Notes under the pieces: model-generated
What the model saw: the letters and a program-made list of their open reading frames with translations, nothing else
Databases searched by the model: none
Told to the model about the DNA's origin: nothing
Assembly: GCF_036507355.1 (NCBI RefSeq)
Contig: NZ_AP027877.1
Strand: one strand, 5' to 3'
From: Escherichia coli
GTDB taxonomy: Bacteria; Pseudomonadota; Gammaproteobacteria; Enterobacterales; Enterobacteriaceae
Length of the DNA: 64,000 bases
Shown here: positions 1 through 64,000 of the stretch, piece after piece
How positions within the stretch are numbered: position 1 is the first letter of the stretch
Layout of the letters: each line of letters begins with the position of its first letter
Translations under genes and position numbers: made by a program

Positions 1-561
1 TACCAGCGTGATATCAGCCGCAAGGGCTATCAGGGGGTTAAAGTTGCGGGCGCTAAGTTGATAGGTCAGGTTGCCAAGTGTGTTGCAACGATGAGCGCGA
101 ATTAGCGCCAGGTCGGCGCGCAGCGGGCGTTCGAGCAGCCAGGTTTTACCGTCGAGTGTTAGTGTCTGTTTGCCTTCCTCTACGACGGTGCCGACACCCG
201 TTGGGGTGAGAAAACCTCCAAGTCCAGCTCCACCACAGCGAATTTGCTCGATTAGAGTACCTTGCGGCACCAGAACGACGTCCATCTCACCAGATATCAT
301 GCGCCGACCTGTTTCCGGGTTGGTGCCGATATGTGAAGCAATCACTTTGCGGACTCGACCATTGACGATGAGCGGACCGATGCCGGTATCAACAAACGCG
401 GTATCATTGGCTATCAATGTCAGGTCGCGAACACCAGATTCCAGTAATGCTTCAACCAGGCGGGATGGAGTGCCAATCCCCATAAATCCGCCCACCATGA
501 TGGTCATGCCGTCACGAAAGAAGCCGGTGGCGTCTTGTAATGTCATCAATTTTGTTTTCAT
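1..561 (-). CDS. atoD: acetate CoA-transferase alpha subunit AtoD, 3' end cut by window edge (first 187 codons present)
   Basis: Minus-strand ATG at 559-561 translates MKTKLMT...; lies just downstream of a sigma54 -24/-12 element; the plus-strand ORF 170..628 in the track is its antisense shadow. Confidence 0.8.
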
Positions 562-606
562 TTTTTATCCCTCTTGCATACACCGTTGTGGGTACAGTCA
601 GGGAAT

Positions 607-623
607 AGCAAGGGGAGTGCCAG
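607..623 (-). promoter_or_regulatory. sigma54 (RpoN) promoter of atoDAEB; minus strand reads CTGGCAC-N5-TTGCT
   Basis: Canonical TGGCAC-N5-TTGC spacing read directly; positioned between atoC stop (757) and atoD start (561). Confidence 0.8.
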
Positions 624-704
624 AATGAGATTATTGGGTGTTTTTATTTAAATAATTGAATGGAAAAGGATAAATTAGAAGGGGATTCATAAGGAGAATA
701 AGCG

Positions 705-745
705 GCTATGCAGAAAATTGCGCACTGTGCAAATTTCTGCATAGC
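705..745. promoter_or_regulatory. AtoC upstream activating site: 41-bp palindrome GCTATGCAGAAAATTGCGCAC/TGTGCAAATTTCTGCATAGC
   Basis: Two ~20-bp arms in inverted orientation about 90 bp upstream of the sigma54 element, the usual enhancer position for a bacterial enhancer-binding protein. Confidence 0.75.
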
Positions 746-756
746 AAGTTTTGGCG

Positions 757-2142
757 TTATACATCCGCCGGATCGATACCGTATTCCTGGAGTTTATACA
801 TCAATGCACGGCGACTGATGCCCAGCATTAAAGCAGTGCGGGTTCGGTTTCCTTCTTGTTGTTCCAGCACTTCCATAATGATGCGTTTTTCGACGCGTTT
901 AATTTCCTCTTTTAAATTACGCTCTCCGACAGGGGCTGTTTTTACCTCGCCAGCATTACAGACTGGCTGACGAATCTGCGGCGGAAGATCCTCAGAAAAA
1001 ATGATCGGGCCTGAATTCATCACGACGGCGCGTTCAATAACGTTGGAAAGCTCTCGAATATTTCCCGGCCATGACCAGGCGGTAAGCAGTGACATTGCCA
1101 TCGGATCGATGTCGATAATATCGCGCTGATTCTCACTACTGAATTTTTGCAAAAAGTGATTAGCTAACAGGGAAATATCTTCCCGGCGATCGCGCAGAGG
1201 CGGCAGTATTAAATGAATAACGTTAAGGCGATAAAAGAGATCTTCACGGAAGGTGCCTTCTTTTACCATTGCCTGCAAGTCGCGGTTGGTGGCAGCAATG
1301 ATGCGGATATCAACTTTTATGGTCTGATGGCCGCCAATCCGTTCAAATTCCCGTTCCTGCAGAATGCGTAGTAATTTGGCTTGCAGTACGAGCGGCATTT
1401 CGCCAATTTCGTCGAGGAGCAGAGTACCTTCGTTGGCACGTTCAAATAATCCCTGACGCAAGGTTTGTGCACCAGTAAATGCACCTTTTTCATGACCAAA
1501 CAGTTCACTTTCGAGCAACGATTCCGGCAGCGCCGCGCAGTTGACTTTAATGAACGGCCCCTTTGCCCGCCGCGAATTGTAGTGAATCGCTCTGGCAATC
1601 AACTCTTTCCCGGTGCCGCTTTCACCGCTAATCAAGACGCTGGCCTGAGAAAGGGCAATTTTGGCGGTGTCTTTGCAGATATCCATCATCGCCGGGCTGT
1701 TGGTGAGAATGTGCCCCCATTGCCAGCTGGTGCTCAGTGCCTGGTGCAGATGACGGATCTCTTTTTTCATTGACTGGAGTTGTAAAGCGCGCTGAACGAT
1801 TAAATTCAACTCATCGAGATCAAACGGTTTAATAACATAGTCGAAGGCCCCGCAGCGTAGCGCTTCGACGGCGGTTTCCACTTCAGCATAGGCCGTCATC
1901 AGAATAACGGGTGTCCGGGTCTCATGGCTGCGCATCTCCTTTAGTGCCTTGATGCCGTCCATCTCTGGCATGCGGATATCCATCAACACCACGTCAGGGT
2001 GAATATCAGCAAACAGGTGTAATGCTGTGCGTCCGTTGTTCGCACAATGTGTTTCGAATCCTTGTAGTGCAAAAGCGGTGCTCAGCATACGGCGAACATT
2101 ATCTTCATCATCCACAATAAGGATGCGATTAATAGCAGTCAT
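757..2142 (-). CDS. atoC: sigma54-dependent response regulator AtoC (461 aa)
   Basis: ORF track; N-terminal receiver domain, central AAA+ sigma54-activator motif GESGTGKE, C-terminal HTH; start overlaps atoS stop (ATGA). Confidence 0.93.
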   Translation of the reverse strand: MTAINRILIVDDEDNVRRMLSTAFALQGFETHCANNGRTALHLFADIHPDVVLMDIRMPEMDGIKALKEMRSHETRTPVILMTAYAEVETAVEALRCGAFDYVIKPFDLDELNLIVQRALQLQSMKKEIRHLHQALSTSWQWGHILTNSPAMMDICKDTAKIALSQASVLISGESGTGKELIARAIHYNSRRAKGPFIKVNCAALPESLLESELFGHEKGAFTGAQTLRQGLFERANEGTLLLDEIGEMPLVLQAKLLRILQEREFERIGGHQTIKVDIRIIAATNRDLQAMVKEGTFREDLFYRLNVIHLILPPLRDRREDISLLANHFLQKFSSENQRDIIDIDPMAMSLLTAWSWPGNIRELSNVIERAVVMNSGPIIFSEDLPPQIRQPVCNAGEVKTAPVGERNLKEEIKRVEKRIIMEVLEQQEGNRTRTALMLGISRRALMYKLQEYGIDPADV

Positions 2143-3965
2143 ACAGTCTGATTTCCCTGCGGGTTGATCGGTAAAATAAGCGTGAAGGTTGCGCCGTAGC
2201 CCGGCAAACTGGCGACGCGAATATCACCCTGATGGGCATTAATGATGCGTTGACTTAACGCCAGACCAAGCCCGGTTCCTGAGGCTTTGGTGGTGAAAAA
2301 GGGATCGAAGATCTTTTTTTGCAGCGAGAGATCAATGCCACAGCCGTTGTCCTCTATCGAAATGGCCTGTTGTGAGTCGCTGTACTGCCAGGTTCGAATG
2401 CGAATTTTCCCTCGTGCGCTGATAGCCTGGACGGCATTGATCAGGATATTCAGTAGTACCTGTTTGAGCAGTTCACGATCGGCGTTAATCGGGCTTAATT
2501 CATTATCCAGTTCGCTTATGAAGTCGATCCGCGCTTGTACGCCGGCGGTTTGTACCAGTACCAGAGTTTCTTCAACCAATGCATTGAGGCTGACTTGTTG
2601 CCATTGACTGTGGCGTGGACGTGAAAATTCGAGCAATTGCTGAATAACTTTGTTAATTGAATCGATTTCTTTGAGTACTACGGACAGATATTCCTGATGT
2701 ATTAGGTCGCTGGTTTGTTGGCGCAAGATCTGTACATAACCACGAATAGCCGTTAGCGGATTACGTACTTCATGCGCGACGCCAGCCATCAGCTCACCCA
2801 GTGTGGCGAGGCGTTCTGCTTGCGCCATGCGGCGCTGGGTTTCTTTGCGGGCAGTTAAATCAGAGAAAATCACCAAAGCACCTATCATTTCACCGTGCGT
2901 GTTATGAATACGACTGGTAGTGACACTGAGTTCAATGGTGCGGTCACGGCCTGGAAAACTGATCTCCAGCGCCACATGTTCGGTGCCATGTTCCAGCGTA
3001 TCCAGTACTGGACTGTAGAACTGAGTATTGTCGAACAACATGGAGTAAGGCTGCCCTACCAGTTCATGACGTTGATAGCCAGTGATAACTTCTGCTGCCG
3101 GGTTCATGGTGGTTACATCACCCTGGCGGTCAATGGCAATGACGCCATCGGCAGCGTTTTCAATAATCAGATCGTTAAGTGTCCGCGTTTCACGCAGTGC
3201 CTAGGCGAGGTTGTTAACACTCTGACTGATTTGCCCCATTTCACCGGGCAATTGTGGTAATCGAGTGGGAATATTTTGTGCCAGAGTCGAGAGGCCATCG
3301 GTGATGATATCAATATTGGCGCTCAGGCGACGGGAGAAAAGGACAATCAACAGCAGGCTTATCAGCAAACCGGCGGAGAGCACAATGATAATCCTCACAT
3401 CCATTTTCCAGGCCTGGCGGCGAATATCTTCGGTTAATTCATTGGCCCAGATATAGCCGAGGATTTCACCATTACGCTCAATGGGGATCATTGAATTCAA
3501 AATATCGCCGCGCACCTGCCTGCCTGAATACACCAAAGGGGTATTTGCACGCATGACTTCGCGACCAGGGTGATCTGCGGCAATGGTAACGCCGACATTA
3601 TTCTGATATAGCGCTGAAGGCGCGTAGGTGATTATCGCATCCAGCGTTTTGTTGTAATAACCAGCGCCGATGCCAGGGAAGGCGTGAGTGATATTCTCGG
3701 TAATGGGGGCAAGTTCTGCATTTAATGCGCGGATACGCTCCTCACGCGGTAAGTCGATGTAGAGATCGTAGCGATCGCCTAGCGCCTGATTAAGCAGGTT
3801 GACCACGGCAGAAAGTTTTTTCTCTTTTTCAGATAAGACTGCTGAACGTCCTTCTGTTTCTACGATATAACCAATAGTAAGCGTTGGGACAATGACCATC
3901 AGGATTGCCATCAGAATCATTTGATTGCGTAAGCGGCGTGGATAAATCCACTTCATATAATGCAT
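2139..3965 (-). pseudogene. atoS: sensor histidine kinase AtoS interrupted by one in-frame TAG at codon 255 (plus coordinates 3201-3203)
   Basis: Track ORFs 3201..3977 and 2139..3107 are in the same frame and together span exactly 609 codons; translation across the junction reads ...VNNLA*ALRETRTL...; ATG for MHYMKW at 3963-3965. Confidence 0.85.
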
Positions 3966-4131
3966 GCTGAAATCCACTAGTCTTGTCCGGTATATGACGA
4001 TTATCAGAGGTTAAGGTGATGATTTCTCGGCGGTGTATCATATTCCAGAGAAGAGAGAACATTGCGGTAACACGCTTTTACCGCTACCTTAACCACACTC
4101 CATCGGTCACCTGAGGCGGAGCTTCGCCCCT

Positions 4132-6981
4132 TTGAAATACCTTGCTTCTTTTCGTACAACCCTGAAAGCCTCGCGCTACATGTTCAGAGCATTGGCGTTA
4201 GTGCTCTGGCTGTTGATTGCTTTTTCATCCGTTTTTTACATCGTTAATGCGTTACATCAGCGAGAATCGGAAATTCGTCAGGAATTTAATCTGAGTTCCG
4301 ATCAGGCTCAGCGCTTTATTCAACGCACCTCTGATGTGATGAAAGAGCTGAAGTACATCGCCGAAAATCGCTTATCGGCAGAAAACGGTGTGCTTTCCCC
4401 GCGTGGACGAGAAACGCAGGCGGATGTGCCTGCGTTTGAACCGCTGTTTGCCGACTCTGATTGTTCCGCAATGAGTAACACCTGGCGAGGTTCTCTGGAG
4501 TCATTGGCGTGGTTTATGCGCTACTGGCGCGATAATTTTTCTGCGGCTTACGATCTCAACCGGGTATTTTTAATCGGCAGCGATAACCTCTGCATGGCCA
4601 ATTTCGGTCTGCGTGATATGCCAGTGGAACGCGATACCGCGTTGAAAGCGTTGCATGAACGCATCAATAAATATCGAAATGCACCACAAGATGATAGCGG
4701 CAGTAACCTCTACTGGATCAGCGAAGGTCCGCGCCCTGGCGTCGGGTATTTTTACGCGTTGACGCCAGTTTATCTGGCGAACCGGTTGCAGGCGCTTTTG
4801 GGTGTCGAGCAGACCATCCGGATGGAGAATTTTTTCTTACCTGGTACGTTGCCGATGGGGGTTACCATTCTTGATGAAAATGGTCATACCCTGATTTCGC
4901 TTACCGGACCAGAAAGTAAAATTAAGGGCGATCCTCGCTGGATGCAGGAACGCTCCTGGTTTGGCTATACGGAAGGGTTCCGGGAGCTGGTGCTGAAGAA
5001 AAATCTGCCACCCTCATCGCTAAGCATCGTGTATTCGGTGCCGGTTGATAAGGTGCTGGAACGCATTCGCATGTTGATCCTTAACGCAATTTTGCTGAAT
5101 GTGCTTGCCGGAGCTGCATTGTTTACTCTCGCGCGGATGTACGAGCGACGTATTTTCATTCCGGCGGAAAGCGACGCCCTGCGACTGGAAGAACATGAGC
5201 AGTTCAATCGCAAGATTGTCGCCTCCGCGCCAGTGGGTATCTGCATTTTGCGTACCGCTGATGGCGTCAATATTTTAAGTAACGAACTGGCGCATACCTA
5301 TCTCAATATGCTTACGCATGAGGACCGCCAACGACTGACACAAATTATCTGTGGGCAGCAGGTCAATTTTGTTGATGTCCTGACCAGCAACAATACCAAT
5401 CTGCAAATCAGCTTCGTCCATTCGCGCTATCGTAATGAAAACGTGGCCATTTGTGTGCTGGTGGATGTTTCTTCGCGCGTGAAGATGGAAGAGTCGTTGC
5501 AGGAGATGGCACAAGCAGCGGAACAGGCGAGCCAGTCAAAATCGATGTTCCTTGCCACCGTCAGTCATGAGCTGCGAACGCCGCTGTATGGCATTATCGG
5601 TAACCTGGATCTTTTGCAAACCAAAGAGTTACCGAAAGGCGTCGATCGTCTGGTGACGGCAATGAACAACTCTTCCAGCCTGTTGTTGAAAATTATCAGC
5701 GATATTCTCGATTTCTCGAAGATTGAATCGGAACAGTTGAAGATCGAACCGCGTGAGTTTTCACCGCGTGAAGTGATGAACCACATCACCGCCAACTATT
5801 TACCGCTGGTGGTACGCAAGCAGTTAGGCTTGTACTGCTTTATTGAACCGGATGTGCCAGTGGCCTTAAATGGCGACCCGATGCGTTTACAGCAGGTCAT
5901 CTCCAACCTGTTGAGTAACGCCATAAAATTCACCGATACCGGCTGTATAGTTTTGCATGTCCGCGCTGATGGCGATTATCTCTCTATCCGTGTTCGCGAT
6001 ACCGGCGTGGGGATTCCGGCGAAAGAAGTGGTGCGCTTGTTTGATCCCTTCTTCCAGGTCGGAACGGGCGTACAGCGAAACTTCCAGGGGACCGGTCTGG
6101 GTCTGGCGATTTGTGAAAAACTGATCAGCATGATGGACGGCGATATCTCGGTAGATTCAGAACCGGGAATGGGCAGCCAGTTTACCGTGCGTATTCCGTT
6201 GTACGGCGCTCAGTACCCGCAGAAAAAAGGCGTGGAAGGGTTGAGTGGTAAACGCTGCTGGCTGGCGGTCCGCAATGCGTCGCTCTGTCAGTTCCTGGAA
6301 AACAGTTTGCAGCGCAGCGGCATCGTCGTAACAACATACGAAGGGCAGGAACCGACTCCCGAAGATGTGTTAATCACTGACGAGGTAGTGAGTAAAAAAT
6401 GGCAGGGCAGAGCGGTAGTGACCTTCTGTCGTCGACATATTGGTATTCCGCTGGAGAAAGCGCCAGGGGAGTGGGTACACAGTGTGGCTGCCCCGCATGA
6501 GCTACCGGCATTGTTGGCGCGTATTTATTTGATCGAGATGGAGAGCGACGATCCTGCTAACGCTCTGCCGTCGACGGACAAAGCGGTCAGCGATAATGAC
6601 GATATGATGATTCTGGTCGTGGATGATCATCCGATTAACCGACGTCTGCTGGCAGATCAGTTGGGATCGTTGGGCTATCAATGTAAAACCGCGAATGATG
6701 GCGTCGATGCGCTTAATGTACTTAGCAAGAATCATATTGATATCGTGCTTAGCGACGTCAACATGCCAAATATGGATGGTTACCGCTTGACGCAACGCAT
6801 TCGTCAGTTGGGACTGACGTTGCCGGTAATCGGAGTAACTGCTAATGCGTTGGCTGAAGAGAAGCAGCGGTGTCTGGAGTCCGGTATGGACAGCTGCCTC
6901 TCGAAGCCGGTAACGCTGGATGTGATAAAACAGACGCTGACGGTATATGCCGAGAGGGTCAGGAAATCGCGGGAATCGTAG
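4132..6981 (+). CDS. rcsC: hybrid sensor histidine kinase RcsC (949 aa)
   Basis: ORF track; HisKA H-box (SHELRTPL), HATPase and C-terminal receiver domain; convergent with rcsB. Confidence 0.93.
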   Translation: MKYLASFRTTLKASRYMFRALALVLWLLIAFSSVFYIVNALHQRESEIRQEFNLSSDQAQRFIQRTSDVMKELKYIAENRLSAENGVLSPRGRETQADVPAFEPLFADSDCSAMSNTWRGSLESLAWFMRYWRDNFSAAYDLNRVFLIGSDNLCMANFGLRDMPVERDTALKALHERINKYRNAPQDDSGSNLYWISEGPRPGVGYFYALTPVYLANRLQALLGVEQTIRMENFFLPGTLPMGVTILDENGHTLISLTGPESKIKGDPRWMQERSWFGYTEGFRELVLKKNLPPSSLSIVYSVPVDKVLERIRMLILNAILLNVLAGAALFTLARMYERRIFIPAESDALRLEEHEQFNRKIVASAPVGICILRTADGVNILSNELAHTYLNMLTHEDRQRLTQIICGQQVNFVDVLTSNNTNLQISFVHSRYRNENVAICVLVDVSSRVKMEESLQEMAQAAEQASQSKSMFLATVSHELRTPLYGIIGNLDLLQTKELPKGVDRLVTAMNNSSSLLLKIISDILDFSKIESEQLKIEPREFSPREVMNHITANYLPLVVRKQLGLYCFIEPDVPVALNGDPMRLQQVISNLLSNAIKFTDTGCIVLHVRADGDYLSIRVRDTGVGIPAKEVVRLFDPFFQVGTGVQRNFQGTGLGLAICEKLISMMDGDISVDSEPGMGSQFTVRIPLYGAQYPQKKGVEGLSGKRCWLAVRNASLCQFLENSLQRSGIVVTTYEGQEPTPEDVLITDEVVSKKWQGRAVVTFCRRHIGIPLEKAPGEWVHSVAAPHELPALLARIYLIEMESDDPANALPSTDKAVSDNDDMMILVVDDHPINRRLLADQLGSLGYQCKTANDGVDALNVLSKNHIDIVLSDVNMPNMDGYRLTQRIRQLGLTLPVIGVTANALAEEKQRCLESGMDSCLSKPVTLDVIKQTLTVYAERVRKSRES

Positions 6982-7174
6982 GACGGATAAGGTGTTTATG
7001 CCGCATCTGGCATTCAGTGCAAATGCCAGATGCGACGCTGACGCGTCTTATCTGGCCTACTTTAATGTAATCTGTTGAAATAATGGGAATCGTAGGACGG
7101 ATAAGGCGTTTACGCCGCATCCGGCAATCGGTGCAAATGCCAGATAAGACACAAACGCGTCTTATCTGGCCTAC
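6971..7174. repeat. REP/BIME cluster: two ~90-bp units in tandem (6971-7060 and 7085-7174), each carrying REP palindromes (GCCGGATGCGGCGTAAACGCCTTATCCGGCCTAC-like)
   Basis: Direct reading; units about 88 percent identical; first unit overlaps the last codons and TAG stop of rcsC. Confidence 0.8.
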
Positions 7175-7180
7175 AGATGA

Positions 7181-7831
7181 TTAGTCTTTATCTGCCGGAC
7201 TTAAGGTCACAGAAGAGAGATAATTCAGCAGGGCGATATCGTTCTCGACACCCAGCTTCATCATCGCAGATTTCTTCTGGCTACTGATGGTTTTAATACT
7301 GCGGTTCAGCTTTTTAGCGATCTCGGTCACCAGGAAGCCTTCCGCAAACAGGCGCAGAACTTCACTCTCTTTTGGCGAGAGACGCTTGTCACCGTAACCA
7401 CCAGCACTGATTTTTTCCAACAGGCGAGAAACGCTTTCTGGGGTAAATTTCTTCCCTTTCTGCAGCGCGGCGAGAGCTTTCGGCAGATCGGTCGGTGCAC
7501 CTTGTTTCAGCACGATCCCTTCGATATCCAGATCCAATACCGCACTAAGAATCGCCGGGTTGTTGTTCATGGTCAGAACAATAATCGACAGGCTTGGGAA
7601 ATGGCGCTTGATGTACTTAATTAAGGTAATGCCATCGCCGTACTTATCGCCAGGCATGGAGAGATCGGTAATCAACACATGCGCATCCAGTTTCGGCAGG
7701 TTGTTGATCAGTGCTGTAGAGTCTTCAAATTCGCCGACAACATTCACCCACTCAATTTGCTCAAGTGATTTGCGAATACCGAACAAGACTATCGGATGGT
7801 CATCGGCAATAATTACGTTCATATTGTTCAT
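7181..7831 (-). CDS. rcsB: response regulator RcsB (216 aa)
   Basis: ATG at 7829-7831 gives MNNMNVIIADDHP...; receiver plus LuxR-type HTH; the track's 231-aa ORF is an upstream extension. Confidence 0.93.
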   Translation of the reverse strand: MNNMNVIIADDHPIVLFGIRKSLEQIEWVNVVGEFEDSTALINNLPKLDAHVLITDLSMPGDKYGDGITLIKYIKRHFPSLSIIVLTMNNNPAILSAVLDLDIEGIVLKQGAPTDLPKALAALQKGKKFTPESVSRLLEKISAGGYGDKRLSPKESEVLRLFAEGFLVTEIAKKLNRSIKTISSQKKSAMMKLGVENDIALLNYLSSVTLSPADKD

Positions 7832-7847
7832 GTAATAGGCTACCTTG

Positions 7848-10520
7848 CTACAGCAAGCTCTTGACATAACTGTCAATGTCGCTGATGTATTTTTCTATTC
7901 CTGGAACATCCTTCTCACGAATCAGATGTTCCAGCGTTTCACATAACTGCTTGCCGGGTACCAGATTTAGCATGGCAAATACGCCTTTAAGACGATGAGC
8001 CGTTTGGGCTAACGCAGCAAAGTCACTGGTTGCTGCTTCAGTATACAGCCTCTTAACATCATCCGGTACTGTGTCTACAAAGAGCGCATAATAGCCGCTG
8101 GCATGGAGTTGCGCATTTTCATCTCCGCCCAGAGGCGATTCTGTCACCTCTTCCTGCGCCAGTTGCACTTCAATTAATTGTAAGACCGCTTCCTGCATAG
8201 CGTTGCTCATATTGAAGTTGACGCACAATTGACCAGGCCCAATTTCCCGTACGCCAGACTCATCATCGCTTAAAAGCAAGCCAGAGGCAGTAAGATTAGA
8301 CGGATTATCCGTTAAAAAGATATCATAATCTTGACTAATTAATCTTTCATCGGGTGTGATACAGGTTGCACCCCAATTTTCTAACTGGCGAGTGACAATA
8401 TTCCGAATTTCTGCCGAAGTAACATCCACCATTACGCAGACATCATCCAGTAAACGCTCTTCTTCCTCTTCAACTTCCGGGTCAGCTGCGAGCATTTTGA
8501 TATGCACAGAGTAGCGTGTACCAAGCCCATCCCGCGTTTTGATGTTTAAATGACCGCCCAGTTTACGTGCCAGTTGATCGCTCAGCCAGAATGCCAGCGG
8601 GTCCGCCTTGCCATAGCGATCGTTTTGGGTCTGGTTGATAAACGGGAAGTGCAAATTATCCATTTCATGAATGCTTACGCCTTCTCCGGTGTCCAGAATG
8701 CGGAACGTCAGGCGGTCTTCGGAGGACTCATCCTGATCAACCTCAAGGGTGATTTTTCCCAATTGCGTTGAGGTCACGGCATATTGCATCAGTAGCAGCA
8801 AAATACGTCGTAAGGCATCGCGATCGCCGCGGCGCATATCGTGTGCTTTCAGATGATTGTTAATCAGCAGTTGCAGACCTTTACGCTTGATGGCAGGCAA
8901 CACTGAAGGCACAACTTCATCAATTAAATCCTGCACGGAGAACAGCACCGTCTCACTTTTCCAGCTATCGTCCGCAAGCATGTTCGCTAACTGTATTTCA
9001 TCGGCCAGCCGCACCAGCACATCTGCCTGATTCGCCAGTTGTTTGCTTTCCGGGGCGTTGAGTTTAGCCGCGCTCTCCGCCAGGGACTGTGCAGGTTCTT
9101 TCAGCGCATCGCCAATGTTTTTCATAAAGGTCATCCGCCCCTGCTGGTTTTTCTCATACAGACGCTGCGCCTGCTTGAGTTTCTTGTTTACCAGCACTTC
9201 CCGATCCTGATCGCGAATAATGAAAATTTGTGTGCGCGGCGCGACCTGGCTGCGGAACATGCGGATCTCATACAGCTCGTTATTGATCGTCGCCTGAATA
9301 ATCCCCTGATGCTGTTCCGCCATGGTGGTGATGTTTTGCAGATTCAAATGCGGCAGCAAATGATCGGCAATTTTGTTACTTATGACTGTGCGGTTCGATT
9401 CCTGATCGTGAACCAGCAGGCCGAGCGGCAGCAGTGAGACTATCTCTTCATTGATTGCCCGTAAAATGCGCAATTCGTTATTGACCGCCGTGTTGGGTAG
9501 ACTTTCTGTACTGCGACTGGAGAAATGGCGGAATGTGGTATAGCCAAATAACGCCAGCGCCAGCAAACCGATGTTCAGCAGCAGTGGCAGCAGAATGTTT
9601 TGCAACGTATCCAGCAATAAGGTGCCATAAGGAACCTGCCAGACCAGTCGCATATCGGTAGAGTTGAGTGCCGAGGAGATTTCAATCTTCGTACTGTTAA
9701 AGTGGATACTGACGCTATCCGTCCCTTCTTTCTCATTATCATTGTCTCCCGTTGCCGTCGCGTCAGGCTCAAGGCGGAAACTGTCCAGCGGCATACCCGG
9801 TGGGATCAAATCATTAATCGGCAGATCAAAAGCCACGACCGTTGCCAGATGTCCCGGCTGGTTAAAGGTGGTACGCAAGGTAAAGTAATGACCGTTCTGC
9901 CAGGCCAGGCGGCGCATGTTAGAAAAGCTTTCGCGTTCATCGAGGGCGTTGGCCTGTTGCAACATCTCTGCACGACGTGAATCAACAATGTCGCTGACGG
10001 TCGATTCTTTAAATCCGGAGGTGAGATCTTTGAGGGGCAGGGTTGAGATCAGCACCAGACTGTTATCCTGACCATTCAGGTAATACATCGACCACGGTAC
10101 ATTTTCTGCACCCCACAATGTATCCAGATAAGTGGACATCCGCTGAGTCATCTCAAGCGTTGAGTTGTCGTGAGAGCCAAAGATTAACGCTTCCGTTTTG
10201 CGGCGTGGTTTCTCCAGATAGTAGACATCCTGTTTCAGGCGCGTCTCTTGTAAACCTTCGCCGGAGGAGGGGGAGGTCGTCGCGGCAATGTTGTCGTAGA
10301 TCTGCCAGGTCACGTAACGCCAGGTATCGACGCGCTTTTGGATTGCGTGGGTAATGTCGACAATCTGGTAACTTTTATCTTTCAGCCAGGCGTTAACGGC
10401 GCTTTGTACCATTACACCCATCGTCACCAGTAACACAATGATCAACAGTAAAAAGAAGCGGGTAATGCTCCCCGGTAGGAGTGAAAAGCGGGTCGTGGCC
10501 GTTGTCTCTTTCTGACGCAT
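7848..10520 (-). CDS. rcsD: phosphotransfer intermediate protein RcsD (890 aa)
   Basis: ORF track; large membrane-anchored HK-like protein with C-terminal HPt domain, 16 bp upstream of rcsB. Confidence 0.9.
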   Translation of the reverse strand: MRQKETTATTRFSLLPGSITRFFLLLIIVLLVTMGVMVQSAVNAWLKDKSYQIVDITHAIQKRVDTWRYVTWQIYDNIAATTSPSSGEGLQETRLKQDVYYLEKPRRKTEALIFGSHDNSTLEMTQRMSTYLDTLWGAENVPWSMYYLNGQDNSLVLISTLPLKDLTSGFKESTVSDIVDSRRAEMLQQANALDERESFSNMRRLAWQNGHYFTLRTTFNQPGHLATVVAFDLPINDLIPPGMPLDSFRLEPDATATGDNDNEKEGTDSVSIHFNSTKIEISSALNSTDMRLVWQVPYGTLLLDTLQNILLPLLLNIGLLALALFGYTTFRHFSSRSTESLPNTAVNNELRILRAINEEIVSLLPLGLLVHDQESNRTVISNKIADHLLPHLNLQNITTMAEQHQGIIQATINNELYEIRMFRSQVAPRTQIFIIRDQDREVLVNKKLKQAQRLYEKNQQGRMTFMKNIGDALKEPAQSLAESAAKLNAPESKQLANQADVLVRLADEIQLANMLADDSWKSETVLFSVQDLIDEVVPSVLPAIKRKGLQLLINNHLKAHDMRRGDRDALRRILLLLMQYAVTSTQLGKITLEVDQDESSEDRLTFRILDTGEGVSIHEMDNLHFPFINQTQNDRYGKADPLAFWLSDQLARKLGGHLNIKTRDGLGTRYSVHIKMLAADPEVEEEEERLLDDVCVMVDVTSAEIRNIVTRQLENWGATCITPDERLISQDYDIFLTDNPSNLTASGLLLSDDESGVREIGPGQLCVNFNMSNAMQEAVLQLIEVQLAQEEVTESPLGGDENAQLHASGYYALFVDTVPDDVKRLYTEAATSDFAALAQTAHRLKGVFAMLNLVPGKQLCETLEHLIREKDVPGIEKYISDIDSYVKSLL

Positions 10521-10831
10521 TCGTGTTTATGACCTGTTAAAACTTCGCGAAGTGATAGGGCAGTATAAAGGGTACAGTGTGAAATTCCAGACTCTTACCT
10601 GATTGATGATTCTCTATTCTCCTGTGATATTTATCATCCTGTATGGGGGGAAATAGATGTACAAGCGCCATTTTGCTGTACAAATAACCTACGAAAAGCC
10701 CAACGAAATTAATTGCAAATAAACGAAAATTGCTGGAAATTATGCTGATGTTAATTATTTGTGAAATAGTTAACAAGCGTTATAGTTTTTCTCTGGTAGC
10801 ACAGAATAATGAAAAGTGTGTAAAGAAGGGT

Positions 10832-10924
10832 AAAAAAAACCGGATGCGAGGCATCCGGTTGAAATAGGGGTAAACAGACATTCAGAAATGAATGACGGTA
10901 ATAAATAAAGTTAATGATGATAGC
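10832..10924 (-). ncRNA. micF: MicF antisense sRNA
   Basis: Minus strand reads GCTATCATCATTAACTTTATTTATTACCGTCATTCATTTCTGAATGTCTGTTTACCCCTATTTCAACCGGATGCCTCGCATCCGGTTTTTTTT with terminal hairpin and U-run; divergent from ompC. Confidence 0.85.
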
Positions 10925-11243
10925 GGGAGTTATTCTAGTTGCGAGTGAAGGTTTTGTTTTGACATTCAGTGCTGTCAAATACTTAAGAATAAGTTATTGA
11001 TTTTAACCTTGAATTATTATTGCTTGATGTTAGGTGCTTATTTCGCCATTCCGCAATAATCTTAAAAAGTTCCCTTGCATTTACATTTTGAAACATCTAT
11101 AGCGATAAATGAAACATCTTAAAAGTTTTAGTATCATATTCGTGTTGGATTATTCTGCATTTTTGGGGAGAATGGACTTGCCGACTGATTAATGAGGGTT
11201 AATCAGTATGCAGTGGCATAAAAAAGCAAATAAAGGCATATAA

Positions 11244-12362
<1,119 letters not shown>

Positions 12363-12380
12363 TCTCGATGGATATCGAAC

Positions 12381-12403
12381 AAAGGGCCTGCGGGCCCTTT
12401 TTT
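12381..12403 (+). terminator. rho-independent terminator of ompC (GGGCC-TGCG-GGCCC then TTTTTT)
   Basis: GC hairpin followed by T-run 19 nt after the ompC stop. Confidence 0.8.
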
Positions 12404-12473
12404 CATTGTTTTCAGCGTACAAACTCAGTTTTTTGGTGTACTCTTGCGACCGTTCGCATGAGGATAATCACGT

Positions 12474-13529
12474 ATGGAAATAAGCTTTACCCGCGTGGCA
12501 CTGCTGGCTGCCGCGCTCTTCTTTGTTGGTTGCGATCAAAAACCACAACCCGCCAAAACCCACGCTACTGAAGTTACCGTTCTTGAAGGCAAAACCATGG
12601 GTACCTTCTGGCGTGCCAGCATCCCGGGCATTGATGCCAAACGCAGTGCCGAACTTAAAGAAAAGATTCAGACCCAGCTGGACGCCGACGATCAGCTGCT
12701 TTCGACCTATAAAAAAGATTCCGCGCTGATGCGCTTTAACGACTCGCAAAGTTTGTCGCCGTGGCCGGTAAGTGAAGCGATGGCCGATATCGTCACCACC
12801 TCGCTGCGCATTGGCGCAAGGACCGATGGTGCGATGGATATAACCGTCGGGCCGCTGGTGAATCTGTGGGGCTTTGGCCCGGAACAACAGCCGGTTCAAA
12901 TTCCGAGCCAGGAACAGATCGATGCGATGAAAGCCAAAACCGGCTTACAGCACCTGACGGTCATTAATCAGTCGCATCAGCAATATCTGCAAAAAGACCT
13001 GCCGGATTTATATGTCGATCTCTCCACCGTCGGTGAAGGTTATGCGGCGGATCACCTGGCACGCTTGATGGAGCAGGAAGGGATTTCCCGCTATCTGGTG
13101 TCGGTGGGCGGCGCGCTGAACAGCCGTGGTATGAACGGTGAAGGCCTGCCGTGGCGGGTAGCGATTCAAAAACCAACCGATAAAGAAAACGCGGTTCAGG
13201 CTGTGGTGGATATCAACGGTCATGGGATTAGCACCTCTGGCAGCTACCGTAACTATTACGAACTGGACGGCAAACGTCTTTCCCATGTTATCGATCCGCA
13301 AACCGGGCGTCCCATCGAACACAATCTGGTATCCGTGACGGTGATTGCTCCGACGGCGCTGGAAGCCGATGCCTGGGATACTGGCTTGATGGTACTCGGG
13401 CCGGAGAAAGCCAAAGAGGTTGTTCGCCGGGAAGGGCTGGCGGTTTATATGATCACCAAAGAAGGCGATAGCTTTAAAACCTGGATGTCACCACAGTTTA
13501 AAAGCTTCCTTGTCAGCGAAAAAAATTAA
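12474..13529 (+). CDS. apbE: FAD:protein FMN transferase ApbE/Ftp lipoprotein (351 aa)
   Basis: ORF track; lipobox LFFVGC near N-terminus; synteny ompC-apbE-ada. Confidence 0.9.
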   Translation: MEISFTRVALLAAALFFVGCDQKPQPAKTHATEVTVLEGKTMGTFWRASIPGIDAKRSAELKEKIQTQLDADDQLLSTYKKDSALMRFNDSQSLSPWPVSEAMADIVTTSLRIGARTDGAMDITVGPLVNLWGFGPEQQPVQIPSQEQIDAMKAKTGLQHLTVINQSHQQYLQKDLPDLYVDLSTVGEGYAADHLARLMEQEGISRYLVSVGGALNSRGMNGEGLPWRVAIQKPTDKENAVQAVVDINGHGISTSGSYRNYYELDGKRLSHVIDPQTGRPIEHNLVSVTVIAPTALEADAWDTGLMVLGPEKAKEVVRREGLAVYMITKEGDSFKTWMSPQFKSFLVSEKN

Positions 13530-13535
13530 AGCGCA
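13523..13535 (+). promoter_or_regulatory. Ada box (AAT-N6-GCAA; AATTAAAGCGCAA) in the ada promoter
   Basis: AAAGCGCA motif read at 13528-13535, about 70 bp upstream of the ada start codon. Confidence 0.6.
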
Positions 13536-13602
13536 AGATTGTTGGTTTTTGCGTGATGGTGACCGGGCAGACTAAAGGCTATCCTTAACCAGGGAGCTGA
13601 TT

Positions 13603-14667
13603 ATGAAAAACGCCACATGCTTAACTGACGATCAACGCTGGCAATCTGTCTTAGCCCGCGACCCGAATGCCGACGGCGAATTCGTTTTCGCCGTGCGCAC
13701 CACAGGCATCTTTTGCCGTCCGTCTTGCCGCGCCAGACATGCCTTGCGGGAAAATGTCTCCTTCTACGCAAATGCCAGCGAGGCACTCGCCGCTGGATTT
13801 CGCCCCTGCAAACGCTGCCAACCTGATAAAGCCAATGCCCAGCAACATCGGTTGGATAAAATCACCCACGCGTGTCGACTGCTGGAACAGGAAACGCCTG
13901 TAACGTTGGAAGCCTTAGCCGACCAGGTGGCGATGAGTCCATTTCATCTACATCGGTTGTTTAAAGCGACTACCGGAATGACGCCTAAAGCCTGGCAACA
14001 GGCCTGGCGCGCTCGCCGTTTGCGCGAATCGCTGGCGAAAGGGGAGAGCGTGACGACGTCTATTCTTAACGCCGGATTCCCCGACAGCAGCAGTTACTAC
14101 CGCAAAGCCGATGAAACGCTGGGCATGACGGCTAAACAATTCCGTCACGGTGGCGAAAATCTGGCGGTGCGTTACGCGCTGGCTGATTGTGCGCTGGGGC
14201 GTTGCCTGGTGGCAGAAAGCGAGCGGGGGATTTGCGCGATATTGCTGGGCGATGATGACGCGACACTAATCAGCGAGTTGCAGCAGATGTTTCCCGCTGC
14301 CGACAACGCGCCTGCCGATCTGACGTTTCAGCAACATGTGCGTGAAGTGATCGCCAGCCTCAATCAACGCGATACGCCGCTGACGTTACCGCTGGATATT
14401 CGCGGCACTGCTTTTCAGCAACAAGTCTGGCAGGCACTGCGCACGATACCTTGCGGTGAAACCGTCAGTTATCAGCAACTGGCTAACGCCATCGGCAAAC
14501 CGAAAGCGGTACGGGCCGTTGCCAGCGCCTGTGCCGCCAACAAGCTGGCTATCGTAATTCCCTGTCATCGAGTGGTCCGTGGTGATGGCACACTTTCCGG
14601 TTACCGCTGGGGCGTGTCGCGTAAAGCGCAACTGCTGCGCCGCGAAGCTGAAAATGAGGAGAGGTAA
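13603..14667 (+). CDS. ada: Ada bifunctional regulator / O6-methylguanine-DNA methyltransferase (354 aa)
   Basis: ORF track; N-terminal Cys4 zinc site (FCRPSCRAR), AraC-type HTH, C-terminal PCHRV active site. Confidence 0.93.
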   Translation: MKNATCLTDDQRWQSVLARDPNADGEFVFAVRTTGIFCRPSCRARHALRENVSFYANASEALAAGFRPCKRCQPDKANAQQHRLDKITHACRLLEQETPVTLEALADQVAMSPFHLHRLFKATTGMTPKAWQQAWRARRLRESLAKGESVTTSILNAGFPDSSSYYRKADETLGMTAKQFRHGGENLAVRYALADCALGRCLVAESERGICAILLGDDDATLISELQQMFPAADNAPADLTFQQHVREVIASLNQRDTPLTLPLDIRGTAFQQQVWQALRTIPCGETVSYQQLANAIGKPKAVRAVASACAANKLAIVIPCHRVVRGDGTLSGYRWGVSRKAQLLRREAENEER

Positions 14668-15317
14668 TGTTGGATCTGTTTGCCGATGCTGAACCGTGGC
14701 AAGAGCCACTGGCGGCTGGTGCGGTAATTTTACGGCGTTTTGCTTTTAACGCTGCAGAGCAACTAATCCGCGATATTAATGACGTTGCCAGCCAGTCGCC
14801 GTTTCGCCAGATGGTCACCCCCGGGGGATATACCATGTCGGTGGCGATGACCAACTGTGGGCATCTGGGCTGGACGACCCATCGGCAAGGTTATCTCTAT
14901 TCGCCCATTGATCCGCAAACAAATAAACCGTGGCCCGCCATGCCGCAGAGTTTTCATAATTTATGTCAACGTGCGGCTACGGCGGCGGGCTATCCAGATT
15001 TCCAGCCAGATGCTTGTCTTATCAACCGCTACGCTCCTGGCGCGAAACTGTCGCTGCATCAGGATAAAGACGAACCGGATCTGCGCGCGCCAATTGTTTC
15101 TGTTTCTCTGGGCTTACCCGCGATTTTTCAATTTGGCGGCCTGAAACGAAATGATCCGCTAAAAAGATTGTTGTTGGAACATGGCGATGTGGTGGTATGG
15201 GGCGGTGAATCGCGGCTGTTTTATCACGGTATTCAACCGTTGAAAGCGGGGTTTCATCCACTCACCACCGACTGCCGCTACAACCTGACATTCCGTCAGG
15301 CAGGTAAAAAAGAATAA
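14667..15317 (+). CDS. alkB: alpha-ketoglutarate-dependent dioxygenase AlkB (216 aa)
   Basis: ORF track; start overlaps ada stop (TAATG). Confidence 0.93.
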   Translation: MLDLFADAEPWQEPLAAGAVILRRFAFNAAEQLIRDINDVASQSPFRQMVTPGGYTMSVAMTNCGHLGWTTHRQGYLYSPIDPQTNKPWPAMPQSFHNLCQRAATAAGYPDFQPDACLINRYAPGAKLSLHQDKDEPDLRAPIVSVSLGLPAIFQFGGLKRNDPLKRLLLEHGDVVVWGGESRLFYHGIQPLKAGFHPLTTDCRYNLTFRQAGKKE

Positions 15318-15392
15318 AAATAAGAATTATTATTGCTGTGCGCGCGAAGATGTTTAAACTGCGGGCTGTAATTCATTGTCCGGGTTTTCTGC

Positions 15393-17036
15393 ATGGAACT
15401 TCTTGTACTTGTCTGGCGGCAGTATCGCTGGCCATTTATCAGTGTGATGGCGCTAAGCCTCGCCAGTGCGGCATTAGGCATTGGCTTAATTGCTTTTATC
15501 AATCAGCGCCTTATCGAAACGGCGGATACCAGTCTGCTGGTGTTGCCGGAGTTTCTGGGATTATTGCTGCTGTTGATGGCAGTCACTCTCGGATCGCAAC
15601 TGGCGCTCACCACTTTGGGGCATCACTTCGTTTACCGACTGCGTAGTGAATTTATCAAGCGGATTCTGGATACCCACGTCGAGCGCATTGAACAACTCGG
15701 TAGCGCCTCGTTGCTGGCGGGATTAACCAGCGATGTGCGCAATATCACCATTGCTTTTGTGCGTCTGCCGGAACTTGTGCAGGGGATCATTCTCACTATC
15801 GGTTCCGCGGCGTATCTGTGGATGCTGTCGGGCAAAATGCTGCTGGTAACGGCTATCTGGATGGCGATCACCATCTGGGGCGGTTTTTTGCTGGTGGCGC
15901 GGGTGTACAAACATATGGCGACCCTGCGTGAAACCGAAGACAAGCTGTATACGGATTTTCAAACTGTACTTGAAGGGCGCAAAGAGCTGACTCTGAACCG
16001 GGAACGCGCCGAGTATGTGTTTAACAACCTCTACATTCCTGATGCGCAAGAGTATCGCCATCATATTATTCGCGCAGACACCTTCCATCTTAGTGCCGTG
16101 AACTGGTCAAACATCATGATGCTGGGCGCAATCGGCCTGGTGTTCTGGATGGCGAACAGTCTCGGTTGGGCTGATACCAACGTTGCCGCGACCTATTCGT
16201 TGACGCTGTTATTCCTGCGTACGCCGCTGCTTTCGGCGGTTGGCGCATTACCGACGCTGTTGACGGCGCAGGTGGCGTTTAACAAGCTGAACAAATTCGC
16301 ACTCGCGCCTTTCAAAGCGGAATTTCCGCGTCCGCAGGCGTTTCCCAACTGGCAAACGCTGGAGTTGCGTAACGTTACGTTTGCTTATCAGGATAACGCA
16401 TTTTCCGTTGGGCCGATTAACCTCACTATCAAACGTGGCGAACTGCTGTTTCTTATTGGCGGCAACGGTAGCGGAAAATCTACGCTGGCGATGTTGCTGA
16501 CGGGGTTGTATCAGCCGCAAAGCGGCGAAATCTTGCTGGATGGCAAACCTGTCAGCGGCGAACAACCGGAAGATTATCGCAAACTGTTTTCGGCAGTATT
16601 TACCGATGCCTGGCTGTTTGATCAGTTGCTGGGGCCAGAGGGAAAACCGGCTAACCCGCAACTGGTTGAGAAGTGGCTGACGCAGTTGAAAATGGCTCAT
16701 AAACTTGAGTTAAATAACGGGCGTATTCTTAACCTCAGGTTATCGAAAGGCCAGAAAAAACGCGTAGCGCTGTTGCTGGCTTTAGCAGAAGAACGAGATA
16801 TTATTCTGCTTGATGAATGGGCGGCGGACCAGGACCCGCATTTCCGTCGTGAGTTTTATCAGGTACTGTTGCCGCTGATGCAGGAGATGGGTAAAACCAT
16901 ATTCGCCATTAGTCATGACGATCATTACTTTATCCACGCTGACCGCCTGCTGGAGATGCGCAGTGGGCAACTGAGTGAACTGACTGGTGCGGAGCGTGAC
17001 GCAGCTTCCCGCGACGCAGTTGCACGTACTGCGTGA
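15393..17036 (+). CDS. yojI: ABC transporter YojI, fused permease/ATPase (547 aa)
   Basis: ORF track; TM domain then Walker [10 protein letters not shown] and ABC signature. Confidence 0.9.
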
Positions 17037-17175
17037 TGTTCTGTTCCAGCCTGGCGGCGTTCTGCCGCCAGGTAAATATCCTGAAAATCCCGCCTTTGCA
17101 ATGCCCTTATAATTTATCAACGAAATTATAATGTTTCTAAAATTAGAATATAATTTATAAACATTATTTAAATGT

Positions 17176-17191
17176 TGTTACTTAAGTGTTA
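17176..17191 (+). promoter_or_regulatory. candidate ArcA-type direct repeat (TGTTA ... TGTTA, 11-bp spacing) in the mqo upstream region
   Basis: TGTTA at 17176-17180 and 17187-17191, about 60-75 bp upstream of the mqo ATG, inside an AT-rich stretch. Confidence 0.4.
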
Positions 17192-17239
17192 CCGTTGATG
17201 CCGCGCAAATCTCACCTGCAATAAAGCGACTAAAAGTAA

Positions 17240-18898
<1,659 letters not shown>

Positions 18899-18899
18899 T

Positions 18900-19035
18900 G
18901 ATGTGCCACATCCGGCATGGTATGCCGGATGTGGCGTATGCTGATAAGACGCGCCAGCGTCGCATCAGGCAACCGGCTCGGGCGTTAGATGCGGCGTAAC
19001 CGCCTTATCCAACCTATGGGGTGCCGCACTTCACG
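18900..19035. repeat. REP element cluster between mqo and eco
   Basis: Imperfect palindromes of the GCCGGATG...CATCCGGC / CGCCTTATCC type read directly. Confidence 0.7.
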
Positions 19036-19040
19036 GCAGT

Positions 19041-19529
19041 TTAGCGAACTACCGCGTTGTCAATTTTCTCTTCCGCCTTCCAGACGCGGTACTTCACATC
19101 TACATTGTCTGGCGTATACACCACGATCGGCAGCTTGCTGTTGTAACGCAGCATTCCAGCATCGCCCAGATACGCGGTGACAAATTTCTTCTCTTTCTTG
19201 CCATCCGGGCAGGCCATCATCGTGGAAACCGGCGAGCTAACTTTATCAAAGACATAATAATCATAGCCCCAGCCTTCCAGCGTTTTGTTTTCCAGCTTCC
19301 CGCCGAGACGATGCAAATTGCAATCGACTTCCAGCGTCTGACCGATTAACAGTTCTACTTTCAGGGTAGATTCATCTTCTTGCGGGGTTAACTGAATCAC
19401 CTGACGCTTCATGCCTTTTTCAGCTTGTGGATAAGGCGCGATTTTTTCCAGTGGCTGGACGCTCTCTGCCGCCCAGGCGGAAGTGGTGGCGAAAGCGGCA
19501 AACAATACTGCAGGTAGAATGGTCTTCAT
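19041..19529 (-). CDS. eco: ecotin, periplasmic serine protease inhibitor (162 aa)
   Basis: ORF track; signal peptide and characteristic ecotin sequence. Confidence 0.93.
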
Positions 19530-19787
19530 TTTTTGCTTTCCTTCTTCATTTATAGGTTTGCACCGATGATGTCGCTGAAGGTTAACATATTCATCAGATT
19601 TATTAATTTGCTTTATGAATAACTTAAAGAATATTCAGACAATTTTACCTGCTCTTTTAGTGTTAAATTCTGATGAGAGAACAAACCAGCAGAAATATCT
19701 CTGGTGAATTAATCGCTATATAAATATATTTATAACCATTTGAAATGTGAGCAAAAGCCCGTTTTTGCCACGCTTCCCGCCACTCTT

Positions 19788-19822
19788 TTGATCCTGCTAC
19801 AGGTTTTACCTCGATCGGGGTA
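19788..19822 (+). promoter_or_regulatory. napF promoter control region: degenerate FNR-like site (TTGAT-N4-CTACA, 19788-19801) and NarP/NarL 7-2-7 heptamer pair (TACCTCG-AT-CGGGGTA, 19807-19822)
   Basis: Motifs read directly; the two centres are 20 bp apart, as expected for the known -64.5/-44.5 napF architecture. Confidence 0.55.
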
Positions 19823-19935
19823 TGCATCTTTGACACATCCTTTAATATCTTAGCGGCTATAAAAATGGCTTATTAATTATGCGGTTTATTTGGTCGCTCT
19901 CAATTTTCAGAGCGCGTTAATGATGGAAGGTCAAT

Positions 19936-20430
19936 GTGAAGATTGATGCATCCCGTCGGGGCATACTCACTGGTCGCTGGCGCAAAGCCAGTAACGGTAT
20001 CCGTCCGCCCTGGTCCGGTGATGAATCTCATTTTCTGACCCATTGCACCCGCTGCGACGCCTGTATTAATGCTTGTGAAAACAACATTCTGCAACGCGGC
20101 GCGGGCGGCTATCCGAGCGTTAATTTCAAAAATAACGAGTGCAGCTTCTGTTACGCCTGCGCGCAGGCTTGCCCCGAATCGCTATTTTCTCCGCGCCACA
20201 CCAGGGCCTGGGATTTGCAGTTCACCATTGGGGACGCGTGCCTGGCGTATCAGTCAGTTGAATGCCGCCGCTGTCAGGATAGCTGTGAGCCAATGGCAAT
20301 TATCTTTCGCCCGACGCTCTCCGGGATCTACCAGCCGCAACTTAATAGCCAACTTTGCAACGGATGTGGAGCATGTGCAGCCAGCTGTCCGGTATCAGCC
20401 ATAACTGCGGAGTATCTCCATGCACACTAA
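19936..20430 (+). CDS. napF: ferredoxin-type protein NapF (164 aa)
   Basis: ORF track; multiple CxxCxxCxxxCP 4Fe-4S motifs. Confidence 0.92.
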   Translation: MKIDASRRGILTGRWRKASNGIRPPWSGDESHFLTHCTRCDACINACENNILQRGAGGYPSVNFKNNECSFCYACAQACPESLFSPRHTRAWDLQFTIGDACLAYQSVECRRCQDSCEPMAIIFRPTLSGIYQPQLNSQLCNGCGACAASCPVSAITAEYLHAH

Positions 20431-20683
20431 CTGGCAAGTTTGCAGCCTGGTCGTGCAGGCCAAAAGCGAACGAATTTCAGACATCAGCACCCAACTGAAC
20501 GCCTTTCCCGGCTGTGAAGTTGCTGCCAGCGACGCGCCGAGCGGTCAGTTGATTGTGGTGGTGGAAGCAGAAGACAGCGAAACGCTGATCCAAACCATTG
20601 AGTCAGTACGCAACGTAGAGGGCGTGCTGGCGGTGTCGCTGGTTTATCACCAGCAGGAAGAGCAAGGTGAGGAAACACCATGA
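20420..20683 (+). CDS. napD: NapA chaperone NapD (87 aa)
   Basis: ORF track; overlaps napF end and napA start. Confidence 0.9.
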
Positions 20684-23166
20684 AACTCAGTCGTCGTAGC
20701 TTTATGAAAGCTAACGCCGTTGCGGCCGCTGCGGCGGCTGCCGGTCTCAGCGTGCCGGGCGTTGCCCGCGCCGTTGTTGGTCAGCAGGAAGCCATCAAAT
20801 GGGATAAAGCGCCGTGCCGTTTCTGCGGTACTGGTTGCGGCGTTCTGGTCGGAACGCAGCAGGGGCGTGTGGTGGCCTGTCAGGGCGACCCGGACGCACC
20901 GGTTAACCGTGGCCTGAACTGCATTAAGGGCTATTTCCTGCCCAAGATCATGTACGGTAAAGACCGTTTGACGCAGCCGCTGCTGCGTATGAAAAACGGT
21001 AAATATGACAAAGAAGGCGAATTTACCCCAATCACCTGGGATCAGGCCTTCGATGTGATGGAAGAGAAATTCAAAACCGCCCTGAAAGAAAAAGGGCCGG
21101 AATCGATCGGTATGTTCGGTTCTGGTCAGTGGACTATCTGGGAAGGTTATGCCGCGTCCAAGCTGTTTAAAGCGGGCTTCCGTTCGAACAACATCGACCC
21201 GAACGCGCGTCACTGTATGGCGTCGGCAGTAGTTGGCTTTATGCGTACCTTTGGTATGGATGAGCCGATGGGCTGCTATGACGACATCGAGCAGGCTGAC
21301 GCGTTTGTGCTGTGGGGCGCAAACATGGCGGAGATGCACCCGATCCTCTGGTCACGCATCACTAACCGTCGTCTCTCTAACCAGGACGTCACCGTGGCGG
21401 TGCTTTCAACCTACCAGCATCGTAGCTTCGAGCTGGCGGATAACGGCATCATCTTTACGCCGCAATCTGACCTGGTGATCCTGAACTACATCGCCAACTA
21501 TATCATTCAAAACAATGCGATAAATCAGGACTTCTTCAGCAAGCACGTTAACCTGCGCAAAGGGGCGACGGACATCGGCTACGGTTTACGTCCGACCCAT
21601 CCGCTGGAAAAAGCAGCGAAGAATCCGGGTTCTGACGCCTCCGAACCGATGAGCTTCGAAGATTACAAAGCCTTCGTTGCTGAGTATACGCTGGAAAAAA
21701 CCGCTGAAATGACCGGCGTGCCGAAAGACCAGTTAGAACAACTGGCGCAGCTGTATGCCGATCCGAACAAGAAAGTCATCTCCTACTGGACGATGGGCTT
21801 CAACCAGCATACTCGTGGCGTGTGGGCCAACAACCTGGTCTACAACCTGCACCTGCTGACCGGCAAAATTTCCCAGCCGGGTTGCGGTCCGTTCTCCCTG
21901 ACCGGGCAGCCTTCCGCGTGTGGTACTGCGCGTGAAGTGGGCACCTTTGCCCACCGTCTGCCTGCGGACATGGTGGTGACTAACGAGAAACATCGTGATA
22001 TCTGCGAGAAGAAGTGGAATATCCCGAGCGGCACCATTCCGGCGAAAATCGGTCTGCATGCTGTAGCACAAGACCGTGCGCTGAAAGACGGCAAGCTGAA
22101 TGTTTACTGGACCATGTGTACCAACAACATGCAGGCCGGGCCGAACATCAATGAAGAGCGTATGCCGGGCTGGCGCGATCCGCGCAACTTCATCATCGTC
22201 TCCGATCCGTATCCGACAGTCAGTGCGCTGGCCGCCGACTTGATCCTGCCGACCGCAATGTGGGTAGAGAAAGAGGGCGCTTACGGTAACGCCGAACGCC
22301 GTACTCAGTTCTGGCGTCAGCAGGTACAGGCGCCAGGCGAAGCGAAATCGGACCTCTGGCAGTTAGTCCAGTTCTCCCGCCGCTTCAAAACTGAAGAAGT
22401 ATGGCCGGAAGAGCTGCTGGCGAAGAAACCGGAACTGCGTGGCAAAACGCTGTACGAAGTTCTGTATGCCACCCCCGAAGTGAGCAAATTCCCGGTATCC
22501 GAACTGGCGGAAGATCAGCTGAACGATGAATCCCGCGAGCTGGGCTTCTATCTGCAAAAAGGGCTGTTCGAAGAGTACGCATGGTTTGGTCGCGGTCACG
22601 GTCACGATCTCGCGCCGTTCGATGACTACCACAAAGCGCGCGGTCTGCGCTGGCCGGTGGTGAACGGTAAAGAAACGCAGTGGCGTTACAGCGAAGGTAA
22701 CGACCCGTACGTGAAAGCGGGCGAAGGCTATAAGTTCTACGGTAAACCGGATGGCAAAGCGGTGATCTTCGCACTGCCGTTCGAACCGGCGGCGGAAGCA
22801 CCGGATGAAGAGTACGACCTGTGGCTCTCTACCGGACGCGTTCTGGAGCACTGGCACACCGGCAGTATGACTCGCCGTGTGCCGGAACTGCACCGCGCCT
22901 TCCCGGAAGCGGTCTTGTTTATTCACCCGCTGGATGCGAAAGCGCGCGATCTGCGTCGTGGCGACAAAGTGAAAGTGGTTTCTCGCCGTGGCGAAGTGAT
23001 CTCGATTGTCGAAACGCGCGGTCGTAACCGCCCGCCGCAGGGCCTGGTGTACATGCCGTTCTTCGACGCCGCACAGCTGGTTAACAAACTGACGCTGGAC
23101 GCGACCGATCCGCTCTCGAAAGAGACGGACTTCAAGAAGTGCGCGGTCAAACTGGAGAAGGTGTAA
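20680..23166 (+). CDS. napA: periplasmic nitrate reductase catalytic subunit NapA (828 aa)
   Basis: ORF track; twin-arginine signal (SRRSFMK), molybdopterin oxidoreductase. Confidence 0.95.
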
Positions 23167-23172
23167 GCCATT

Positions 23173-23868
23173 ATGTCCCGGTCAGCGAAACCTCAAAATG
23201 GTCGCCGCCGCTTTCTGCGCGATGTTGTTCGCACAGCAGGCGGGCTGGCTGCCGTGGGTGTGGCGCTGGGGTTACAACAGCAAACCGCACGCGCATCTGG
23301 CGTGCGGTTGCGCCCGCCCGGAGCCATAAACGAGAACGCCTTTGCCAGTGCCTGTGTGCGTTGTGGTCAGTGTGTTCAGGCTTGCCCTTACGACACCTTA
23401 AAACTGGCGACGCTGGCCTCTGGTCTGTCGGCGGGCACGCCATATTTTGTCGCACGGGATATTCCTTGCGAAATGTGTGAGGACATTACGTGCGCCAAAG
23501 TGTGCCCGAGCGGTGCGCTGGATCGTGAGATCGAATCGATCGACGACGCGCGGATGGGGCTGGCGGTGCTGGTGGACCAGGAAAACTGTCTCAACTTTCA
23601 GGGGCTGCGCTGCGATGTTTGTTATCGCGAATGCCCGAAAATTGATGAGGCTATCACCCTGGAGCTGGAGCGCAATACGCGTACCGGTAAGCACGCCCGC
23701 TTTCTGCCGACGGTTCACAGCGACGCCTGTACCGGTTGCGGTAAGTGCGAAAAAGTGTGCGTGCTGGAACAACCGGCAATCAAGGTGTTACCGCTGTCAC
23801 TGGCGAAAGGGGAGTTAGGTCACCATTACCGCTTCGGCTGGCTGGAGGGGAACAATGGCAAATCGTAA
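23173..23868 (+). CDS. napG: ferredoxin-type protein NapG (231 aa)
   Basis: ORF track; Tat signal and 4Fe-4S cysteine clusters. Confidence 0.92.
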
Positions 23869-24718
23869 ACGTGACGCCGGGCGCGAGGCGCTGGAGAAAA
23901 AAGGCTGGTGGCGCAGTCACCGTTGGCTGGTGTTACGTCGCCTTTGTCAGTTCTTCGTGCTGGGGATGTTTTTGAGCGGTCCGTGGTTTGGTGTGTGGAT
24001 CTTGCACGGCAACTACAGCAGTAGCCTGTTATTCGACACCGTTCCGCTGACCGATCCGCTGATGACGCTGCAAAGTCTTGCCAGTGGTCATCTGCCTGCC
24101 ACGGTGGCGTTGACCGGTGCGGTGATTATCACCGTGCTCTACGCCCTGGCAGGAAAGCGATTATTTTGCAGCTGGGTCTGCCCGCTGAACCCGATTACCG
24201 ACTTAGCGAACTGGTTACGCAGGCGCTTTGACCTCAATCAGTCTGCGACGATCCCTCGCCACATTCGCTACGTACTGTTGGTGGTCATTCTGCTGGGATC
24301 GGCCTTAACTGGCACGCTCATCTGGGAATGGATCAACCCCGTTTCTCTGATGGGGCGTAGCCTGGTAATGGGCTTCGGCAGCGGCGCGCTGCTTATTCTC
24401 GCGCTGTTTTTATTTGATCTACTGGTCGTTGAACACGGCTGGTGCGGGCACATTTGTCCGGTTGGCGCGCTGTATGGCGTGCTGGGTAGCAAAGGTGTGA
24501 TTACCGTTGCGGCCAGCGATCGGCAGAAATGTAACCGCTGTATGGATTGTTTTCATGTTTGCCCGGAACCGCATGTGCTACGTGCCCCGGTGCTGGATGA
24601 ACAAAGCCCGGTGCAGGTCACCAGCCGCGATTGCATGACGTGCGGTCGCTGCGTGGATGTCTGTTCTGAGGATGTATTTACAATAACTACACGATGGAGT
24701 TCGGGAGCGAAATCATGA
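23855..24718 (+). CDS. napH: membrane ferredoxin NapH (287 aa)
   Basis: ORF track; TM helices and C-terminal Fe-S motifs; 14-nt overlap with napG. Confidence 0.92.
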
Positions 24719-25164
24719 AAAGCCATGACCTGAAGAAAGCGCTGTATCAATGGACGGCGATGCTGGCCCTGGTGGTAAGCGGCGCGGTTTGGGCGGCTAA
24801 TGGCGTCGATTTTAGCCAGTCGCCGGAAGTATCCGGGACGCAGGAAGGGGCCATTCGGATGCCAAAAGAGCAGGATCGGATGCCGCTGAACTATGTGAAT
24901 CAGCCGCCAATGATCCCGCATAGCGTTGAAGGTTATCAGGTAACGACCAATACCAACCGCTGCTTGCAGTGCCACGGTGTCGAAAGCTATCGCACCACTG
25001 GCGCGCCGCGTATCAGTCCTACTCACTTTATGGACAGCGACGGCAAAGTGGGCGCGGAAGTGGCTCCGCGTCGTTATTTCTGTCTGCAATGTCACGTACC
25101 GCAGGCCGATACCGCGCCAATCGTGGGGAATACCTTTACCCCATCAAAAGGTTACGGGAAATAA
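24715..25164 (+). CDS. napB: dihaem cytochrome c NapB (149 aa)
   Basis: ATG at 24715 gives MKSHDLKK...; two CxxCH haem motifs; the track ORF begins 7 codons earlier; overlaps napH stop (ATGA). Confidence 0.9.
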   Translation: MKSHDLKKALYQWTAMLALVVSGAVWAANGVDFSQSPEVSGTQEGAIRMPKEQDRMPLNYVNQPPMIPHSVEGYQVTTNTNRCLQCHGVESYRTTGAPRISPTHFMDSDGKVGAEVAPRRYFCLQCHVPQADTAPIVGNTFTPSKGYGK

Positions 25165-25173
25165 GAGGTTATT

Positions 25174-25776
25174 ATGGGAAATTCTGACCGTAAGCCTGGT
25201 CTGATTAAGCGCCTGTGGAAATGGTGGCGTACCCCCAGCCGTCTGGCGCTGGGGACGCTGCTGTTGATCGGTTTTGTCGGCGGCATCGTCTTCTGGGGCG
25301 GCTTTAACACTGGGATGGAAAAAGCCAATACCGAAGAGTTCTGCATTAGCTGCCACGAAATGCGTAACACGGTGTATCAGGAATACATGGATTCCGTGCA
25401 CTACAACAACCGTAGCGGCGTCCGTGCGACCTGTCCGGATTGTCACGTTCCGCACGAGTTTGTGCCGAAGATGATACGCAAGCTCAAAGCAAGTAAAGAG
25501 CTGTATGGTAAAATTTTTGGCGTTATTGACACGCCGCAGAAATTTGAAGCTCATCGTCTGACGATGGCACAGAATGAGTGGCGGCGCATGAAGGACAATA
25601 ACTCGCAGGAGTGCCGTAACTGTCACAACTTCGAGTATATGGATACAACCGCCCAGAAATCGGTTGCCGCGAAGATGCATGACCAGGCGGTGAAAGATGG
25701 GCAAACCTGTATTGATTGCCATAAAGGGATAGCGCACAAGCTGCCCGATATGCGTGAAGTCGAGCCAGGTTTTTAA
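25174..25776 (+). CDS. napC: tetrahaem cytochrome c NapC (200 aa)
   Basis: ORF track; four CxxCH motifs, N-terminal membrane anchor. Confidence 0.93.
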   Translation: MGNSDRKPGLIKRLWKWWRTPSRLALGTLLLIGFVGGIVFWGGFNTGMEKANTEEFCISCHEMRNTVYQEYMDSVHYNNRSGVRATCPDCHVPHEFVPKMIRKLKASKELYGKIFGVIDTPQKFEAHRLTMAQNEWRRMKDNNSQECRNCHNFEYMDTTAQKSVAAKMHDQAVKDGQTCIDCHKGIAHKLPDMREVEPGF

Positions 25777-25788
25777 CAGGGTTATTGC

Positions 25789-26412
25789 GTGGGTATGCTT
25801 GAAGCCAGAGAGTTACTTTGTGAGCGGGATGAACGAACCTTATTTAGTGGCTTGTCATTTACGCTGAACGCAGGAGAGTGGATACAAATCACCGGTAGCA
25901 ACGGCGCGGGGAAGACAACGCTTCTCCGTTTGCTGACGGGGTTGTCTCGCCCTGACGCAGGCGAGGTTCTCTGGCAAGGGCAGCCCTTGCATCAGGTACG
26001 CGATAGCTACCATCAAAACCTGTTATGGATAGGCCATCAGCCGGGGATCAAAACCCGGCTGACGGCGTTAGAAAATCTGCACTTTTATCATCGCGATGGC
26101 GATACCGCACAATGTCTGGAAGCCCTGGCGCAGGCCGGGCTTGCCGGATTCGAAGATATTCCGGTAAATCAACTTTCTGCCGGGCAACAACGCCGCGTCG
26201 CTTTAGCACGTCTGTGGCTGACCCGTGCCACGTTATGGATCCTCGACGAGCCTTTTACCGCGATTGACGTTAACGGCGTCGATCGTCTGACCCAGCGTAT
26301 GGCGCAGCATACGGAGCAGGGGGGGATTGTGATTCTGACTACCCACCAGCCGCTCAACGTTGCTGAAAGTAAAATTCGCCGCATTTCACTGACGCAAACG
26401 AGGGCCGTATGA
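25789..26412 (+). CDS. ccmA: haem exporter ATPase CcmA (207 aa)
   Basis: ORF track; Walker [13 protein letters not shown] signature. Confidence 0.93.
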
Positions 26413-27071
26413 TGTTCTGGCGCATTTTCCGTCTTGAGCTGCGCGTAGCGTTTCGCCATAGCGCCGAAATCGCCAACCCGCTGTGGTTCTTCCTGATTGT
26501 AATTACCCTTTTTCCGCTCAGTATCGGTCCGGAGCCGCAACTGCTGGCGCGTATTGCACCGGGCATTATCTGGGTTGCTGCGCTGCTTTCATCCTTGCTG
26601 GCGCTGGAACGACTGTTCCGTGACGATTTGCAGGACGGCAGTCTTGAACAATTGATGTTGTTGCCGTTACCCTTGCCCGCCGTTGTGCTGGCGAAGGTGA
26701 TGGCGCACTGGATGGTAACCGGTCTGCCGTTACTCATCCTTTCGCCCCTGGTAGCAATGCTACTGGGAATGGATGTTTATGGCTGGCAAGTGATGGCGTT
26801 AACGCTACTGCTGGGAACGCCTACGCTTGGCTTTCTTGGTGCACCGGGCGTGGCGCTGACAGTGGGACTTAAGCGCGGTGGTGTGCTGCTCAGCATACTG
26901 GTGTTACCGCTGACTATCCCATTACTCATCTTTGCCACCGCCGCGATGGACGCGGCTTCCATGCATTTGCCCGTTGACGGGTATCTGGCAATTTTAGGCG
27001 CGTTGCTGGCAGGCACCGCGACATTAAGTCCTTTTGCGACGGCGGCAGCGTTACGAATCAGCATTCAATAA
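26409..27071 (+). CDS. ccmB: haem exporter membrane protein CcmB (220 aa)
   Basis: ORF track; 4-nt overlap with ccmA. Confidence 0.92.
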
Positions 27072-27112
27072 CGCTGGATTACTGATTTTTGTTCGAGTCT
27101 GGTATCGAAACT

Positions 27113-27850
27113 ATGTGGAAAACACTGCATCAACTGGCGATCCCACCACGGCTGTATCAAATCTGTGGCTGGTTTATACCGTGGCTGGCAATTGCCAGTG
27201 TGGTCGTGCTTACCGTCGGCTGGATCTGGGGATTCGGCTTTGCTCCGGCTGATTATCAGCAGGGAAATAGCTACCGCATTATCTACCTGCATGTGCCTGC
27301 GGCGATCTGGTCGATGGGCATTTATGCATCAATGGCGGTGGCGGCGTTTATTGGCCTTGTCTGGCAGATGAAAATGGCCAACCTGGCGGTGGCAGCGATG
27401 GCCCCCATTGGTGCCGTGTTTACCTTTATTGCCCTGGTTACCGGCTCTGCATGGGGAAAACCGATGTGGGGCACCTGGTGGGTATGGGATGCACGTCTGA
27501 CTTCTGAACTGGTGCTGCTGTTTTTGTATGTGGGTGTGATTGCCCTGTGGCACGCCTTCGACGACCGCCGTCTGGCGGGCCGTGCGGCAGGTATCCTGGT
27601 GCTGATTGGCGTGGTGAATCTGCCGATTATTCATTACTCCGTTGAGTGGTGGAACACCCTGCATCAGGGATCAACGCGAATGCAGCAAAGTATCGATCCT
27701 GCGATGCGTTCGCCGCTGCGCTGGTCGATTTTTGGCTTCTTGCTGCTGTCTGCCACGCTGACGCTGATGCGGATGCGTAATTTAATTTTACTGATGGAAA
27801 AACGCCGTCCGTGGGTGAGTGAACTGATACTGAAAAGAGGCCGTAAATGA
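27113..27850 (+). CDS. ccmC: haem exporter protein CcmC (245 aa)
   Basis: ATG at 27113 gives MWKTLHQLAIP...; WxxxxW-type tryptophan-rich motif (WGTWWVWD); the track ORF begins 8 codons upstream. Confidence 0.92.
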   Translation: MWKTLHQLAIPPRLYQICGWFIPWLAIASVVVLTVGWIWGFGFAPADYQQGNSYRIIYLHVPAAIWSMGIYASMAVAAFIGLVWQMKMANLAVAAMAPIGAVFTFIALVTGSAWGKPMWGTWWVWDARLTSELVLLFLYVGVIALWHAFDDRRLAGRAAGILVLIGVVNLPIIHYSVEWWNTLHQGSTRMQQSIDPAMRSPLRWSIFGFLLLSATLTLMRMRNLILLMEKRRPWVSELILKRGRK

Positions 27851-28056
27851 CCCCTGCATTTGCTTCCTGGAATGAATTTTTCGCAATGGGCGGTTACGCC
27901 TTTTTTGTCTGGCTGGCGGTGGTGATGACCGTTATTCCGCTGGTGGTTTTGGTCGTGCACTCGGTGATGCAGCATCGCGCAATTCTGCGTGGTGTGGCGC
28001 AACAGCGGGCGCGTGAGGCGCGTTTACGTGCTGCGCAACAGCAGGAGGCTGCATGA
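27847..28056 (+). CDS. ccmD: haem exporter protein CcmD (69 aa)
   Basis: ORF track; small single-TM protein; overlapping start/stop. Confidence 0.9.
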
Positions 28057-28532
28057 ATATTCGCCGTAAAAACCGCTTGTGGATTGCCTGTGCCGTGTTG
28101 GCAGGGCTGGCGCTGACTATCGGTCTGGTGCTATATGCGCTGCGCTCGAATATCGATCTCTTTTATACGCCGGGGGAAATTCTCTACGGCAAGCGTGAAA
28201 CTCAGCAGATGCCGGAAGTCGGTCAGCGTCTGCGCGTTGGCGGGATGGTGATGCCGGGTAGTGTGCAGCGCGATCCCAATTCGCTGAAAGTGACCTTCAC
28301 CATTTACGACGCTGAAGGCTCAGTGGATGTCTCTTACGAAGGCATTTTGCCGGATCTGTTCCGTGAAGGGCAGGGCGTTGTGGTGCAGGGCGAGCTGGAA
28401 AAAGGCAATCATATCCTCGCGAAAGAAGTGCTGGCGAAACATGATGAAAATTATACGCCGCCAGAAGTTGAGAAAGCGATGGAAGCTAACCATCGTCGCC
28501 CGGCGAGTGTTTATAAGGACCCAGCATCATGA
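28053..28532 (+). CDS. ccmE: haem chaperone CcmE (159 aa)
   Basis: ORF track; conserved haem-binding His region. Confidence 0.92.
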
Positions 28533-30472
28533 TGCCGGAAATTGGAAACGGGCTGCTGTGCCTGGCGTTAGGGATTGCGCTGCTGCTGTCCGTGTATCCG
28601 CTATGGGGCGTGGCGCGCGGAGATGCGCGCATGATGGCGTCTTCCCGCTTGTTTGCCTGGCTGCTGTTTATGTCTGTGGCTGGCGCATTTCTGGTGCTGG
28701 TCAATGCTTTCGTGGTCAACGACTTTACCGTCACCTATGTTGCCAGCAACTCCAATACCCAGCTTCCGGTGTGGTATCGCGTGGCGGCTACCTGGGGCGC
28801 GCATGAAGGCTCGCTACTGCTGTGGGTGCTGCTGATGAGCGGCTGGACCTTTGCGGTGGCGATTTTTAGTCAGCGTATTCCGCTGGATATTGTGGCCCGC
28901 GTATTGGCGATAATGGGGATGGTCAGTGTCGGCTTTTTGCTGTTCATTCTCTTTACCTCTAACCCATTCTCACGCACGCTGCCGAACTTCCCGATTGAAG
29001 GGCGCGATCTTAACCCGCTGTTACAGGATCCGGGGCTGATCTTCCATCCGCCTCTGCTTTATATGGGGTACGTGGGTTTCTCGGTGGCGTTTGCTTTTGC
29101 CATTGCTTCTTTGTTGAGCGGGCGTCTGGACAGCACTTATGCGCGTTTTACTCGTCCGTGGACACTGGCAGCGTGGATCTTTCTGACGCTCGGCATTGTG
29201 CTCGGTTCCGCATGGGCCTATTACGAACTCGGCTGGGGCGGCTGGTGGTTCTGGGATCCGGTAGAAAACGCCTCATTTATGCCGTGGTTGGTGGGGACTG
29301 CGCTGATGCACTCACTGGCGGTCACTGAACAACGCGCCAGCTTCAAAGCGTGGACATTATTGCTGGCAATCAGTGCCTTCTCGTTGTGTCTGTTGGGGAC
29401 TTTCCTCGTGCGTTCCGGCGTGCTGGTATCGGTACACGCGTTTGCGTCTGATCCGGCGCGCGGTATGTTTATCCTCGCCTTTATGGTGCTGGTGATTGGC
29501 GGTTCGTTGCTGCTGTTTGCCGCGCGTGGACACAAAGTTCGCTCACGCGTAAACAATGCGCTGTGGTCGCGGGAATCTCTGCTGTTAGCGAACAACGTTT
29601 TGCTGGTCGCCGCGATGCTGGTGGTGTTACTGGGGACGCTGCTGCCGCTGGTGCACAAGCAACTGGGACTGGGCAGCATTTCGATTGGCGAACCGTTCTT
29701 CAACACCATGTTTACCTGGCTGATGGTGCCGTTTGCGCTACTGCTTGGTGTCGGTCCTCTGGTGCGCTGGGGACGCGATCGACCGCGTAAAATCCGCAAT
29801 TTATTGATTATCGCCTTCATCTCTACGCTGGTGCTGTCGCTGCTGTTGCCGTGGCTGTTCGAAAGCAAAGTTGTGGCGATGACGGTGCTCGGCCTGGCAA
29901 TGGCCTGCTGGATTGCGGTGCTGGCAATTGCAGAAGCGGCGCTGCGTATTTCACGCGGCACGAAAACCACCTTCAGCTATTGGGGGATGGTGGCGGCTCA
30001 CCTGGGGCTGGCAGTGACAATTGTTGGTATTGCTTTCAGTCAGAACTACAGCGTTGAGCGTGATGTGCGCATGAAGTCCGGCGATAGCGTCGATATTCAT
30101 GAATATCGCTTCACCTTCCGTGATGTTAAAGAGGTGACTGGTCCGAACTGGCGCGGCGGTGTGGCGACTATCGGCGTAACGCGAGATGGCAAGCCGGAAA
30201 CGGTGCTGTATGCGGAAAAACGTTATTACAACACTGCCGGGTCGATGATGACCGAAGCGGCGATTGACGGCGGCATCACCCGTGACCTGTACGCGGCACT
30301 CGGTGAAGAACTGGAAAACGGTGCCTGGGCTGTTCGTCTTTACTACAAACCGTTTGTTCGCTGGATCTGGGCGGGCGGGCTGATGATGGCGCTGGGCGGG
30401 CTGCTGTGCCTGTTTGATCCTCGCTATCGTAAGCGCGTGAACCCGCAGAAAACTGCGCCGGAGGCTGTATGA
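28529..30472 (+). CDS. ccmF: cytochrome c haem lyase subunit CcmF (647 aa)
   Basis: ORF track; polytopic membrane protein. Confidence 0.93.
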
Positions 30473-31026
30473 AGCGCAAAGTATTGTTAATTCCTTTGAT
30501 TATCTTCCTGGCGATTGCCGCGGCGCTGCTGTGGCAGTTGGCGCGTAATGCCGAAGGGGATGATCCGACCAATCTGGAATCGGCGCTCATTGGCAAGCCT
30601 GTGCCGAAGTTTCGTCTCGAATCACTGGACAATCCGGGGCAGTTTTATCAGGCGGATGTGCTGACTCAGGGCAAACCAGTGCTGCTTAACGTCTGGGCGA
30701 CCTGGTGTCCGACCTGCCGTGCGGAACATCAATATCTGAATCAGCTTTCTGCGCAGGGCATCCGCGTGGTCGGCATGAACTATAAAGACGATCGCCAGAA
30801 GGCAATCAGCTGGCTGAAAGAGCTGGGCAATCCTTACGCGCTAAGCCTGTTTGATGGCGATGGCATGTTAGGGCTGGATCTCGGTGTCTATGGCGCGCCA
30901 GAAACGTTTCTTATTGACGGCAACGGCATCATTCGCTATCGCCATGCGGGCGATCTGAATCCTCGCGTCTGGGAAGAAGAGATCAAGCCGCTGTGGGAGA
31001 AATACAGTAAGGAGGCCGCACAATGA
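30469..31026 (+). CDS. ccmG: thiol:disulfide interchange protein CcmG/DsbE (185 aa)
   Basis: ORF track; thioredoxin motif WCPTC. Confidence 0.93.
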   Translation: MKRKVLLIPLIIFLAIAAALLWQLARNAEGDDPTNLESALIGKPVPKFRLESLDNPGQFYQADVLTQGKPVLLNVWATWCPTCRAEHQYLNQLSAQGIRVVGMNYKDDRQKAISWLKELGNPYALSLFDGDGMLGLDLGVYGAPETFLIDGNGIIRYRHAGDLNPRVWEEEIKPLWEKYSKEAAQ

Positions 31027-32075
31027 GGTTTTTATTGGGCGTGCTGATGCTGATGATCTCCGGCTCAGCGCTGGCGACCATCGACGTGTTGCAGTTTAAA
31101 GATGAAGCACAGGAACAACAGTTCCGTCAGCTCACTGAAGAACTGCGCTGCCCGAAATGCCAGAACAACAGCATTGCCGATTCCAACTCGATGATTGCCA
31201 CCGACCTGCGCCAGAAAGTGTATGAACTGATGCAGGAAGGTAAAAGTAAAAAAGAGATTGTCGATTATATGGTGGCGCGTTACGGCAACTTCGTCACTTA
31301 CGATCCGCCGTTAACGCCGCTGACCGTGCTGCTGTGGGTGCTTCCGGTAGTGGCTATTGGCATTGGCGGTTGGGTCATATACGCCCGCTCGCGGCGTCGG
31401 GTACGCGTGGTGCTGGAAGCGTTTCCTGAACAAAGCGTGCCGGAAGGTAAGCGTGCCGGATATGTTGTTTATCTGCCGGGTATTGTGGTGGCGTTAATTG
31501 TGGCTGGCGTCAGCTACTACCAGACTGGCAATTATCAGCAGGTGAAAATCTGGCAGCAGGCCACGGCACAGGTTCCGGCGTTGCTGGACAGGGCGCTGGA
31601 TCCGAAAGCCGATCCGCTCAACGAAGAAGAGATGTCGCGCCTTGCGCTGGGGATGCGTACTCAACTGCAAAAAAATCCGGGAGATATAGAAGGTTGGATT
31701 ATGTTGGGCCGCGTTGGCATGGCGCTGGGTAACGCCAGTATCGCCACCGATGCATACGCTACTGCGTATCGCCTCGATCCGAAAAACAGCGATGCCGCAC
31801 TGGGTTATGCTGAAGCGTTGACACGTTCATCTGATCCCAACGACAACCGCCTCGGCGGCGAACTGCTGCGCCAGTTGGTGAGAACGGACCATAGCAATAT
31901 TCGTGTGTTAAGCATGTATGCGTTTAATGCCTTTGAGCAGCAGCGATTTGGCGAAGCCGTTGCCGCGTGGGAGATGATGTTGAAACTCTTACCTGCCAAC
32001 GATACTCGCCGTGCGGTGATTGAACGTAGTATCGCGCAGGCGATGCAACATTTGTCGCCGCAGGAGAGTAAATAA
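31023..32075 (+). CDS. ccmH: cytochrome c maturation protein CcmH, fused CcmH/CcmI type (350 aa)
   Basis: ORF track; RCPKC motif and C-terminal TPR-like region. Confidence 0.92.
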   Translation: MRFLLGVLMLMISGSALATIDVLQFKDEAQEQQFRQLTEELRCPKCQNNSIADSNSMIATDLRQKVYELMQEGKSKKEIVDYMVARYGNFVTYDPPLTPLTVLLWVLPVVAIGIGGWVIYARSRRRVRVVLEAFPEQSVPEGKRAGYVVYLPGIVVALIVAGVSYYQTGNYQQVKIWQQATAQVPALLDRALDPKADPLNEEEMSRLALGMRTQLQKNPGDIEGWIMLGRVGMALGNASIATDAYATAYRLDPKNSDAALGYAEALTRSSDPNDNRLGGELLRQLVRTDHSNIRVLSMYAFNAFEQQRFGEAVAAWEMMLKLLPANDTRRAVIERSIAQAMQHLSPQESK

Positions 32076-32124
32076 AAAGTGGCCCGATGGTGATTCCATC
32101 AGGCCAGACTGATGACAAAGTGCG

Positions 32125-32245
32125 CTTAGTTTATGCCGGATGCGGCGTGAACGCCTTATCCGGCCTACACAATCGTGTGAATTCAATAAATTGATCGATC
32201 CGCGTAGGCCTGATAAGCGTAGCGCATCAGGCAGTTTTGCGTTTG
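32125..32245. repeat. REP element pair between ccmH and narP
   Basis: GCCGGATGCGGCGTGAACGCCTTATCCGGCCTAC and inverted partner read directly. Confidence 0.75.
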
Positions 32246-32285
32246 TCATAAATCTCAGCCCGATGATAAATCCATCGGGCTATTT

Positions 32286-32933
32286 TTATTGTGCCCCGCG
32301 TTGTTGCAGGAACAGAATGGTGGCTGCCACGCGTGAGCGGACATTGAGTTTGCGCAGCAGATTGCGAATATGTACTTTTACTGTCTGCTCGGAAATATTC
32401 AACACCGAGGCAATCTGTTTATTTGACAGCCCCTGTGCCAGCTCGTGCAGAACATCCAGCTCGCGCTCCGTCAGCACGCTGAAGGGATCTTCTTCCGCGC
32501 CAAACATTTCACGTTCATGTAAGTACTGATTGACGCGTTCGCTAAAGACTTTGCTGCCTTTCGCTCCGGCACGAATCGCTTCCAGCAACACTTCCGGGTC
32601 GCTGTCTTTCAACAGATAACCGTCTGCGCCTGCGTCTATCAGCGCAAAGACATCGCTGGAGGCATCTGATACGGTCAGGATAATAATTTGCGCGGTAACG
32701 CCATCCCTGCGCAAGGCATTGAGGGTATCCAGGCCACTCATACCTTTCATATTGAGATCCAGCAAGATCACGTCGATATCCAGTCTATTCGCCAGATCGA
32801 TAGCACTCGCGCCGTCGCCCGCTTCGGCGACCACTTCAAAGCCAGGATCAAGCTCCAGTAACTGACGAACACCGCGTCGCATAAGTGGATGATCATCCAC
32901 AATCATCACCTGAAAAGGCGTTGCTTCAGGCAT
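32286..32933 (-). CDS. narP: nitrate/nitrite response regulator NarP (215 aa)
   Basis: ATG at 32931-32933 gives MPEATPFQVMIVDDHP...; receiver plus LuxR HTH; the track ORF extends 10 codons upstream. Confidence 0.93.
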   Translation of the reverse strand: MPEATPFQVMIVDDHPLMRRGVRQLLELDPGFEVVAEAGDGASAIDLANRLDIDVILLDLNMKGMSGLDTLNALRRDGVTAQIIILTVSDASSDVFALIDAGADGYLLKDSDPEVLLEAIRAGAKGSKVFSERVNQYLHEREMFGAEEDPFSVLTERELDVLHELAQGLSNKQIASVLNISEQTVKVHIRNLLRKLNVRSRVAATILFLQQRGAQ

Positions 32934-33503
32934 AGTAGTCTCCTGAGGTTTTATTAGAATCATTATGTTTGAGCGTAGCGTTGGTAACGCTACCAGGCGC
33001 GTGAATGTTACCCCATTTTATGTATGGACATGTAGCGAAAACTACAACCTTGTCGTTCGCTTTGGCATCATTTTCATTATAAAGACGGAATTTTGCATCA
33101 GCTTCTCATCAAGAAAAACAACTAAAAAATCAATCACAATACTTGTGCATTTCTTTAAACAGTTTTTAAAAACTGACTCCGGGTATGGAGCTATGGGTAT
33201 TTTCTGTACCCAATGCTTTTAACTGCAATTAATTTCATAGGATGAAAGCTCAATGCATCAATCTGGTTCTGTTTCTCTTTGTCGTTCCGCAATATCTGTT
33301 CTGGTAGCTACAGCGTTATATTCACCCATAGCATTGGCATCAACAGTTGAGTATGGTGAGACAGTTGATGGTGTTGTCCTGGAAAAAGATATCCAGCTGG
33401 TTTATGGGACCGCCAATAATACGAAAATCAATCCTGGCGGAGAACAGCATATTAAAGAATTTGGTATAAGTAGTAATACTGAAATTAAGGTAATGACTCC
33501 AAC

Positions 33504-34007
33504 TTATTGATAGTGTTTTATGTTCAGATAATGCCCGATGACTTTGTCATGCAGCTCCACCGATTTTGAGAACGACAGCGACTTCCGTCCCAGCCGTGCC
33601 AGGTGCTGCCTCAGATTCAGGTTATGCCGCTCAATTCGCTGCGTATATCGCTTGCTGATTACGTGCAGCTTTCCCTTCAGGCGGGATTCATACAGCGGCC
33701 AGCCATCCGTCATCCATATCACCACGTCAAAGGGTGACAGCAGGCTCATAAGACGCCCCAGCGTCGCCATCGTGCGTTCACCGAATACGTGCGCAACAAC
33801 CGTCTTCCGGAGCCTGTCATACGCGTAAAACAGCCAGCGCTGGCGCGATTTAGCCCCGACATAGCCCCACTGTTCGTCCATTTCCGCGCAGACGATGACG
33901 TCACTGCCCGGCTGTATGCGCGAGGTTACCGACTGCGGCCTGAGTTTTTTAAGTGACGTAAAATCGTGTTGAGGCCAACGCCCATAATGCGGGCTGTTGC
34001 CCGGCAT
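33504..34007 (-). CDS. insB: IS1 transposase InsB (167 aa; expressed as InsAB' by -1 frameshift)
   Basis: ORF track; recognised IS1 InsB sequence. Confidence 0.9.
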
Positions 34008-34201
34008 CCAACGCCATTCATGGCCATATCAATGATTTTCTGGTGCGTACCGGGTTGAGAAGCGGTGTAAGTGAACTGCAGTTGCCATGTTTTACGGCAG
34101 TGAGAGCAGAGATAGCGCTGATGTCCGGCGGTGCTTTTGCCGTTACGCACCACCCCGTCAGTAGCTGAACAGGAGGGACAGCTGATAGAAACAGAAGCCA
34201 C
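33926..34201 (-). CDS. insA: IS1 protein InsA (91 aa)
   Basis: ORF track; zinc-finger CPSC...CSHC and HTH; overlaps insB as in IS1. Confidence 0.9.
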
Positions 34202-36682
34202 TGGAGCACCTCAAAAACACCATCATACACTAAATCAGTAAGTTGGCAGCATCACCGAAATTAACGGCGGGTATCAGTACATTGAAATGAATGGCACCGC
34301 AGAATACTCCGTATTAAATGATGGTTATCAAATTGTTCAAATGGGTGGCGCGGCAAACCAGACTACCCTCAATAATGGTGTGCTACAGGTTTATGGCGCA
34401 GCGAATGATCCCACGATTAAAGGCGGGCGCTTAATCGTTGAAAAAGATGGGATTACCGTCCTTGCCGCTATCGAAAAGGGAGGATTACTGGAGGTTAAAG
34501 AGGGGGGATTAGCGATTGCGGTAGATCAGAAAGCAGGCGGTGCTATTAAAGCAAGCACGCGGGTCATGGAGGTATTCGGAACAAACCGTCTCGGTCAGTT
34601 CGAAATCAAGAATGGTATTGCTAACAATATGCTGTTGGAAAACGGCGGAAGTTTGCGAGTTGAAGAAAATGACTTCGCTTATAATACTACTGTAGATAGT
34701 GGCGGCTTACTGGAGGTTATGGATGGCGGGACTGCAACTGGCGTTGATAAAAAAGCAGGCGGAAAATTAATTGTCTCAACGAATGCGCTGGAAGTGAGTG
34801 GTACAAACAGTAAAGGCCAATTTAGTATAAAAGATGGTGTGTCAAAAAATTATGAACTGGATGATGGTTCCGGGCTTATTGTTATGGAGGACACGCAGGT
34901 CATTGACACTATCCTCGATGAGCATGCCACTATGCAATCGCTGGGAAAGGATACTGGTACGAGAGTGCAGGCAAATGCGGTATATGATCTCGGTCGATCA
35001 GATCAGAATGGAAGTATAACGTATTCCTCTAAAGCCATCTCTGAAAATATGGTTATCAACAATGGCCGCGCTAATGTCTGGGCTGGCACAATGGTTAACG
35101 TTTCAGTCAGAGGGAATGATGGCATTCTTGAGGTCATGAAGCCGCAAATAAATTATGCACCCGCTATGTTGGTGGGTAAGGTCGTGGTTTCTGAGGGCGC
35201 TTCTTTAAGAACGCATGGTGTCGTGGATACCAGCAAAGCGGATGTTTCGCTCGAAAATAGCGCATGGACCATCATTGCCGATATCACTACGACGAACCAA
35301 AACACCCTCCTCAACTTAGCCAACCTTGCGATGTCTGACGCAAATGTGATTATGATGGATGAGCCAGTGACTCGTTCATCAGTGACGGCAAGTGCGGAAA
35401 ATTTCATTACGTTGACCACCAATACCCTGTCGGGAAACGGCAATTTTTATATGCGTGCCGATATGGCTAATCATCAGAGCGATCAGCTCAACGTCACCGG
35501 TCAGGCAACAGGTGATTTCAAAATATTCGTGACGGACACCGGTGCCAGCCCGGCAGCAGGAGATAGCCTTACACTGGTAACAACGGGCGGCAGTGATGCT
35601 GCATTTACGTTGGGCAATGCCGGAGGCGTTGTTGATATCGGTACGTATGAATATACCTTGCTGGATAATGGCAACCATAGCTGGAGTCTGGCAGAGAATC
35701 GCGCGCAAATTACCCCTTCAACCACTGATGTGCTGAATATGGCGGCCGCACAACCGCTGGTATTTGATGCAGAACTGGACACCGTGCGTGAGCGTCTTGG
35801 TAGCGTAAAAGGCGTTAGTTACGATACGGCGATGTGGAGTTCGGCAATTAACACCCGCAACAACGTGACCACTGATGCGGGAGCTGGTTTTGAGCAAACA
35901 TTGACGGGCCTGACGCTCGGTATCGATAGCCGTTTCTCCCGTGAAGAAAGCAGTACAATTCGCGGCTTGTTCTTTGGTTACTCTCATTCTGATATTGGTT
36001 TTGATCGCGGCGGAAAAGGTAATATCGATAGCTATACCCTGGGGGCTTATGCCGGTTGGGAGCATCAGAACGGTGCCTATGTTGATGGGGTGGTGAAAGT
36101 TGACCGTTTTGCCAACACCATCCATGGCAAGATGAGTAATGGGGCAACAGCGTTTGGCGATTACAATAGTAACGGCGCGGGTGCTCATGTTGAGAGCGGG
36201 TTCCGTTGGGTTGACGGATTGTGGAGTGTTAGACCCTATCTGGCCTTTACCGGCTTTACCACAGATGGTCAGGACTACACGTTATCAAACGGCATGCGCG
36301 CGGACGTGGGAAATACCCGGATATTACGCGCTGAAGCGGGAACGGCGGTAAGCTATCACATGGACCTGCAAAACGGTACGGCGCTGGAACCCTGGCTGAA
36401 AGCCGCCGTGCGTCAGGAATACGCCGATTCTAACCAGGTGAAAGTTAATGACGATGGCAAATTTAATAATGATGTGGCTGGAACCAGTGGCGTTTATCAG
36501 GCTGGGATAAGGTCATCGTTTACCCCGACGTTAAGCGGTCATTTGTCAGTCAGCTATGGCAATGGCGCAGGGGTAGAATCGCCGTGGAATACCCAGGCGG
36601 GTGTGGTCTGGACGTTCTGATAACAGACAATAAACAGGCCGTGATGTGTCGCGGTCTGTTTATCGAATTAAATGCAGATATA

Positions 36683-36712
36683 AAAAAACCAACCTTTACG
36701 GTTGGTTTTTTT
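36683..36712. terminator. bidirectional rho-independent terminator between yejO (+) and proL (-)
   Basis: Hairpin AACCAACC-TTTACG-GTTGGTT flanked by an A-run on one side and a T-run on the other. Confidence 0.7.
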
Positions 36713-36720
36713 GGGATTTT

Positions 36721-36797
36721 TGGTCGGCACGAGAGGATTTGAACCTCCGACCCCCGACACCCCATGACGGTGCGCTACCAGGCTGCGCTACGTGCCG
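36721..36797 (-). tRNA. proL: tRNA-Pro (anticodon GGG)
   Basis: Minus strand reads CGGCACGTAGCGCAGCCTGGTAGCGCACCGTCATGGGGTGTCGGGGGTCGGAGGTTCAAATCCTCTCGTGCCGACCA (77 nt, cloverleaf, TPsiC-loop GGTTCAAATCC, 3' CCA). Confidence 0.9.
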
Positions 36798-36871
36798 ACT
36801 CGTGGCTGTTAATACTACCGTTTTCCACACCGATTGCAAGTAAGATATTTCGCTAACTGATTTATAATTAA

Positions 36872-38632
36872 TCAGTTAGCGATAAAACGCTTCTCGTCTG
36901 TCAGTACTTGCAATAACAAACTTAACTGTGGTTTTTCATCTTTCACTCTTTCACCACGTAAGTTGTAAGTGCGGTATTTACCGTTATTGTTCAGCACCAG
37001 CGTCTTTTTCGGGGTGGTAATTGCCAGCGTATCGTTATCCGCTGCGGTAACCCAGTAATGACGGCGTTGAGCGTTGAACAAATCCTGACCTTGCGAATAT
37101 TCGCTGGCAGGTGTGCTGACATGTAGCAGGCGTTGCATCAGCGTCGTCATCAGATCGGTATGATCAGTCAGAGCATTAATACGCTGCGCCGGCGTGCCTG
37201 GCCAGTGAATCACTAATGGCACCTGCAGATGACCGTGGGACCAGTCAAAGGTTTCTTCCTCTTCGCTCAGTGGAATACCCCGACCGGCAGTGATAATCAC
37301 TACCGTATTGTCCAGTTTGCCAGAATCACGCAGTGCATTGAGCACGCGGTTGATCTGGTCATCGACATTGCCTGCCGCCCGGCTATATTTCCGTGCAAAT
37401 GCCTGCTGATTGCTGTCGTCAATGTTAGTACCATTGAAAGAAACCCACGAGAACCAGCGGTTATCTTCTTGTGCGTAGCGTCCCAGCCAGTTGATCCACT
37501 GCGTGGCGGTCTGCTCGTCGGATTGGGTGCGTACGCTCGGCATCGAGAAATCTGACAACAATGCCTGGCGATACAGCGGGCTGGTAAAGCCATCTGATGA
37601 GAATAACCCCAGCTGATAGCCTTGCTGATTAAGCGCAGTAATTAATGCCGCAGGCGTACGGGTCGACAGAATGCCGTCCATATAGCTCGGCGAGATGCCA
37701 TAGAACAGGCCAAAGATGCCGTTGTCTGTAGTGTTGCCGGAGCTCATATGGCGCGTGAACGAAATATTTTGCTCAGCAAAACCTGCCAGCGCAGGCATCT
37801 GCTTCTCGAAGCGTGAGTAGTTCAGGCCATCGACAGTAATCAACAAGACATTCTGCCCGGTGCCCATATCGCGATAGCGCAGTTCGCTTAACGGATACTG
37901 AACGGAAACGGCGTCTGGATTACCTTGCTCAATAAGACGGCGTTGATACTCCTGCGCATCAAGCAGGCCATGCTTCTCAAGAAAACGTCGCGCCGTCATC
38001 GGGTACGAAAGCGGCAGGTTAGCGCGCTGCATGGTGATCGGGCGATAGAAGTTGGCATCGGCCCAGATATACACCACATGCGAGGCGATAAAGGCGATAA
38101 ATAAGAATGCGGCAAGCGGGCGCGCGAAGCGCCGACGACGCGTCAGGCTGCGCAGCTTTTGCCAGCTCCACGTCGCAAACACCAGTTCAAGCAATAAAAT
38201 AACCGGCACGCTGATGAACATCAGCTGCCAGTCGCGCGCCATCTCATTTTCGTCTGGGTTGATAACCAGTTGCCAGACGATGGGATTAAGATGGAGATGG
38301 AAACGAGTAAAGACTTCGCTATCGATCAGTAATAGCGTCATTCCCGCCGTTGCCAGAATGACGGACAAAAACCTCATCAGCCTCTGGGAGCCGACGATAA
38401 AGGTCAGCGGGAAGAGGATCAGCAAGTAGGTGGCGAACACCAGGAAGCTGAAATGGCCGATAATGCTTACGTAGGAATAAATGCGACCAGCAAGCGTGGT
38501 CGGCCAGTCGGCGATAAACAGGTAACGGCTGCCAATGACGAGCGAAAGCAGAATATTGAACAGTGCAAACCAGTGCCCCCAACTGACCATCTGGGAGACT
38601 TTTTCACGGTAGCGCTGACGATGAGTTACCAT
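36872..38632 (-). CDS. yejM: inner membrane protein YejM (PbgA/LapC), sulfatase-like domain (586 aa)
   Basis: ORF track; N-terminal TM helices, periplasmic sulfatase fold. Confidence 0.92.
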   Translation of the reverse strand: MVTHRQRYREKVSQMVSWGHWFALFNILLSLVIGSRYLFIADWPTTLAGRIYSYVSIIGHFSFLVFATYLLILFPLTFIVGSQRLMRFLSVILATAGMTLLLIDSEVFTRFHLHLNPIVWQLVINPDENEMARDWQLMFISVPVILLLELVFATWSWQKLRSLTRRRRFARPLAAFLFIAFIASHVVYIWADANFYRPITMQRANLPLSYPMTARRFLEKHGLLDAQEYQRRLIEQGNPDAVSVQYPLSELRYRDMGTGQNVLLITVDGLNYSRFEKQMPALAGFAEQNISFTRHMSSGNTTDNGIFGLFYGISPSYMDGILSTRTPAALITALNQQGYQLGLFSSDGFTSPLYRQALLSDFSMPSVRTQSDEQTATQWINWLGRYAQEDNRWFSWVSFNGTNIDDSNQQAFARKYSRAAGNVDDQINRVLNALRDSGKLDNTVVIITAGRGIPLSEEEETFDWSHGHLQVPLVIHWPGTPAQRINALTDHTDLMTTLMQRLLHVSTPASEYSQGQDLFNAQRRHYWVTAADNDTLAITTPKKTLVLNNNGKYRTYNLRGERVKDEKPQLSLLLQVLTDEKRFIAN

Positions 38633-38651
38633 AACCTGTTATCTGTTTCCC

Positions 38652-38879
38652 TTAGTGCGCTTTGTCTTCGTTGATAGAGGACTGTAAGGCGCGGGCAAAA
38701 GAGTTGGCAATTGCCTGGCGTTGGGCCGGGGCAATGCTGGTGTTGATAAGGTTAGTGACCATGTTGCCTAACACCATCAGGGAAAGGTCGGTCGGAGCCT
38801 TATGTTTTTCCAGTACGTTGAGCAACTCTGCGAGCAATTGTTCAACCTGTTCATCACTGTAGCGGGAAATTTGTGGCAT
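38652..38879 (-). CDS. yejL: small protein YejL, UPF0352 family (75 aa)
   Basis: ORF track; synteny. Confidence 0.88.
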
Positions 38880-39060
38880 AAATCGAAATCAGTTAGTTGA
38901 TGAAAGGGCAACATATTACCGTAGCAACGGTTTTTTTTCTGCTTTTTTATGCGTTAAATCATTCTCGTTACGCCGCCTTCTGTAAAATGACCGCCATCTT
39001 TTATTGCGTCGCTTAACCGGCGGTGGTTGAATACCGCCCGGTCTTAAAGGAGAGTTTATC

Positions 39061-40068
39061 ATGAGTCTGGATATCAACCAGATTGCTCTGCACCAGCTTA
39101 TCAAGCGTGATGAGCAGAACCTTGAGCTGGTGTTGCGCGATTCATTGCTGGAACCGACAGAAACCGTCGTTGAGATGGTAGCAGAACTGCATCGGGTCTA
39201 TAGCGCCAAAAATAAAGCTTACGGCTTGTTTAGCGAAGAGAGTGAACTGGCGCAGACGCTGCGCTTACAGCGTCAGGGTGAAGAGGACTTTCTGGCATTT
39301 AGCCGCGCGGCAACCGGTCGCCTGCGTGACGAATTAGCGAAATATCCTTTTGCTGACGGTGGATTCGTGCTGTTTTGCCACTATCGCTATCTGGCGGTGG
39401 AGTATTTGCTGGTGGCAGTTCTGAGCAACCTGAGCAGTATGCGCGTTAACGAAAATCTCGACATCAACCCAACCCATTATCTTGATATCAATCATGCGGA
39501 TATTGTTGCGCGTATCGATTTAACCGAATGGGAAACCAATCCAGAGTCCACCCGCTATCTCACTTTCCTGAAAGGGAGAGTAGGGCGCAAAGTGGCGGAT
39601 TTCTTTATGGATTTCCTCGGGGCCAGCGAAGGGTTAAACGCGAAAGCGCAAAACCGTGGGCTGTTGCAAGCGGTTGATGATTTCACTGCCGAAGCACAAC
39701 TGGATAAAGCAGAGCGACAGAACGTGCGCCAGCAGGTTTATAGCTACTGTAATGAGCAGCTGCAGGCAGGCGAAGAGATCGAACTGGAGTCGCTGTCGAA
39801 AGAGCTGGCAGGCGTCAGCGAAGTGAGCTTCACGGAGTTTGCGGCTGAAAAAGGCTACGAACTGGAAGAGAGCTTCCCGGCAGACCGTAGCACACTGCGT
39901 CAGTTGACGAAGTTTGCCGGTAGCGGCGGTGGCTTGACTATTAACTTTGATGCGATGCTGTTAGGTGAACGCATCTTCTGGGATCCAGCAACCGATACCT
40001 TGACCATTAAAGGCACGCCGCCGAATTTGCGCGACCAATTGCAGCGCCGGACGTCTGGCGGCAATTAA
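39061..40068 (+). CDS. yejK: nucleoid-associated protein YejK/NdpA (335 aa)
   Basis: ORF track; synteny. Confidence 0.92.
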
Positions 40069-40085
40069 TCGGCTTTGTGTTCTGA

Positions 40086-40121
40086 ATGCCAGATGCGGCG
40101 TGAACGCCTTATCTGGCCTGC
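40086..40121. repeat. single REP element
   Basis: ATGCCAGATGCGGCGTGAACGCCTTATCTGGCCTGC palindrome. Confidence 0.7.
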
Positions 40122-40161
40122 AAAAAATAGCAATACCGTAATCAGGCATAATCTGCAGATA

Positions 40162-40190
40162 CAAAAAACCCCGCCGGAGCGGGGTTTTTT
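40162..40190. terminator. bidirectional rho-independent terminator for yejK (+) and rplY (-)
   Basis: AAAAAA-CCCCGC-CGGA-GCGGGG-TTTTTT. Confidence 0.85.
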
Positions 40191-40206
40191 ACAACTTATT
40201 CAGCAA

Positions 40207-40599
<393 letters not shown>

Positions 40600-40615
40600 T
40601 CAATCAAAACTACCA

Positions 40616-42376
40616 TTAACCGCGTAATTCGTGCGCCCGACGAAAACGACCTTCGTAATCGAACACTTTTTCACGCACTTGCCAGTACTGACCTTTCATG
40701 CGGGCAACGACAAAATCCGGGTGTCGCAATAAGGCTTGCTGGGCGAGGATATCGGCGGCGGTGATCCAGCGCAGAGGGATGCCCGGTGTGCGCGTATGCG
40801 GGCGGATAAAAAGCTGCTCGAAGGCAGTTCGCTGGGCGGGCGTTTGCAGACGGAAACGCTCACTCACATCCGCGCCGTCTTCATCGTAATAGGTGATTTT
40901 CAACCATTCGCCTTTCTCGTCGTGCCCATGCTGCAAAGACATGCCGCTACAGCGTAATACCAGCGCGTCTTTCAGTCGTAGCGCCGCTTTTAACATATCG
41001 TCAGGATCAACCAGTACCGTGTCACATTCGCGGCAGCGGCGAGCGGCAATATCATTTTCTGCGTTACATTGCGGGCAATTTTTAAAACGGAAACGGAAGT
41101 CACACTGTTCGCGATGACCGTCGTCATCTTCAAACCATCCCTGACAGCGGCGACCAAAGTGTTCAATCAATGTCCCGTCGGCGGTCGTTTTCCCCCAAAA
41201 GGTGTTGGCAAAACCGCAGGCAGGGCAGAAAACCTGTACCGGAACGTTGTCACTTTTGCCTTTCGGTGTACCAACTTCCGGCGCGTAGAGATCGTGAGGA
41301 TTACCCGCATAATCAAGAATTAAGCAATCAGTCTTGCCAGGAGCGAGACGCAGACCGCGCCCGACAATTTGTTGGTAAAGACTCACTGATTCGGTAGGGC
41401 GCAGAATGGCGATAAGATCGACGTGCGGGGCGTCAAATCCGGTGGTCAGTACCGCGACGTTGACCAGATAGCGAAAACGCTGGGCTTTAAAATCTTCAAT
41501 TAACACATCGCGCTCAGCGCCGGGGGTGTCGCCAGTAATCAGTGCAGCATCTTCGGCGGGTAGTAATCCCACAATCTCTTTTGCGTGTTCAACGGTGGCG
41601 GCGAAAATCATCACCCCTTTGCGCGTTGCAGCAAACTCCATAATCTGGCTGATGATGTGCGGGGTAATACGTTGTTGTTTTTTTAGCTCGCGGTTGAGAT
41701 CGGCTTCGCTGAATAGCCCGTTACTCTGTGCCTGCAAGCGGCTGAAATCGTATTGCACTACTGGCATATCCAGTCGTTCTGGCGGCGTCAGATAGCCGTG
41801 TTTAATCATATAACGCAGCGGCAGTTCATAAATGCAGTCACGGAAAAGGGCTTTCTCATCGCCGCGTACCATGCCGTGATAATGGAACTGGTAGATCCAG
41901 CCTTTGCCCAGTCGAAAAGGCGTGGCAGTCAGCCCCAGCAGGCGTAAGTGGGGATTCACTTTTGTCAGGTGAGTGAGGATTTGCTGATACTGGCTCTCTT
42001 CATCGTCACCAATACGGTGGCATTCATCGACAATCAACAGCGAAAATTCACCCTGAAAGGCATCAAGATTACGGGCGACCGACTGCACGCTGCCAAATAC
42101 CACTTTACCGTGGCTCTCTTTGCGCTTTAGCCCGGCGGCAAAAATATCGGCTTCCAGCCCCAGCGCCTGATACTTTGCATGGTTTTGCGCCACCAGTTCT
42201 TTAACGTGTGCCAGCACCAGCACGCGACCACGAGCCAGCCGCGCAAGTTCCGCTATCACCAGGCTTTTACCTGCACCGGTGGGCAGCACGATAACGGCAG
42301 GGGTTTTATGACGACGAAAATGGTTGAGCGTGGCATCCACGGCTTCTTGCTGATATGGGCGGAGTGTAAAAATCAT
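40616..42376 (-). CDS. radD: ATP-dependent DNA repair helicase RadD (YejH) (586 aa)
   Basis: ORF track; SF2 helicase motifs (Walker A PTGAGKS, DECH) and C-terminal zinc-finger cysteines. Confidence 0.9.
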
Positions 42377-42524
42377 GGTCTCGCGTAGGTAGATTATTCT
42401 GCTAATAGTATGCCACGGTTCTTTTTCCCTTGAGGGAAGTTATTAGACCGCTATACTGGGCAGACAACAGTTCAGATTTTCGGGTCAATGCCCGACCTCC
42501 GTTTTTACAGGCAAAATCACACAC

Positions 42525-43220
42525 ATGCGACTTGATAAATTTATCGCACAGCAACTCGGCGTTAGCCGTGCTATTGCCGGGCGTGAAATCCGCGGCAATC
42601 GTGTTACCGTCGATGGCGAAATCGTCCGTAATGCAGCGTTCAAACTGCTTCCTGAACATGATGTCGCTTACGATGGCAACCCGCTGGCGCAGCAACACGG
42701 TCCACGTTACTTCATGCTCAATAAGCCTCAGGGCTATGTTTGCTCCACGGACGACCCTGATCACCCAACGGTGCTCTATTTTCTTGATGAACCAGTGGCG
42801 TGGAAACTGCACGCAGCAGGGCGGCTGGATATCGATACCACCGGTCTGGTGCTAATGACTGATGATGGTCAGTGGTCGCACCGCATTACTTCTCCGCGCC
42901 ATCATTGCGAGAAGACCTATCTGGTGACGCTGGAATCACCCGTAGCTGACGATACGGCAGAGCAATTTGCTAAAGGCGTGCAGCTGCATAACGAAAAAGA
43001 TCTCACTAAGCCGGCGGTGCTGGAAGTGATTACCCCAACGCAGGTTCGTCTGACCATCAGCGAAGGGCGTTATCATCAGGTGAAACGCATGTTCGCCGCT
43101 GTGGGTAACCATGTGGTTGAGCTGCATCGTGAACGTATTGGCGGCATTACGCTGGATGCTGATTTAGCCCCCGGTGAATATCGTCCGTTAACTGAAGAAG
43201 AAATTGCCAGCGTCGTCTAA
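42525..43220 (+). CDS. rsuA: 16S rRNA pseudouridine(516) synthase RsuA (231 aa)
   Basis: ORF track; S4 domain then RluA/RsuA catalytic GRLD motif. Confidence 0.92.
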
Positions 43221-43247
43221 CTTTTCAATGACTTTCAGGAGCCCGTT

Positions 43248-44438
43248 GTGACCACCCGACAGCATTCATCGTTTGCTATTGTTTTTATCCTTGGCCTGCT
43301 GGCCATGTTGATGCCGCTGTCGATTGATATGTATCTGCCCGCGCTACCGGTAATTTCAGCGCAGTTTGGCGTACCGGCGGGCAGTACGCAGATGACCCTC
43401 AGTACTTATATTCTGGGCTTTGCGTTGGGGCAGTTAATCTACGGGCCGATGGCAGACAGCTTCGGGCGTAAGCCGGTGGTTCTTGGCGGTACGCTGGTGT
43501 TTGCCGCCGCCGCGGTGGCGTGTGCGTTGGCACAAACCATCGATCAGCTGATTGTGATGCGTTTCTTCCACGGGCTGGCGGCGGCTGCGGCCAGCGTGGT
43601 TATCAACGCTTTGATGCGTGATATCTACCCGAAAGAAGAGTTCTCGCGGATGATGTCGTTTGTCATGCTGGTGACAACCATTGCACCGCTGATGGCACCG
43701 ATAGTTGGCGGCTGGGTGCTGGTGTGGCTGAGCTGGCATTACATCTTCTGGATCCTCGCCGTGGCGGCGATTCTGGCTTCGGCAATGATCTTCTTTCTGA
43801 TCAAAGAAACCTTACCACCGGAGCGTCGCCAGCCTTTTCACATTCGTACCACTATTGGTAACTTTGCGGCGCTGTTCCGTCATAAGCGTGTCCTGAGTTA
43901 TATGCTGGCCAGTGGTTTCAGCTTTGCCGGGATGTTCTCGTTCTTAAGCGCCGGACCGTTTGTCTACATTGAAATTAACCACGTCGCGCCGGAAAACTTT
44001 GGTTATTACTTTGCACTAAACATTGTTTTCCTGTTCGTGATGACCATCTTTAATAGCCGCTTCGTCCGCCGTATTGGCGCGTTAAATATGTTCCGCTCGG
44101 GGTTGTGGATACAATTTATTATGGCAGCGTGGATGGTCATCAGTGCGCTGCTGGGGCTGGGATTTTGGTCGCTGGTGGTTGGCGTTGCGGCGTTTGTGGG
44201 CTGCGTGTCGATGGTGTCATCCAATGCGATGGCGGTCATTCTTGATGAGTTTCCCCATATGGCGGGAACGGCATCTTCGCTGGCAGGAACCTTCCGTTTT
44301 GGCATAGGGGCAATTGTTGGCGCATTGCTTTCTCTTGCGACCTTTAACTCTGCATGGCCGATGATTTGGTCAATTGCATTCTGCGCAACCAGCTCCATTC
44401 TCTTCTGTCTGTACGCCAGTCGGCCGAAAAAACGGTGA
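43248..44438 (+). CDS. bcr: MFS efflux transporter Bcr (bicyclomycin/multidrug) (396 aa)
   Basis: ORF track; 12-TM MFS profile. Confidence 0.92.
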
Positions 44439-44451
44439 TCTATTGCACAAC

Positions 44452-44477
44452 GAGGAAGCTAAAAGGCTTCCTTTGTT
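44452..44477 (+). terminator. rho-independent terminator of bcr (GGAAGC-TAAAAG-GCTTCC then TTTGTT)
   Basis: Hairpin plus T-rich tail 14 nt after the stop. Confidence 0.7.
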
Positions 44478-44772
44478 GATGCATGTCAACCACAAATCTA
44501 TCATTCCCCCCCGATATATGTTTATTTTATGTAAAATCAATTTATGTAAAAAGTCACATCATTGTAGTTAAAAAGGTTGAGTTAGATCGCAGAAACGGGT
44601 ACATATAGCCCCGCAAACGTGACCACGCCCGCAGATATTACTTAAATCAGAGCCATAGAGGCCACGCAGGCGAGGCATCAATCTTTACGATCTGTATAAA
44701 GACGGATTGTTGATGATGTGTTAAAATTGATGTAAATAAATTGTGAAGTAAATGTGCTTCCGGGGAAAATAA

Positions 44773-45117
44773 GTGACTTCATTACAACTCTCAATCGTCC
44801 ATCGACTGCCGCAGAACTATCGCTGGTCTGCTGGTTTCGCAGGTTCGAAGGTTGAACCGATTCCGCAAAATGGACCGTGCGGTGACAACAGCCTGGTGGC
44901 GCTTAAATTGCTTAGCCCGGATGGTGATAATGCATGGTCGGTGATGTATAAACTAAGCCAGGCGTTAAGCGACATCGAAGTTCCATGTTCGGTGCTGGAG
45001 TGTGAAGGTGAGCCGTGCCTGTTTGTAAATCGCCAGGACGAGTTTGCTGCAACATGCCGATTGAAAAATTTTGGTGTGGCAATTGCCGAACCCTTTTCAA
45101 ACTACAATCCTTTTTAA
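44773..45117 (+). CDS. yejG: uncharacterized protein YejG (114 aa)
   Basis: ORF track; synteny between bcr and yejF. Confidence 0.85.
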
Positions 45118-45120
45118 GCG

Positions 45121-46710
45121 TCAGCTCAACGCCAGTAGCTGACGCGTATACTCCTGCTGCGGTGTGGCAAACACGCGCGCGCACGGTCCTTGTTCCACTA
45201 CTTCCCCTTGTCGCAGTACGATAACCTGATGACATAACGCGCGGACAACGTGCAAATCGTGGCTGATAAACAAATAGGCCAGTTGATGCTTTTGTTGCAA
45301 TGATTTCAATAGCGTCAATATTTGCGCCTGTACCGTTTTGTCGAGTGATGATGTCGGTTCATCAAGTATGATCAGCGAGGGCTTAAGAATTAATGCCCTG
45401 GCAATCGCAATACGTTGTCGCTGACCACCAGAGAACTCCGCCGGATAACGCTGGCGTGTTTCAGGATCTAATCCCACTTCATGCATCACGGCTATCACTT
45501 GTTGTTCGCGTTGTGCGGCAGAAAGCGTCGGCTGGTGAACCCGTAAGCCTTCCTCAATAATCTGCAAAACGTTGAGTCGTGGGTTGAGCGAGGAGTTTGG
45601 ATCCTGAAATACCACCTGAATGCGATGACGAATAGGTAACAGCTGGCGGCGATTTAAATTTTGCAGTGGCTGACCGTCAAAGACGATGCTGCCCTGAGAG
45701 TTAATCAGTCGCAGCAGCGCCAGTCCCGTCGTGCTTTTCCCGGAACCAGACTCGCCCACTAAACCCAGTGTTTCACCCGCTCGTAGCGTAAAACTGATGT
45801 TTTTCACCACCACATTATGATCCACAATGCGCTTCAAAATCCCTTTGCGAATGGGGAAGGCAACCTGAAGCTGTTCAACATCCAGCAACGTTGAGGCAGG
45901 TTCTGGCAACGGCACTGGATCGCCTGACGGTTCACTGTTGAGTAGCTTTTGTGTGTAAGGATGAGTGGGTGAGGCAAATAGCGTAGCGGCGTTATTTTGC
46001 TCGACACAGCGACCGTTTTGCATTACCGCCACGCGGTGGGCCAGTTTTCTGACAATGCTGAGGTTATGAGTAATAAACAGCATGCCCATATTCAGCTCGC
46101 CTTGCAGTTCGCGCAACAGCTGTAAAATCTGCGCCTGGACAGAGACGTCCAGTGCGGTGGTCGGTTCATCGGCAATTAATAATTCCGGTCGCGTTAACAG
46201 CGCCATCGCAATCATCACCCGCTGGCGTTCGCCGCCGGAGAGCTGATGCGGATAATCTGTCAGCCGTTTTGCCGCCTGGCGGATACCAACGCGATCAAGG
46301 CAGTTAAGAATTTCGCCACGAGCCGCTTCCCGACGCATCCCGCGGTGGAGTGAAAGCACTTCATAAAGCTGTTTTTCCAGGGTATGCAATGGATTTAACG
46401 ACACCATCGGCTCCTGAAAAATCATGGCGATCTTATTACCGCGTACACCGCGCAACGTTTGATCGCTGGCATGAAGCAGCGATTCGCCATGAAAACGAAT
46501 ATCGCCGGAGAGATATTCAACCGGCGGGGAAGGGAGCAGGCGTAAAATTGACAGCGCGGTAACGCTTTTGCCTGAACCTGACTCACCCACCAGCGCCAGC
46601 GTTTCGCCAGCCTCAATCTGTAGTGAAACATCATTGACTACTGTACGTACGGTTTGCTGATGGCGAAAACCCACCGATAAATCTTCAATCGCTAACAGAG
46701 TTTGCGTCAT
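45121..46710 (-). CDS. yejF: ABC transporter ATPase YejF, duplicated ATP-binding domains (529 aa)
   Basis: ATG at 46708-46710 gives [11 protein letters not shown]...; two Walker A motifs (GESGSGKS twice); the track ORF extends 16 codons upstream. Confidence 0.9.
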
Positions 46711-46711
46711 G

Positions 46712-47737
46712 CTACACCGCCTTATTAGGATCAAATGCGTCGCGGACGGCTTCACCAATAAAGATCAGCAAAGACAATAATATCGCCACCGACAAGAAGG
46801 CGGTGATCCCAAGCCACGGAGCCTGAAGGTTATTTTTCCCTTGTAACAGCAGTTCACCGAGTGACGGTGAACCGAGCGGCAGACCGAAGCCGAGGAAATC
46901 GAGTGAGGTCAGGGTGGTAATCGAACTACATAAAATAAACGGTAAAAAGGTGAGGGTCGCGACCATGGCATTTGGCAACATATGACGCAGGATGATACTG
47001 CGATCGCTGACGCCAAGCGCCTGCGCCGCACGAATGTAGTCGAAATTACGGGTACGTAAAAACTCCGCCCGCACCACGCCGACCAGGCTCATCCAGCCAA
47101 ACAAGACAGTAATTGCCAGCAGCCACCAGAAGTTAGGCTGTACGACGCTGGAAAGTAAAATAATCAAAAACAGCGTCGGCATCCCCGACCATACTTCAAT
47201 AAAGCGTTGCCCCCAGAGATCGACTTTACCGCCGTAATAGCCTTGTAGCGCCCCCGCCAGCACGCCCATCACGCTGGAACAGAGAGTCAGCATCAGGCCA
47301 AACAGAACCGAGATCCGCGTGCCATAGAGAATACGTGCCAGCACATCGCCGCCGTTGGCATCCGTTCCCAGCCAGTTTTGCCGGGAAGGTGGGGAAGGGA
47401 AGGGCTTATCGGTAGCAAAGTTGATACTGGTAGCACCAAAGCGAATCGGTGCCCACAGTACCCAGCCGTTATTTTCCAGCCGCTCTTTCAGCCACGGGTC
47501 CTGATAATCAGCCTTACTTGCCAACGGGCCGCCAAAATCGCTTTCGCTGTAGTTTTTCAACAACGGGAAATACCAACTGCCGTCATAACGCACCAGCAAC
47601 GGTTTATCGTTGGCGATAAGTTCAGAACATAAACTCAAACCAAACAAGACGAGGAAAATCCATAACGACCAGTAGCCGCGACGGTTATGACGAAAACGCG
47701 CCCAACGGGCCTGGTTGACGGGGCTGAGTCGCGACAT
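46712..47737 (-). CDS. yejE: oligopeptide/microcin C ABC transporter permease YejE (341 aa)
   Basis: ORF track. Confidence 0.92.
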   Translation of the reverse strand: MSRLSPVNQARWARFRHNRRGYWSLWIFLVLFGLSLCSELIANDKPLLVRYDGSWYFPLLKNYSESDFGGPLASKADYQDPWLKERLENNGWVLWAPIRFGATSINFATDKPFPSPPSRQNWLGTDANGGDVLARILYGTRISVLFGLMLTLCSSVMGVLAGALQGYYGGKVDLWGQRFIEVWSGMPTLFLIILLSSVVQPNFWWLLAITVLFGWMSLVGVVRAEFLRTRNFDYIRAAQALGVSDRSIILRHMLPNAMVATLTFLPFILCSSITTLTSLDFLGFGLPLGSPSLGELLLQGKNNLQAPWLGITAFLSVAILLSLLIFIGEAVRDAFDPNKAV

Positions 47738-48831
47738 TAACGTCCCTCAAAATCTATACGCGGATCGACCAGCGTATAGCTGATATCACTGACAATATTC
47801 AGCAGCAGGCCAATCAGGGTGAAAATATACAAGGTACCAAACATTACAGGATAATCGCGCGAGACGGTCGCTTCGTAGCCCAGTAAGCCAAGACCATTGA
47901 GTGAAAACATCACCTCAATCAGCAGCGAGCCGGTAAAAAACATGCTGATAAACGTCGCCGGAAAACCGGCAATCACCAGCAGCATGGCGTTGCGGAACAC
48001 ATGTTTCCAGAGAATATTTTTTTCACTTACCCCTTTCGCACGCGCAGTCACCACGTATTGCTTGCGCACTTCATCAAGGAATGAGTTTTTGGTCAGCATG
48101 GTCAGCGCCGCAAAGCCACCAATCACTGTCGCCAGCACCGGCAGCGTGATATGACACAGATAATCGGTGATTTTCTGATACCACGGCAGCGAATCAAAGT
48201 TAGCGGAAACCAGGCCGCGTAGAGGGAACAGGTCGAAATAGCTGCCGCCTGCGAAGAAGACAATCAGCAGGATGGCAAACAAAAAGGCCGGAATAGCGTA
48301 GCCGATGATGATAAATGCGCTACTCCAGACGTCAAAGCGGCTCCCATTATAAACAGCTTTGCGAATGCCTAACGGAATCGACACCAGATAGATAATCAGC
48401 GTGCTCCACAATCCGAGGATGATGGAAACCGGCAGACTGTCTTTAATCAGCGTCAGCACCGAGGCGCTGCGAAACAGGCTATCGCCAAAATCAAAGCGGA
48501 TATAGTCCCAGAGCATTTTGAAGTAACGTTCGTGGATCGGCTTATCGAAACCGTAGCGATGAGTGATCTCGGCGATCACTTCTGGATCTAATCCGCGTCC
48601 GCCACGGTAATTACTGTCGCTGATATTACCGACGCCCGTTTGCGCATGGCTGGCGCGAACGCCTTCACCGCCTGCGCCGGGTAATACTCCGGCATTACCA
48701 AACTCAATGGCGGCGATGGCCTGGTCGACCGGACCGCCAGGCGCAATTTGCACGATGAAAAAGTTGATAGTGATAATCGCCCATAACGTTGGGATCACCA
48801 GCAACAGACGGCGAATCAGATAAGCGCCCAT
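47737..48831 (-). CDS. yejB: oligopeptide/microcin C ABC transporter permease YejB (364 aa)
   Basis: ORF track; 1-nt overlap with yejE. Confidence 0.92.
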
Positions 48832-50646
48832 CTACTCTCCCTGTTGTCTGGCTGACGGCAGTTTGGCCGCTTTATTAACATCATACCACCAGGTATCGAT
48901 ACCCAGACTGTAAACAGGGCGCACAGCGGGTTGGGAGAATTTATCCCACCAGGCGAGACGGTCTTCCGCCATGTACCACATTGGCAGCATGTAATAATTC
49001 CACGTTAATACGCGATCCAGTGCTCGCCCTAACGGTAGTAATTTTTCTTTATTTCCCTGCGCGGCAATAATTTGGTTGATCAGCGAGTCGATAACCGGGC
49101 TTTGCACGCCGGGGGCATTATAAGTGGAATTGATATATTCCGATGACCAGGAAATCTGTAAATCGGAACTGGGCCACGGCATCGCCCGCCATAGGCGCGG
49201 CATCATGTCATAGTCGCGACTGCGCATGCGGTTGGTGATTTGCGAGTTATCCACCTTGTGAATGTCCATGTTGATACCCAGCCGTTGCAGGCTGTGCTGG
49301 AACGGCAATACCCACTGACTATTGCTGCTTGCGGGAAGCAATAATTCAAAGCTGAGCGGCTGACCCGTTGTGGCATTAACGCGTTGCTGACCCTTCAGCA
49401 CCCAGCCCGCTTCGTTGAGAAGTTTGTCGGCTTTTAACAGGTTGTCACGATCGTAGCCATCGCCTTTGGATACCGGCGGCTGGTAGATTTGTGTGAAGAC
49501 TTCTGGCGGTAGATCTTTTTTCATTGGTGCCAGAAGCACCAGCTCCGCGGCGTCGGGGTAATTTCTGGCCGCGTATTCGGTATTCTGAAAATAACTGTTC
49601 GTGCGACTCCAGGCATTGTAAAACAACGCCTTGTTCATCCATTCAAAGTCAAAGGCGAGAGTGATTGCTTCCCGCACCCGGCGATCGCTGAATACTGGAC
49701 GTTGGATATTAAACGCCAGCCAGCGCGTATCCTGGGCTGATTCGTTCTTTTGCTCATCTTTGATGATGTATTTTTTATCGAAATTTTTACCGGTATAACG
49801 CGTGGCCCAGTTTTTAGCGTCGTTTTCCATACGCAAATCAAAAGCACCTGCTTTAAACGCTTCAAAGGCGACATTATCATCGAGGTAATAATCGTAGCGA
49901 ATGGTGTCGAAATTCCAGCGTCCACGGTTTACCGGTAAGTTTGCTGCCCAGTAATCTTTCACGCGGGAATAGACAATATTTTGCCCCATTTTCCAGGACG
50001 TAATTCGGTACGGACCACTGGCAAGCGGAGGCGTGGCGAGTGGATCGCTAAGTTTGTGATCCTTCCAGTACTTTTCTGGAAATACCGGCAGCGAAAACAG
50101 ACTTAACATATCTTCTTTGCCGGGTTTAGCTAACTCAATGCGCACGGTTAACGGCGCAATGGCTTTGACGGTGGTGCCTTTGTAGACCAGACGAAATTGC
50201 GGCACGCCTTCGGTCATAAATTTTTGAAAAGTAAACTCTACATCGCGGGCAGTAATGGGCGAACCATCATGAAAACGGGCGCGCGGATTAATAGCGACCT
50301 CCACCCAGGAATAATCGTCAGCATAGCGTGCACTTTCAGCAATCAGCGGGTAATAACTGCCTGGTTCGTCATCGGAAGTCGTAAATAGCGTGTCGTACAG
50401 CTGCTCGGTGCGTGCGCCCGGGTTGCCGCGCAGTGCATAGCGGTTGAAATTATCGAAGGTGCCGAGGGCTGACAACGTTATCTGCCCACCTTTTGGCGCG
50501 GCGGGGTTCACATAATCAAAATGGTTGAAATTAAACGCGTACCGGGGTTCGCCCAGCACGGCAAAGGCATAGCTTTCCTTGATAGCCTGCGCCTGCGCAT
50601 CAAAGGTGAACAGAGCGATAAACAGCAGCAGTATGCGCACAATCAT
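48832..50646 (-). CDS. yejA: periplasmic substrate-binding protein YejA (about 604 aa)
   Basis: Track ORF starts at a TTG (50652); first ATG two codons in (50646) gives MIVRILLLF... signal peptide. Confidence 0.88.
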   Translation of the reverse strand: MIVRILLLFIALFTFDAQAQAIKESYAFAVLGEPRYAFNFNHFDYVNPAAPKGGQITLSALGTFDNFNRYALRGNPGARTEQLYDTLFTTSDDEPGSYYPLIAESARYADDYSWVEVAINPRARFHDGSPITARDVEFTFQKFMTEGVPQFRLVYKGTTVKAIAPLTVRIELAKPGKEDMLSLFSLPVFPEKYWKDHKLSDPLATPPLASGPYRITSWKMGQNIVYSRVKDYWAANLPVNRGRWNFDTIRYDYYLDDNVAFEAFKAGAFDLRMENDAKNWATRYTGKNFDKKYIIKDEQKNESAQDTRWLAFNIQRPVFSDRRVREAITLAFDFEWMNKALFYNAWSRTNSYFQNTEYAARNYPDAAELVLLAPMKKDLPPEVFTQIYQPPVSKGDGYDRDNLLKADKLLNEAGWVLKGQQRVNATTGQPLSFELLLPASSNSQWVLPFQHSLQRLGINMDIHKVDNSQITNRMRSRDYDMMPRLWRAMPWPSSDLQISWSSEYINSTYNAPGVQSPVIDSLINQIIAAQGNKEKLLPLGRALDRVLTWNYYMLPMWYMAEDRLAWWDKFSQPAVRPVYSLGIDTWWYDVNKAAKLPSARQQGE

Positions 50647-50727
50647 CTGCAACGGATTTCCTTTTACTCATCATTAGCCGCAATCCGGCATGCTTTCACT
50701 ATGAATAATAAGGGACGTAAGCACACC

Positions 50728-52284
50728 TTACCACTGCGGCGTATACGGTTTCTTCAGCCAGCGGACAAAATCGTCCAGCGGTAACGGGCGACTAATCCAG
50801 TAGCCTTGCATGAAATTAACGCCGCGTTCGCTTAGCCATCGCGCCTGTTCCGGCGTTTCGACCCCTTCAGCAACCGTCAGCATATTGAGGCGTTTCGCCA
50901 GCGTCAGCACCGCGTCAAGTACGGGTGAAGTGATCGTTTCCGTACCGATGGCGTTGATAAATCCACGGTCAATTTTCAGATAATCGAGCGTAAAACGCTC
51001 AAGATAGATAAGCGCGCTGTGCCCGGTGCCGAAGTCATCAATAGCAATTTCTATGCCGACCGAGTGCAGCCAGGCGAAGAGTTGTGTGGCTTCTTGCTCT
51101 TTCAGCATATCGCGCTCGGTAATTTCCAGCACAATCTGGAAATGGTGTGCGGGCAGGGAAGTGAGCAGTTTCTGGATATCTGCTTTAAAGCTTTCGCTGT
51201 GCAGATGGTCCGGCGCAATGTTAATACCAAATTTGACGCCTACCGGCAGCACTTTTTCTAATTCTGCGGCATCGCGGGCAATTAACTCAAACAGGTGCTG
51301 AGTCAGCGGCACAATCATCTTTTGCGATTCGGCAAAGTTAATGAAGGCATCCGGGGGAATTTCTCCCGCGACAGGATGCCGCCAGCGTAGCAGTACTTCC
51401 AGGCCCGTTACTCGCAAAGCTTGTGTATCCACCACCGGTTGATACGCCACGTAAAATTGTTCGCGCTTGATGGCGGTCATGATTTCTCTGCCGGGGCGCA
51501 TACGTACGCTCATCAGGTAATAGCAGAGCAGGCCAACGACAGTTCCACTCATGCCGCCCAGTAAAAATGCGTACCACACATCGTTCCATGTCCAGTCATC
51601 TGCATAAAGCCGAACGGTCAGAGGAATGCCCGCAATTTTAGTTTCACGGACTGGCATGTCGGTTAATTCGTTAACGTTCATCAAACGTGAAGAAAAGGTA
51701 GATAGAGCAGTATTGCCAATAATGAGGGCGACGCCATCGTAATCTTCCTGCCGTGAACTATAAAAGAGTGAGGGCGTCAGGTTGAGATTCAGAGCGGCAA
51801 AGACGCCGCTGTTTTTCAGCAAAGGGTTGCGATACCAGATGACGATTGCGGGTTTGTTCGGCACCATCGGCGTGCCGGGTAAGATCGCCATATCGACATT
51901 TTTATTAATGTCGAGCGCCGGAATCAATTCATTGAGTGGAATGTCCATCTCACCGGTCGCAGATGAACAGAATGTTTTTTTATCTTTCACCAGCACAAAC
52001 GTACGGACATTCATGCTAAACGCCGCTCGGGCGGTCAGTTCGGGGTTAGCCTGCTGGCAGGTATCTAAGGTCAGCGGCTGAAGCCGGTCAGTAGTGGATT
52101 TCAGGTCGGCAAAATAGGTATCGAGATACTTTTGTACGTCGGTAATCAGTGTGTCGTATTTGACTTCGTGCTTATGCCAGGCCACCAAAAACTGAAGGCA
52201 GCTCACCAGTATCGCAATCATCACGCCTGCAACAATGCAGGTAAGCAGGAGCTTACGTCCAGAATTGGGAGCGCGTATGAACAT
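50728..52284 (-). CDS. pdeN: c-di-GMP phosphodiesterase PdeN (Rtn), CSS-EAL type (518 aa)
   Basis: ORF track; N-terminal TM/periplasmic domain, C-terminal EAL domain. Confidence 0.9.
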   Translation of the reverse strand: MFIRAPNSGRKLLLTCIVAGVMIAILVSCLQFLVAWHKHEVKYDTLITDVQKYLDTYFADLKSTTDRLQPLTLDTCQQANPELTARAAFSMNVRTFVLVKDKKTFCSSATGEMDIPLNELIPALDINKNVDMAILPGTPMVPNKPAIVIWYRNPLLKNSGVFAALNLNLTPSLFYSSRQEDYDGVALIIGNTALSTFSSRLMNVNELTDMPVRETKIAGIPLTVRLYADDWTWNDVWYAFLLGGMSGTVVGLLCYYLMSVRMRPGREIMTAIKREQFYVAYQPVVDTQALRVTGLEVLLRWRHPVAGEIPPDAFINFAESQKMIVPLTQHLFELIARDAAELEKVLPVGVKFGINIAPDHLHSESFKADIQKLLTSLPAHHFQIVLEITERDMLKEQEATQLFAWLHSVGIEIAIDDFGTGHSALIYLERFTLDYLKIDRGFINAIGTETITSPVLDAVLTLAKRLNMLTVAEGVETPEQARWLSERGVNFMQGYWISRPLPLDDFVRWLKKPYTPQW

Positions 52285-52385
52285 GATTCCGTTAATTTCC
52301 TGAAATTACGACAACATTTAAAAGATAACAATGACCGGACTATAGCCTGGATCAAGACGCGGAAACATCATTTTCTCTGATGAAT

Positions 52386-52420
52386 GAAAACAAAAAAGCA
52401 CTGCCTAAGCAGTGCTTTTA
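52386..52420 (-). terminator. rho-independent terminator downstream of mepS
   Basis: Minus strand: hairpin AGCACTGC-TTAG-GCAGTGCT followed by TTTTTTGTTTT. Confidence 0.8.
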
Positions 52421-52464
52421 GTTAACTCGTCAGGATAGCCAAGGGATTGCATCCAAACGGTTTA

Positions 52465-53031
52465 TTAGCTGCGGCTGAGAACCCGGCGTGCTTCGTTGTA
52501 ACGCTTCTTCCAGTACGGTTCATTCATGCTGGAAATAATAACACCACTGCTGGTGGAAGCATGGACAAACTGATTGTTGCCGATATAAATACCGACATGG
52601 CGTCCCGTTGAACCGGCACGGAACAGAACTAAATCACCCGTACGCAAATTACTGCGAGAAACAGATTTACCCATTTCCTGCTGTTCGTAAGTCGAACGCG
52701 GAAGTTCTAAGCCAAATTGCTCACGGAATGTACGCTGTACGAAACCAGAACAATCGATACCTTTTTTAGTGCTGCCGCCCAGACGATAACGTACGCCTTT
52801 CCAGTCAGCATACTGATCCATAATTCGCGATTTTACGTCGACATTACGAACCAGGTTTTCAAATTCATCCTGAGAAGCTTGCAGTGATGATGTTTCACTA
52901 CCCACTGCACGTGTCTCAGGATGCATATTCTTTGCGGTGTTATTTGCACTACATGCAGAAAGCAGAACCGCTACTGCAATCGCGGGAATCCCGCGCAAGA
53001 TATATCTCAAAATCGGTTGAGATTTGACCAT
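52465..53031 (-). CDS. mepS: murein DD-endopeptidase MepS (Spr), NlpC/P60 lipoprotein (188 aa)
   Basis: ORF track; lipobox LLSAC, catalytic Cys in DCSGFV. Confidence 0.93.
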
Positions 53032-53442
53032 GTTGTTTGTTTTCCCTTGAAGTCCTTAACGACAAATATCGTTATAAAAAAATGCCAAGCGACACGAGAC
53101 TAATTACCTGGGCATGTTGAAACAATTCCTTAAGGCCAAATCTGTGGACTAACGCACAAAATTATATGCTGTGAGGATAATCTACCGCCGAGGCAAAACG
53201 AGTTCGAGATTACCCGATTGGTGCGGTCTTGGCGAGCGGTTTTACATGATTTTTTATAAGAAAAAGTGATACAGAAAGTTAATAAGCGGGATTGGTCAAT
53301 TAAAGTACGATTGAGTGAAACGCATGCAATCCATTCATTTACTTAGAGAATGATTTTTGCTTTCGATGGATGAAAGCACGGTGCGCATCATCAGGATTAT
53401 CCTCACTATAAAAATAAACCTGATGATGTTAATTACTGTGAG

Positions 53443-54156
53443 TTATTTGTTTTGGAAATGTTTGTTTTTTCCCGGTAGTGATTTGTCAAAAAAGGTGATT
53501 AATCGATCACTTAATGGCGTCAGCAACACCCAGGGCAAACCGATCAATATCACGGTCATCGAACCGACAATGATGTCAGTAAACCAGTGTGCGCCAATCA
53601 TTACTCTGGGAAACGCAAAAACCACAAAAATAATAAGGGCGATAAGACCTGCAACTTTGCCGAAATAACGCCACATGAATGCCGAAAAAATAAGCAGCAT
53701 CATGCCGTGATCGCCGGGAAAGCTATCTCGTGAGGCATCTTTCGTGGGGACAGAGAGCAGTTCGCTGACGCGGTTAATATCGGTAAAAGTCAATGTTGGG
53801 CTGGCCCGTTTTACAGGAATTAATGCCTGACCCAGCTGGTTTAATACCACTGCAGTTAATAGCATGACCAGACCAATAATCACGATACGTCGTCTGCCTG
53901 GGGCGTTTTCTTTCAGCCAGAAACTCAGCATCAACATTCCCATCGCCAGCAGTGAACAACCGTCGAAAGCGCGATTGTTGGTCAATGCAACCAGCCACAA
54001 AAAGGCCTTACTTTCGACCAGTTTCTGATTAAAGAAATAAAAAATATCCGCATCAATCGGCAACCAGAATCCATGATTAACGGGAATATACCAGGAAAGA
54101 AACAGCGCGAGGCCGACAATATTCAACAACACTATTTGCGGCAAATTTTTAATCAT
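53443..54156 (-). CDS. lpxT: lipid A 1-diphosphate synthase LpxT (YeiU), PAP2 family (237 aa)
   Basis: ATG at 54154-54156 gives MIKNLPQIVLL...; the track ORF extends 12 codons upstream. Confidence 0.9.
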   Translation of the reverse strand: MIKNLPQIVLLNIVGLALFLSWYIPVNHGFWLPIDADIFYFFNQKLVESKAFLWLVALTNNRAFDGCSLLAMGMLMLSFWLKENAPGRRRIVIIGLVMLLTAVVLNQLGQALIPVKRASPTLTFTDINRVSELLSVPTKDASRDSFPGDHGMMLLIFSAFMWRYFGKVAGLIALIIFVVFAFPRVMIGAHWFTDIIVGSMTVILIGLPWVLLTPLSDRLITFFDKSLPGKNKHFQNK

Positions 54157-54194
54157 ATTTTCTCTAATTATCTTACTGAAAAACGCAGGCAACC

Positions 54195-55181
54195 TTACGC
54201 GGTTGTCGCTAAACGAAGCTTCAACAGCGCGCTCTGCAAGGCATTCCAGTCAGCTTCGCTGCTGGAAATCAGCTCAATACGGCTGTCCGGTGGCGCAACG
54301 TTTTGCGTTTCAATGTGCAGGTCATCGCCCTGACGGTTGATTCGCACCAGCCCTTCGGGAATACGCAGCACGCCTTTGACGCGTTCCACCGGTGCAAGTC
54401 GCGCCCATTCCAGAATGCCAATGGTGTCGAATACCGTATCAGCGTCGAATATCCAGCCGCAGGCCTGATATCCTTGCCCGCTGTTCAGACTGCGACGCCA
54501 GCGTTGATGCTCTGGCAGGCTTAACGCTGCTAACCCTTTTTTCACGACATGCTGATGAGAATGCGCGGCGCTGACGGGCAACTCGGCTAAATTGCGACGC
54601 GGCAAATCCAGAAGATGACCGTCAACTTTCCCATGCTCACTGTGAATTAATTGCCGATCGCCACCATTTTGCTGCCACCAGCGCTGTAGCGCTTGCTCGC
54701 TTTCAGGTGTCGCACGGTCGGATTTATTGGCGACAATGATGTCTGCGGCAGCCAGCTGGTCACGGAAGTTTTCATTGCTGGCGCTTTTTTCGTCCAGCAG
54801 CAGGCGTGGATCGAGAATGCACAAGGTGGCGCGCAGATCTATCCACGGTTCATAGACTGGTGCGGTTAACAGATCGAGGATCTGTTTCGGATGGCCCAGC
54901 CCAGTCGGCTCTATCAACAAGCGGTCTGGTTTTCCCTGACGCAGTAAGGTATTCAACCCTACCTGCATGGGTAAACCATTAACGCAGCACATGCAGCCGC
55001 CGGGGATCTCTTTCAGCAGTGCGCCGCTATCGGCGAGCAAAGCACCATCAATTCCGACTTCCCCAAATTCATTAACCAGTACCGCCCATTTTTCGTTGGG
55101 ATCTTTATGGGCTAACAGATGAAGAATCGACGTGGTTTTCCCGCTGCCGAGAAAACCGGTGATGAGGTTGGTCCTGGTCAC
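54195..55181 (-). CDS. yeiR: zinc-binding GTPase YeiR, COG0523/G3E family (328 aa)
   Basis: ORF track; Walker A GFLGSGKTT and GCMCC metal motif. Confidence 0.9.
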   Translation of the reverse strand: MTRTNLITGFLGSGKTTSILHLLAHKDPNEKWAVLVNEFGEVGIDGALLADSGALLKEIPGGCMCCVNGLPMQVGLNTLLRQGKPDRLLIEPTGLGHPKQILDLLTAPVYEPWIDLRATLCILDPRLLLDEKSASNENFRDQLAAADIIVANKSDRATPESEQALQRWWQQNGGDRQLIHSEHGKVDGHLLDLPRRNLAELPVSAAHSHQHVVKKGLAALSLPEHQRWRRSLNSGQGYQACGWIFDADTVFDTIGILEWARLAPVERVKGVLRIPEGLVRINRQGDDLHIETQNVAPPDSRIELISSSEADWNALQSALLKLRLATTA

Positions 55182-55298
55182 AACGGCTCCGCAATACTCT
55201 GGTAAGTTAACTGAGCGTTAATCCTGGCTAAAAACGGCAGAAAAGAGAAGGGGAGAGCGGACGAAGGCGAGCTTCATCCGCTTTAACCGCAGAAATCG

Positions 55299-56765
55299 TT
55301 AAATTTTGAGGGTGTTTAATAGCGCCTGATGCGCGCCGAATTGTACGATTTGTTGCCAGGCTTGTTCGATGGCCTGCACAAAATGCGGGTTATCTGGCAG
55401 ATCATCACCGAAAACTTCACGCAGGGAAAGCAGGGCGGTGACGCGTTGTTCACTGCTGCTGCCCGCAACAAGTTCGCGAATTTTATCGCTAAGCGGATCG
55501 CGAACATCAATGGCATTTCCGGCATCATCAACGCCGCTGACGTAACGCATCCAGCCAGCAACGCCTAATGCCAGCAACGACCAGTCCGTTTCACGCCCCA
55601 GATGTATGCGAATACCTGCCAGCATACGTTGCGGTAATTTCTGGCTGCCATCCATCGCGATTTGCCAGGTCTTATGTTTCAGCGACGGATTAGCAAAACG
55701 TGCAATTAACTTATCCGCATATTGTGTTAAATCGACATCTTTAATTTGCAGTGTCGGCGCTTGCTCATCCAGCATTAATGTTCTGGCGGCATGGCGAAAT
55801 GCGCGATCCTGCATGCAATCACTGATGTGGGCGAATCCTGAGAGGTAACCCAGATAAGCGAGAAAAGAGTGGCTGCCATTAAGCATCCGCAGTTTCATCT
55901 CTTCCCATGGCAGGACATCATTCACCATTTGTACACCTGCGACTTCCCAGGCAGGACGCCCAGCGACGAAGTTATCTTCAACCACCCACTGGATAAACGG
56001 TTCGCAGCTAATCGCGCAGGGATCATTTACCCCCAGATGCTGGCTGATTTCTGCCAGTGATTCGTCGGTTGCAGCCGGAACAATGCGGTCGACCATGGTT
56101 CCCGGAAAACTGACGTGTTCTTTTATCCACCCGGCGAGTTCTGGCGAACGTTTTTCTGCCATTCCCAGCACCGCGTTTTTCACCACATGGCCATTGTCGG
56201 GAATATTGTCGCAGGAGAGCACGGTAAACGGTGTAAGGCCGCGCTCACGGCGGCGTTTCAGTGCTTCGACTAGAATACCTGGCGCGGAGTGAGGTTCTTC
56301 AGGGTTTTGTAGATCGTGAATAATCCGCGGATTGCTGGTGTCGAGTGCACCGGTGGCCGGGTCAATACAATAGCCTTTTTCGGTAATCGTCAGGGAAACA
56401 ATTGCCACCTGTGGCTCGCAAAACTTCTCAATAATTGCCGCTAAGGAATCCAGTTTTGCATTCAGGCATTCGTGAACGGCACCGACAATTATCGCCTGAT
56501 TGCCGTCCGCCCCTTTCTCCAGCACGGTGTATAAATGGTTCTGTGCGCGGAGCTGGCTCATCAGTTGATCACCGCTGAACAAGCTGATTTCACAGATCCC
56601 CCAGTCACCGCCCTGGGCATTCAGCACACGATCGGTCAGTAACGCCTGATGTGCGCGGTGAAAGGCTCCAAAGCCAAAATGAACGATACGTGATTGCAAC
56701 TGCTGGCGATCGTAGCGTGGAGCGTGTACATGATGCGGGAGCGTAACGGAGGCGATTGTATTCAT
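55299..56765 (-). CDS. yeiQ: mannitol dehydrogenase-family oxidoreductase YeiQ (488 aa)
   Basis: ATG at 56763-56765 gives MNTIASVTLP...; the track ORF begins 3 codons earlier. Confidence 0.9.
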   Translation of the reverse strand: MNTIASVTLPHHVHAPRYDRQQLQSRIVHFGFGAFHRAHQALLTDRVLNAQGGDWGICEISLFSGDQLMSQLRAQNHLYTVLEKGADGNQAIIVGAVHECLNAKLDSLAAIIEKFCEPQVAIVSLTITEKGYCIDPATGALDTSNPRIIHDLQNPEEPHSAPGILVEALKRRRERGLTPFTVLSCDNIPDNGHVVKNAVLGMAEKRSPELAGWIKEHVSFPGTMVDRIVPAATDESLAEISQHLGVNDPCAISCEPFIQWVVEDNFVAGRPAWEVAGVQMVNDVLPWEEMKLRMLNGSHSFLAYLGYLSGFAHISDCMQDRAFRHAARTLMLDEQAPTLQIKDVDLTQYADKLIARFANPSLKHKTWQIAMDGSQKLPQRMLAGIRIHLGRETDWSLLALGVAGWMRYVSGVDDAGNAIDVRDPLSDKIRELVAGSSSEQRVTALLSLREVFGDDLPDNPHFVQAIEQAWQQIVQFGAHQALLNTLKI

Positions 56766-56935
56766 AGGAGTCACGTCTTAGTAACGATTAATTAACAATG
56801 ACAGTGTAAAGTTATATGACAGCAATTGAAATTGGTCTGGATTGTTAATGCGATGAAGTGTGAGGGCGATCAATCAACGAGTGAAAATTGCGGGCATAAG
56901 GTGTTCAGGAAGCGCAAAATAGAAGATTGGTATAA

Positions 56936-56970
56936 TAAATTAAAAAAGGGACAGCCTGAGCTATCCCTTT
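56936..56970 (-). terminator. rho-independent terminator of yeiP
   Basis: Minus strand: hairpin AAGGGATAGC-TCAG-GCTGTCCCTT then TTTTTTAATTT. Confidence 0.75.
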
Positions 56971-56987
56971 TCTGCATGCGGCTGAAG

Positions 56988-57560
56988 TTAGTCAGCACGC
57001 CCCATATAACGGCGTTCTTCGATATGGATACGAATTTTTTCGCCCGGGCTTAAGTATTCTGGTACCTGAATCACCAGACCAGTGCTCAATGTCGCCGGTT
57101 TGTTACGGGCGCTGGCAGATGCCCCTTTGATGCCTGGTGCGGTTTCAACGATTTCCAGATCAACGGTCTGCGGCAGCTCAAGCGCCAGCAGTTGACCGTC
57201 CCAGGTCAGCACCTGCATGTCCGGCATGCCGCCTTCTGGCATAAACAGCAACTCTTCTTCAATCTGATCTTTGGTGAAGGTATACGGGGTATAGTCTTCT
57301 TTATCCATAAAGACATATTCGTTACCATCGACATAGGAGAAGTCAACGTAACGGCGGGTCAGCGTCACGGTGTCAACGATATCATCACCTTTGAAACGCT
57401 CTTCTACTTTCAGCCCGGTACGGACATCAGAAAAACGCATTTTGTACAGCGTAGCGGCACCGCGGGCAGTGGGCGACTGAATATCAATGTCCTTAACCAG
57501 CAGCAGTTTGCCGTTGTAATTCAGTACCATACCTTTTTTAATTTCGTTCGCTCTTGGCAT
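56988..57560 (-). CDS. yeiP: elongation factor P-like protein YeiP (190 aa)
   Basis: ATG at 57558-57560 gives [15 protein letters not shown]...; the track's 275-aa ORF is an upstream extension. Confidence 0.92.
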
Positions 57561-57714
57561 CGAAAAATTCCTGTAGTCGAAAATGTCAAAAATATCGCGA
57601 CAAAGTACTCGCGACGGGCCTTTCGGGCAAGTGGTATTCGCACTTTTGCTGGTGCAAAAAAGGTGGTACTGTGCGCGCTCATCAATCCGGTGGTTAACCT
57701 TAAGAGAACAACGT

Positions 57715-57969
57715 ATGGAATGCCGTCCGGGTTGCGGGGCGTGTTGCACTGCCCCTTCAATTTCCAGCCCTATTCCCGGTATGCCAGATGGCAAGCCCGC
57801 CAATACGCCCTGCATTCAGCTTGATGAACAGCAACGCTGTAAAATTTTCACCTCGCCACTGCGGCCGAAAGTCTGTGCAGGCTTACAAGCCAGCGCTGAA
57901 ATGTGCGGTAACTCGCGTCAGCAGGCAATGACCTGGCTTATCGATCTGGAAATGCTGACCGCGCCTTAA
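57715..57969 (+). CDS. yeiW: small cysteine-rich protein YeiW, KCU-star family (84 aa)
   Basis: ATG at 57715 gives [14 protein letters not shown]...; the track ORF 57583..57969 is an upstream extension. Confidence 0.85.
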
Positions 57970-59147
57970 ACATCTTTAATCCGCAGTAAGCAAAACAGAG
58001 TGGCGATAATCATCACCATCGCAAACCAGAACACAGCGTGATAATTCCAGATCTCGGCGACGATGCCCGCTACAGATCCTGCGATGATCCAGCCCACGCG
58101 CGACGTGTTGGTATAGAGCGTGGTGGCTGAACCTGCCTGACCGGGCATCAAATCCTGAAAATAGAGCATCCCGATGCCGCCCAGAATGCCAATAAAAATA
58201 GCATTTAGCAGTTGCAAGCCCAACAGAATGGCAGGTGAATGCGCCATCAGCATTCCTGCGTAAAAACAGACGCCACCCACGGCAGCAACGCGCATTAAGA
58301 AACGCTTACCCAGACGTTTGGCAAAATATCCGGCAATCAACATGGTCGGGATTTCCAGCCCGGCGGCGGTCCCCATCATTACGCCTGCCAGTTTCTCGGG
58401 AAGATGCAGTTCGTTGATTATAAATAGCGGCATGTTGATGATGTACAGACTGTTCGAGCCCCACATCAATGTACAAATGACAAACAGCAGCAGCGTATCG
58501 CGACGGTTACGGCGCGGCGCTTCAAGCGTGCCGGTCGCCAGCGGAAGCTCTTTTTGCATCGACGGTAAAAACAGCCACACCATCACGCCGCAAACAATAA
58601 ATGCTACCGCTGCGCTCAGATACATTACCGTAAAGCTGAACCCCATCGCTAAGGCATAAGCCAGCGGTGGGCCAATGACCCATGCCAGTGAAACCTGAGC
58701 GCGTAAAAAAGAGCTGAACATCACCGCCTCACGTCCGGTTTTGTCGGCATGTTCACGGGCAAGGGCAAACATTTGCGGGTTAGCGGTCGAGCCAAAGCTG
58801 CTAAGAAAGACGCCAACGAATAGCAAAACAAAGTAGTTGCGATTCCAGGCAAAAAGGGTGCAGGCCAGCACGCCTAACAGGCAGCAAAAGACAATCAGCG
58901 ATTTGCGATCGCCGCGCTTATCAGAGCGCCCGGCGAGAAACTGACTCACCAGAATCCCAATGACAGCGCTGCCGGTAAAGAAGAATCCCACCATCGCCGG
59001 ACGGGCATGTACTTCATCGGTAAGAAAAATACTGAGTGTCGGGGTTTGCAGAGCGCCCGCAATACCGGTGAGAAAGGCAACGATTAAAAACGCCGTCGAG
59101 GTCAGGTCAAACGATTTCGCGCTGGAGACTGCGGGGGAGTTATGCAT
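57966..59147 (-). CDS. setB: sugar efflux transporter SetB, MFS (393 aa)
   Basis: ORF track; 12-TM MFS; stop overlaps yeiW stop (TTAA). Confidence 0.92.
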
Positions 59148-59412
59148 GCTGGTCGATCACTGGAAGAGGAAGACGCGGAGTTTACGCTGCTTGTCAGAAA
59201 ATAAACAGACAGCGAAATCAAAAGCGCCACGAATAATCAAAATGCCATTTCACTGTTGCTGATTGGCTGCTGACGCTGCTGAAATGAAATTGCTGATAAC
59301 GGATTTTCCCATCAGCAATTAGGAAAAATGACAAAAAATTGTGCAGCACATCAAACTTTTGCTCATAACTTTACGGCTTTCCTTGCGTGCTGAAACAGAA
59401 GTATTATGCTTT

Positions 59413-59500
59413 CTTGAAACGTTTCAGCGCGATCTTGTCTTTAACCCTAAGCCAGGTTGGCGCTTTTTTTCTCATAGAAGCTGAATCGTTTCAATTCAGC
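59413..59500 (+). promoter_or_regulatory. fruB control region with two Cra/FruR-type operators: CTTGAAACGTTTCAGCG (59413-59429) and GCTGAATCGTTTCAATTCAGC (59480-59500)
   Basis: Palindromic TGAAWCGTTTCA cores read directly; second site lies in the leader 15 bp upstream of the fruB ATG. Confidence 0.7.
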
Positions 59501-59514
59501 AAGAGAGGAGAACT

Positions 59515-60645
59515 ATGTTCCAGTTATCCGTACAGGACATCCATCCGGGCGAAAAGGCCGGAGACAAAGAAGAGGCGATTCGCCAGGTCGCTGCGGCGCT
59601 GGTGCAGGCCGGTAATGTAGCAGAAGGCTACGTCAATGGCATGCTGGCGCGCGAACAGCAAACCTCAACGTTCCTCGGCAATGGTATTGCTATTCCACAC
59701 GGCACTACCGACACCCGCGATCAGGTGCTGAAAACCGGCGTTCAGGTATTTCAGTTCCCGGAAGGCGTCACCTGGGGTGACGGTCAGGTAGCGTACGTAG
59801 CGATCGGTATTGCTGCCAGCTCGGATGAGCATCTGGGCCTGCTACGCCAGCTGACCCACGTACTGAGCGATGATTCCGTTGCTGAACAACTGAAGTCAGC
59901 AACAACAGCAGAAGAACTTCGCGCATTGCTGATGGGCGAAAAGCAGAGTGAGCAGTTGAAGCTCGACAACGAAATGCTGACGCTGGATATCGTCGCCAGC
60001 GATCTGCTGACTCTTCAGGCGCTGAACGCTGCGCGTCTGAAAGAAGCGGGGGCAGTTGACGCCACTTTCGTCACCAAAGCCATCAATGAACAACCGCTGA
60101 ACCTCGGACAGGGCATCTGGCTGAGCGATAGCGCCGAAGGCAATCTGCGTAGCGCGATTGCGGTAAGCCGTGCGGCAAATGCTTTTGATGTGGACGGCGA
60201 AACGGCAGCCATGCTGGTGAGTGTGGCGATGAATGACGATCAGCCCATTGCGGTTCTTAAGCGTCTCGCTGATTTGTTGCTCGACAATAAAGCTGACCGC
60301 TTGCTGAAAGCGGATGCGGCAACGTTGCTGGCGCTGCTGACCAGCGATGATGCGCCGACCGACGACGTGTTAAGCGCGGAGTTTGTGGTGCGCAATGAAC
60401 ACGGCCTGCATGCTCGTCCAGGTACCATGCTGGTCAACACCATTAAACAATTTAACAGTGATATTACCGTGACAAACCTTGATGGCACCGGCAAACCGGC
60501 AAACGGACGTAGTCTGATGAAAGTTGTGGCACTTGGCGTTAAGAAAGGTCATCGCCTACGCTTTACCGCCCAGGGTGCAGATGCTGAACAGGCGCTGAAA
60601 GCAATCGGCGACGCTATCGCTGCTGGTCTTGGGGAGGGCGCATAA
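59515..60645 (+). CDS. fruB: fructose PTS multiphosphoryl transfer protein FruB (IIA-FPr) (376 aa)
   Basis: ORF track; IIA-Fru domain and C-terminal HPr-like domain (GLHARP). Confidence 0.93.
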
Positions 60646-61583
60646 TGAGCAGACGTGTTGCTACTATCACCCTTAATCCGGCTTATGACCTTGTTGGTTT
60701 CTGTCCGGAAATTGAACGCGGCGAAGTGAACCTGGTGAAAACCACCGGTCTGCATGCGGCGGGTAAAGGCATCAACGTGGCCAAAGTATTAAAAGACTTG
60801 GGAATTGATGTCACCGTTGGCGGCTTCCTCGGTAAAGACAATCAGGATGGTTTTCAGCAACTGTTCAGCGAGCTGGGCATTGCCAACCGTTTCCAGGTTG
60901 TACAGGGGCGCACCCGAATTAACGTTAAGCTGACGGAAAAAGACGGCGAAGTGACCGACTTCAACTTCTCGGGTTTTGAAGTCACCCCCGCCGACTGGGA
61001 ACGCTTTGTGACTGATTCTCTGAGCTGGCTCGGTCAGTTCGATATGGTCTGTGTCAGCGGAAGCTTACCGTCAGGCGTCAGCCCGGAAGCGTTCACCGAC
61101 TGGATGACTCGCCTGCGTAGTCAGTGTCCTTGCATTATCTTTGATAGTAGCCGTGAAGCGTTAGTAGCAGGTTTGAAAGCGGCACCGTGGCTGGTGAAAC
61201 CTAACCGCCGCGAGCTGGAAATCTGGGCAGGCCGTAAACTGCCTGAAATGAAAGATGTGATTGAAGCTGCGCATGCGCTGCGTGAACAAGGTATTGCGCA
61301 TGTCGTTATTTCACTGGGTGCCGAAGGCGCGCTTTGGGTTAATGCCTCCGGCGAATGGATCGCCAAACCACCGTCAGTCGATGTCGTAAGCACCGTTGGC
61401 GCAGGGGATTCTATGGTTGGTGGCCTGATTTATGGCTTGCTAATGCGTGAATCCAGTGAACACACACTGCGTCTGGCGACTGCTGTTGCAGCCCTGGCGG
61501 TAAGTCAAAGCAATGTGGGTATTACCGATCGTCCGCAGTTGGCCGCAATGATGGCGCGCGTCGACTTACAACCTTTTAACTGA
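60645..61583 (+). CDS. fruK: 1-phosphofructokinase FruK (312 aa)
   Basis: ORF track; PfkB ribokinase family GAGD motif; start overlaps fruB stop (TAATG). Confidence 0.93.
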   Translation: MSRRVATITLNPAYDLVGFCPEIERGEVNLVKTTGLHAAGKGINVAKVLKDLGIDVTVGGFLGKDNQDGFQQLFSELGIANRFQVVQGRTRINVKLTEKDGEVTDFNFSGFEVTPADWERFVTDSLSWLGQFDMVCVSGSLPSGVSPEAFTDWMTRLRSQCPCIIFDSSREALVAGLKAAPWLVKPNRRELEIWAGRKLPEMKDVIEAAHALREQGIAHVVISLGAEGALWVNASGEWIAKPPSVDVVSTVGAGDSMVGGLIYGLLMRESSEHTLRLATAVAALAVSQSNVGITDRPQLAAMMARVDLQPFN

Positions 61584-61599
61584 CAGCAGGAGAGGCATA

Positions 61600-63291
61600 A
61601 TGAAAACGCTGCTGATTATTGACGCTAATCTCGGTCAGGCACGCGCCTATATGGCGAAGACCCTGCTGGGCGCGGCGGCGCGAAAAGCAAAACTGGAAAT
61701 CATCGACAATCCGAACGACGCAGAAATGGCGATTGTTCTCGGTGATTCCATCCCGAATGACAGCGCGCTGAACGGTAAAAATGTCTGGCTGGGCGATATT
61801 TCCCGGGCAGTTGCGCACCCTGAGCTGTTCCTGAGTGAAGCCAAAGGCCATGCGAAACCTTACACTGCGCCGGTCGCTGCGACAGCACCGGTTGCCGCCA
61901 GCGGTCCGAAACGCGTAGTTGCGGTGACTGCTTGCCCGACTGGCGTAGCACACACCTTTATGGCGGCTGAAGCCATTGAAACCGAAGCGAAAAAACGTGG
62001 CTGGTGGGTGAAAGTTGAAACCCGTGGTTCTGTTGGTGCGGGTAATGCAATCACCCCCGAAGAAGTAGCCGCAGCGGATCTGGTGATTGTGGCGGCAGAT
62101 ATCGAAGTGGATCTGGCGAAATTTGCTGGTAAACCGATGTATCGTACCTCTACCGGTCTGGCGCTGAAGAAAACCGCGCAGGAACTGGATAAAGCGGTTG
62201 CTGAAGCAACGCCGTATGAACCGGCGGGCAAAGCTCAAACGGCGACCTCTGAAGGTAAGAAAGAGAGTGCAGGCGCATACCGTCACTTGCTGACGGGCGT
62301 CTCTTACATGCTGCCGATGGTCGTTGCAGGTGGTCTGTGTATCGCGCTTTCTTTTGCTTTTGGTATCGAAGCGTTTAAAGAGCCGGGTACGTTGGCAGCG
62401 GCGCTGATGCAGATTGGTGGTGGTTCAGCCTTTGCGCTGATGGTGCCGGTACTGGCAGGTTACATTGCCTTCTCCATTGCCGATCGTCCGGGTCTCACGC
62501 CGGGTCTGATTGGCGGTATGCTGGCGGTCAGCACCGGTTCTGGCTTCATTGGCGGTATTATTGCGGGCTTCCTGGCTGGTTACATTGCGAAGTTAATCAG
62601 TACGCAACTGAAACTGCCACAGAGTATGGAGGCGCTGAAACCGATCCTGATCATTCCGCTAATTTCCAGTCTGGTGGTCGGTCTGGCGATGATCTACCTG
62701 ATCGGTAAACCGGTTGCTGGCATTCTCGAAGGGTTGACTCACTGGCTGCAGACCATGGGGACTGCGAATGCGGTTCTGCTGGGGGCGATCCTCGGTGGCA
62801 TGATGTGTACTGACATGGGCGGTCCGGTAAATAAAGCAGCGTACGCATTCGGTGTGGGTCTGCTGAGTACTCAAACCTATGGCCCGATGGCGGCGATTAT
62901 GGCGGCAGGTATGGTGCCACCGCTGGCAATGGGTCTGGCAACAATGGTGGCGCGTCGCAAATTCGACAAAGCGCAGCAGGAAGGTGGCAAAGCCGCTCTG
63001 GTTCTTGGTCTGTGCTTTATTTCGGAAGGTGCAATTCCGTTTGCTGCTCGTGATCCGATGCGTGTGCTGCCGTGCTGTATCGTGGGTGGGGCGCTGACTG
63101 GCGCAATCTCAATGGCGATTGGTGCGAAACTGATGGCACCGCACGGTGGTCTGTTTGTTCTGCTGATCCCTGGCGCTATTACGCCGGTACTGGGTTACCT
63201 GGTAGCAATTATTGCCGGTACGCTGGTGGCGGGTTTGGCCTATGCCTTCCTGAAACGTCCGGAAGTGGACGCAGTAGCGAAAGCCGCGTAA
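61600..63291 (+). CDS. fruA: fructose PTS IIB'BC component FruA (563 aa)
   Basis: ORF track; duplicated IIB domains with CPTG, then IIC membrane domain. Confidence 0.93.
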   Translation: MKTLLIIDANLGQARAYMAKTLLGAAARKAKLEIIDNPNDAEMAIVLGDSIPNDSALNGKNVWLGDISRAVAHPELFLSEAKGHAKPYTAPVAATAPVAASGPKRVVAVTACPTGVAHTFMAAEAIETEAKKRGWWVKVETRGSVGAGNAITPEEVAAADLVIVAADIEVDLAKFAGKPMYRTSTGLALKKTAQELDKAVAEATPYEPAGKAQTATSEGKKESAGAYRHLLTGVSYMLPMVVAGGLCIALSFAFGIEAFKEPGTLAAALMQIGGGSAFALMVPVLAGYIAFSIADRPGLTPGLIGGMLAVSTGSGFIGGIIAGFLAGYIAKLISTQLKLPQSMEALKPILIIPLISSLVVGLAMIYLIGKPVAGILEGLTHWLQTMGTANAVLLGAILGGMMCTDMGGPVNKAAYAFGVGLLSTQTYGPMAAIMAAGMVPPLAMGLATMVARRKFDKAQQEGGKAALVLGLCFISEGAIPFAARDPMRVLPCCIVGGALTGAISMAIGAKLMAPHGGLFVLLIPGAITPVLGYLVAIIAGTLVAGLAYAFLKRPEVDAVAKAA

Positions 63292-63447
63292 TAAAAGGTG
63301 TGTTACAGGGCAGAATTTTACTGCCCTGTATCATTGGATGAGCGCAAAGAGAATGACCGGTTTGTGAATGTAATTTTATGAATTTAAATGGTTTTATCTT
63401 TCAGTAGAAACCTGAAACGTTCATCAAACACTAAGGTTATTTCCTCA

Positions 63448-63475
63448 AGGGCAGATTCTTTTCTGCCCTTTTTTA
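63448..63475 (+). terminator. rho-independent terminator after fruA (AAGGGCAG-ATTCTTTT-CTGCCCTT then TTTTT)
   Basis: Direct reading; preceded by a second hairpin with the same GGGCAG/CTGCCC core at 63306-63328. Confidence 0.75.
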
Positions 63476-63714
63476 GTGTTCATGTTCTGTGCATCCCGTC
63501 ACAAATTCCTCGCTTTTGTAATTCTGGCATTTAATCGCATTTTGTGAGCCTGCTCAAATCTGCCCGCTTTGCCTCTCTGGCGGCAATTTACTTTACGTAA
63601 AACATGCATACTATGAGCACATGTTTAAATATGAACACATGTTTAAACTGTCTTTGCAGTATCTATATTCTTGTGGATTGACAGGGTTGGTAATTTTTTA
63701 CCAGAGGACGTGCT

Positions 63715-64000
63715 ATGCGCGAAAAGGATTATGTCGTAATTATAGGCTCGGCGAATATTGATGTCGCCGGATATTCACATGAATCATTAAATTATGCGGA
63801 TTCAAATCCAGGTAAAATAAAATTTACGCCTGGTGGGGTAGGGCGCAATATTGCACAAAACCTGGCGTTGCTGGGTAATAAAGCCTGGCTACTGAGCGCC
63901 GTAGGCAGTGATTTTTATGGCCAATCGCTGCTAACGCAAACCAATCAATCTGGCGTTTATGTCGATAAATGCCTGATTGTGCCGGGAGAAAATACGTCGA
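63715..64000 (+). CDS. psuK: pseudouridine kinase PsuK (YeiC), 3' end cut by window edge
   Basis: ATG at 63715; translation MREKDYVVIIGSANIDVAGY... with PfkB-family GG motif (TPGGVGRN). Confidence 0.85.
   Translation, partial: MREKDYVVIIGSANIDVAGYSHESLNYADSNPGKIKFTPGGVGRNIAQNLALLGNKAWLLSAVGSDFYGQSLLTQTNQSGVYVDKCLIVPGENTS

Follow-up and report, generated by a model that had tools for sequence, protein, structure and literature searches.

An intact IS1 with an 8-bp target duplication interrupts the autotransporter gene yejO at a recurrently struck locus of Escherichia coli

In Escherichia coli K-12, yejO is already known to be interrupted by an insertion sequence. In the annotation of MG1655 (NC_000913.3), yejO (b2190) is a pseudogene: IS5K/insH8 (b2192) divides it into two fragments, and the first of these is just 67 nt long. 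The K-12 element is an IS5 of 1195 bp that lies after nt 67 of the gene, with a 4-bp target duplication (TTAT), and its transposase gene runs in the same direction as yejO (PMC11677980). PMC11677980 and PMC11005336 saw no phenotype in their assays after deletion of IS5K from K-12. K-12 also carries IS1A (MG1655 19796-20563), which is the element to compare with the one that we discuss here; IS1 duplicates 8 or 9 bp of its target (PMC12428005).

We analyzed a 64-kb stretch of E. coli DNA (the window) in which yejO is likewise interrupted near its 5' end, but by IS1 instead of IS5, and after nt 236 instead of nt 67 (Table 1). The K-12 site is 169 bp upstream of the site used here, and the IS1 genes are antisense to yejO rather than co-directional with it. 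The initial annotation of this DNA had stated that MG1655 carries IS5 (insH-8) at yejO, and the MG1655 record agrees: the element there is IS5K, at another site, and not an IS1 at the identical position. In both strains, excision of the IS restores an ORF of 863 codons. For the window, we removed 33489-34264 (IS1 and one copy of the repeat) in silico and obtained a single ORF of 863 codons plus a stop, which is the continuous frame that had been claimed. We put the probability that yejO was disrupted by the simple and recent transposition of an intact, IS1A-like IS1 into its coding sequence at roughly 95%.

Table 1. Features of the interrupted yejO locus (positions within the window).
Feature	Position	Strand	Remarks
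narP-yejO intergenic region	32964-33252		AT-rich
yejO 5' fragment	33253-33488	plus	78 native codons; start codon, predicted signal peptide, first passenger residues
Fusion ORF, 85 aa	33253-33510	plus	78 yejO codons and 7 codons into IS1
Equivalent of the K-12 IS5K (insH8) site	33316-33319		target duplication TTAT in K-12; yejO nt 64-67; unoccupied in the window
Target duplication, left copy	33481-33488		8-bp direct repeat GAAATTAA; yejO nt 229-236
IS1 (IS1A-like), 768 bp	33489-34256	minus	transposase genes antisense to yejO; from sequence reading and Pfam/NCBIfam
Right inverted repeat (IRR)	33489-33511		GGTAATGACTCCAACTTATTGAT; left end of element; direct reading
insB' reading frame	33504-34007	minus	open; 232-aa InsAB' after -1 frameshift
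insA, 91 aa	33926-34201	minus	product identical to K-12 InsA1
A6C motif (AAAAAAC)	33944-33950	minus	site of the programmed -1 frameshift between insA and insB'
Left inverted repeat (IRL)	34234-34256		GGTGATGCTGCCAACTTACTGAT on the minus strand; right end of element; direct reading
Target duplication, right copy	34257-34264		GAAATTAA
yejO 3' fragment	34265-36620	plus	nt 237-2592; AIDA repeats, pertactin-like domain, autotransporter beta-barrel

The element in yejO is IS1 proper by its length, its inverted repeats, its reading frames, its domains, and its target duplication. The two ends are imperfect repeats of about 23 bp, of the GGTRATG... type, and by direct reading 18 of their 23 positions agree. 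The transposase domains were found with Pfam (PF03811 at 1.4e-19, PF12759 at 1.7e-28, and PF03400 at 3.5e-78; the Pfam names on the product are DDE_Tnp_IS1, HTH_Tnp_IS1, and Zn_ribbon_InsA) and the family with NCBIfam (NF033558, transpos_IS1, 245 bits versus a cut-off of 100). K-12 IS1A has the same length and is identical at 766 of 768 nt (99.74%), and its InsA, IRL, IRR, and A6C motif are all as in the element in yejO. The two substitutions are at IS1 positions 444 and 486, and one of them accounts for the only residue change in InsAB' (S130R). The two elements differ in chromosomal location, and the location in yejO is absent from every collection that we searched. Thus, the earlier description of a 768-bp IS1 inside yejO, with both inverted repeats and intact insA and insB, stands for the length, the repeats, and the frames, and the A6C motif can be added to it. 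Given the intact sequence, this copy is probably still competent to transpose.

The insertion point lies after 78 complete codons and 2 nt of yejO, that is, inside codon 79, so its original placement after codon 78 was right to within a codon. The direct repeat that had been noted on either side of the element was re-read and is present twice, and the same 8 bp occur once in each of two close relatives (L006 and L008). The duplication ends there, with T versus C on one side and G versus C on the other, and the probability that 8 bp at these fixed positions would match by chance is about 1.5e-5. Both junctions between IS1 and yejO are clean at the termini of the inverted repeats, as read directly. 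We examined seven IS1 copies that have target duplications at narP-yejO, including this one, and the duplication is 8 bp in four of them. The GC content is 0.35-0.42 at 32900-33600, as compared to about 0.50-0.58 in the flanking genes, and IS1 is known to prefer AT-rich DNA. Following the established biology of IS1, the DDE transposase InsAB', the product of a -1 frameshift at the A6C motif, would bind both of the ~23-bp terminal inverted repeats; the ends of the IS would be joined to an AT-rich target cut with a stagger of 8 bp; and repair of the gaps would give the duplication of GAAATTAA.

The product of yejO is an autotransporter of the AIDA-I/pertactin type (type Va) and a putative adhesin. 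The restored protein matches PF03797 (5.4e-45), PF03212 (1.8e-45), and PF16168 (8.5e-50), which are AIDA/Pertactin/Autotransporter families, as well as TIGR01414 of NCBIfam (1.8e-110). By eye, we predict a signal peptide with a hydrophobic core and an ALA|S cleavage motif (...PIALA|STVE) around residue 29. The restored protein is identical to YejO of O157:H7 at 852 of 863 residues and to the restored K-12 protein at 836 of 863, with the K-12 protein differing from this allele at 27 residues. As in MG1655 and O157:H7, the gene lies between narP and the tRNA-Pro gene proL, followed by yejM. The "adhesin-like" label comes from annotation, and our literature search found no functional paper on YejO.

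Codon 79, AAC in the uninterrupted gene, becomes AAG at the insertion, and the frame meets a stop 7 codons into IS1. Translation from the yejO start would therefore end within the element, and the resulting peptide of 85 amino acids would consist of the signal peptide plus about 49 residues of the passenger. The other 2.36 kb, with the passenger repeats and the beta-barrel, would lack a signal peptide and any evident promoter. It is free of stops and frameshifts, and its longest ORF encodes 777 amino acids (from 34287). A search at the junction of IS1 and yejO for promoters, either outward-facing or hybrid, that might drive the remnant gave a single match, a promoter-like site that overlaps IRL (34249-34222, minus strand); it is aimed into IS1 and has the position expected of the insA promoter. 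Because the 3' part lacks both a signal peptide and an evident promoter, no functional YejO should reach the surface. Hence the initial claim that yejO is inactivated by a complete IS1 flanked by a target duplication is borne out in its anatomy and its domains, and the loss of function appears probable from the sequence. It may be that yejO was poorly expressed to begin with. The effect should be confined to yejO, as no gene of the same operon lies downstream (narP is divergent and proL is convergent).

To see whether the same insertion is present elsewhere, we compared 60-bp junction queries to 5,426 complete RefSeq genomes of E. coli. None of the 5,426 has the left junction, and only two (A134_1EC and EC06) matched the right-junction query over its full length, both of them at a different junction 6 bp away. 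A megablast search with the whole element and its flanks gave no full-length match in a single piece, and its 8 best matches were to IS1 at other sites. When we looked up three exact sequences (the fusion ORF of 85 aa, the remnant ORF of 777 aa, and the restored protein of 863 aa), none was on record, and the exact 34-nt left junction had no match among the GTDB species representatives or the JGI metagenome contigs. About 27 genomes or plasmids (E308 and others) have an IS1 with similar flanks, but it lies in a sil/pco island and shares only the 8-mer GAAATTAA. We considered whether these are mobilized yejO DNA and rejected the idea: with about 80,000 places of IS1 in the database, chance or target preference is explanation enough.

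The window and O157:H7 493/89 are collinear over 50 kb, save for the IS1 and an intergenic indel of 153 bp, so no rearrangement accompanied the insertion. Positions 32990-33488 are 100% identical to O157:H7 strains. This IS1 is the only IS in the 64-kb window, and besides a nonsense mutation in atoS we noticed no gene decay in the parts of the window that we examined. A Shigella origin, which came to mind because IS1 is abundant there, was set aside on these two observations.

Could the insertion be an artefact, or could it be old? IS1 is a multicopy element and a classic cause of misassembly, so a copy might have been placed in yejO wrongly when repeats were resolved. But the 8 bp beside the element occur only once in relatives, and a misplaced repeat would not give an exact duplication of them, nor would we expect both junctions to be clean at the termini of the inverted repeats. 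With a perfect duplication at a single-copy target, an assembly error is so unlikely as to be nearly negligible. As to age, the insertion might be fixed in the lineage, or be the reference state of some named group of E. coli or Shigella. The lineage is thinly sampled (the source genome is not among the complete RefSeq genomes, where the best identity to the flanks is 99.3%, and the search covered genomes labelled as E. coli, not Shigella), and unsampled relatives may share the insertion. On the other hand, neither of its junctions is in any of the 5,426 complete genomes, and the two close relatives, L006 (GCA_016660925.1) and L008 (SRR32181686), have an empty site and an intact yejO of 863 amino acids. 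They are collinear with the window and 99.97-100% identical to it: the left flank has no mismatches over 3.4 kb (L006) or 1.3 kb (L008), and the right flank has 2 mismatches over 10.4 kb (L006) or 1 over 5.9 kb (L008). SRR32181686 also has the atoS nonsense mutation that marks this lineage. Together with the perfect target duplication, the intact IS1, and yejO remnants with neither stop nor frameshift, this makes an old insertion quite improbable. Because the insertion is absent from the searched collections and near-identical relatives have an empty site, we view it as recent and strain-specific; it would be younger than the split of this strain from its closest sampled relatives. The initial annotation had also read it as a recent insertion with no later decay, and the sole caveat is a private non-synonymous change in the restored gene (G522S, from G>A at nt 1564; the 12 other alleles that we examined all have G).

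This is far from the only insertion at the locus. We found at least 8 further independent IS events at narP-yejO in other strains (IS1 variants, IS2, and one IS1-associated deletion). Besides the insertion described here, nine independent events, IS5K of K-12 included, lie in this interval, and the catalogue holds at least 10, with 8 of them within about 500 bp (-199 to +309 of yejO). The hits in other strains comprise a single IS2 and, at seven other sites, variants of IS1; a deletion allele shares one of these seven sites. Five of the IS1 sites are upstream of yejO, at -199, -187, -157, -133, and -109 (after the equivalents of 33053, 33065, 33095, 33119, and 33143), and so lie within about 90 bp, in both orientations; the intragenic hits in other strains are at +309 (the IS2) and +1266. 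The strains are TUM12357, EC-07, Z1323CEC0018, and L9; PSS-12; PK8566; 22AR0118; GF66.2; PT109; 23CRST047/049; and A134_1EC and EC06. These hits share the locus and its AT-rich context with the insertion described here, mostly involve the same family of elements, and have target duplications of 8 or 9 bp, but none of them is at the same nucleotide position. A134_1EC and EC06 come closest, with a right junction of IS1 that is 6 bp from the junction here. These strains have an associated deletion from -156 to +234, and at the left they have exactly the junction of the TUM12357-type site. We rejected the possibility that they carry the same insertion followed by recombination, as their right flank begins at the equivalent of 34263, not 34257. 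It had been suggested that yejO was struck independently by different IS elements across lineages, and with IS1 variants, IS2, and IS5K the record now goes beyond that suggestion. The narP-yejO intergenic region is split in at least 33 genomes, or about 0.6-1.3% of genomes if K-12 laboratory derivatives are put aside.

Such a pattern raises the question of selection. The insertion described here and the recurrent hits might be adaptive, either through the loss of a surface adhesin or antigen or through upstream insertions that switch on a silent yejO. The 10 or more independent events, with eight of them in so short a stretch, the cluster of IS1 sites just upstream of the gene in both orientations, and the 33 or more genomes with a split intergenic region speak for this explanation, and the pattern resembles the activation of bgl and flhDC by IS elements. 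Nevertheless, the AT-richness of the region and the preference of IS1 for such DNA explain the clustering without selection, intergenic events are rare outside of the K-12 laboratory derivatives, and deletion of IS5K had no phenotype in the K-12 assays cited above. So we consider an adaptive origin unlikely. A more elaborate version, which we regard as a long shot, is that the intergenic region and the 5' end of yejO are an IS target shaped by selection, in which an upstream IS1 de-silences a cryptic yejO and intragenic hits remove the protein, so that together they form a crude on/off switch for an adhesin. If this were true, then the upstream IS1 copies, which sit at their five sites in unrelated strains, would affect yejO much as IS1 and IS5 affect bgl or flhDC; the hits that remove YejO would be this IS1, IS5K in K-12, an IS2, and another IS1; and the 6-bp near-coincidence with the endpoint of the A134_1EC/EC06 deletion would mark a preferred site of strand transfer by IS1.

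The insertion is real and is a textbook knock-out by IS1 in an AT-rich locus that is struck recurrently; it is of a kind that is already known, and its novelty is low. Its practical value is small, and it has no bearing on any open mechanistic question. Because its junctions are absent from every collection that we searched, it could be used as a clean strain marker for typing. The one question that may be worth following is whether the IS1 copies upstream of yejO in other strains alter its expression. For E. coli more broadly, the insertion is one more allele among the ways in which yejO is lost, and the yejO pseudogene of K-12 is a single example of the many independent hits by IS elements in this short, AT-rich stretch.

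The element that interrupts yejO, judged by every defining feature that can be tested in sequence, is IS1 itself. Reading 33100-34500 directly and checking the element by script, we found that it is exactly 768 bp, from GGTAATGACTCC at one end to GGCAGCATCACC at the other, and that its ends are imperfect inverted repeats (18 of the 23 outermost positions match). Of its 768 positions, 2 differ from the IS1A of MG1655 (NC_000913.3, 19796-20563). The 91-aa InsA matches K-12 InsA1 at every residue, insB' has an open frame, and the deduced InsAB' (232 aa) differs from that of K-12 by a single residue, S130R. Three Pfam domains (InsA zinc ribbon, IS1 HTH, and DDE_Tnp_IS1) are present in the transposase, and the NCBIfam model transpos_IS1 scores well over its cut-off. 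The lone sigma-70-like match in 32900-34500 sits in IRL and is directed into IS1, which we take to be where the insA promoter should lie; a promoter search of that interval showed no outward or hybrid promoter toward the yejO remnant. The element is flanked by GAAATTAA at 33481-33488 and 34257-34264; the match between the two copies goes no further in either direction, which makes the target duplication 8 bp long. That is a normal length for IS1 (PMC12428005), and 4 of the 7 IS1 copies with a target duplication that we examined at this locus, including the window's, have it.

The disrupted gene is the orthologue of yejO. Removing 33489-34264 joins 33253-33488 to 34265-36620 in a single ORF of 863 codons. 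In its product, Pfam and NCBIfam recognise AIDA repeats, a pertactin domain, and an autotransporter beta-barrel. The restored protein differs from YejO of O157:H7 493/89 at 11 residues and from the restored K-12 protein at 27. Its neighbours are the divergent narP on one side and tRNA-Pro(GGG) proL and yejM on the other, as in MG1655 and O157:H7. The break falls after nucleotide 236, within codon 79, and the interrupted frame continues for 78 native residues and then reads KVMTPTY before a stop. The initial annotation had the coordinates and numbers for IS1, its repeats, and the yejO frame right, and the finding is real and was correctly interpreted.

Because the window is collinear with its relatives on both sides of IS1, the event was a simple insertion; neither a deletion nor an inversion created the junctions. 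Given the established biology of IS1, InsAB' would have cut the two target strands with an 8-bp stagger and joined the IS ends to the cut sites, and repair of the gaps would have produced the target duplication. The disrupted allele is presumably null. Apart from the signal peptide, its 85-aa product would keep no more of YejO than about 49 passenger residues. The 777-aa remnant ORF would have no signal peptide and no evident promoter. We would not expect a polar effect on other genes, since narP diverges from yejO and proL converges on it.

The insertion had been described as relatively recent, and its distribution bears this out. None of 5,426 complete RefSeq E. coli genomes carries either junction. 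Searched for exactly, the left junction does not occur in GTDB species representatives or JGI metagenome contigs, and the gene-position index contains no entry for the ORFs spanning the IS1 junctions. Two relatives, GCA_016660925.1 and run SRR32181686, whose YejM matches the window's exactly, have an intact 863-aa yejO and one copy of GAAATTAA each. To the left of IS1, the window is 100% identical to the first over 3,393 bp and to the second over 1,269 bp; to the right, it differs from the first by 2 mismatches (10.4 kb) and from the second by 1 (5.9 kb). As these near-identical relatives have an empty site, IS1 arrived after the clone separated from the closest relatives sampled. The window's sole private point difference over ~7-14 kb against its nearest relatives is a G>A at nucleotide 1564 of yejO (window 34828; Gly522Ser, G522S), where all 12 of the other alleles examined have G. 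One change of this kind could reflect either relaxed constraint or chance.

The window also has an in-frame premature stop in atoS (2139-3965; the AtoSC sensor kinase), at 3201-3203 on the minus strand after codon 254 (SVNNLA-stop-ALRETRTL), which splits the gene into ORFs of 254 aa and 322 aa. This nonsense mutation is in none of the 3,928 complete E. coli genomes with this stretch of atoS (best match 99.5%). It is common to GCA_905398635.1, ERR3330519, and SRR32181686, so it is a lineage marker that predates the IS1 insertion. SRR14867120 (99.4% identical to the window) has the same 322-aa C-terminal ORF but an upstream ORF of 283 aa rather than 254 aa, and its atoS probably carries a different lesion.

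In MG1655, yejO (b2190) is annotated as a two-piece pseudogene, with a first fragment of 67 nt and IS5K/insH8 (b2192) in between. The K-12 insertion has been described (PMC11005336; PMC11677980), so the initial annotation was right to place an IS5 there; K-12 has IS5K, 169 bp upstream of the window's site, and not IS1 at the same position. By mapping other genomes onto the window, we found that yejO and its upstream region have been struck independently by IS1 variants, IS2, and IS5K at distinct sites, as had been supposed for the gene.

IS insertions at narP-yejO and features of the window's IS1
Feature	Window position	Relative to yejO start codon	Target duplication	Genomes
IS1A, opposite orientation		-199	9 bp, one mismatch	22AR0118
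IS1X2, 94% identical, opposite orientation		-187	CGCTTTGG	PK8566
IS1		-157	GAATTTTG	TUM12357, EC-07, Z1323CEC0018, L9
IS1, 94% identical		-133	AGAAAAAC	GF66.2
IS1		-109	CACAATACT	PSS-12
IS5K	33316-33319 (target duplication)	+67	TTAT	K-12
IS1, minus strand, IRL to IRR	33489-34256	+236	GAAATTAA	window
A6C slippery motif in IS1	33944-33950			window
IS2		+309	TTGTT	PT109
IS1, 91% identical		+1266	CACTACGAC	23CRST047, 23CRST049
IS1 with adjacent deletion		-156 to +234 deleted	none	A134_1EC, EC06

Among 5,423 complete genomes, 398 are split within 32990-33488. Among sampled rows, the split genomes (4 of 60) all have their break at the IS5K site; three of the four are named K-12 derivatives. With an intergenic query that excludes the K-12 site (32950-33300), 33 complete genomes are split, and continuous coverage falls below 80% in 70. 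IS1 has long been known to prefer AT-rich DNA, as Meyer et al. in 1980 and Zerbib et al. in 1985 reportedly found. The narP-yejO interval fits this preference: its GC content is 0.35-0.42, versus about 0.50-0.58 in neighbouring genes. It seems quite unlikely to us that the IS traffic at the 5' region of yejO is selected, with upstream IS1 copies activating the gene and intragenic IS insertions abolishing it.

The IS1 of A134_1EC (4001-4768 in that sequence; also in EC06) has its left junction at the TUM12357-type upstream site (window 33095), and its right flank starts at yejO nucleotide 235, 6 bp from the window's junction. This allele arose either by an adjacent deletion that IS1 mediated or by recombination of one IS1 copy with another, and its 777-aa remnant is still annotated as "autotransporter YejO" by PGAP. 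E308 (3210-3977; one of about 27 chromosomes and plasmids) has an IS1 beside copM/silE in a sil/pco island with the identical 8-bp duplication and loosely similar flanks. We rejected transfer of yejO DNA and judge the match to be coincidence or IS1 target preference.

The surroundings vary in other ways. Beside its IS2, PT109 has a length difference of ~160 bp in the AIDA-repeat region (5429-5637 versus 5576-7598; window 34540-34701), which suggests that the number of passenger-domain repeats varies among yejO alleles. In two close relatives with identical YejM (L007, 8122-13761; L009, 3605-5608), the 3' end of proL is occupied by an island that encodes a P4-like integrase, AlpA, and a D5-type primase. 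Their homology to the window ends at 36719, and the window itself lacks an island beside this tRNA (36721-36797). In Shigella flexneri 1c, proL is an integration site for phage and gtrIC (PMC4924310). Between ccmH and narP, about 153 bp (32105-32257) in the window and K-12-like strains is missing from O157:H7 493/89 (spacing of 35 bp versus 210 bp), probably a REP-type repeat indel.

That an IS knocks out a dispensable surface-protein gene is textbook biology, and the corresponding K-12 case is familiar. New here are only this allele and a small catalogue of independent IS events at the locus.

Follow-up and report, generated by a model that had tools for sequence, protein, structure and literature searches.

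What is the function of a perfect inverted repeat in the gap between lpxT and mepS of Escherichia coli? The repeat lies in a stretch of 64,000 nucleotides from contig NZ_AP027877.1 (hereafter the window), a stretch that is 100% identical to several sequenced E. coli strains. A preliminary description of this DNA had offered three readings: an RNA processing or stability element, a protein-binding palindrome, or part of a long mepS leader. The window is reverse-complemented with respect to K-12 MG1655, and K-12 coordinates are obtained by subtracting the window position from 2323010; the lpxT stop (2269567 = 53443) and the mepS ATG (2269979 = 53031) anchor this conversion. On the minus strand the genes follow the order yeiR, lpxT (54156..53443), mepS (53031..52465) and pdeN, with 411 bp (53032–53442) between lpxT and mepS. 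The preliminary description had singled out this gap as unusually long (about 410 bp). The length is correct, and the gap is long because two mepS promoters and their leader occupy it. Table 1 lists the features of the region together with the stems of related genera.

Table 1. Features between lpxT and mepS in window coordinates, and arms and tail of the orthologous hairpins
Feature	Position	Strand	Description
lpxT CDS	53443..54156	minus	237 codons + stop (ORF list, RefSeq annotation of identical/near-identical E. coli genomes)
Spacer between lpxT stop and stem	53429..53442	minus	14 nt, contains TAATTAA at 53435..53429 (sequence, conservation profile, alignment)
lpxT 3'-terminal RNA hairpin	53386..53428	minus	43 nt, about 19 pairs, 3-nt loop
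Outer stem	53428..53419 with 53395..53386	minus	10 Watson-Crick pairs
U-U mismatch	53418/53396	minus	
Inner stem	53417..53409 with 53405..53397	minus	9 pairs, 3 of them G-U
Loop	53408..53406	minus	UAG
Steady-state RNA 3' ends	53382..53384 (K-12 2269626-2269628)	minus	2-4 nt past last stem pair
Candidate Rho loading/termination zone	53243..53381	minus	untranslated, C-rich, G-poor, before mepS P2 (composition)
mepS distal promoter P2	53200..53212	minus	-10 TAATCT 53212..53207, start site 53200 (-169 from ATG)
mepS P1	near 53091	minus	about 109 nt downstream of P2
Escherichia stem arms			CAUCAUCAGG/CCUGAUGAUG
Citrobacter stem arms			ACAUCAUCAGGGA/UCCCUGAUGAUGU
Stem arms of Enterobacter and relatives			AUCAGGGAUCG/CGAUCCCUGAU
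Kosakonia stem arms			AUUAGGG/CCCUAAU
Klebsiella stem arms			AAGGGAUC/GGUCCCUU
Klebsiella tail after hairpin			UUUUUAUC
Salmonella stem arms (unrelated stem)			UUACCUUCAGCGAUG/CAUCGUUGAAGGUAA

Inspection of the sequence and a repeat finder place both arms of the repeat exactly where they had been reported, with CATCATCAGG at 53386–53395 and CCTGATGATG at 53419–53428, 23 nt apart. The lpxT stop codon occupies 53443–53445 on the minus strand, and the stem begins 15 nt past it. Chance would put 0.025 perfect 10-bp inverted repeats with loops of up to 30 nt into a gap of 411 bp (p about 0.018). Across the whole window we counted 35 such repeats at about 15 places, compared with 2.2 in shuffles. 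Perfect 10-bp inverted repeats are a non-random class within this window. The spacing between the arms stands as described, but the 23 nt do not form an open loop: UUAUUUUUA and UGAGGAUAA contribute 9 more pairs to the minus-strand RNA. This upper half of the stem is A/U-rich and contains G-U pairs. Folding of the minus-strand transcript, which had been suggested as a check, afforded a stable hairpin with a minimum free energy of -21.6 kcal/mol for a 70-nt stretch (z = -3.84), a value matched by 0 of 200 shuffles. The energy of the hairpin amounts to about -20 to -24 kcal/mol, and a stable stem-loop shortly after a stop codon, one of the features of an intrinsic terminator, is therefore present.

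The region varies little within the species. The 70-nt segment is single-copy and adjoins lpxT in 5425 of 5426 complete E. coli genomes, and both arms are invariant in the sampled strains. The mismatch position is polymorphic, with U in the window, C in one strain and G in K-12, where the stem becomes a continuous helix of 20 bp. Strain 20A24 (L084, NZ_CP147044.1) carries an IS1 inside the 3' arm of the hairpin (window about 53394); this insertion, found in 1 of 5425 genomes, is a natural knockout of the stem. The spacer contains TAATTAA (53429–53435), which adds TAA stops in the other two frames and leaves all three frames closed within 17 nt before the hairpin. The segment AATTAAC between the lpxT stop and the stem is 80–90% conserved across genera. 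These additional stops ahead of the hairpin may have a functional role. Beyond the hairpin, at 53360–53378, some E. coli strains have another, small hairpin, GCUUUCAUCCAUCGAAAGC, with AAAAA after it. Its K-12 version (GCUUUCAUCUAUCGAACGC) is weaker, and it lacks conservation elsewhere.

Does a transcript end at this structure? The preliminary description had proposed mapping of RNA 3' ends, and published Term-seq and RNAtag-seq data already supply a precise end 2–4 nt after the stem. In the Term-seq data of Adams et al. (eLife 2021, PMC7815308, Supplementary file 1), a 3' end is called at K-12 2269627 (+) in LB at OD 0.4, and the printed sequence terminates in ...CCTGATGATGCGC, which puts the end 3 nt beyond the stem. 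The sole reason for its "orphan" label is its distance of 60 nt to the lpxT stop, as the cut-off for "primary" was 50 nt. It is absent from the LB OD 2.0 and M63 sheets of the same file and was called in one of three conditions (PMC7815308). An independent TRS study (Nat Commun 2023, PMC10687069) reports a dominant terminus at 2269628 within a peak at 2269624–2269636, annotated as "Primary lpxT", with a signal of 0.918 and adjusted p values of 1e-137 to 1e-175 in three replicates. Further sheets of this study list 2269626 and 2269628 with signals of 0.63 and 0.84, and its Supplementary Data 3 describes the K-12 structure as a 20-bp hairpin of -24.8 kcal/mol and gives 3 as the length of the longest U-run. 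That the lpxT mRNA has a 3' end at the hairpin is already known from these genome-wide maps.

We then asked how far this structure extends beyond E. coli. The comparison covered 80 lpxT loci, one genome per species across Enterobacteriaceae, which were picked by the LpxT protein and thus blind to the hairpin. The synteny of lpxT and mepS is preserved in 78 of these loci, and the length of the gap is near-constant (411–427 bp in most genera). A hairpin of -11 kcal/mol or lower occurs within 80 nt of the lpxT stop in 75 of the 80 loci (median -17.0 kcal/mol), at a median distance of 17 nt between stop and stem; only 11.7% of dinucleotide shuffles reach this energy (median -6.5 kcal/mol). The place of the hairpin is thus conserved, and the stems show compensatory changes. 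We aligned 66 related hairpins with plain MAFFT, on segments whose limits came from hairpin detection and with non-homologous hairpins omitted, a choice that favours the structure; 81.5% of the cells are paired, compared with 69% in shuffles and 25–43% with slid partners. Double changes affecting both sides occur in 12 of 15 pairs of this alignment, and its covariation score of 0.296 (versus 0.123) was attained by 0 of 500 shuffles. The preliminary description would have abandoned the element if neither transcript ends near the stem nor conservation of the palindrome had been found; ends are mapped, and the hairpin is kept across Enterobacteriaceae. Of the readings on offer, that of an RNA processing or stability element is supported by the RNA 3' end next to the stem and by a position that was kept through compensatory changes.

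Which strand carries the function is less evident from folding across the family. When hairpins were optimised independently on each strand, the sense strand folded better in 34 cases and the antisense strand in 25, with 23 equal (p 0.045); an earlier count of 56 versus 19 was biased, as the hairpins had been selected on the sense strand. G-U and A-C cells in the alignment number 33 and 35, respectively, an outcome without asymmetry, and the G-U pairs thus provide no family-wide argument. A clear sense-strand preference is seen for E. coli alleles only and is weak across the family. In Enterobacter, Lelliottia, Kosakonia, Phytobacter, Franconibacter and others (L023–L081), the hairpin is near-identical across genera (UCAGGGAUCGUUUUCGAUCCCUGA) and includes two GATC (Dam) sites, a conservation of sequence that seemingly goes beyond the needs of pairing. 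At L031, L035, L039, L054 and L073 the lpxT frame ends later, and the coding sequence reaches into or beyond the usual place of the hairpin.

The missing U-run raises the question as to what kind of terminator, if any, this hairpin is. The minus-strand tail after the stem reads CGCACCGU, with 1 U in 8, which agrees with the earlier observation that no U-run follows the repeat. A U-rich tract of about 7–8 nt directly 3' of the stem is absent in the window, and the terminator scan makes no call there. An RNA 3' end inside a U-tract, about 7–9 nt past the stem, is likewise absent, the published ends being much closer to the stem. The verdict that the repeat is not a canonical intrinsic terminator is therefore right for E. 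coli; the orthologous hairpin, however, carries a U-run in several sister genera. Among hairpins of -11 kcal/mol or lower, the eight bases after the stem contain at least 5 U in 14 loci, 4 U in 11 and at most 3 in 52. The U-rich group includes Klebsiella, Raoultella, Atlantibacter, Pseudenterobacter, some Lelliottia and some Enterobacter (E. cloacae), whereas the hairpins of Escherichia and Citrobacter have no U-run. In K. oxytoca, Atlantibacter hermannii and Pseudenterobacter timonensis, the orthologous hairpin is picked up by the consensus terminator scan. With its U-run, the hairpin of the sister genera should work as a conventional intrinsic terminator. By sequence comparison, the E. coli element corresponds, as an orthologue without U-tract, to a classical terminator hairpin of lpxT. 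Since the hairpins of sister genera possess this tract, the type of terminator has switched at the lpxT locus during evolution.

The window itself provides an internal contrast. The intrinsic terminator of mepS (AAAAGCACTGCCTAAGCAGTGCTTTT, 52394–52419) is canonical and bidirectional-looking, and its Term-seq end maps to K-12 2270620–2270621. Like the lpxT hairpin, this terminator consists of a hairpin soon after a stop codon and marks the 3' end of an mRNA. In contrast to the lpxT end at 2–4 nt, the mepS end lies about 8 nt past a GC stem and within the U-run. The lpxT hairpin also differs from a canonical terminator by its unusually long stem (43 nt), by the A/U-rich upper half of this stem and by its tail.

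A class of transcript ends with these properties has been described by Dar and Sorek (NAR 2018, 46:6797, PMC6061677), who found that Rho-dependent transcripts of E. coli end right after stable stem-loops that are devoid of a U-run. The RNA downstream of these stem-loops contains more C than G, and the tails are trimmed by PNPase and RNase II (PMC6061677). The same authors pointed out that a change in U content alone could switch the type of terminator (PMC6061677). The lpxT hairpin resembles their protective stem-loops in that it is followed by a precise end and has no U-rich tail. It also lies in the 3' UTR of the last gene of a transcription unit and precedes RNA with more C than G, although this likeness is one of composition: the ratio of C to G is 1.7–1.9 over 100–200 nt past the stem, and 78-nt windows starting at 53320 and 53300 contain 6–10% G. 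Rho dependence and trimming were demonstrated for the class of Dar and Sorek; for lpxT we infer both. The lpxT hairpin displays each sequence-level feature of this class, and we therefore favour termination downstream, probably by Rho, followed by trimming. A more general likeness is found in the BATTER preprint (10.1101/2023.10.02.560326), as the lpxT hairpin too is a stem-loop that is conserved across related species at the 3' end of a primary transcript. BATTER makes the statistical observation that conserved 3' stem-loops predict transcript ends regardless of factor dependence.

Taken as a whole, it is likely that the inverted repeat encodes the stem-loop at the 3' terminus of the lpxT mRNA, to which transcripts stopped further downstream, likely by Rho, would be trimmed back. 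The parts of this explanation are not equally firm: a stop by Rho or by other means downstream of the hairpin, followed by trimming, has a little better than an even chance, and release at the hairpin itself is unlikely. In this model the ribosome would halt at the lpxT stop while RNA polymerase would transcribe the 43-nt element, which would fold into a hairpin of about 19–20 bp. Since E. coli has no U-run at this place, the polymerase is probably not released at the hairpin. It would most likely continue into the untranslated C-rich, G-poor stretch ahead of the mepS promoters, and Rho would load in this stretch and terminate transcription diffusely. Removal of the tail down to the hairpin base would then fall to 3'-to-5' exonucleases (PNPase, RNase II), and a precise 3' end of the kind found in vivo would be left. 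The hairpin would in this way set the 3' boundary of the lpxT mRNA, shield it from exonucleolytic decay and part lpxT from the control region of mepS. On its downstream side, the lpxT 3' region is bounded by P2.

The element is thus an ordinary mRNA 3' stem-loop of a well-described kind. It sets the end of the lpxT mRNA, probably also its lifetime, and parts lpxT from the conserved mepS control region. The locus provides a clean comparative case for the prediction of Dar and Sorek, as one orthologous hairpin carries a U-run in some genera. In Escherichia and Citrobacter, where this run was lost, another way of ending transcription must serve. Hairpins without U-run right after stop codons should accordingly not be flagged as unexplained palindromes.

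The closest rival to this explanation holds that the hairpin is a non-canonical intrinsic terminator, with release of RNA polymerase at the stem or directly behind it and no need of a U-run, Rho or trimming. We judge this to be improbable, even though several observations speak for it. The hairpin is orthologous to terminators that bear a U-run in other genera, and the 3'-end signal is fairly strong, with values of 0.63–0.92 on the TRS scale on which the canonical mepS and yeiP terminators reach 0.96–1.0 (PMC10687069). The part of the Adams supplement available to us lists no Rho-termination region at 2269300–2270099 (PMC7815308). This negative carries little weight: expression of lpxT is poor, and with the stronger mepS promoters about 190 nt further downstream such a region could be masked. 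Dar and Sorek also consider weak intrinsic termination with Rho as a backup to be possible (PMC6061677). What argues against release at the stem is the tail with its single U in eight bases, for which the scan makes no call, and the distance of the mapped end from the stem, which is much shorter than the about 8 nt seen inside the U-run of the mepS terminator. The upper half of the stem, which is A/U-rich and includes G-U pairs, also fits poorly with this role.

Two other rivals would assign the repeat to the control of a gene rather than to the end of a transcript. The preliminary description had considered a protein-binding palindrome, in which case a dimeric regulator, for example of mepS or lpxT, would recognise the DNA, with the RNA hairpin being incidental. 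In line with this view, many genera share the sequence of the outer half-sites, ATCAGG and CCTGAT, and neither folding energies nor the counts of G-U and A-C cells show a family-wide preference for the sense strand. But the spacing of the half-sites shifts from 14 to 23 bp between genera, the stems of Salmonella and Atlantibacter are unrelated to the others and still occupy the same place, and double, compensatory changes are numerous. Stem sequences vary between genera with pairing kept, and the Salmonella stem is wholly different. The site also follows lpxT and precedes mepS P2 by at least 186 nt, the RNA 3' end coincides exactly with the base of the stem, and U-runs follow on the lpxT strand in 14 loci. 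We found no positive evidence for a protein-binding palindrome, know of no protein that binds the repeat, and regard this reading as very improbable. The second rival places the hairpin in the control of mepS, be it as part of a read-through leader, as an inner promoter-like site or through pairing in trans with the P2 leader. The supplement of Mendoza-Vargas et al. 2009 gives the spr start site at -169 with the boxes CGCTCGCCA and GGTAATCT, and Elgrably-Weiss et al. 2024 describe two mepS promoters, numbered 109 nt apart. Only these two have been reported, and both lie downstream of the hairpin. The suggestion that the repeat belongs to a long mepS leader finds no support for the same reason, since the hairpin lies 186–228 nt upstream of the distal start site P2 and thus outside the longest known leader. 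Two sequence features nevertheless point towards mepS: a promoter-like TTAACA-16-TATAGT (53432..53405), which scores 10/12 and overlaps the hairpin, and a perfect 12-nt complementarity between 53395–53406 and 53171–53182 (+19..+30 of the P2 leader). Shuffles give the 12-nt match a p of about 0.002, and the longest match among orthologues is 9 nt. Against this, the region contains 1 promoter-like site compared with 1.8 in shuffles, and both the -10 element and the 12-mer fall into the Escherichia-specific upper stem and are missing from E. albertii and other Escherichia lineages. In RNAcofold, the hairpin stays closed and does not pair with the P2 leader. Control of mepS by the hairpin is accordingly only a slight possibility, and the 3'-terminal stem-loop of the lpxT mRNA remains the reading we prefer.

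Several more specific candidates can be set aside. The embedded promoter TTAACA-16-TATAGT occurs at chance level (1 versus 1.8), is not conserved and has no reported start site. The 12-nt match between the hairpin and the P2 leader, present only in E. coli proper, is probably a coincidence. If the upper half of the hairpin, with its 3' inner arm GUGAGGAUAAUC, were regulatory after all, the stable lpxT 3' fragment or a read-through lpxT-mepS RNA might pair with the mepS leader; this scenario, read from the complementarity, is highly doubtful. If true, such pairing would couple the expression of a lipid A-modifying enzyme to that of a peptidoglycan endopeptidase. A REP/BIME or other mobile repeat was rejected, as no dispersed copies were found: the element occurs at a median of 1 place per genome, with a maximum of 2, always at lpxT. 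REP/BIME elements that stabilise mRNA at the 3' end are similar in being extragenic palindromes able to block 3' exonucleases downstream of a gene (PMC6061677). Unlike these repeats, the lpxT hairpin is single-copy beside lpxT and has no REP consensus. A scan of the window with Rfam 15 at permissive E-values returned only chance matches to eukaryotic miRNAs and snoRNAs (E 0.3–8), far below gathering. As to a small RNA derived from the 3' UTR, the E. coli hairpin has no U-tail of the kind expected for an Hfq-dependent 3'UTR sRNA, and the lpxT 3' UTR does not stand out when 3'UTR reads are set against CDS reads in the TRS study (PMC10687069). The lpxT mRNA has been reported as a MicA target, and we found no link between this targeting and the 3' hairpin.

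The remainder of the gap contains further features. Upstream of P2, several blocks with 90–100% conservation are found, among them those at about 53246–53276 (CTTTCTGTATCAC...TTCTTATAAAAAATC) and at about 53326–53340 (AAATGAATGG..TTGC). In Enterobacteriaceae other than Escherichia (L008–L070 and others), a Pho-box-like direct repeat CTGTCAT-N4-CTGTCAT lies just past the lpxT hairpin, about 70–90 nt after the lpxT stop and always 339–344 nt upstream of the mepS ATG. It reaches at least 12 of 14 matches in 40 of 80 gaps (10 of them perfect), a score attained by 2 of 400 shuffles. The repeat is absent from Escherichia, where scores are 7–9 and the homologous place in the window is 53355–53372. 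This repeat may mark a third, PhoB-type-regulated promoter ahead of mepS; our literature search found no paper tying mepS to PhoB.

At 53199–53217, a weak hairpin that resembles a terminator and has a UUUU tail overlaps the -10 element and the start site of P2. The same pattern was called in Atlantibacter (L076, 2438–2455), and this hairpin is probably conserved simply because it coincides with the promoter. Finally, Term-seq 3' ends are also mapped 4–6 nt upstream of the mepS start codon at 53035–53037 (K-12 2269973–2269975; PMC7815308). These ends were detected in all three conditions of Adams et al. and scored as not Rho-dependent, and more 3' ends lie inside mepS at 2270081 and 2270136 (PMC7815308).

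Follow-up and report, generated by a model that had tools for sequence, protein, structure and literature searches.

The stretch of DNA analysed here (hereafter the window) comprises 64,000 nucleotides of the Escherichia coli contig NZ_AP027877.1. Two genes, yeiW and setB, converge in the window and meet tail to tail, and the yeiP gene lies on the far side of yeiW. As gene order and strands indicate, setB and yeiP are co-directional, and yeiW is located antisense between them. The features of the region are as follows:

56988..57560, minus strand: yeiP (efpL) coding sequence, with the Pfam domains EFP_N, EFP and Elong-fact-P_C (RefSeq)
57715..57969, plus strand: yeiW coding sequence, 84 residues, a YkgJ/CxxCxxCC cysteine-cluster protein (Pfam PF03692, E=7e-08; RefSeq)
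57966..57969, both strands: the yeiW/setB TTAA tetramer, which provides a stop codon on each strand
57966..59147, minus strand: setB coding sequence, 393 residues, an MFS sugar efflux transporter (Pfam PF07690, MFS_1, E=8e-44; RefSeq)

Both yeiW and setB are genuine genes and not mispredictions. The two products carry Pfam domains and are conserved across genera up to their C-termini, which read ...TAP in YeiW and ...RIKDV in SetB. Database comparisons confirmed 563 relatives, with matches over the full length at 65-99% identity, and the same C-terminal end is conserved across Enterobacterales and into the Betaproteobacteria. The start of yeiW is the annotated ATG at 57715; a longer frame of 128 residues opens at 57583 and shows no conservation upstream of this ATG. 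Known RNA families were absent from positions 56500-59700 at E <= 1, and a scan of positions 56700-59600 for the sigma-70 consensus gave no match at the scan threshold.

A rival explanation of what is described below would be an annotation artefact, in which yeiW is either unreal or ends upstream, so that no true overlap with setB exists. YeiW is indeed short and functionally uncharacterised, the main yeiW RNA has its 3' end 44-45 nt into the open reading frame, and one E. coli strain (EC18) carries yeiW as a pseudogene. Against this stand the CxxCxxCC domain, the full-length conservation of the protein with an unchanged C-terminus from Enterobacterales to Betaproteobacteria, the agreement of three gene-calling sources on yeiW, and a stop-codon usage that is constrained just as two real stops predict. 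The artefact reading is effectively refuted by the conservation data, and we attach almost no credence to it. The original prediction was to be abandoned if yeiW proved to be unexpressed or to have its true stop upstream; we found a conserved protein with precisely this stop, and the yeiW promoter is reported to be inducible by vanillin (4.3-fold).

The yeiW and setB stop codons coincide in the tetramer at 57966-57969 (T57966, T57967, A57968 and A57969), and the letters around the junction, from 57960 to 57974, are cgcgccTTAAacatc. On the plus strand, TAA at 57967-57969 ends yeiW; on the minus strand, TAA at 57966-57968 ends setB. T57966 doubles as the wobble base of the last YeiW codon (Pro, CCT); the wobble base of the last SetB codon (Val, GTT) is the pairing partner of A57969. 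The coding sequences share exactly 4 nt, one extending over 57715..57969 (+) and the other over 57966..59147 (-). The overlap of two TAA stops had been proposed from the letters of the sequence, and its coordinates proved exact when compared with the sequence, the list of open reading frames and RefSeq. The same 4-bp overlap is found in a RefSeq/PGAP record of E. coli, in which yeiW is annotated at 2816..3070 (+) and setB at 3067..4248 (-), and it was recovered on ten contigs of E. cloacae when genes were called independently.

TTAA belongs to the set of four-base sequences (CTAA, TTAA, CTAG and TTAG) permitted in 4-nt convergent overlaps. Stops on the plus strand end with A or G, and the complement of a stop on the minus strand has T or C as its first base. 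This rules out convergent overlaps of fewer than 4 nt (1, 2 or 3 nt), and the 4-nt form, YTAR, is the smallest that can exist. Two independent stops have the central TA of YTAR in common, and TGA is unable to form part of such an overlap. Each stop is read on its own mRNA, so that yeiW and setB are not coupled in translation.

Within E. coli, a 141-nt junction probe matched in a single piece at >=95% identity in 5,408 of 5,426 complete genomes, which accordingly carry the junction intact. In strain EC18, an internal deletion has turned yeiW into a pseudogene, and the junction is still intact; yeiW is thus dispensable. A scan of one genome per species yielded 80 loci with a YeiW homolog, at which both stops were placed by scripts. 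A convergent SetB homolog adjoins yeiW in 52 species, and the exact 4-bp overlap occurs in 42 of these (counts not corrected for phylogeny). The overlap is conserved over at least 15 genera, which include Escherichia, Citrobacter, Kluyvera, Enterobacter, Kosakonia and Pluralibacter, as well as Buttiauxella, Cedecea, Superficieibacter, Huaxiibacter and Rahnella. These data show fixation of the arrangement in E. coli as well as in the majority of Enterobacteriaceae genera.

All four permitted tetramers are represented at the 42 orthologous junctions (TTAA 20, CTAA 19, CTAG 2 and TTAG 1). Alignment A1, which covers 37 junctions and has no gaps, shows invariant T57967 and A57968, T or C at position 57966, and A or G at position 57969. 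The last YeiW codon at the overlap loci is Pro, written either CCT (21) or CCC (21), and the last SetB codon always ends with a pyrimidine (GTT 35, ATC 3, ATT 2, AGT 1 and GCT 1). The yeiW stop is TAA or TAG at all 42 overlap loci and TGA at 26 of the 38 loci that have no overlap.

The exceptions to the 4-bp form include cases in which one of the stops has been altered. For instance, in Entomohabitans (locus L041) the yeiW TAA has become TGA and the setB stop has been destroyed, SetB being extended by 8 aa and the overlap lengthened to 28 nt. In a metagenome-assembled genome (locus L053), the yeiW TAA has become GAA, YeiW has gained 5 aa, and the overlap measures 13 nt. As judged from their sequences, the two stop-loss derivatives are the failure modes that a shared-stop constraint predicts. 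Small insertions separate the stops in a few taxa: a 23-nt insertion carrying its own small inverted repeat lies between the yeiW and setB stops in Citrobacter sp. MGH106, and the stops are 25-32 nt apart in two Klebsiella species. Two further loci suggest that overlaps of this type may have arisen more than once. Rahnella has the same 4-bp overlap, yet its SetB tail is 13 aa longer, and the yeiW homolog of Rugamonas shares TTAA with an unrelated gene, that of a Peptidase_M64 protein. We take both as support for independent origins.

Overlaps of this kind are well known. Convergent overlaps of 4 nt formed by CTAA, TTAA, CTAG or TTAG appear as a spike and are the modal class in bacterial genomes (Lillo & Krakauer 2007, PMC2174442). 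Tables 2 and 3 of that study imply a length of less than 5 nt for about 670 of the 1,890 convergent overlaps counted in 58 genomes, and a model based on the mutation of stop codons fits the convergent class (PMC2174442). The yeiW/setB pair likewise shares four bases that hold both stops and form a permitted tetramer, and its origin fits the same stop-codon-mutation model. Rho-independent terminators have been found in just ~20% of the E. coli genes involved in convergent overlaps (PMC2174442); yeiW and setB, which have none, are in this respect like most of these genes. No essential difference separates the pair from the class.

The yeiW/setB overlap, taken alone, is consequently of little significance: it is annotated in every E. 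coli record, it is ordinary, it belongs to the commonest class of convergent overlap, which was described by 2007, and the pair has been catalogued. What is added here, for one instance of the class, is the occurrence of all four tetramers across genera, the stop-loss derivatives and the small stop-separating insertions in a few taxa. The pair offers a clean natural example of a shared stop tetramer that constrains both partners, as only a pyrimidine at position 1 and a purine at position 4 are seen, TGA is excluded, and loss of a stop lengthens one protein.

Given these data, we consider it likely that the yeiW/setB junction is a minimal tail-to-tail overlap of two reading frames that has no dedicated function, that arose neutrally and has been stabilised by selection, and whose effects on transcription are limited by a terminator inside yeiW, by Rho and by a terminator in the fruB leader. 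Where a pyrimidine stands before TAA or TAG, the other strand likewise reads TAA or TAG; a convergent reading frame that enters in the proper frame therefore stops there automatically. The overlap may accordingly have originated by such stop-codon capture. Its maintenance would require nothing beyond purifying selection of the ordinary kind, acting on both stops and on the conserved C-termini of both proteins. Selection of this kind would allow just T or C at position 1 and A or G at position 4, both being synonymous in the last codon of the partner, and would penalise any indel at the junction. The exceptional loci, together with Rahnella and Rugamonas, fit a course of stop-codon capture followed by ordinary purifying selection.

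The way in which transcripts end around the junction is relevant to any effect of the overlap. The elements identified are as follows:

57736..57765, plus strand: intrinsic-terminator-like element in yeiW, consisting of the hairpin GGGGCGUGUUGCACUGCCCC (57736-57755) and the tail UUCAAUUUCC (terminator scan)
57970..58099, plus strand: untranslated stretch past the yeiW stop, a candidate Rho-loading region with C>G, antisense to the 3' end of setB
59426..59471, plus strand: intrinsic terminator in the fruB leader, with a hairpin (59426-59464), a T7 run (59464-59470) and the 3' end at 59471
57584..57615, minus strand: hairpin GUCGCGAGUACUUUGUCGCGAU followed by AUUUUU, just upstream of yeiP (terminator scan)

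A consensus terminator scan found no site on the plus strand after 57969 and none on the minus strand between 57965 and 57616. A canonical intrinsic terminator, i.e. a GC-rich hairpin with a U-tract within ~100 nt past the stop, is absent after both yeiW and setB, and the nearest terminator-like sites are those at 57736-57765 (+) inside yeiW, 59426-59471 (+) and 57615-57584 (-). The claim that no terminator lies between the genes is borne out by the scan and by the complete lack of intergenic space. In the absence of both spacer and terminator, RNA polymerase that finishes either gene must run into the coding sequence of the partner. The original prediction, which places the ends of convergent transcripts within the partner gene, is logically correct for such polymerases, although its significance was overstated; it does not extend to the many yeiW transcripts that, on Term-seq evidence, probably stop earlier.

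The hairpin inside yeiW has a predicted folding energy of -13.1 kcal/mol. A single 3' end is listed for yeiW by Term-seq, at MG1655 position 2265251/2265250, and it was detected in all three growth conditions (Adams et al., PMC7815308). It is covered by 66,368 and 52,260 reads and has an intrinsic score of 6.97, a value of >=3 being suggestive of intrinsic termination, and a Rho score of 1.36, flagged 'No' (PMC7815308). The sequence given in the Term-seq table consists of 50 nt, the end nucleotide and 10 nt, a layout that we checked on the SgrS row. The end accordingly maps to positions 57759/57760 of the window, 44-45 nt past the ATG, 4-5 nt past the hairpin and ~210 nt upstream of TTAA. According to these published data, a large share of yeiW transcripts end at the terminator-like hairpin, and many transcripts from the yeiW promoter probably never reach the tetramer. 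The distance between the main transcript end and the junction weakens the case for strong antisense interference. The Term-seq tables for the three conditions (PMC7815308) contain no 3' end for setB or antisense to setB, and the TERMITe supplements make no mention of either yeiW or setB.

The GGNGC/GCNCC core of the hairpin stem is dictated by an invariant 11-residue peptide. At the central wobble pair, 0.48 of the sequences show complementary bases versus 0.41 in shuffles, and 288 of 5,000 shuffles reach the observed value. The hairpin is thus mostly a by-product of the protein motif. A conserved attenuator role was considered and rejected, the stem being forced by the peptide and the covariation at the wobble pair being weak and unconvincing. 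The version with the full stem and the U-rich tail is the K-12 type, to which this window also belongs.

Over the first 130 nt past the yeiW stop, the C/G ratio measured in 78-nt windows is 1.2-1.6, the window-wide 90th percentile being 1.56. Upon treatment with bicyclomycin, DirectRNA-seq coverage of the 800 nt that follow the internal yeiW end rose from 27 to 114 reads; around MG1655 position 2263539, reads rose from 30 to 169 in the upstream 800 nt and from 31 to 46 (1.5-fold) on the fruB side (PMC7815308). In window coordinates, plus-strand coverage increased 4.2-fold over ~57760-58559 and 5.6-fold over ~58671-59470, figures that derive from low coverage (26-31 reads per 800 nt) at ends for which the authors flagged no significant Rho termination. 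From these low-coverage data, Rho appears to suppress transcription antisense to setB. Transcripts reaching TTAA would emerge as untranslated C>G RNA and may be terminated by Rho within the setB antisense region. Those escaping Rho would be halted by the strong fruB-leader terminator, whose 3' end (MG1655 2263539) is covered by 218,310-431,335 Term-seq reads and has an intrinsic score of 9.61 (PMC7815308). This end, at 59471, is located 44 nt upstream of the fruB ATG, and the terminator may be the final obstacle to transcripts that traverse setB in antisense, insulating fruB from them.

The opposite strand looks different. The RNA past the setB stop is G-rich across the yeiW antisense region (C/G 0.5-0.9), a composition that suits Rho poorly. 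Having crossed yeiW, a setB transcript would first meet a terminator-like site in the hairpin at 57615-57584 (-). The element sits in a conserved promoter- or leader-like block directly upstream of yeiP, and it probably belongs to the promoter or leader of that gene. A conserved setB terminator at this position was rejected, as the criteria for a terminator-like site were passed in 8 of 36 taxa only and alifold gave no conserved stem. Transcripts of setB would cross the G-rich yeiW antisense stretch and probably either terminate around the promoter region of yeiP or continue past it.

An alternative view of the junction itself is prompted by one further feature:

57953..57992, both strands: imperfect palindrome centred just 3' of TTAA, able to form a hairpin of ~15 bp in both transcripts, with no U-tract

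The palindrome might act as a bidirectional terminator, at which polymerases arriving from both sides pause and are released by head-on collision with the help of a trailing polymerase. Overlapping bidirectional terminators between convergent E. coli genes were reportedly seen by Ju et al. in 2019 using SEnd-seq. Bidirectional terminators lacking U-tracts have been tied to termination by polymerase collision between convergent E. coli genes (bioRxiv 10.1101/2022.10.23.513370). The yeiW/setB pair resembles these cases in being convergent, in lacking a canonical U-tract terminator and in having a hairpin-capable palindrome centred on the junction, which folds better than expected on both strands (z=-2.83 on the plus strand and z=-2.10 on the minus strand). 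It differs from them in its low expression and in the lack of both mapped 3' ends at the junction and covariation; moreover, the described elements are located in intergenic spacers, whereas the element at yeiW/setB would consist of the last codons of both genes.

Comparative data argue against a selected structure. Across 37 taxa, the paired fraction at 57953-57992 is 62.5% versus 62.4% in shuffles, covariation scores lower than the average of the shuffles, and no consensus pairs were predicted for the segment by RNAalifold. The junction hairpin was therefore rejected as a selected structure. An inverted-repeat search at the junction with exact seeds likewise found nothing. The conserved UAAA/UUUA and GCG/CGC cores are explained by the terminal codons of the two proteins, namely, Ala-Pro-stop in YeiW and Arg-Ile-Lys-Asp-Val-stop in SetB. 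No Term-seq 3' end was present near the junction on either strand in the three conditions, in which low expression could hide weak ends. Given the weak expression of yeiW and setB (26-31 reads per 800 nt), collisions between their polymerases would be rare. Termination by collision at the palindrome is, in our judgement, improbable.

A second alternative ascribes a regulatory function to the overlap. The setB-yeiW pair is one of 165 convergent excludons of MG1655 reported in an RNA-seq survey carried out with ExcludonFinder (NAR 2025, PMC12288877). Listing rests on RNA-seq in >=50% of 58 transcriptomes, and excludon pairs, as a class, exhibit raised synteny (PMC12288877). According to this reading, the overlap is kept to guarantee complementary 3' ends of the yeiW and setB transcripts, the more strongly transcribed gene represses the other through polymerase collision and cleavage of the duplex by RNase III, and the yeiW +44 terminator is a switch for entry into setB. 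Several observations are compatible with such a functional excludon. No terminator follows either stop, so that the transcripts, if both genes are fully transcribed, are logically required to overlap by at least 4 nt; the yeiW promoter is inducible; and the terminator within the yeiW reading frame could give conditional read-through. The conservation of the overlap over at least 15 genera, or the 80% retention of its exact 4-bp form, could also reflect selection for obligatory transcript overlap. A characterised convergent precedent in E. coli is mscL-arfA (PMC10070815), which features in the same excludon table as yeiW/setB; for mscL-arfA, a regulatory 3' antisense overlap is reported with experimental support, which sets the pair apart from setB-yeiW.

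The geometry of yeiW/setB resembles that of an excludon, as the genes are adjacent, lie on opposite strands and, if fully transcribed, would necessarily overlap in their 3' transcript ends. The hallmark of excludons is mutually exclusive expression achieved via interference or RNase III, which for yeiW/setB is hypothetical. ExcludonFinder extends outward from the end of the coding sequence until coverage drops below 50% of the gene mean (PMC12288877). Since the extension starts at the end of the coding sequence, a call is presumably nearly automatic for genes that already overlap. Most yeiW transcripts, moreover, seem to end before the overlap. Capture of double-stranded RNA by p19 revealed duplexes at yeiP, yeiQ and fruK and none at yeiW/setB among the entries listed, the method being reportedly insensitive at 3' UTRs.

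The distribution of the two genes also weighs against an excludon function. Many taxa keep yeiW without setB, setB being lost or degraded in some species (loci L008, L014 and L024), and EC18 keeps setB with a dead yeiW. In many Salmonella genomes, a 1-kb island lies between yeiW and setB. As each gene persists without the other and the island parts them in Salmonella, yeiW and setB show no sign of obligate coupling. Selection acting on the stops and C-termini accounts in full for the conservation of the junction, and the wobble pair of the +44 hairpin shows no clear covariation. A functional excludon is in our view unlikely. Antisense interference between yeiW and setB as such is possible, and at basal expression it is likely small.

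A specific form of the same idea is a conditional antisense switch. Under conditions that induce yeiW and allow its efficient translation, e.g., vanillin or oxidative or metal stress, ribosomes would melt the +44 hairpin and polymerase would proceed through TTAA into setB, lowering the expression of the efflux pump; the overlap would then be retained by selection for this coupling and not just for two stops. As yeiW is expressed and its promoter is vanillin-inducible, conditional read-through at yeiW is conceivable. The complete scheme strikes us as a long shot. If true, it would link the gene of a stress-inducible, small cysteine-cluster protein to the control of a sugar efflux pump by interference. 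The interpretation that we favour, a neutral overlap of two stops held in place by ordinary selection, calls for no such coupling.

The arrangement of the region recalls one further type of organization. In noncontiguous operons (Saenz-Lahoya et al. 2019, cited in PMC12288877), co-directional genes are separated by a gene on the opposite strand, a geometry matched by setB and yeiP with yeiW between them; the three noncontiguous operons reported for MG1655 do not comprise the setB-yeiW-yeiP trio (PMC12288877), and joint transcription of setB and yeiP is hypothetical. An overlapping pair named pic/setB also occurs in the literature; it involves a different gene of the same name at the ShET1 toxin locus and is irrelevant to yeiW/setB. 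A dif-like Xer site at or near the junction was considered in the light of the EcloIMEX literature and rejected, the best match covering 12-13 of 22 arm positions, which is the background level. The ten E. cloacae contexts that encode an identical YeiW protein are all island-free.

The stop codons of the convergent yeiW and setB genes, which share the TTAA tetramer at 57966-57969, are separated in some of the yeiW loci compared from other genomes (L-numbers). In Citrobacter sp. MGH106 (L035:3250-3280), for instance, the stops are split by a 23-nt insertion, CTAGAGCCAGTCCCATCAGGCTC, which provides yeiW with a new TAG and bears the inverted repeat AGAGCC/GGCTCT. This insertion could be a footprint left behind by a small element, or a mini-terminator formed de novo. 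Klebsiella indica (L060:3255-3290) and K. oxytoca (L079) have their two stops set apart by spacers of 25-32 nt. The end of the K. indica spacer, ...ATCGCGCCTTA, lies beside the setB stop and is similar to ACCGCGCCTTA, the 3' end that yeiW usually has; stops that are set apart may therefore have arisen from the overlapped state. In Rugamonas sp. A1-17 (L077:3255-4997), a yeiW homolog shares TTAA with a convergent Peptidase_M64 gene, an unrelated partner, and this is an independent 4-bp overlap. In the urinary isolate E. coli EC18 (L092, NZ_CP060914.1 1944117-1944206), an internal deletion affects yeiW, annotated there as a pseudogene; both setB and the TTAA are intact.

Larger insertions are known from Salmonella, in which the phase-variable opvAB operon, a horizontally acquired, low-GC fragment of 992 nt, is found between setB and yeiW in 1,717 of the 4,583 subsp. 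enterica genomes (PMC12902445). The tail-to-tail junction is thus an island insertion point in Salmonella. In the Enterobacter cloacae complex, the literature links the setB-yeiP interval to EcloIMEX islands, and the loci compared (L046 and L082-L091) are all empty sites. A sequence like E. coli dif was not found in this interval, the best candidates matching 12-13 of the 22 arm positions.

The E. coli junction is flanked by an inverted repeat:

57943-57951 and 58045-58053: perfect 9-bp inverted repeat, GATCTGGAA / TTCCAGATC, with arms about 100 nt apart

Each arm contains a GATC (Dam) site, and in the + strand fold the two pair as the outer stem. The repeat is not kept in other genera, as evidenced by the variation in columns 15-23 of the gap-free alignment of 37 yeiW/setB junctions (A1).

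Published Term-seq maps of MG1655 RNA 3' ends (PMC7815308) place strong ends at two hairpins:

57736-57765, + strand: GC-rich hairpin with a U-rich tail in yeiW, built by the sequence coding for the CxxCxxCC motif
59426-59471, + strand: hairpin followed by a T7 run in the fruB leader, with a very strong published 3' end after the run, 44 nt before the ATG of fruB

The yeiW-internal end, at 57759/57760, is represented by 52,000-66,000 reads in three conditions and has an intrinsic score of 6.97 (PMC7815308), which implies that the 5' end of yeiW gives rise to an abundant short RNA or that transcription terminates prematurely within the ORF. The fruB-leader end (218,000-431,000 reads, intrinsic score 9.61) is classed as "orphan" in the same source (PMC7815308); it is either a fruBKA attenuator or abundant leader RNA, or a stop for setB-antisense transcripts.

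One conserved element lies on the other side of yeiW:

within 57561-57714, - strand: block CTTGCCTGAAAGGCCCGnCGCGAGTAnTTTnnCGCGATATTTT in the yeiW-yeiP spacer, upstream of yeiP (efpL) and kept across genera

This block, which holds a short CGCG stem and has a terminator-like score in E. coli, looks like a promoter or leader of yeiP. Within setB, genomic SELEX revealed a weak binding peak of the sigma-28 holoenzyme (MG1655 ~2262454, intensity 6.2; PMC5493296).

Follow-up and report, generated by a model that had tools for sequence, protein, structure and literature searches.

Cra (FruR) is a catabolite repressor/activator of the LacI/GalR family, and fruBKA is the operon of the fructose PTS. 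In the 64-kb stretch of Escherichia coli chromosome analysed here (the window), two near-identical palindromes precede fruB, and the second of them belongs to the transcribed leader. This raises two questions. Are these palindromes the operators of Cra? And, if they are, what might an operator be doing so far into a transcribed region?

The locus and its regulatory region

The window carries the divergent setB/fruBKA locus, with fruB starting at the ATG at 59515 in the list of open reading frames (Table 1). The spacer between setB and fruB, 367 bp long (59148–59514), is 100% identical to that of many E. coli genomes, which bears out the sequence-only reading when it states that the regulatory region is intact. 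It is present as a single copy in 5413 of 5426 complete genomes, and differs from that of K-12 MG1655 by three single bases, at 59236, 59331 and 59479. A 77-residue open reading frame (59387–59620) was discarded: it lies across the leader in a different reading frame, begins upstream of the transcription start and is unsupported.

Table 1. Features of the setB–fruBKA control region, in window coordinates.
Feature	Position	Strand	Sequence and remarks
setB	57966–59147	minus	
Probable CRP box	59340–59355		TGTGCAGCACATCAAA; common to the divergent setB and fruB promoters
Core promoter	59383–59410	plus	−35 TTGCGT 59383–59388; −10 TATGCT 59405–59410 or TATTAT 59402–59407
Cra operator O1 ('proximal')	59413–59428		CTTGAAACGTTTCAGC; overlaps transcription start; published O1, 14/16 to GCTGAAACGTTTCAGC
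Hairpin P1 (terminator stem)	59426–59464	plus	5′ strand starts inside O1; MFE, RNAalifold
U-tract, T7 + C	59464–59471	plus	in vivo RNA 3′ end mapped at 59471
Putative anti-Shine-Dalgarno strand (P2 5′ strand)	59466–59473	plus	UUUUUCUC; predicted to pair with 59505–59512 (RNAalifold)
Cra operator O2 ('distal')	59480–59495		GCTGAATCGTTTCAAT; 5′ leader; published O2
P3 3′ arm	59494–59500	plus	ATTCAGC; predicted to pair with GCUGAAU 59480–59486; outside the Cra box
Shine-Dalgarno sequence	59505–59509	plus	GAGGA
Putative P2 3′ strand	59505–59512	plus	
Start codon of fruB	59515–59517	plus	
fruB-fruK-fruA	59515–63291	plus	

Two features of the setB side of the spacer deserve mention. Blocks conserved across genera are found at 59178–59252, including GGAGTTTACGC..GTCAGAAAATAAACAG and a repeated AATCAAAA motif (AAATCAAA..CACGAAnAATCAAAA.GCATTTCA); they are probably promoter or 5′ UTR elements of setB. 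An array of the pentamer GCTGA, the left arm of the Cra half-site, spans 59256–59318 (copies at 59258, 59269, 59278 and 59292, with an inverted TCAGC at 59312). It occurs at about ten times the random frequency, with positions relative to the CRP box kept in 77 species and a spacing mostly of 9–11 or 14 bp, a geometry which is not that of a Cra operator.

Two palindromes that are the operators of Cra

At 59415–59426, TGAAACGTTTCA is a perfect 12-bp palindrome, the core of O1. The second site, the 21-mer GCTGAATCGTTTCAATTCAGC at 59480–59500, combines two overlapping dyads: a 16-bp Cra box, with its core TGAATCGTTTCA at 59482–59493 (centre 59487.5), and an outer pair of 7-nt arms, GCTGAAT (59480–59486) and ATTCAGC (59494–59500), centred at 59490. 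The sequence-only reading had placed both sites exactly. It had taken the entire 21 bp as a palindromic core, which is right for the Cra box inside them but not for 59496–59500, which lie outside the 16-bp box.

We considered as a Cra operator a 16-bp imperfect dyad GCTGAAnC/GnTTCAGC with a central CG, and O1 and O2 both have this form. They have two and three mismatches, respectively, to the 16-bp consensus GCTGAAACGTTTCAGC, and nothing else in the window comes within three mismatches of it. The 12-bp cores of the two sites lie 67 bp apart and share 92% identity. The pattern TGAAWCGWTTCA has exactly two matches in the window, where dinucleotide shuffles predict 0.03; none of 100 shuffles gave two, which rules out chance. 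The resemblance of both sites to the Cra/FruR consensus, as first proposed, is borne out. An asymmetric consensus of Cra, RSTGAAWCSNTHHW, used as a lead only, finds exact matches in the window at O1 (minus strand) and O2 (plus strand) and nowhere else, and the consensus GCTGAA halves of the two sites point toward each other.

The same sequences, in the same system, context and positions, have been described for fruBKA of E. coli and Salmonella (Ramseier et al. 1993, cited in PMC4050194, PMC7897506 and PMC11157272). The E. coli fru region has been reported to contain O1, 5′-TGAAACGTTTCA, and O2, 5′-TGAATCGTTTCA, bound cooperatively (PMC4050194, citing Ramseier et al. 1993), while fruBproximal and fruBdistal are given as TTCTTGAAACGTTTCAGC and GAGGCTGAATCGTTTCAA (PMC11157272, Table 1). 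Published and present operators are identical and fall on the same sites. The sole departure from the published oligonucleotides is at 59479, where we read GAAGCTG and PMC11157272 Table 1 has GAGGCTG. Direct comparison shows A here and G in K-12 MG1655, a strain polymorphism one base outside the O2 16-mer, which is why the published distal oligonucleotide reads 'GAGGCTGAAT'.

Another protein of the LacI family, PurR for example, might be thought to bind these palindromes, or they might have arisen by chance. The PurR box and other LacI/GalR operators have the central AAACGTTT in common with O1, which would speak for such a protein. The rest of the site tells a different story: the outer TGAA/TTCA and the GC flanks fit the Cra consensus and not that of PurR, 0.03 matches are expected by chance in 64 kb, conservation tracks fruBKA, and binding of Cra to these exact sequences has been published (PMC11157272; PMC4050194). 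We regard this alternative as extremely improbable, and we are highly confident that the two palindromes are the experimentally defined Cra (FruR) operators controlling fruBKA. As such they are known biology and an ordinary finding: the window holds an intact, textbook fruBKA control region, to which the operators themselves add nothing new.

Promoter, start site and the control by Cra

The centres of the operators have been placed at +7.5 and +73.5 from the fru start site (PMC7897506), which puts +1 at about 59414/59415; we predict a start at about 59414–59418. These centres agree with a conserved −35/−10 pair upstream of O1 and with an RNA 3′ end, discussed below, between the two sites. Both operators are thus downstream of +1. 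Of the placement initially proposed, 'promoter and leader', the second term is right for O2, which does lie in the 5′ leader just before the Shine-Dalgarno GAGGA at 59505–59509, but O1 overlaps the start site rather than standing in the promoter.

In the alignment of fruB upstream regions described below, cTTGC (59382–59386) is invariant and likely to be the −35 element, and the −10 TATGCT (59405–59410) is weakly conserved as nAnACT. TATTAT (59402–59407), which comes near the −10 consensus, belongs to Escherichia only, and the other genera have nothing like a −10 there; judging from the alignment, they may rely on nAnACT, three bases downstream, which suggests that start site or promoter strength might have shifted in the lineage of Escherichia. 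A simple sigma-70 and terminator scan of 59100–59560 found no promoter and no terminator; it missed the former because the −35 is weak, and the latter because the stem is long and interrupted, with a long loop. Upstream, TGTGC-N6-aTCwAA (59340–59355) is near-invariant in the 81 aligned regions. With two mismatches to the CRP consensus this box is, by itself, statistically unremarkable in a search of the window, and we take it as the CRP box because it is conserved and because one CRP site has been reported in the fruBKA–setB spacer (PMC3105977; PMC8088597).

The −35/−10 spacer contains at 59388–59395 a perfect left half-site of Cra, GCTGAAAC, followed by a right half that is not Cra-like. It is found in Escherichia only, is replaced by GCTGAAGC in Citrobacter and Salmonella, and is not conserved beyond these. 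A third Cra operator was rejected at this place: there is a half-site only, and it is poorly conserved across genera.

Cra binding, the response to fructose-1-phosphate (F1P) and the positions relative to the start site are known from earlier work (PMC4050194; PMC7897506; PMC11157272). Put together with the present coordinates, they give the established model. In the absence of fructose, a Cra dimer occupies O1, over the transcription start and within the footprint of polymerase, and competes with the binding or the escape of polymerase. A second dimer occupies O2, some 67 bp further down and inside the leader; from there, we infer, it could act only on elongating polymerase or by stabilizing the complex at O1. 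Uptake of fructose yields F1P (via FruBA), which binds Cra and lowers its affinity for DNA, so that the operon is derepressed, the upstream CRP site giving activation.

The arrangement recalls the lac operon, also under a repressor of the LacI family, with its primary operator at the start and an auxiliary one downstream in transcribed DNA. The likeness stops at the oligomer: tetrameric LacI loops DNA, whereas Cra is described as a dimer (PMC11157272), and the 67 bp between the centres of O1 and O2, about 6.4 helical turns, are out of helical phase, an awkward spacing for simple looping by one tetramer. Bridging by FruK is a proposal only (PMC11157272).

Conservation of the operators

We compared the fruB loci of 80 other species of Enterobacteriaceae, 81 sequences with that of the window. 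All 80 upstream regions have both operators, spaced by 66–68 bp; counted from the ATG, O1 lies at −100 to −105 and O2 at −33 to −39. O1 GAAACGTTTCAGCG is invariant in the 81 sequences. The core of O2 takes three forms: TGAATCGTTTCA (26 sequences), the reverse complement of this, TGAAACGATTCA (54), and a symmetric TGAATCGATTCA (one). O2 thus retains its central asymmetry while its orientation flips, as would be expected if a dimer with two-fold symmetry reads the site; this echoes the statement that the effect of F1P is stronger on symmetric than on asymmetric operators (PMC7897506). The arm on the ATTCAGC side behaves in another way: it lies 2–7 nt from the O2 core according to the species, its distance to the box varying by 1–5 nt. 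Such variation does not fit a fixed protein half-site, but an RNA stem would tolerate it.

Further away, both operators persist, at −101 and −34, in a relative whose FruB is 72% identical; in place of U7 its leader has a CU tract. Representatives at 48–53% identity have single Cra boxes in different layouts, and one AT-rich distant relative displays a hairpin, T7, then 8 nt, then a box identical to O2 of E. coli. Across these loci, the layout of operators and leader varies beyond the Enterobacteriaceae.

Two assemblies are probably mislabelled or contaminated. On contig CACSKA010000001.1, labelled Chryseobacterium sp. 18061, the fruB locus (84% identity) is of the usual enterobacterial kind and its leader almost matches that of 'Citrobacter sp. 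18056', and a 'Raoultella' metagenome-assembled genome has a leader of the Citrobacter type.

A terminator between the operators

Between O1 and O2 the alignment displays a third conserved block, tGGCGCaTTTTTTCTCA, at 59458–59474. The E. coli leader folds into a hairpin, P1 (an AGCGC...GCGCU stem, dG −13.6 kcal/mol), followed by U7. P1 is present in all 81 species, its dG ranging from −10.4 to −21.7 kcal/mol (mean z −3.0), and in each of them 4–7 of the next 8 nt are U. Folding of the 81 sequences with RNAalifold gives the same three helices, P1, P2 and P3, as the E. coli fold. The paired alignment cells amount to 90.8%, against 45–63% when the partners are slid by 1–3 columns; 76 cells are changed on both sides, against 6–18 when slid, and the covariation score is 0.171 against 0.04–0.08. 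Not one of 500 shuffles attains such figures.

The stem of P1 varies a great deal in sequence, with 37 haplotypes across genera; base variants by genus are GCGTCA/TGACGC, GCGTCA/TGGCGC, GCGCTA/TAGCGC, GCGCTG/CAGCGC and GCGTTA/TAACGC. Double changes number 26, 22 and 4 at pairs 23–54, 24–53 and 25–52, respectively. One pair is CG in 31 sequences, UA in 26 and UG in 21, and is broken in none; the frequency of such U-G pairs makes the covariation signal specific to RNA of the fruB sense. Escherichia has the weakest terminator stem, with a G-G mismatch at 59431/59459.

RNA ends where this structure predicts. The Term-seq data that Adams et al. 2021 tabulate in their supplement (PMC7815308) place an RNA 3′ end at MG1655 2263539(−), which precedes fruB by 44 nt. 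It appears under all three growth conditions, the read counts for two of these being 218310 and 431335. The intrinsic-terminator score of this end is 9.61, where at least 3 predicts intrinsic termination, and the Rho score, 0.26, is not significant. As fruB of MG1655 occupies 2262365–2263495, this end corresponds to 59471 in the window (the conversion was verified), the C right after T7. It resembles the intrinsic terminators in 5′ UTRs of the ispU type described in the same work: a stem-loop with a U-run, a strong 3′ end, low Rho and a high terminator score. It is unlike them in being set between two repressor operators, and in a U-tract that may double as an anti-Shine-Dalgarno strand.

The main text of PMC7815308 never mentions fruB, and the 3′ end is only a row in a supplementary table. 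For enterobacteria we found no fruB attenuator, leader RNA, sRNA or RIL-seq signal in the accessible literature, and an Rfam scan of 59100–59700 at E ≤ 10 returned noise and no family. We are confident that the leader terminator is real, albeit uncharacterized. Conserved and apparently unstudied, it is the sole part of the region that a specialist might not expect. The short leader RNA is very abundant in LB and in other media, a point against the Cra model as it stands: under conditions in which the operators should be occupied, some initiation would seem to go on.

A classical attenuator would have an alternative antiterminator fold. This was rejected: pair probabilities of P1 are 0.94–1.0 in the 58-nt RNA and no antiterminator fold competes with it. 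Any regulation of the leader terminator would hence need a trans factor.

A helix that may mask the Shine-Dalgarno sequence

Palindromes that are operators in DNA, together with their flanks, may also act as RNA. According to this second layer of reading, P1 would terminate most transcripts at 59471, and those reading through would be poorly translated, with the U-tract region pairing to the Shine-Dalgarno sequence (P2) and enclosing P3, made of O2 and of the extra arm. P3 is present in the minimum free energy (MFE) fold of E. coli. The joint proposal has our slight preference.

The terminator is its firmest part, with a Rho-independent Term-seq 3′ end exactly at the U-tract, a terminator score of 9.61, a hairpin in all 81 species, and a strong covariation in which G-U pairs are strand-specific. 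The masking helix P2 is less certain. In the RNAalifold register, P2 has 19 cells with double changes against 4.3 in shuffles (0 of 500 reaching it), including compensatory switches from U-A to A-U at two positions (10 and 7 sequences, respectively). These come from few lineages, perhaps two to four independent events, so that covariation remains modest. The MFE fold of E. coli favours a register of P2 shifted by 2, which has zero covariation and was rejected in favour of that of RNAalifold; that the MFE register is without such support also weighs against the proposal. The core of the Shine-Dalgarno sequence has a predicted pairing probability of 0.92 in the native leader but still of 0.71 once the upstream sequence is shuffled, a U-rich tract pairing with any purine-rich Shine-Dalgarno sequence.

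As for P3, its GCUG/CAGC pairs are invariant across the alignment. Conservation of the CAGC arm despite indels argues for a role as RNA, yet pairs that never vary could be conserved by the DNA operator alone. Lack of an Rfam family, and of an antiterminator fold, which leaves regulation unexplained, are two further points against the RNA-level proposal. Finally, the RNA copies of O1 and O2 (59407–59428 with 59480–59501) are 82% complementary over 22 nt, because the operators are near-identical palindromes; for several species the predicted fold joins them to each other in place of the local hairpin of O2, a possible alternative conformation of the leader.

Does the downstream operator act on termination?

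The stem of P1 and O2 are 16 nt apart in 79 of the 81 species, in a leader where neighbouring segments carry indels. With this distance Cra would sit 9 bp beyond the U-tract and collide with the terminating polymerase. It may thus be proposed that O2 is a roadblock coupled to the terminator: Cra would slow down or stall polymerase on the U-tract and raise termination, and F1P would remove Cra and allow read-through. Besides the constant distance, several observations are in favour of this proposal. O2, at +73.5, cannot block initiation. The AT-rich distant relative has kept the order of hairpin, T7, 8 nt and a box identical to O2. In Vibrio cholerae a 107-nt leader RNA, IGR4, extends from the fruB start site to about 17 nt before the operator O3, and mutation of O3 slightly raises expression in glucose (PMC7897506; PMC8088597).

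Yet the argument is purely geometric, and geometry can also be turned against it. A polymerase with its active site at 59471 already overlaps O2, while a stall further upstream would keep the 3′ strand of the stem within the RNA-DNA hybrid and could oppose formation of the hairpin. The geometry of P2 and P3 as RNA explains the constant spacing equally well, and the relative at 72% FruB identity keeps both operators with a CU tract and not U7. A roadblock of this kind seems unlikely to us.

The more general idea, that fruBKA is under Cra and under a conserved leader module, with an efficient terminator releasing an abundant leader RNA (about 57 nt, 3′ end at 59471), a U/C mask of the Shine-Dalgarno sequence and Cra on O2 tuning termination, is one we put forward tentatively, as less likely than not.

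Kindred systems

The fruB region of V. cholerae is close to that of E. coli: its operators follow the same consensus, one of them covering the start site and another lying deep in the leader, a CRP site stands upstream, and the leader gives rise to the short RNA IGR4 (PMC7897506; PMC8088597). It differs in having a third operator, situated in the −35/−10 spacer and mediating activation by FruR-F1P, in a leader of about 240 nt and in an adjacent fruR. At the place of this activating operator, called O1 in V. cholerae, E. coli has only the non-conserved half-site GCTGAAAC noted above. PfruB of Pseudomonas putida also has a Cra operator downstream of the start (+19.5) and F1P as inducer (PMC4050194); unlike in E. 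coli this site is single, with no second operator in the leader.

Consequences for the biology of fruBKA

Biosensors are built with PfruB and OfruB as parts, and Cra itself finds use as a 'glycolytic flux sensor'. If a strong terminator and a helix masking the Shine-Dalgarno sequence do operate in the native leader, they would affect the reporter fusions and the synthetic constructs that retain it. Located between the two operators, they would also provide the downstream operator with a function that can be tested. Were the whole leader module to be true, O2 would act on elongation and not on initiation, a mechanistic role for an operator placed in a leader, and the same logic could explain the hitherto unexplained leader RNA IGR4 of V. 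cholerae.

Follow-up and report, generated by a model that had tools for sequence, protein, structure and literature searches.

The 3′ untranslated region (UTR) of the Escherichia coli operon fruBKA contains two hairpins built on the same stem. We consider it fairly probable that they are paralogous copies of an ancestral fruA terminator, of which the downstream copy (hp2) terminates transcription and the upstream copy (hp1) is a selected stem-loop without a U-tract, most likely serving as a barrier to exonucleases. The pair lies at the end of the 64 kb E. coli stretch analysed here (the window), where setB on the minus strand is followed by fruB, fruK, fruA and psuK on the plus strand. In the annotation of a RefSeq sequence that is 100% identical to this part, fruA and psuK are the only genes named here, one on either side of the hairpins. 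The fruA stop codon is located at 63289-63291, within the tandem stops TAATAA, hp1 starts 15 nt past it, and the ATG of psuK is at 63716 (Table 1).

Table 1. Features of the fruA 3′ region, in positions of the window
Feature	Position	Strand	Basis
fruA, PTS fructose IIBC, last gene of fruBKA	61600..63291	+	ORF list; RefSeq annotation of 100% identical sequence
hp1, 8-bp core stem CAGGGCAG/CTGCCCTG, 7-nt loop (AATTTTA), no U-tract	63306..63328	+	sequence, fold, conservation
spacer, 118 nt, AT-rich (A38 C17 G22 T41), Escherichia-specific, single copy	63329..63446	+	copy counts, homology searches, composition
hp2, 9-bp stem AAGGGCAGA/TCTGCCCTT, 6-nt loop (TTCTTT), T-run 63469-63474	63447..63474	+	terminator scan, fold, flank orthology

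An earlier note on this DNA had described two hairpins after fruA with a common GGGCAG/CTGCCC core, and both were found in the sequence. Their separation, given there as about 120 bp, measures 118 nt, and the two near-identical palindromic sites stand 141 bp apart. The first hairpin is, as the note had it, followed by no T-run; the second is indeed a hairpin with a T-run, although its placement at 63448-63475 was 1 nt too high, the hairpin occupying 63447-63470 and the T-run continuing to 63474. On both strands of the window the pattern AGGGCAG-N(4-10)-CTGCCCT occurs twice (63307 and 63448), compared to 0.00 expected from 100 shuffles, and the pair is not due to chance. The bare 7-mer AGGGCAG was observed 12 times versus 6.3 expected, and four of these 12 occurrences are arms of hp1 and hp2. 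When folding was compared with that of shuffled sequences, hp1 reached -19.7 kcal/mol (z -5.6) and hp2 -15.5 kcal/mol (z -5.2), and the stem of hp1 is predicted to be extendable to 63300-63334. Searching Rfam returned nothing at the gathering threshold, the best match being DapZ with 22.8 bits versus 56.

The downstream hairpin hp2 is probably the intrinsic terminator of fruBKA. A consensus scan of the fruA-psuK interval, in which five or more T among 8 nt served as the simple criterion for a terminator, gave hp2 as its only strong terminator-like match, and hp1 fell below the terminator call of the scan. With nine pairs, five of them G-C, a loop of 6 nt and TTTT immediately after, hp2 possesses both the stem-loop and the U-tract of an intrinsic terminator, and it is positioned as one, being located and conserved after the last gene of the operon. 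Among 11 Escherichia sequences, its stem is variable in only one of 18 columns and its T-run in none. The complete curated table of Term-seq 3′ ends has no fruA entry (Adams et al., 2021; PMC7815308), probably owing to poor expression of the operon without fructose, and the TERMITe and SMRT-Cappable-seq supplementary data likewise hold no fruA entry. Literature text searches for fruA together with sRNA/UTR/Hfq, RIL-seq or terminator yielded nothing relevant.

Comparison of 80 fruA loci from Enterobacteriaceae places the two hairpins in an evolutionary order. Thirty-five loci from outside Escherichia carry one GGCAG...CTGCC hairpin with a U-tract, 17-46 nt past the fruA stop, and a related second copy was found in none of them (0/35). 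This single hairpin, typically AGGGCAGAGATTTCTCTGCCC followed by 6-8 T, is the lone fruA terminator of Citrobacter, Klebsiella, some Enterobacter and others. The distance from the fruA stop to the psuK motif is 316-358 nt outside Escherichia, where psuK follows, versus 443-455 nt within Escherichia. The 240 nt past hp2 align with the post-terminator sequence of C. amalonaticus, C. sedlakii and E. soli (z 15.7-20.7, 0/500 shuffles) and more weakly with that of K. oxytoca (z 4.2, 1/500 shuffles), and the 8 nt located 5′ of hp2 (TTTCCTCA) are found identically before the C. sedlakii terminator. Given that both flanks of hp2 match those of the single terminator, hp2 can be regarded as the orthologue of the ancestral fruA terminator. 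Together with its near-invariant stem and T-run and its standing as the only strong match of the scan, this orthology of the 3′ flank supports the earlier note, which took the second hairpin for the real terminator of the two. On the other side of hp2, the 118 nt of the spacer have no match in the post-terminator sequence of those genera (z about 0). hp1 and the spacer make up ~140 nt of extra sequence known only from Escherichia (E. coli, E. albertii, E. whittamii and two further species), and hp1 is placed directly past the end of fruA, where the single terminator of other genera sits. Since this extra sequence is confined to one genus, the terminator hairpin would have been duplicated there, and the simplest description of the locus, as read from these alignments, is a duplicated terminator hairpin with new sequence between the copies.

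Several further resemblances in these loci were considered and rejected. Klebsiella indica (L066) has a second GGCAG...CTGCC hairpin, which is without the GGGCAG core, adjoins nfo and is unrelated. The sequence ATCTGCCCGCTTT at 63556-63570 resembles a third half-copy, but its counterpart in Citrobacter alignments is ATCTGGCGGCTTTT, which makes it part of the sequence upstream of psuK, and the resemblance is a coincidence. Blocks of TGTAATT..ATTTAA..TTTT are found 3′ of both hairpins, as in a tandem duplication of a unit of ~141-148 nt; however, the local alignment between the spacer and the post-hp2 sequence scores 16 versus a shuffle mean of 15.6, and 450 of 1000 shuffles reach it. Insertion of a MITE or IS with target-site duplication was likewise discarded, the spacer being single copy and not found at other sites, and the repeated unit of ~22-30 nt lying far above usual target duplications. 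Seven other loci, from Lelliottia, Enterobacter and relatives (L017, L018, L029, L033, L035, L039 and L063), have a convergent gene after fruA instead of psuK. In place of the GGGCAG terminator, the first ~90 nt past their stop contain a REP-like palindrome (TGTCGGGTGGCG...CCCGACC) and then a different terminator (AAAAGCCGGGT...ACCCGGCTTTTTTT), which would be another version of a “guard hairpin” followed by a terminator.

E. coli itself carries the arrangement in two forms. In around 1,200 of 5,426 complete E. coli genomes (~22%), the match to the window breaks off at 63264, with 27 nt still to go to the fruA stop, and these genomes (e.g., L001), together with E. albertii, carry a deeply diverged downstream allele. 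This second haplotype is 98% identical to the window in the body of fruA, 67% in the intergenic sequence past hp2 and 80% in the first 285 nt of psuK, where K-12 is 98% identical. Right past the stop it has a U-less hairpin, ATCATCGGGGCTGAG-ACAT-CTCTGCCCCGATGAT, whose stem is followed by GACAAACGC with no U; then come a spacer, AGGGCAGAAACATCTCTGCCC and TTTTT. The spacer in this haplotype is a BIME consisting of two inverted REPs around TGCAATATATTGAATTT, found at 40 or more places per genome; strain ATCC 11775 contains a 100% match to this BIME sequence and is a candidate carrier of the haplotype. The fact that a guard hairpin, a structured insert and a terminator have been kept despite such divergence argues that the arrangement is useful. 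The window-type spacer was also considered as a decayed BIME and rejected, since it has no significant similarity to the BIME-bearing one (846/1000 shuffles). The split between haplotypes runs from 63264 through psuK (L001 4365-5132), with FruA C-termini EVDAVAKAA versus ETQIVEKNA, and the minority haplotype is ~95% identical to E. albertii, which suggests that recombination took place long ago with a breakpoint in the last nucleotides of fruA.

In the three alleles folded, hp1 is predicted to be stabler than hp2: against about -15 kcal/mol for hp2, it reaches -19.7 kcal/mol in the window, -21.3 kcal/mol in K-12 and -29.5 kcal/mol in the second haplotype, and its z score across alleles ranges from -5.6 to -8.2. 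The added stability comes from flanking pairs that differ by haplotype, one having GUUA/UAAC and the other AUCAUC/GAUGAU. When window-type sequences of four diverged lineages (11 Escherichia sequences) were compared, the stems showed a mean pairwise difference of 0.125 (hp1) and 0.028 (hp2), compared with 0.357 for the loop of hp1 and 0.272 for the spacer, the loops lying at 0.25-0.36. One pair of hp1 has changed from A-U to C-G by a compensatory change (columns 17/41), and five one-sided stem changes, carried by K-12, L006, L004 and L092 in hp1 and by L007 in hp2, all produce G·U on the plus strand and A·C on the opposite strand. If both outcomes are equally likely, five of five has a probability of ~0.03, counted over few independent lineages, and as a signal of selection this polarity is suggestive only. 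The distance between the half-sites is itself variable, with a loop of 7 nt in hp1, 6 nt in hp2 and 4 nt in other genera. Taken together, the pattern of conservation, the compensatory change, the wobble polarity and the variable loops argue for selection on RNA structure of the fruA transcript, and not on a DNA operator or on a minus-strand RNA. The compensatory evidence consists of a single pair and five wobbles, drawn from a small number of independent lineages, and the conservation of the hp1 stem could partly reflect slow evolution of any GC-rich palindrome.

Directly after hp1 the window has TATCATTGG, K-12 has TAACATTTG and the second haplotype has GATGATGAC, none of which forms the U-tract of an intrinsic terminator. 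Without a U-tract, and in the second haplotype without any U after it, hp1 is not a canonical terminator. The earlier note had suggested that the first hairpin may be a degenerate copy. The word “copy” holds, in that a fruA hairpin conserved throughout Enterobacteriaceae has been doubled only in Escherichia; “degenerate” does not, in view of the higher stability of hp1, its conserved stem, its compensatory change and its otherwise exclusively G·U wobbles. As far as the alignments can tell, hp1 appears to be a maintained, even reinforced copy, and it is conserved across Escherichia, conservation being, next to the mapping of 3′ ends, one of the two points on which the note had made its interpretation depend. 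The interpretation of the note is thus largely borne out, to be corrected in the word “degenerate” and in the origin of the pair, which would lie in a duplication of the conserved enterobacterial fruA terminator within Escherichia.

With a median of 1 place per E. coli genome, the window-type spacer is single copy and is thus unlike the REP/BIME family, whose members are imperfect palindromes of ~35 nt in high copy number. It has no match in the phage collection, and the five records that it matches in the plasmid collection are all from E. coli and very large, measuring 0.37 to 4.9 Mb, mostly chromosome-sized. The exact 10-mer CCTGAAACGT is present both at 63249, in the 3′ coding end of fruA, and at 63411 in the spacer; comparison of the spacer with the fruA coding end gave 24/1000 for the 10-mer alone, 25-195/200 against 82 fruA ends, and 10-516/1000 for collinear chaining with the hairpin, results that are borderline or negative and make no relationship between the two detectable. 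The spacer is predicted to fold as a closed domain with a long helix between 63348-63361 and 63430-63445. In the predicted helix 60-73/142-157 three pairs have changed on both sides; this covariation is modest, and the 11 sequences used to test the structure are also those from which it was built. Two blocks, TTTGATGA and TCATCAAA, are invariant within a spacer that is otherwise 27% diverged, and they are complementary to each other. With 14% C and 19% G (C 17 and G 22 of 118), the spacer is neither C-rich nor G-poor and is unlike a rut site, and for that reason the Rho-dependent scenario usual with U-less protective hairpins is not evident here.

The interval has some additional features. At 63412-63424 on the plus strand of the spacer, CTGAAACGTTCAT fits STGAAWCSNTHHW, which we take to be the operator consensus of Cra/FruR. 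This pattern has three matches in the 64 kb window versus 1.05 expected, the other two (59415-59427 and 59481-59493) lying just upstream of fruB, presumably where the known Cra operators are expected. The spacer site is not conserved, K-12 having CTTCAAACG and other Escherichia species differing as well, and it is probably fortuitous. In some RefSeq genomes, a hypothetical protein of 48 aa (WP_001300063.1) is annotated across the spacer and hp2, at L003 985-1131 on the minus strand, corresponding to ~63384-63530 of the window, and an ORF of 48 aa on the plus strand of the window (63388-63534) runs through the terminator hp2; both look like annotation noise. In Escherichia sp. MOD1-EC7003 (L005 2089-2215), a deletion fuses the spacer, ~124 nt past the fruA stop, to codon 41 of psuG, by which hp2, psuK and the start of psuG are gone and the fruBKA terminator is lost, and hp1 is kept. 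In one genome, L094 (NZ_AP045812.1), an IS1 lies between hp2 and psuK, ~290-1060 nt past the fruA stop, and the hairpin segment is spared. Further downstream, psuK is preceded at 63612-63647 by two tandem units of 18 nt (TATGAGCACATGTTTAAA / TATGAACACATGTTTAAA) that contain ACATGT palindromes. Citrobacter, Enterobacter and Klebsiella have related sequence, and the repeat may be a putative operator for a regulator of psuKGT. At ~63543-63558, also upstream of psuK, TGTGAGCCTGCTCAAA (TGTGA-N6-TCAAA; TGTGATTCTGTTCATA in Citrobacter) resembles a CRP site and is a candidate for one.

A plausible scenario for the present arrangement would begin with the conserved intrinsic terminator of fruA, AGGGCAGAG-loop-CTCTGCCCT with a U-tract, to which the Escherichia lineage would have added ~140 nt comprising one more copy of the hairpin and the spacer. 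hp2, having retained the U-tract and the ancestral 3′ flank, would, judging from sequence and orthology, terminate fruBKA ahead of the psuK promoter region. On hp1, located right past the stop codon and U-less, selection would have acted to keep an RNA stem-loop in the fruA transcript. After a cut within the AU-rich spacer, or after exonucleases have nibbled back through the weaker hp2, the fruBKA mRNA would be left ending at the very stable hp1, which would form a barrier to 3′-to-5′ exonucleases. Such a function as an RNA stability element, the other option of the earlier note, is the most likely role of hp1, although with hp2 at a distance of only 118 nt there may seem to be little need for another protective hairpin.

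It is unlikely that hp1 is instead a functionless relic, left behind when an insertion or duplication parted the old terminator from its U-tract and yet to decay. The missing U-tract fits such a leftover, the spacer has no recognisable function or homologue, and the loss of hp2 and psuK by deletion in L005 suggests that the region tolerates rearrangement. However, a decaying hairpin would not be expected to be stabler than the working terminator, to have gained additional flanking pairs that are not the same in both haplotypes, or to persist over a haplotype split with 20% divergence in psuK; its stem is conserved, with loop and spacer at 0.27-0.36 pairwise difference, and its changes are compensatory or G·U only. 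We regard it as quite unlikely that the two hairpins are tandem terminators, with hp1 acting as a weak non-canonical terminator or pause site and hp2 catching the read-through. The stem of hp1 is very stable, and the sequences after the extended stem, AUUUGAU in the K-12 type and UAUCAUU in the window, are both partly U-rich; nevertheless hp1 fails the T criterion of the scan, and in the second haplotype its stem is followed by no U, so that any terminator activity is not a conserved property of hp1. Release of the spacer and hp2 as a 3′-UTR-derived small RNA acting in trans via Hfq, with hp1 as the end of the upstream fragment, seems very unlikely. The U-tailed terminator at the 3′ end, the AU-rich body, the covariation in the predicted spacer fold (three two-sided changes) and the invariant blocks would all suit a small RNA, but there is no Rfam match and no mention was found in the literature searches. 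Moreover, E. albertii and ~22% of E. coli genomes have an unrelated BIME in place of the spacer, so that no conserved seed could be species-wide, and the mutual complementarity of the blocks suggests internal structure rather than a free seed. To the broader idea of a processed regulatory module, in which a duplication-born fruA 3′ UTR kept in two haplotypes would give rise to a 3′-UTR-derived RNA on fruBKA induction or would control psu read-through by competition between hairpins, we accord a very slim chance.

Two rivals depend on the symmetry of the four arms. In an attenuator-like switch, the pairings 1:2 and 3:4 would alternate with 2:3, so that an opened hp1 would free its 3′ arm to pair with the 5′ arm of hp2 and allow read-through into psuKGT, which we consider highly improbable. 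The 3′ arm of hp1 is complementary to the 5′ arm of hp2 over 7 nt, and the 5′ arm of hp1 to the 3′ arm of hp2 over 9 nt; this cross-complementarity exists because the two stems are copies. The long-range pairing is, however, 13.3 kcal/mol worse (-50.0 vs -63.3), hp1 forms first and is strengthened by flank pairs absent from hp2, and the terminating ribosome, halted by tandem stops 15 nt upstream of the core stem, should not reach the stem. In addition, psuK has its own conserved upstream region, no leader peptide, ligand or protein was identified as a sensor, and we know of no link between fructose uptake and pseudouridine catabolism, which also counts against a switch. The remaining proposal, in which a dimeric protein would bind the inverted repeats as operators in the DNA and RNA structure would play no part, is scarcely credible. 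It would account for two near-identical palindromic sites, but the distance between half-sites varies (7, 6 and 4 nt), the one-sided changes preserve G·U pairing on the plus strand and would break the symmetry of the DNA, and hp2 is followed by a T-run and is represented by an obvious terminator in other genera.

With hp1 read as a selected stem-loop and hp2 as the terminator, the locus offers a clean and datable case of growth of a bacterial 3′ UTR, in which a terminator hairpin was duplicated in one genus; one copy would have retained the U-tract and termination, and the other, having lost the U-tract and gained stem pairs, has apparently been kept as an RNA structure. For annotators, the end of the fruBKA transcript is probably located ~180 nt past the stop codon and not at the first hairpin. 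The natural pair of E. coli alleles, with an AT-rich and a BIME spacer, respectively, could be compared for fruBKA mRNA stability. The element is of an ordinary kind with a neat evolutionary history, and it neither opens nor settles a major question.

Among known systems, the closest to hp2 is the conserved fruA terminator of Enterobacteriaceae (AGGGCAGAGATTTCTCTGCCC with U6-8), with which it shares a GC-rich stem, here of 9 bp, the U-tract, the position and orthologous flanks. It differs in lying ~155 nt past the stop in Escherichia versus ~20 nt elsewhere, and in having lost the ancestral upper stem (GAG/CTC), resulting in a larger loop. Tandem terminators, of which rrnB T1-T2 is an example, are similar to the pair in that serial hairpins end an operon; unlike them, hp1 and hp2 are copies of each other and only the second has a U-tract. 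REP/BIME elements are a class of mRNA 3′ stabilisers located between the stop codon and the terminator, and hp1 shares both this location in the 3′ UTR and the presumed role, whereas neither the two hairpins nor the window-type spacer are related to REP in sequence, all three being single copy. As for the proposed function of hp1, stable U-less stem-loops are known to shield the 3′ ends of E. coli transcripts from PNPase and RNase II (Dar and Sorek, 2018; PMC6061677). hp1 has the same structural characteristics, namely a stable stem-loop directly after the gene with no U-rich stretch next to it. The stem-loops of that study, however, belong to Rho-terminated transcripts with rut sites just downstream, whereas hp1 is followed by an intrinsic terminator 118 nt further on.

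Follow-up and report, generated by a model that had tools for sequence, protein, structure and literature searches.

The tandem 18-bp repeat that precedes psuK in Escherichia coli is two dyad-symmetric sites placed side by side. We propose, with somewhat better than even confidence, that these sites are adjacent operators, O1 and O2, on the start region of psuKGT, and that they are most likely bound by YeiI acting as a pseudouridine-responsive repressor, a reading drawn from the comparison of sequences. The repeat itself is an object of an ordinary kind, an operator pair; the family of its regulator would be new if confirmed. None of the papers searched describes a regulator of psuKGT, an operator for it or a start that has been mapped, and YeiI figures there as uncharacterised, as of unknown function or as a hypothetical transcription factor. 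A single-base change in the psuK promoter sweeps repeatedly when E. coli K-12 colonises mice and arises also in long-term stationary phase, and the psu genes are manipulated for industrial pseudouridine production.

Anatomy of the repeat

Unit 1 (TATGAGCACATGTTTAAA, 63612-63629) and unit 2 (TATGAACACATGTTTAAA, 63630-63647) abut and agree at 17 of 18 positions. Tandem Repeats Finder describes the array with period 18, 2.0 copies, 94% matches and a score of 65, and it is the sole tandem array with a score of at least 50 in the window, that is, the whole 64-kb stretch of E. coli DNA that was analysed. Searched with up to 3 mismatches, the unit pattern matches the window only at the two repeat units, against 0.05 matches expected from shuffles. 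The earlier note, made from the letters of this DNA, had given the repeat with these coordinates and this identity and had pointed out the small palindromes ACATGT and TTTAAA in both units, and all of this is confirmed. An extra exact GAACACATGTTT at 47995-48006 lies inside a long minus-strand ORF (47737-48831), and chance suffices to account for it.

The placement given in the same note, 68-103 nt upstream of the psuK ATG (63715) and downstream of a fruA terminator, also holds. RefSeq annotation of identical or near-identical E. coli loci gives the order fruB-fruK-fruA, with fruA ending at 63291, a spacer of 423 nt, and psuK, the pseudouridine kinase gene that is first in psuK-psuG-psuT and whose 5' part occupies 63715-64000 on the plus strand. 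The upstream boundary of the psuK control region is a terminator-like hairpin after fruA at 63447-63476 on the plus strand (GGGCAGA-loop-TCTGCCC, a 9-pair stem and a T-run), which is conserved in the alignment. Two near-identical hairpins of this form in fact follow fruA, at 63305-63329 and 63447-63470, only the second with a T-run; they flank a conserved AT-rich stretch of about 115 nt, and Klebsiella and Buttiauxella have a single hairpin. A B2-type E. coli allele (NZ_CP023853.1) carries a REP-like sequence in the fruA-psuK spacer.

Each unit, taken here as a candidate operator, contains a core palindrome. In O1 (unit 1) it is GAGCA-CA-TGTTT at 63615-63626, with its centre at 63620.5 on the predicted transcription start (63619-63622), and in O2 (unit 2) it is GAACA-CA-TGTTT at 63633-63644, with its centre at 63638.5, about +18. 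A small ORF whose ATG lies in unit 1 and which overlaps the psuK start (63621-63761, 46 aa, MFKYEHMFK...) was set aside, being without a Shine-Dalgarno sequence and not conserved in other genera.

Copy number and alleles in E. coli

The earlier note had suggested comparing E. coli genomes for one versus two copies and had considered a slippage duplication that alters promoter spacing. Of 5426 complete E. coli genomes, 4223 contain a match to a 111-nt query with the repeat at its centre. Identity is 95% or more in every case, and in 4217 the match covers at least 80% of the query. With one unit or three, an identity of at most 84% or a split match would be expected; none of the 4223 genomes, all carrying what we call the class 1 allele, has one unit or three. 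In the other ~1200 genomes the psuK promoter has a second allele, similar to that of E. albertii, with better hexamers (TTTACA / TATTAT) and with units (TATGAACATGTGTTTAAA and TCTGAACACATGCTCTAA) that are identical at 12 of 18 positions. The two-unit arrangement is universal in E. coli, and, as the comparison of genera below makes plain, the two-site layout long predates this species; slippage as the source of a spacing variant finds no support here.

Near-identity of the units (17/18) is limited to E. coli class 1, E. whittamii and the cryptic clades, with 10-13 of 18 positions identical elsewhere, and this lineage-limited identity means that a homogenising event (conversion, or duplication with replacement) did occur there. 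Yet that the repeat as a whole is a neutral slippage duplication without function is hardly credible, given an ancient layout whose position is invariant across taxa, the complete lack of copy-number variation, and a 111-nt region at least 95% identical in 4223 genomes. As a separate observation, E. coli has two deep haplotypes of the yeiI-psuK region, with yeiI about 81% identical in 2060 genomes and more than 95% identical in 3362; set against the promoter-allele split of 4223 to 1200, this indicates recombination breakpoints inside the region.

Paired sites across genera

We compared the psuK regions of other species and genera together with further taxa found through PsuK homologues. In 16 taxa with a short PsuK (Escherichia alleles, species and clades, five Citrobacter, Raoultella, two Buttiauxella, Klebsiella oxytoca and Brenneria) the layout is identical, and reads from 5' to 3' a CRP-like TGTGA-N6-TCnnn, a 28-nt spacer (44 bp from start to start), TTTAC(T/A), 16 nt and TAnnAT; the first site, (A/G)A(A/G)CA-NN-TGTTY, begins at the base after TAnnAT, and the second, (A/G)AACA-NN-TGYTY, follows 18 bp on. 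The cross-genus alignment retains neither the sequence past the second site nor that between the conserved blocks. Dyad symmetry within each site and conservation above the flanks across species are thus both present: the AACA and TG arms are constant, the central dinucleotide varies (CA, TG, TA, CG, GG, TC), and the 12-bp palindrome is perfect in O2 of E. albertii (GAACATATGTTC). Each psuK locus holds the paired-site pattern once; the rest of the roughly 170 kb of compared loci is free of it, and the 64-kb window has no second match to it even with one mismatch allowed.

A tandem transcription-factor site, or psu operator, was among the options of the earlier note, and it gains support from the spacing of the sites and their position relative to the promoter, both kept from Escherichia to Brenneria, as well as from the psuK genes with a fused helix-turn-helix (HTH) described below. 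ARG boxes of ArgR are two 18-bp elements, TNTGAAT-WWWW-ATTCANW, with 2-3 bp between them; ArgR-type boxes are not found at the repeat, where the units abut with no spacer and the box positions T7 and A12 are invariant C and G. More widely, none of the operator types considered as leads (ArgR, DeoR, GlpR, CytR, Cra, KdgR, Zur, FNR, RutR and FabR) seems to agree with the spacing and with the invariant bases at once. The yeiE coding region contains one perfect single site, AAACAGTTGTTC (NC_000913.3 2249367-2249378), 2.3 kb upstream of yeiI, where 0.02-0.04 would be expected by chance in the 5.8-kb locus.

Could the repeat act mainly as RNA, as a 5'-terminal stem-loop of the psuK leader that tunes mRNA stability or translation? 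The predicted leader (63619-63730) folds at -30.6 kcal/mol with z = -3.2, the two units form a 5'-end hairpin of 3 + 11 pairs with one bulged base, and RNAalifold also gives an O1-O2 helix. Two adjacent copies of a palindrome can, however, always pair, which makes such a hairpin automatic. The paired bases are kept as sequence (pairs 8-12/19-23 are invariant) and not by compensatory change, the pairing register differs between alleles, the class 1 allele breaks the consensus helix at two pairs (CA, AC), and the right half of O2, unpaired in the helix, still keeps its TG. Nor does Rfam 15 give a match that reaches the gathering score; the three matches seen are at chance level and all lie upstream of the repeat. 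We therefore regard a primarily RNA-borne function as quite improbable. A different element of the leader, a small hairpin at 63687-63704 on the plus strand (UUGGUAA-UUUU-UUACCAG) that abuts the Shine-Dalgarno GAGGA (63704-63708), does show a compensatory change, at pair 81/91 (CG:6, UA:2, UG:1), and it could affect psuK translation or mRNA stability. Its arms read GGTAA/TTACC in E. coli and GGCAA/TTGCC in Citrobacter.

The psuK promoter

Two hexamers on the plus strand, TTTACT (63587-63592) and, 16 nt past it, TACTAT (63609-63614), are assigned here as the -35 and -10 elements of the psuK promoter; the last three bases of TACTAT are the first three of unit 1. TTTACT is conserved in 19 taxa and TAnnAT stands at the invariant 16-nt spacing in 16, and Yersinia, Serratia and Photorhabdus are among the genera in which the hexamers keep their sequence and spacing. 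Each hexamer matches that of sigma-70 at four of six positions, and because these matches are weak the pair is not listed in a simple promoter scan; by its sequence the psuK promoter is intrinsically weak. Upstream lies a proximal CRP-like site (TGTGAGCCTGCTCAAA, TGTGA-GCCTGC-TCAAA, 63543-63558, centre 63550.5), an element that all 16 taxa with a short PsuK have 44 bp ahead of the -35 hexamer; its centre is 39 bp from that of the -35 hexamer and at about -70.5 from the predicted start near 63621, a class I position. A distal CRP-like site, TGTGC-N6-TCACA (63488-63503), is centred 55 bp upstream of the proximal one and partly conserved in other genera, and may contribute as well. Given a weak promoter and a CRP-like site at about -70.5, psuK transcription probably depends on cAMP-CRP. 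In the available RpoD-alone SELEX rows of PMC3946193 the yeiH>nfo and nfo>yeiI spacers are present and the fruA-psuK spacer is absent, and the names psuK, yeiC and fruA are absent from the available text of that paper; the missing spacer fits a factor-dependent psuK promoter.

Independent mouse-gut populations have repeatedly acquired one and the same base change between psuK and fruA (PMC9509342, PMC7518454, PMC10340439), where it is given as 2257444 A->C (PMC9509342, PMC7518454), and in long-term stationary-phase cultures it is entered by breseq as 'intergenic (-126/+297)', changed to C (PMC7858067). The authors of the evolution studies place the SNP in the psuK promoter region and describe effects on growth and psuK expression. 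Position -126 corresponds to 2259422 of NC_000913.3, where the plus strand has A, and to T63589 of the window. The mouse-gut coordinate 2257444 equals 2259422 minus 1978, which we take to be the offset between two MG1655 reference versions, and this value agrees with the fruA end at 2259719 and with the psuG coordinate. In the psuK sense the change is T->G, turning TTTACT into TTGACT 23 bp upstream of the repeat. A recurrent adaptive SNP that would improve the -35 hexamer supports the assignment of this promoter.

With this promoter the core of O1, one base past the -10 hexamer in all 16 taxa, falls on the predicted start and the core of O2 at about +13 to +24, so that the paired sites would span about -7 to +24, the position of a repressor. 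Sites that lie past the -10 hexamer and over the predicted start are unlikely to serve an activator, the other option that the earlier note had entertained. An activator role could be recovered if the repeat overlapped an alternative promoter, with TTTAAA (63642-63647) as -35, a 16-nt spacer and TATATT (63664-63669) as -10, and the units served as upstream or -35 activator sites. This promoter is the only plus-strand match of the simple scan (9/12), but the scan gave 2 sites where 1.4 are expected by chance, neither TATATT nor the TTTAAA of unit 2 is present outside the E. coli class 1 clade (in other genera TCTAAT and unrelated sequence stand there), and the adaptive SNP improves the other -35, TTTACT; we consider it very unlikely. 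Two further candidates were rejected: a sigma-54 promoter in the Citrobacter TGGCAA-N5-TTGCC hairpin, which is too near the ATG and for which E. coli has no GC element, and an inverted repeat around the -10, TAAAACATG-N13-CATGTTTAA, whose apparent compensatory change in Citrobacter is lost in Buttiauxella and C. werkmanii.

The sites and the HTH-PfkB proteins

Those PsuK orthologues whose identity is about 60% or lower have a length of 355-372 aa and carry an N-terminal winged HTH (Pfam HTH_24/HTH_11) before the PfkB kinase. Such fused HTH-PsuK proteins are found in Yersinia, Serratia, Photorhabdus, Xenorhabdus, Pasteurella (Pasteurellaceae), Aliivibrio and Shewanella, their genes heading psuK-psuG(-psuT) operons. 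The short PsuK is of 311-313 aa, and in Klebsiella and Brenneria a separate gene of 362 aa with HTH_24 and PfkB lies tail-to-tail after psuT; Brenneria keeps the psuKGT-yeiI arrangement though its genomic context is otherwise unrelated. Citrobacter and Buttiauxella likewise have an HTH_24+PfkB gene tail-to-tail with psuT, its partial ORFs sharing 76-78% identity with YeiI of E. coli. The genes yeiI and psuT of E. coli itself are separated by nupX-rihB-yeiL alone. YeiL, of the CRP/FNR family and encoded beside psuT in E. coli, was considered as the regulator and rejected: nupX-rihB-yeiL is missing in Klebsiella, Brenneria, Citrobacter and Buttiauxella, all of which have the sites. Source annotations name the HTH-PfkB genes 'sugar kinase' or 'winged helix-turn-helix transcriptional regulator'.

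In Yersinia, Serratia and Photorhabdus the fused psuK is preceded by TTTACT and, after 16 nt, ATAAAA, followed by a pair of AAAC(A/T/G)-NN-TG... sites at a spacing of 18 bp. Pasteurella and Aliivibrio have a pair as well, spaced by 18 bp in the former and by 19 bp in the latter, where it lies just before the Shine-Dalgarno sequence; neither has a recognisable TTTACT. Shewanella has a single perfect CCAAACA-AA-TGTTTGG and no clean pair, and in Xenorhabdus the sites are degenerate, again with no clean pair. Aeromonas jandaei and one Pasteurellaceae MAG, which have a short psuK and no HTH-PfkB gene within 6 kb, show no paired sites. The sites thus co-occur with HTH-PfkB genes across four orders and in two architectures, fused and separate, in a small sample whose controls were covered within 6 kb.

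Two other features of the fused loci may be recorded. The annotated ATG of the Yersinia and Serratia HTH-PsuK lies inside O1 (L020 and L018, 4995-5030), and since the alignment to YeiI begins at Met10, the codon at which translation starts probably lies 27 nt further on. In Yersinia, Photorhabdus and Serratia there is also a third palindrome, a longer one (AACCAAACA-NN-TGTTnGGTT), 242-250 bp upstream of O1, and Xenorhabdus, where O1 is undefined, has a similar one at about -280 from the ATG (L020 4749-4768; L018 ~4741-4760; L025 3721-3740; L026 3712-3731 for the four genera together). This palindrome may be an auxiliary operator for DNA looping; E. coli has no clear equivalent of it.

O1 and O2 could instead be operators of a regulator other than YeiI, whether an unlinked factor of the TetR, DeoR or GntR type or a global factor. 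The link of YeiI to the repeat DNA comes from sequence comparison, and the evolution experiments, as far as their available tables go, list no yeiI mutations. The RutR box is TTGACCA-NN-TGGTCAA (7-2-7), a geometry that the sites resemble, and the junction of the units, TGTT-N8-AACA, is similar to a DeoR operator. In the compared taxa, however, the bases are GAACA and never the GACCA of RutR, and the inner 6-8 bases of the junction are not conserved as DeoR would have it. The sites, moreover, track the HTH-PfkB protein across four orders and two architectures and are absent without such a gene nearby, and we judge a different regulator unlikely, though it is the rival to which we give most weight.

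YeiI as a candidate repressor

YeiI (b2160), a protein of 362 aa, joins a winged HTH at its N-terminus to a PfkB domain that is a paralogue of PsuK, and its gene is present in 5422 of 5426 E. coli genomes. Residues 1-48 match Pfam HTH_24 at 41.2 bits (cut-off 21.9, E = 1.2e-10). The HTH of YeiI (residues 1-55) is 69-71% identical to the fused HTH, and the recognition-helix region is almost equal in the two groups (ISRSRVAAHIMDL in YeiI, ISRSGVAGHIMNL in the fused proteins), whereas the kinase-like part of YeiI is 44-48% identical to the kinase part of HTH-PsuK, for which PsuK itself reaches 54-61%. This pattern of identities fits a bifunctional ancestor that was duplicated, one copy (PsuK) losing the HTH and the other (YeiI) keeping it. 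A structure search found no HTH-PfkB protein whose structure has been solved.

The two subunits of the E. coli PsuK dimer meet at the small beta-domain, and the quaternary structure of the dimer shifts on pseudouridine binding (PMC9061257). Three residues read pseudouridine, namely Asn143, Lys170 and, from the partner subunit, Ser30, and Asp256 is the proposed catalytic base (PMC9061257). Their equivalents in YeiI, S83, N196, K223 and D309, are invariant columns of our alignment, and because YeiI keeps the residues by which PsuK contacts pseudouridine, we propose pseudouridine or its 5'-phosphate as the inducer. All three aligned YeiI orthologues read FGADD (residues 305-309) where PsuK and HTH-PsuK read TGAGD, that is, GADD for the catalytic GAGD of PfkB proteins, a hint that its catalysis is altered or gone, and YeiI may be a pseudokinase.

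Our wider proposal, to which we give about an even chance, is that YeiI is a pseudouridine-sensing one-component regulator built on the PfkB (ribokinase) fold. A self-repressing HTH-kinase ancestor would have been duplicated in the Enterobacteriaceae, the copy without HTH becoming PsuK and the copy with GADD a dedicated repressor acting at the repeat. From the binding of YeiI onward we infer the following steps. By analogy with dimeric PsuK, one YeiI dimer would occupy each palindrome, and dimers over about -7 to +24 would block RNA polymerase. Pseudouridine or its 5'-phosphate would alter the geometry of the dimer and shift its two HTHs, the DNA would be released and the operon induced; after release of YeiI, cAMP-CRP would drive the weak psuK promoter.

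A question remains, what speaks against YeiI as a plain repressor? The available tables of the gut and stationary-phase evolution experiments contain no yeiI mutations, the psu locus being always hit by the same promoter SNP; other catabolic operons in these experiments were opened when their repressors (frlR, srlR, dgoR) were lost. Mutation should easily reach a simple repressor, so the lack of yeiI mutations suggests either that promoter strength is limiting or that YeiI is not a plain repressor; it may also be that pseudouridine already induces the operon in the gut. The geometry of the sites counts against our proposal as well. With centres 18 bp (~1.7 helical turns) apart, two dimers would face different sides of the helix, an uncommon arrangement for cooperative binding, and half-site centres 6-7 bp apart are tight for an HTH dimer.

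If the proposal is true, the HTH-PfkB proteins are a previously undescribed family of kinase-fold transcription factors, a function is found for the E. coli y-gene yeiI at a locus that recurrently adapts in the gut, and the psu genes offer a clear case of a fused enzyme-regulator splitting into enzyme and regulator. The adaptive SNP in the -35 hexamer would be explained by a weak, probably CRP-dependent promoter with two candidate operators on its start site. The reading predicts that YeiI represses, that pseudouridine or its phosphate induces, and that the operators depend on defined bases.

Comparison with known systems

Among the closest parallels to the proposed YeiI in design are NagC and Mlc, the ROK repressors of E. 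coli, in which an N-terminal winged HTH is joined to a sensor domain of sugar-kinase fold that is paralogous to a real kinase. They share with our model of YeiI the HTH-kinase-fold design, palindromic promoter operators through which a catabolic or transport operon is repressed, and cAMP-CRP alongside. They differ in fold, that of ROK proteins being actin-like ATPase and that of YeiI PfkB/ribokinase, and in their operators, which are about 23 bp long and often act by looping between distant sites, whereas psuK has two 12-bp cores 18 bp apart. The HTH-PsuK proteins of Yersinia, Serratia and Photorhabdus, encoded behind paired sites, are like the bifunctional enzyme-repressors BirA, NadR and PutA, and the analogy suggests an enzyme that represses its own operon. 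In E. coli, by contrast, the roles appear, as far as sequence tells, to be split between PsuK, without HTH, and YeiI, with HTH and with GADD for GAGD.

As regards the operators, GlpR of the DeoR family offers at glpD a similar arrangement, with adjacent repeated operators over -10 to about +20 of a CRP-dependent catabolic promoter; its units, however, are of 20 bp, its half-sites (TGTTCG...CGAACA) have the opposite orientation and the regulator is of another family. The boxes of Lrp/AsnC (FFRP) proteins, such as TGAAA-WWW-TTTCA, are like the psuK sites in being short 5-N-5 palindromes with close half-sites, several side by side, and the HTH_24/AsnC-type HTH gives weak to clear Pfam matches in YeiI; yet the effector domain is RAM/ACT in the one and PfkB in the other, and box spacing and sequence differ. 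Finally, the CytR/CRP promoters deoP2, cdd and udp, like that of psuK, belong to nucleoside catabolism and have CRP-like sites, of which psuK has two, 55 bp apart. They differ in that psuK has no CytR octamers of the GTTGCATT type, that the sequence between its CRP-like sites is not conserved across genera, and that its conserved CRP-like site would lie near -70.5 and not at -41.5.
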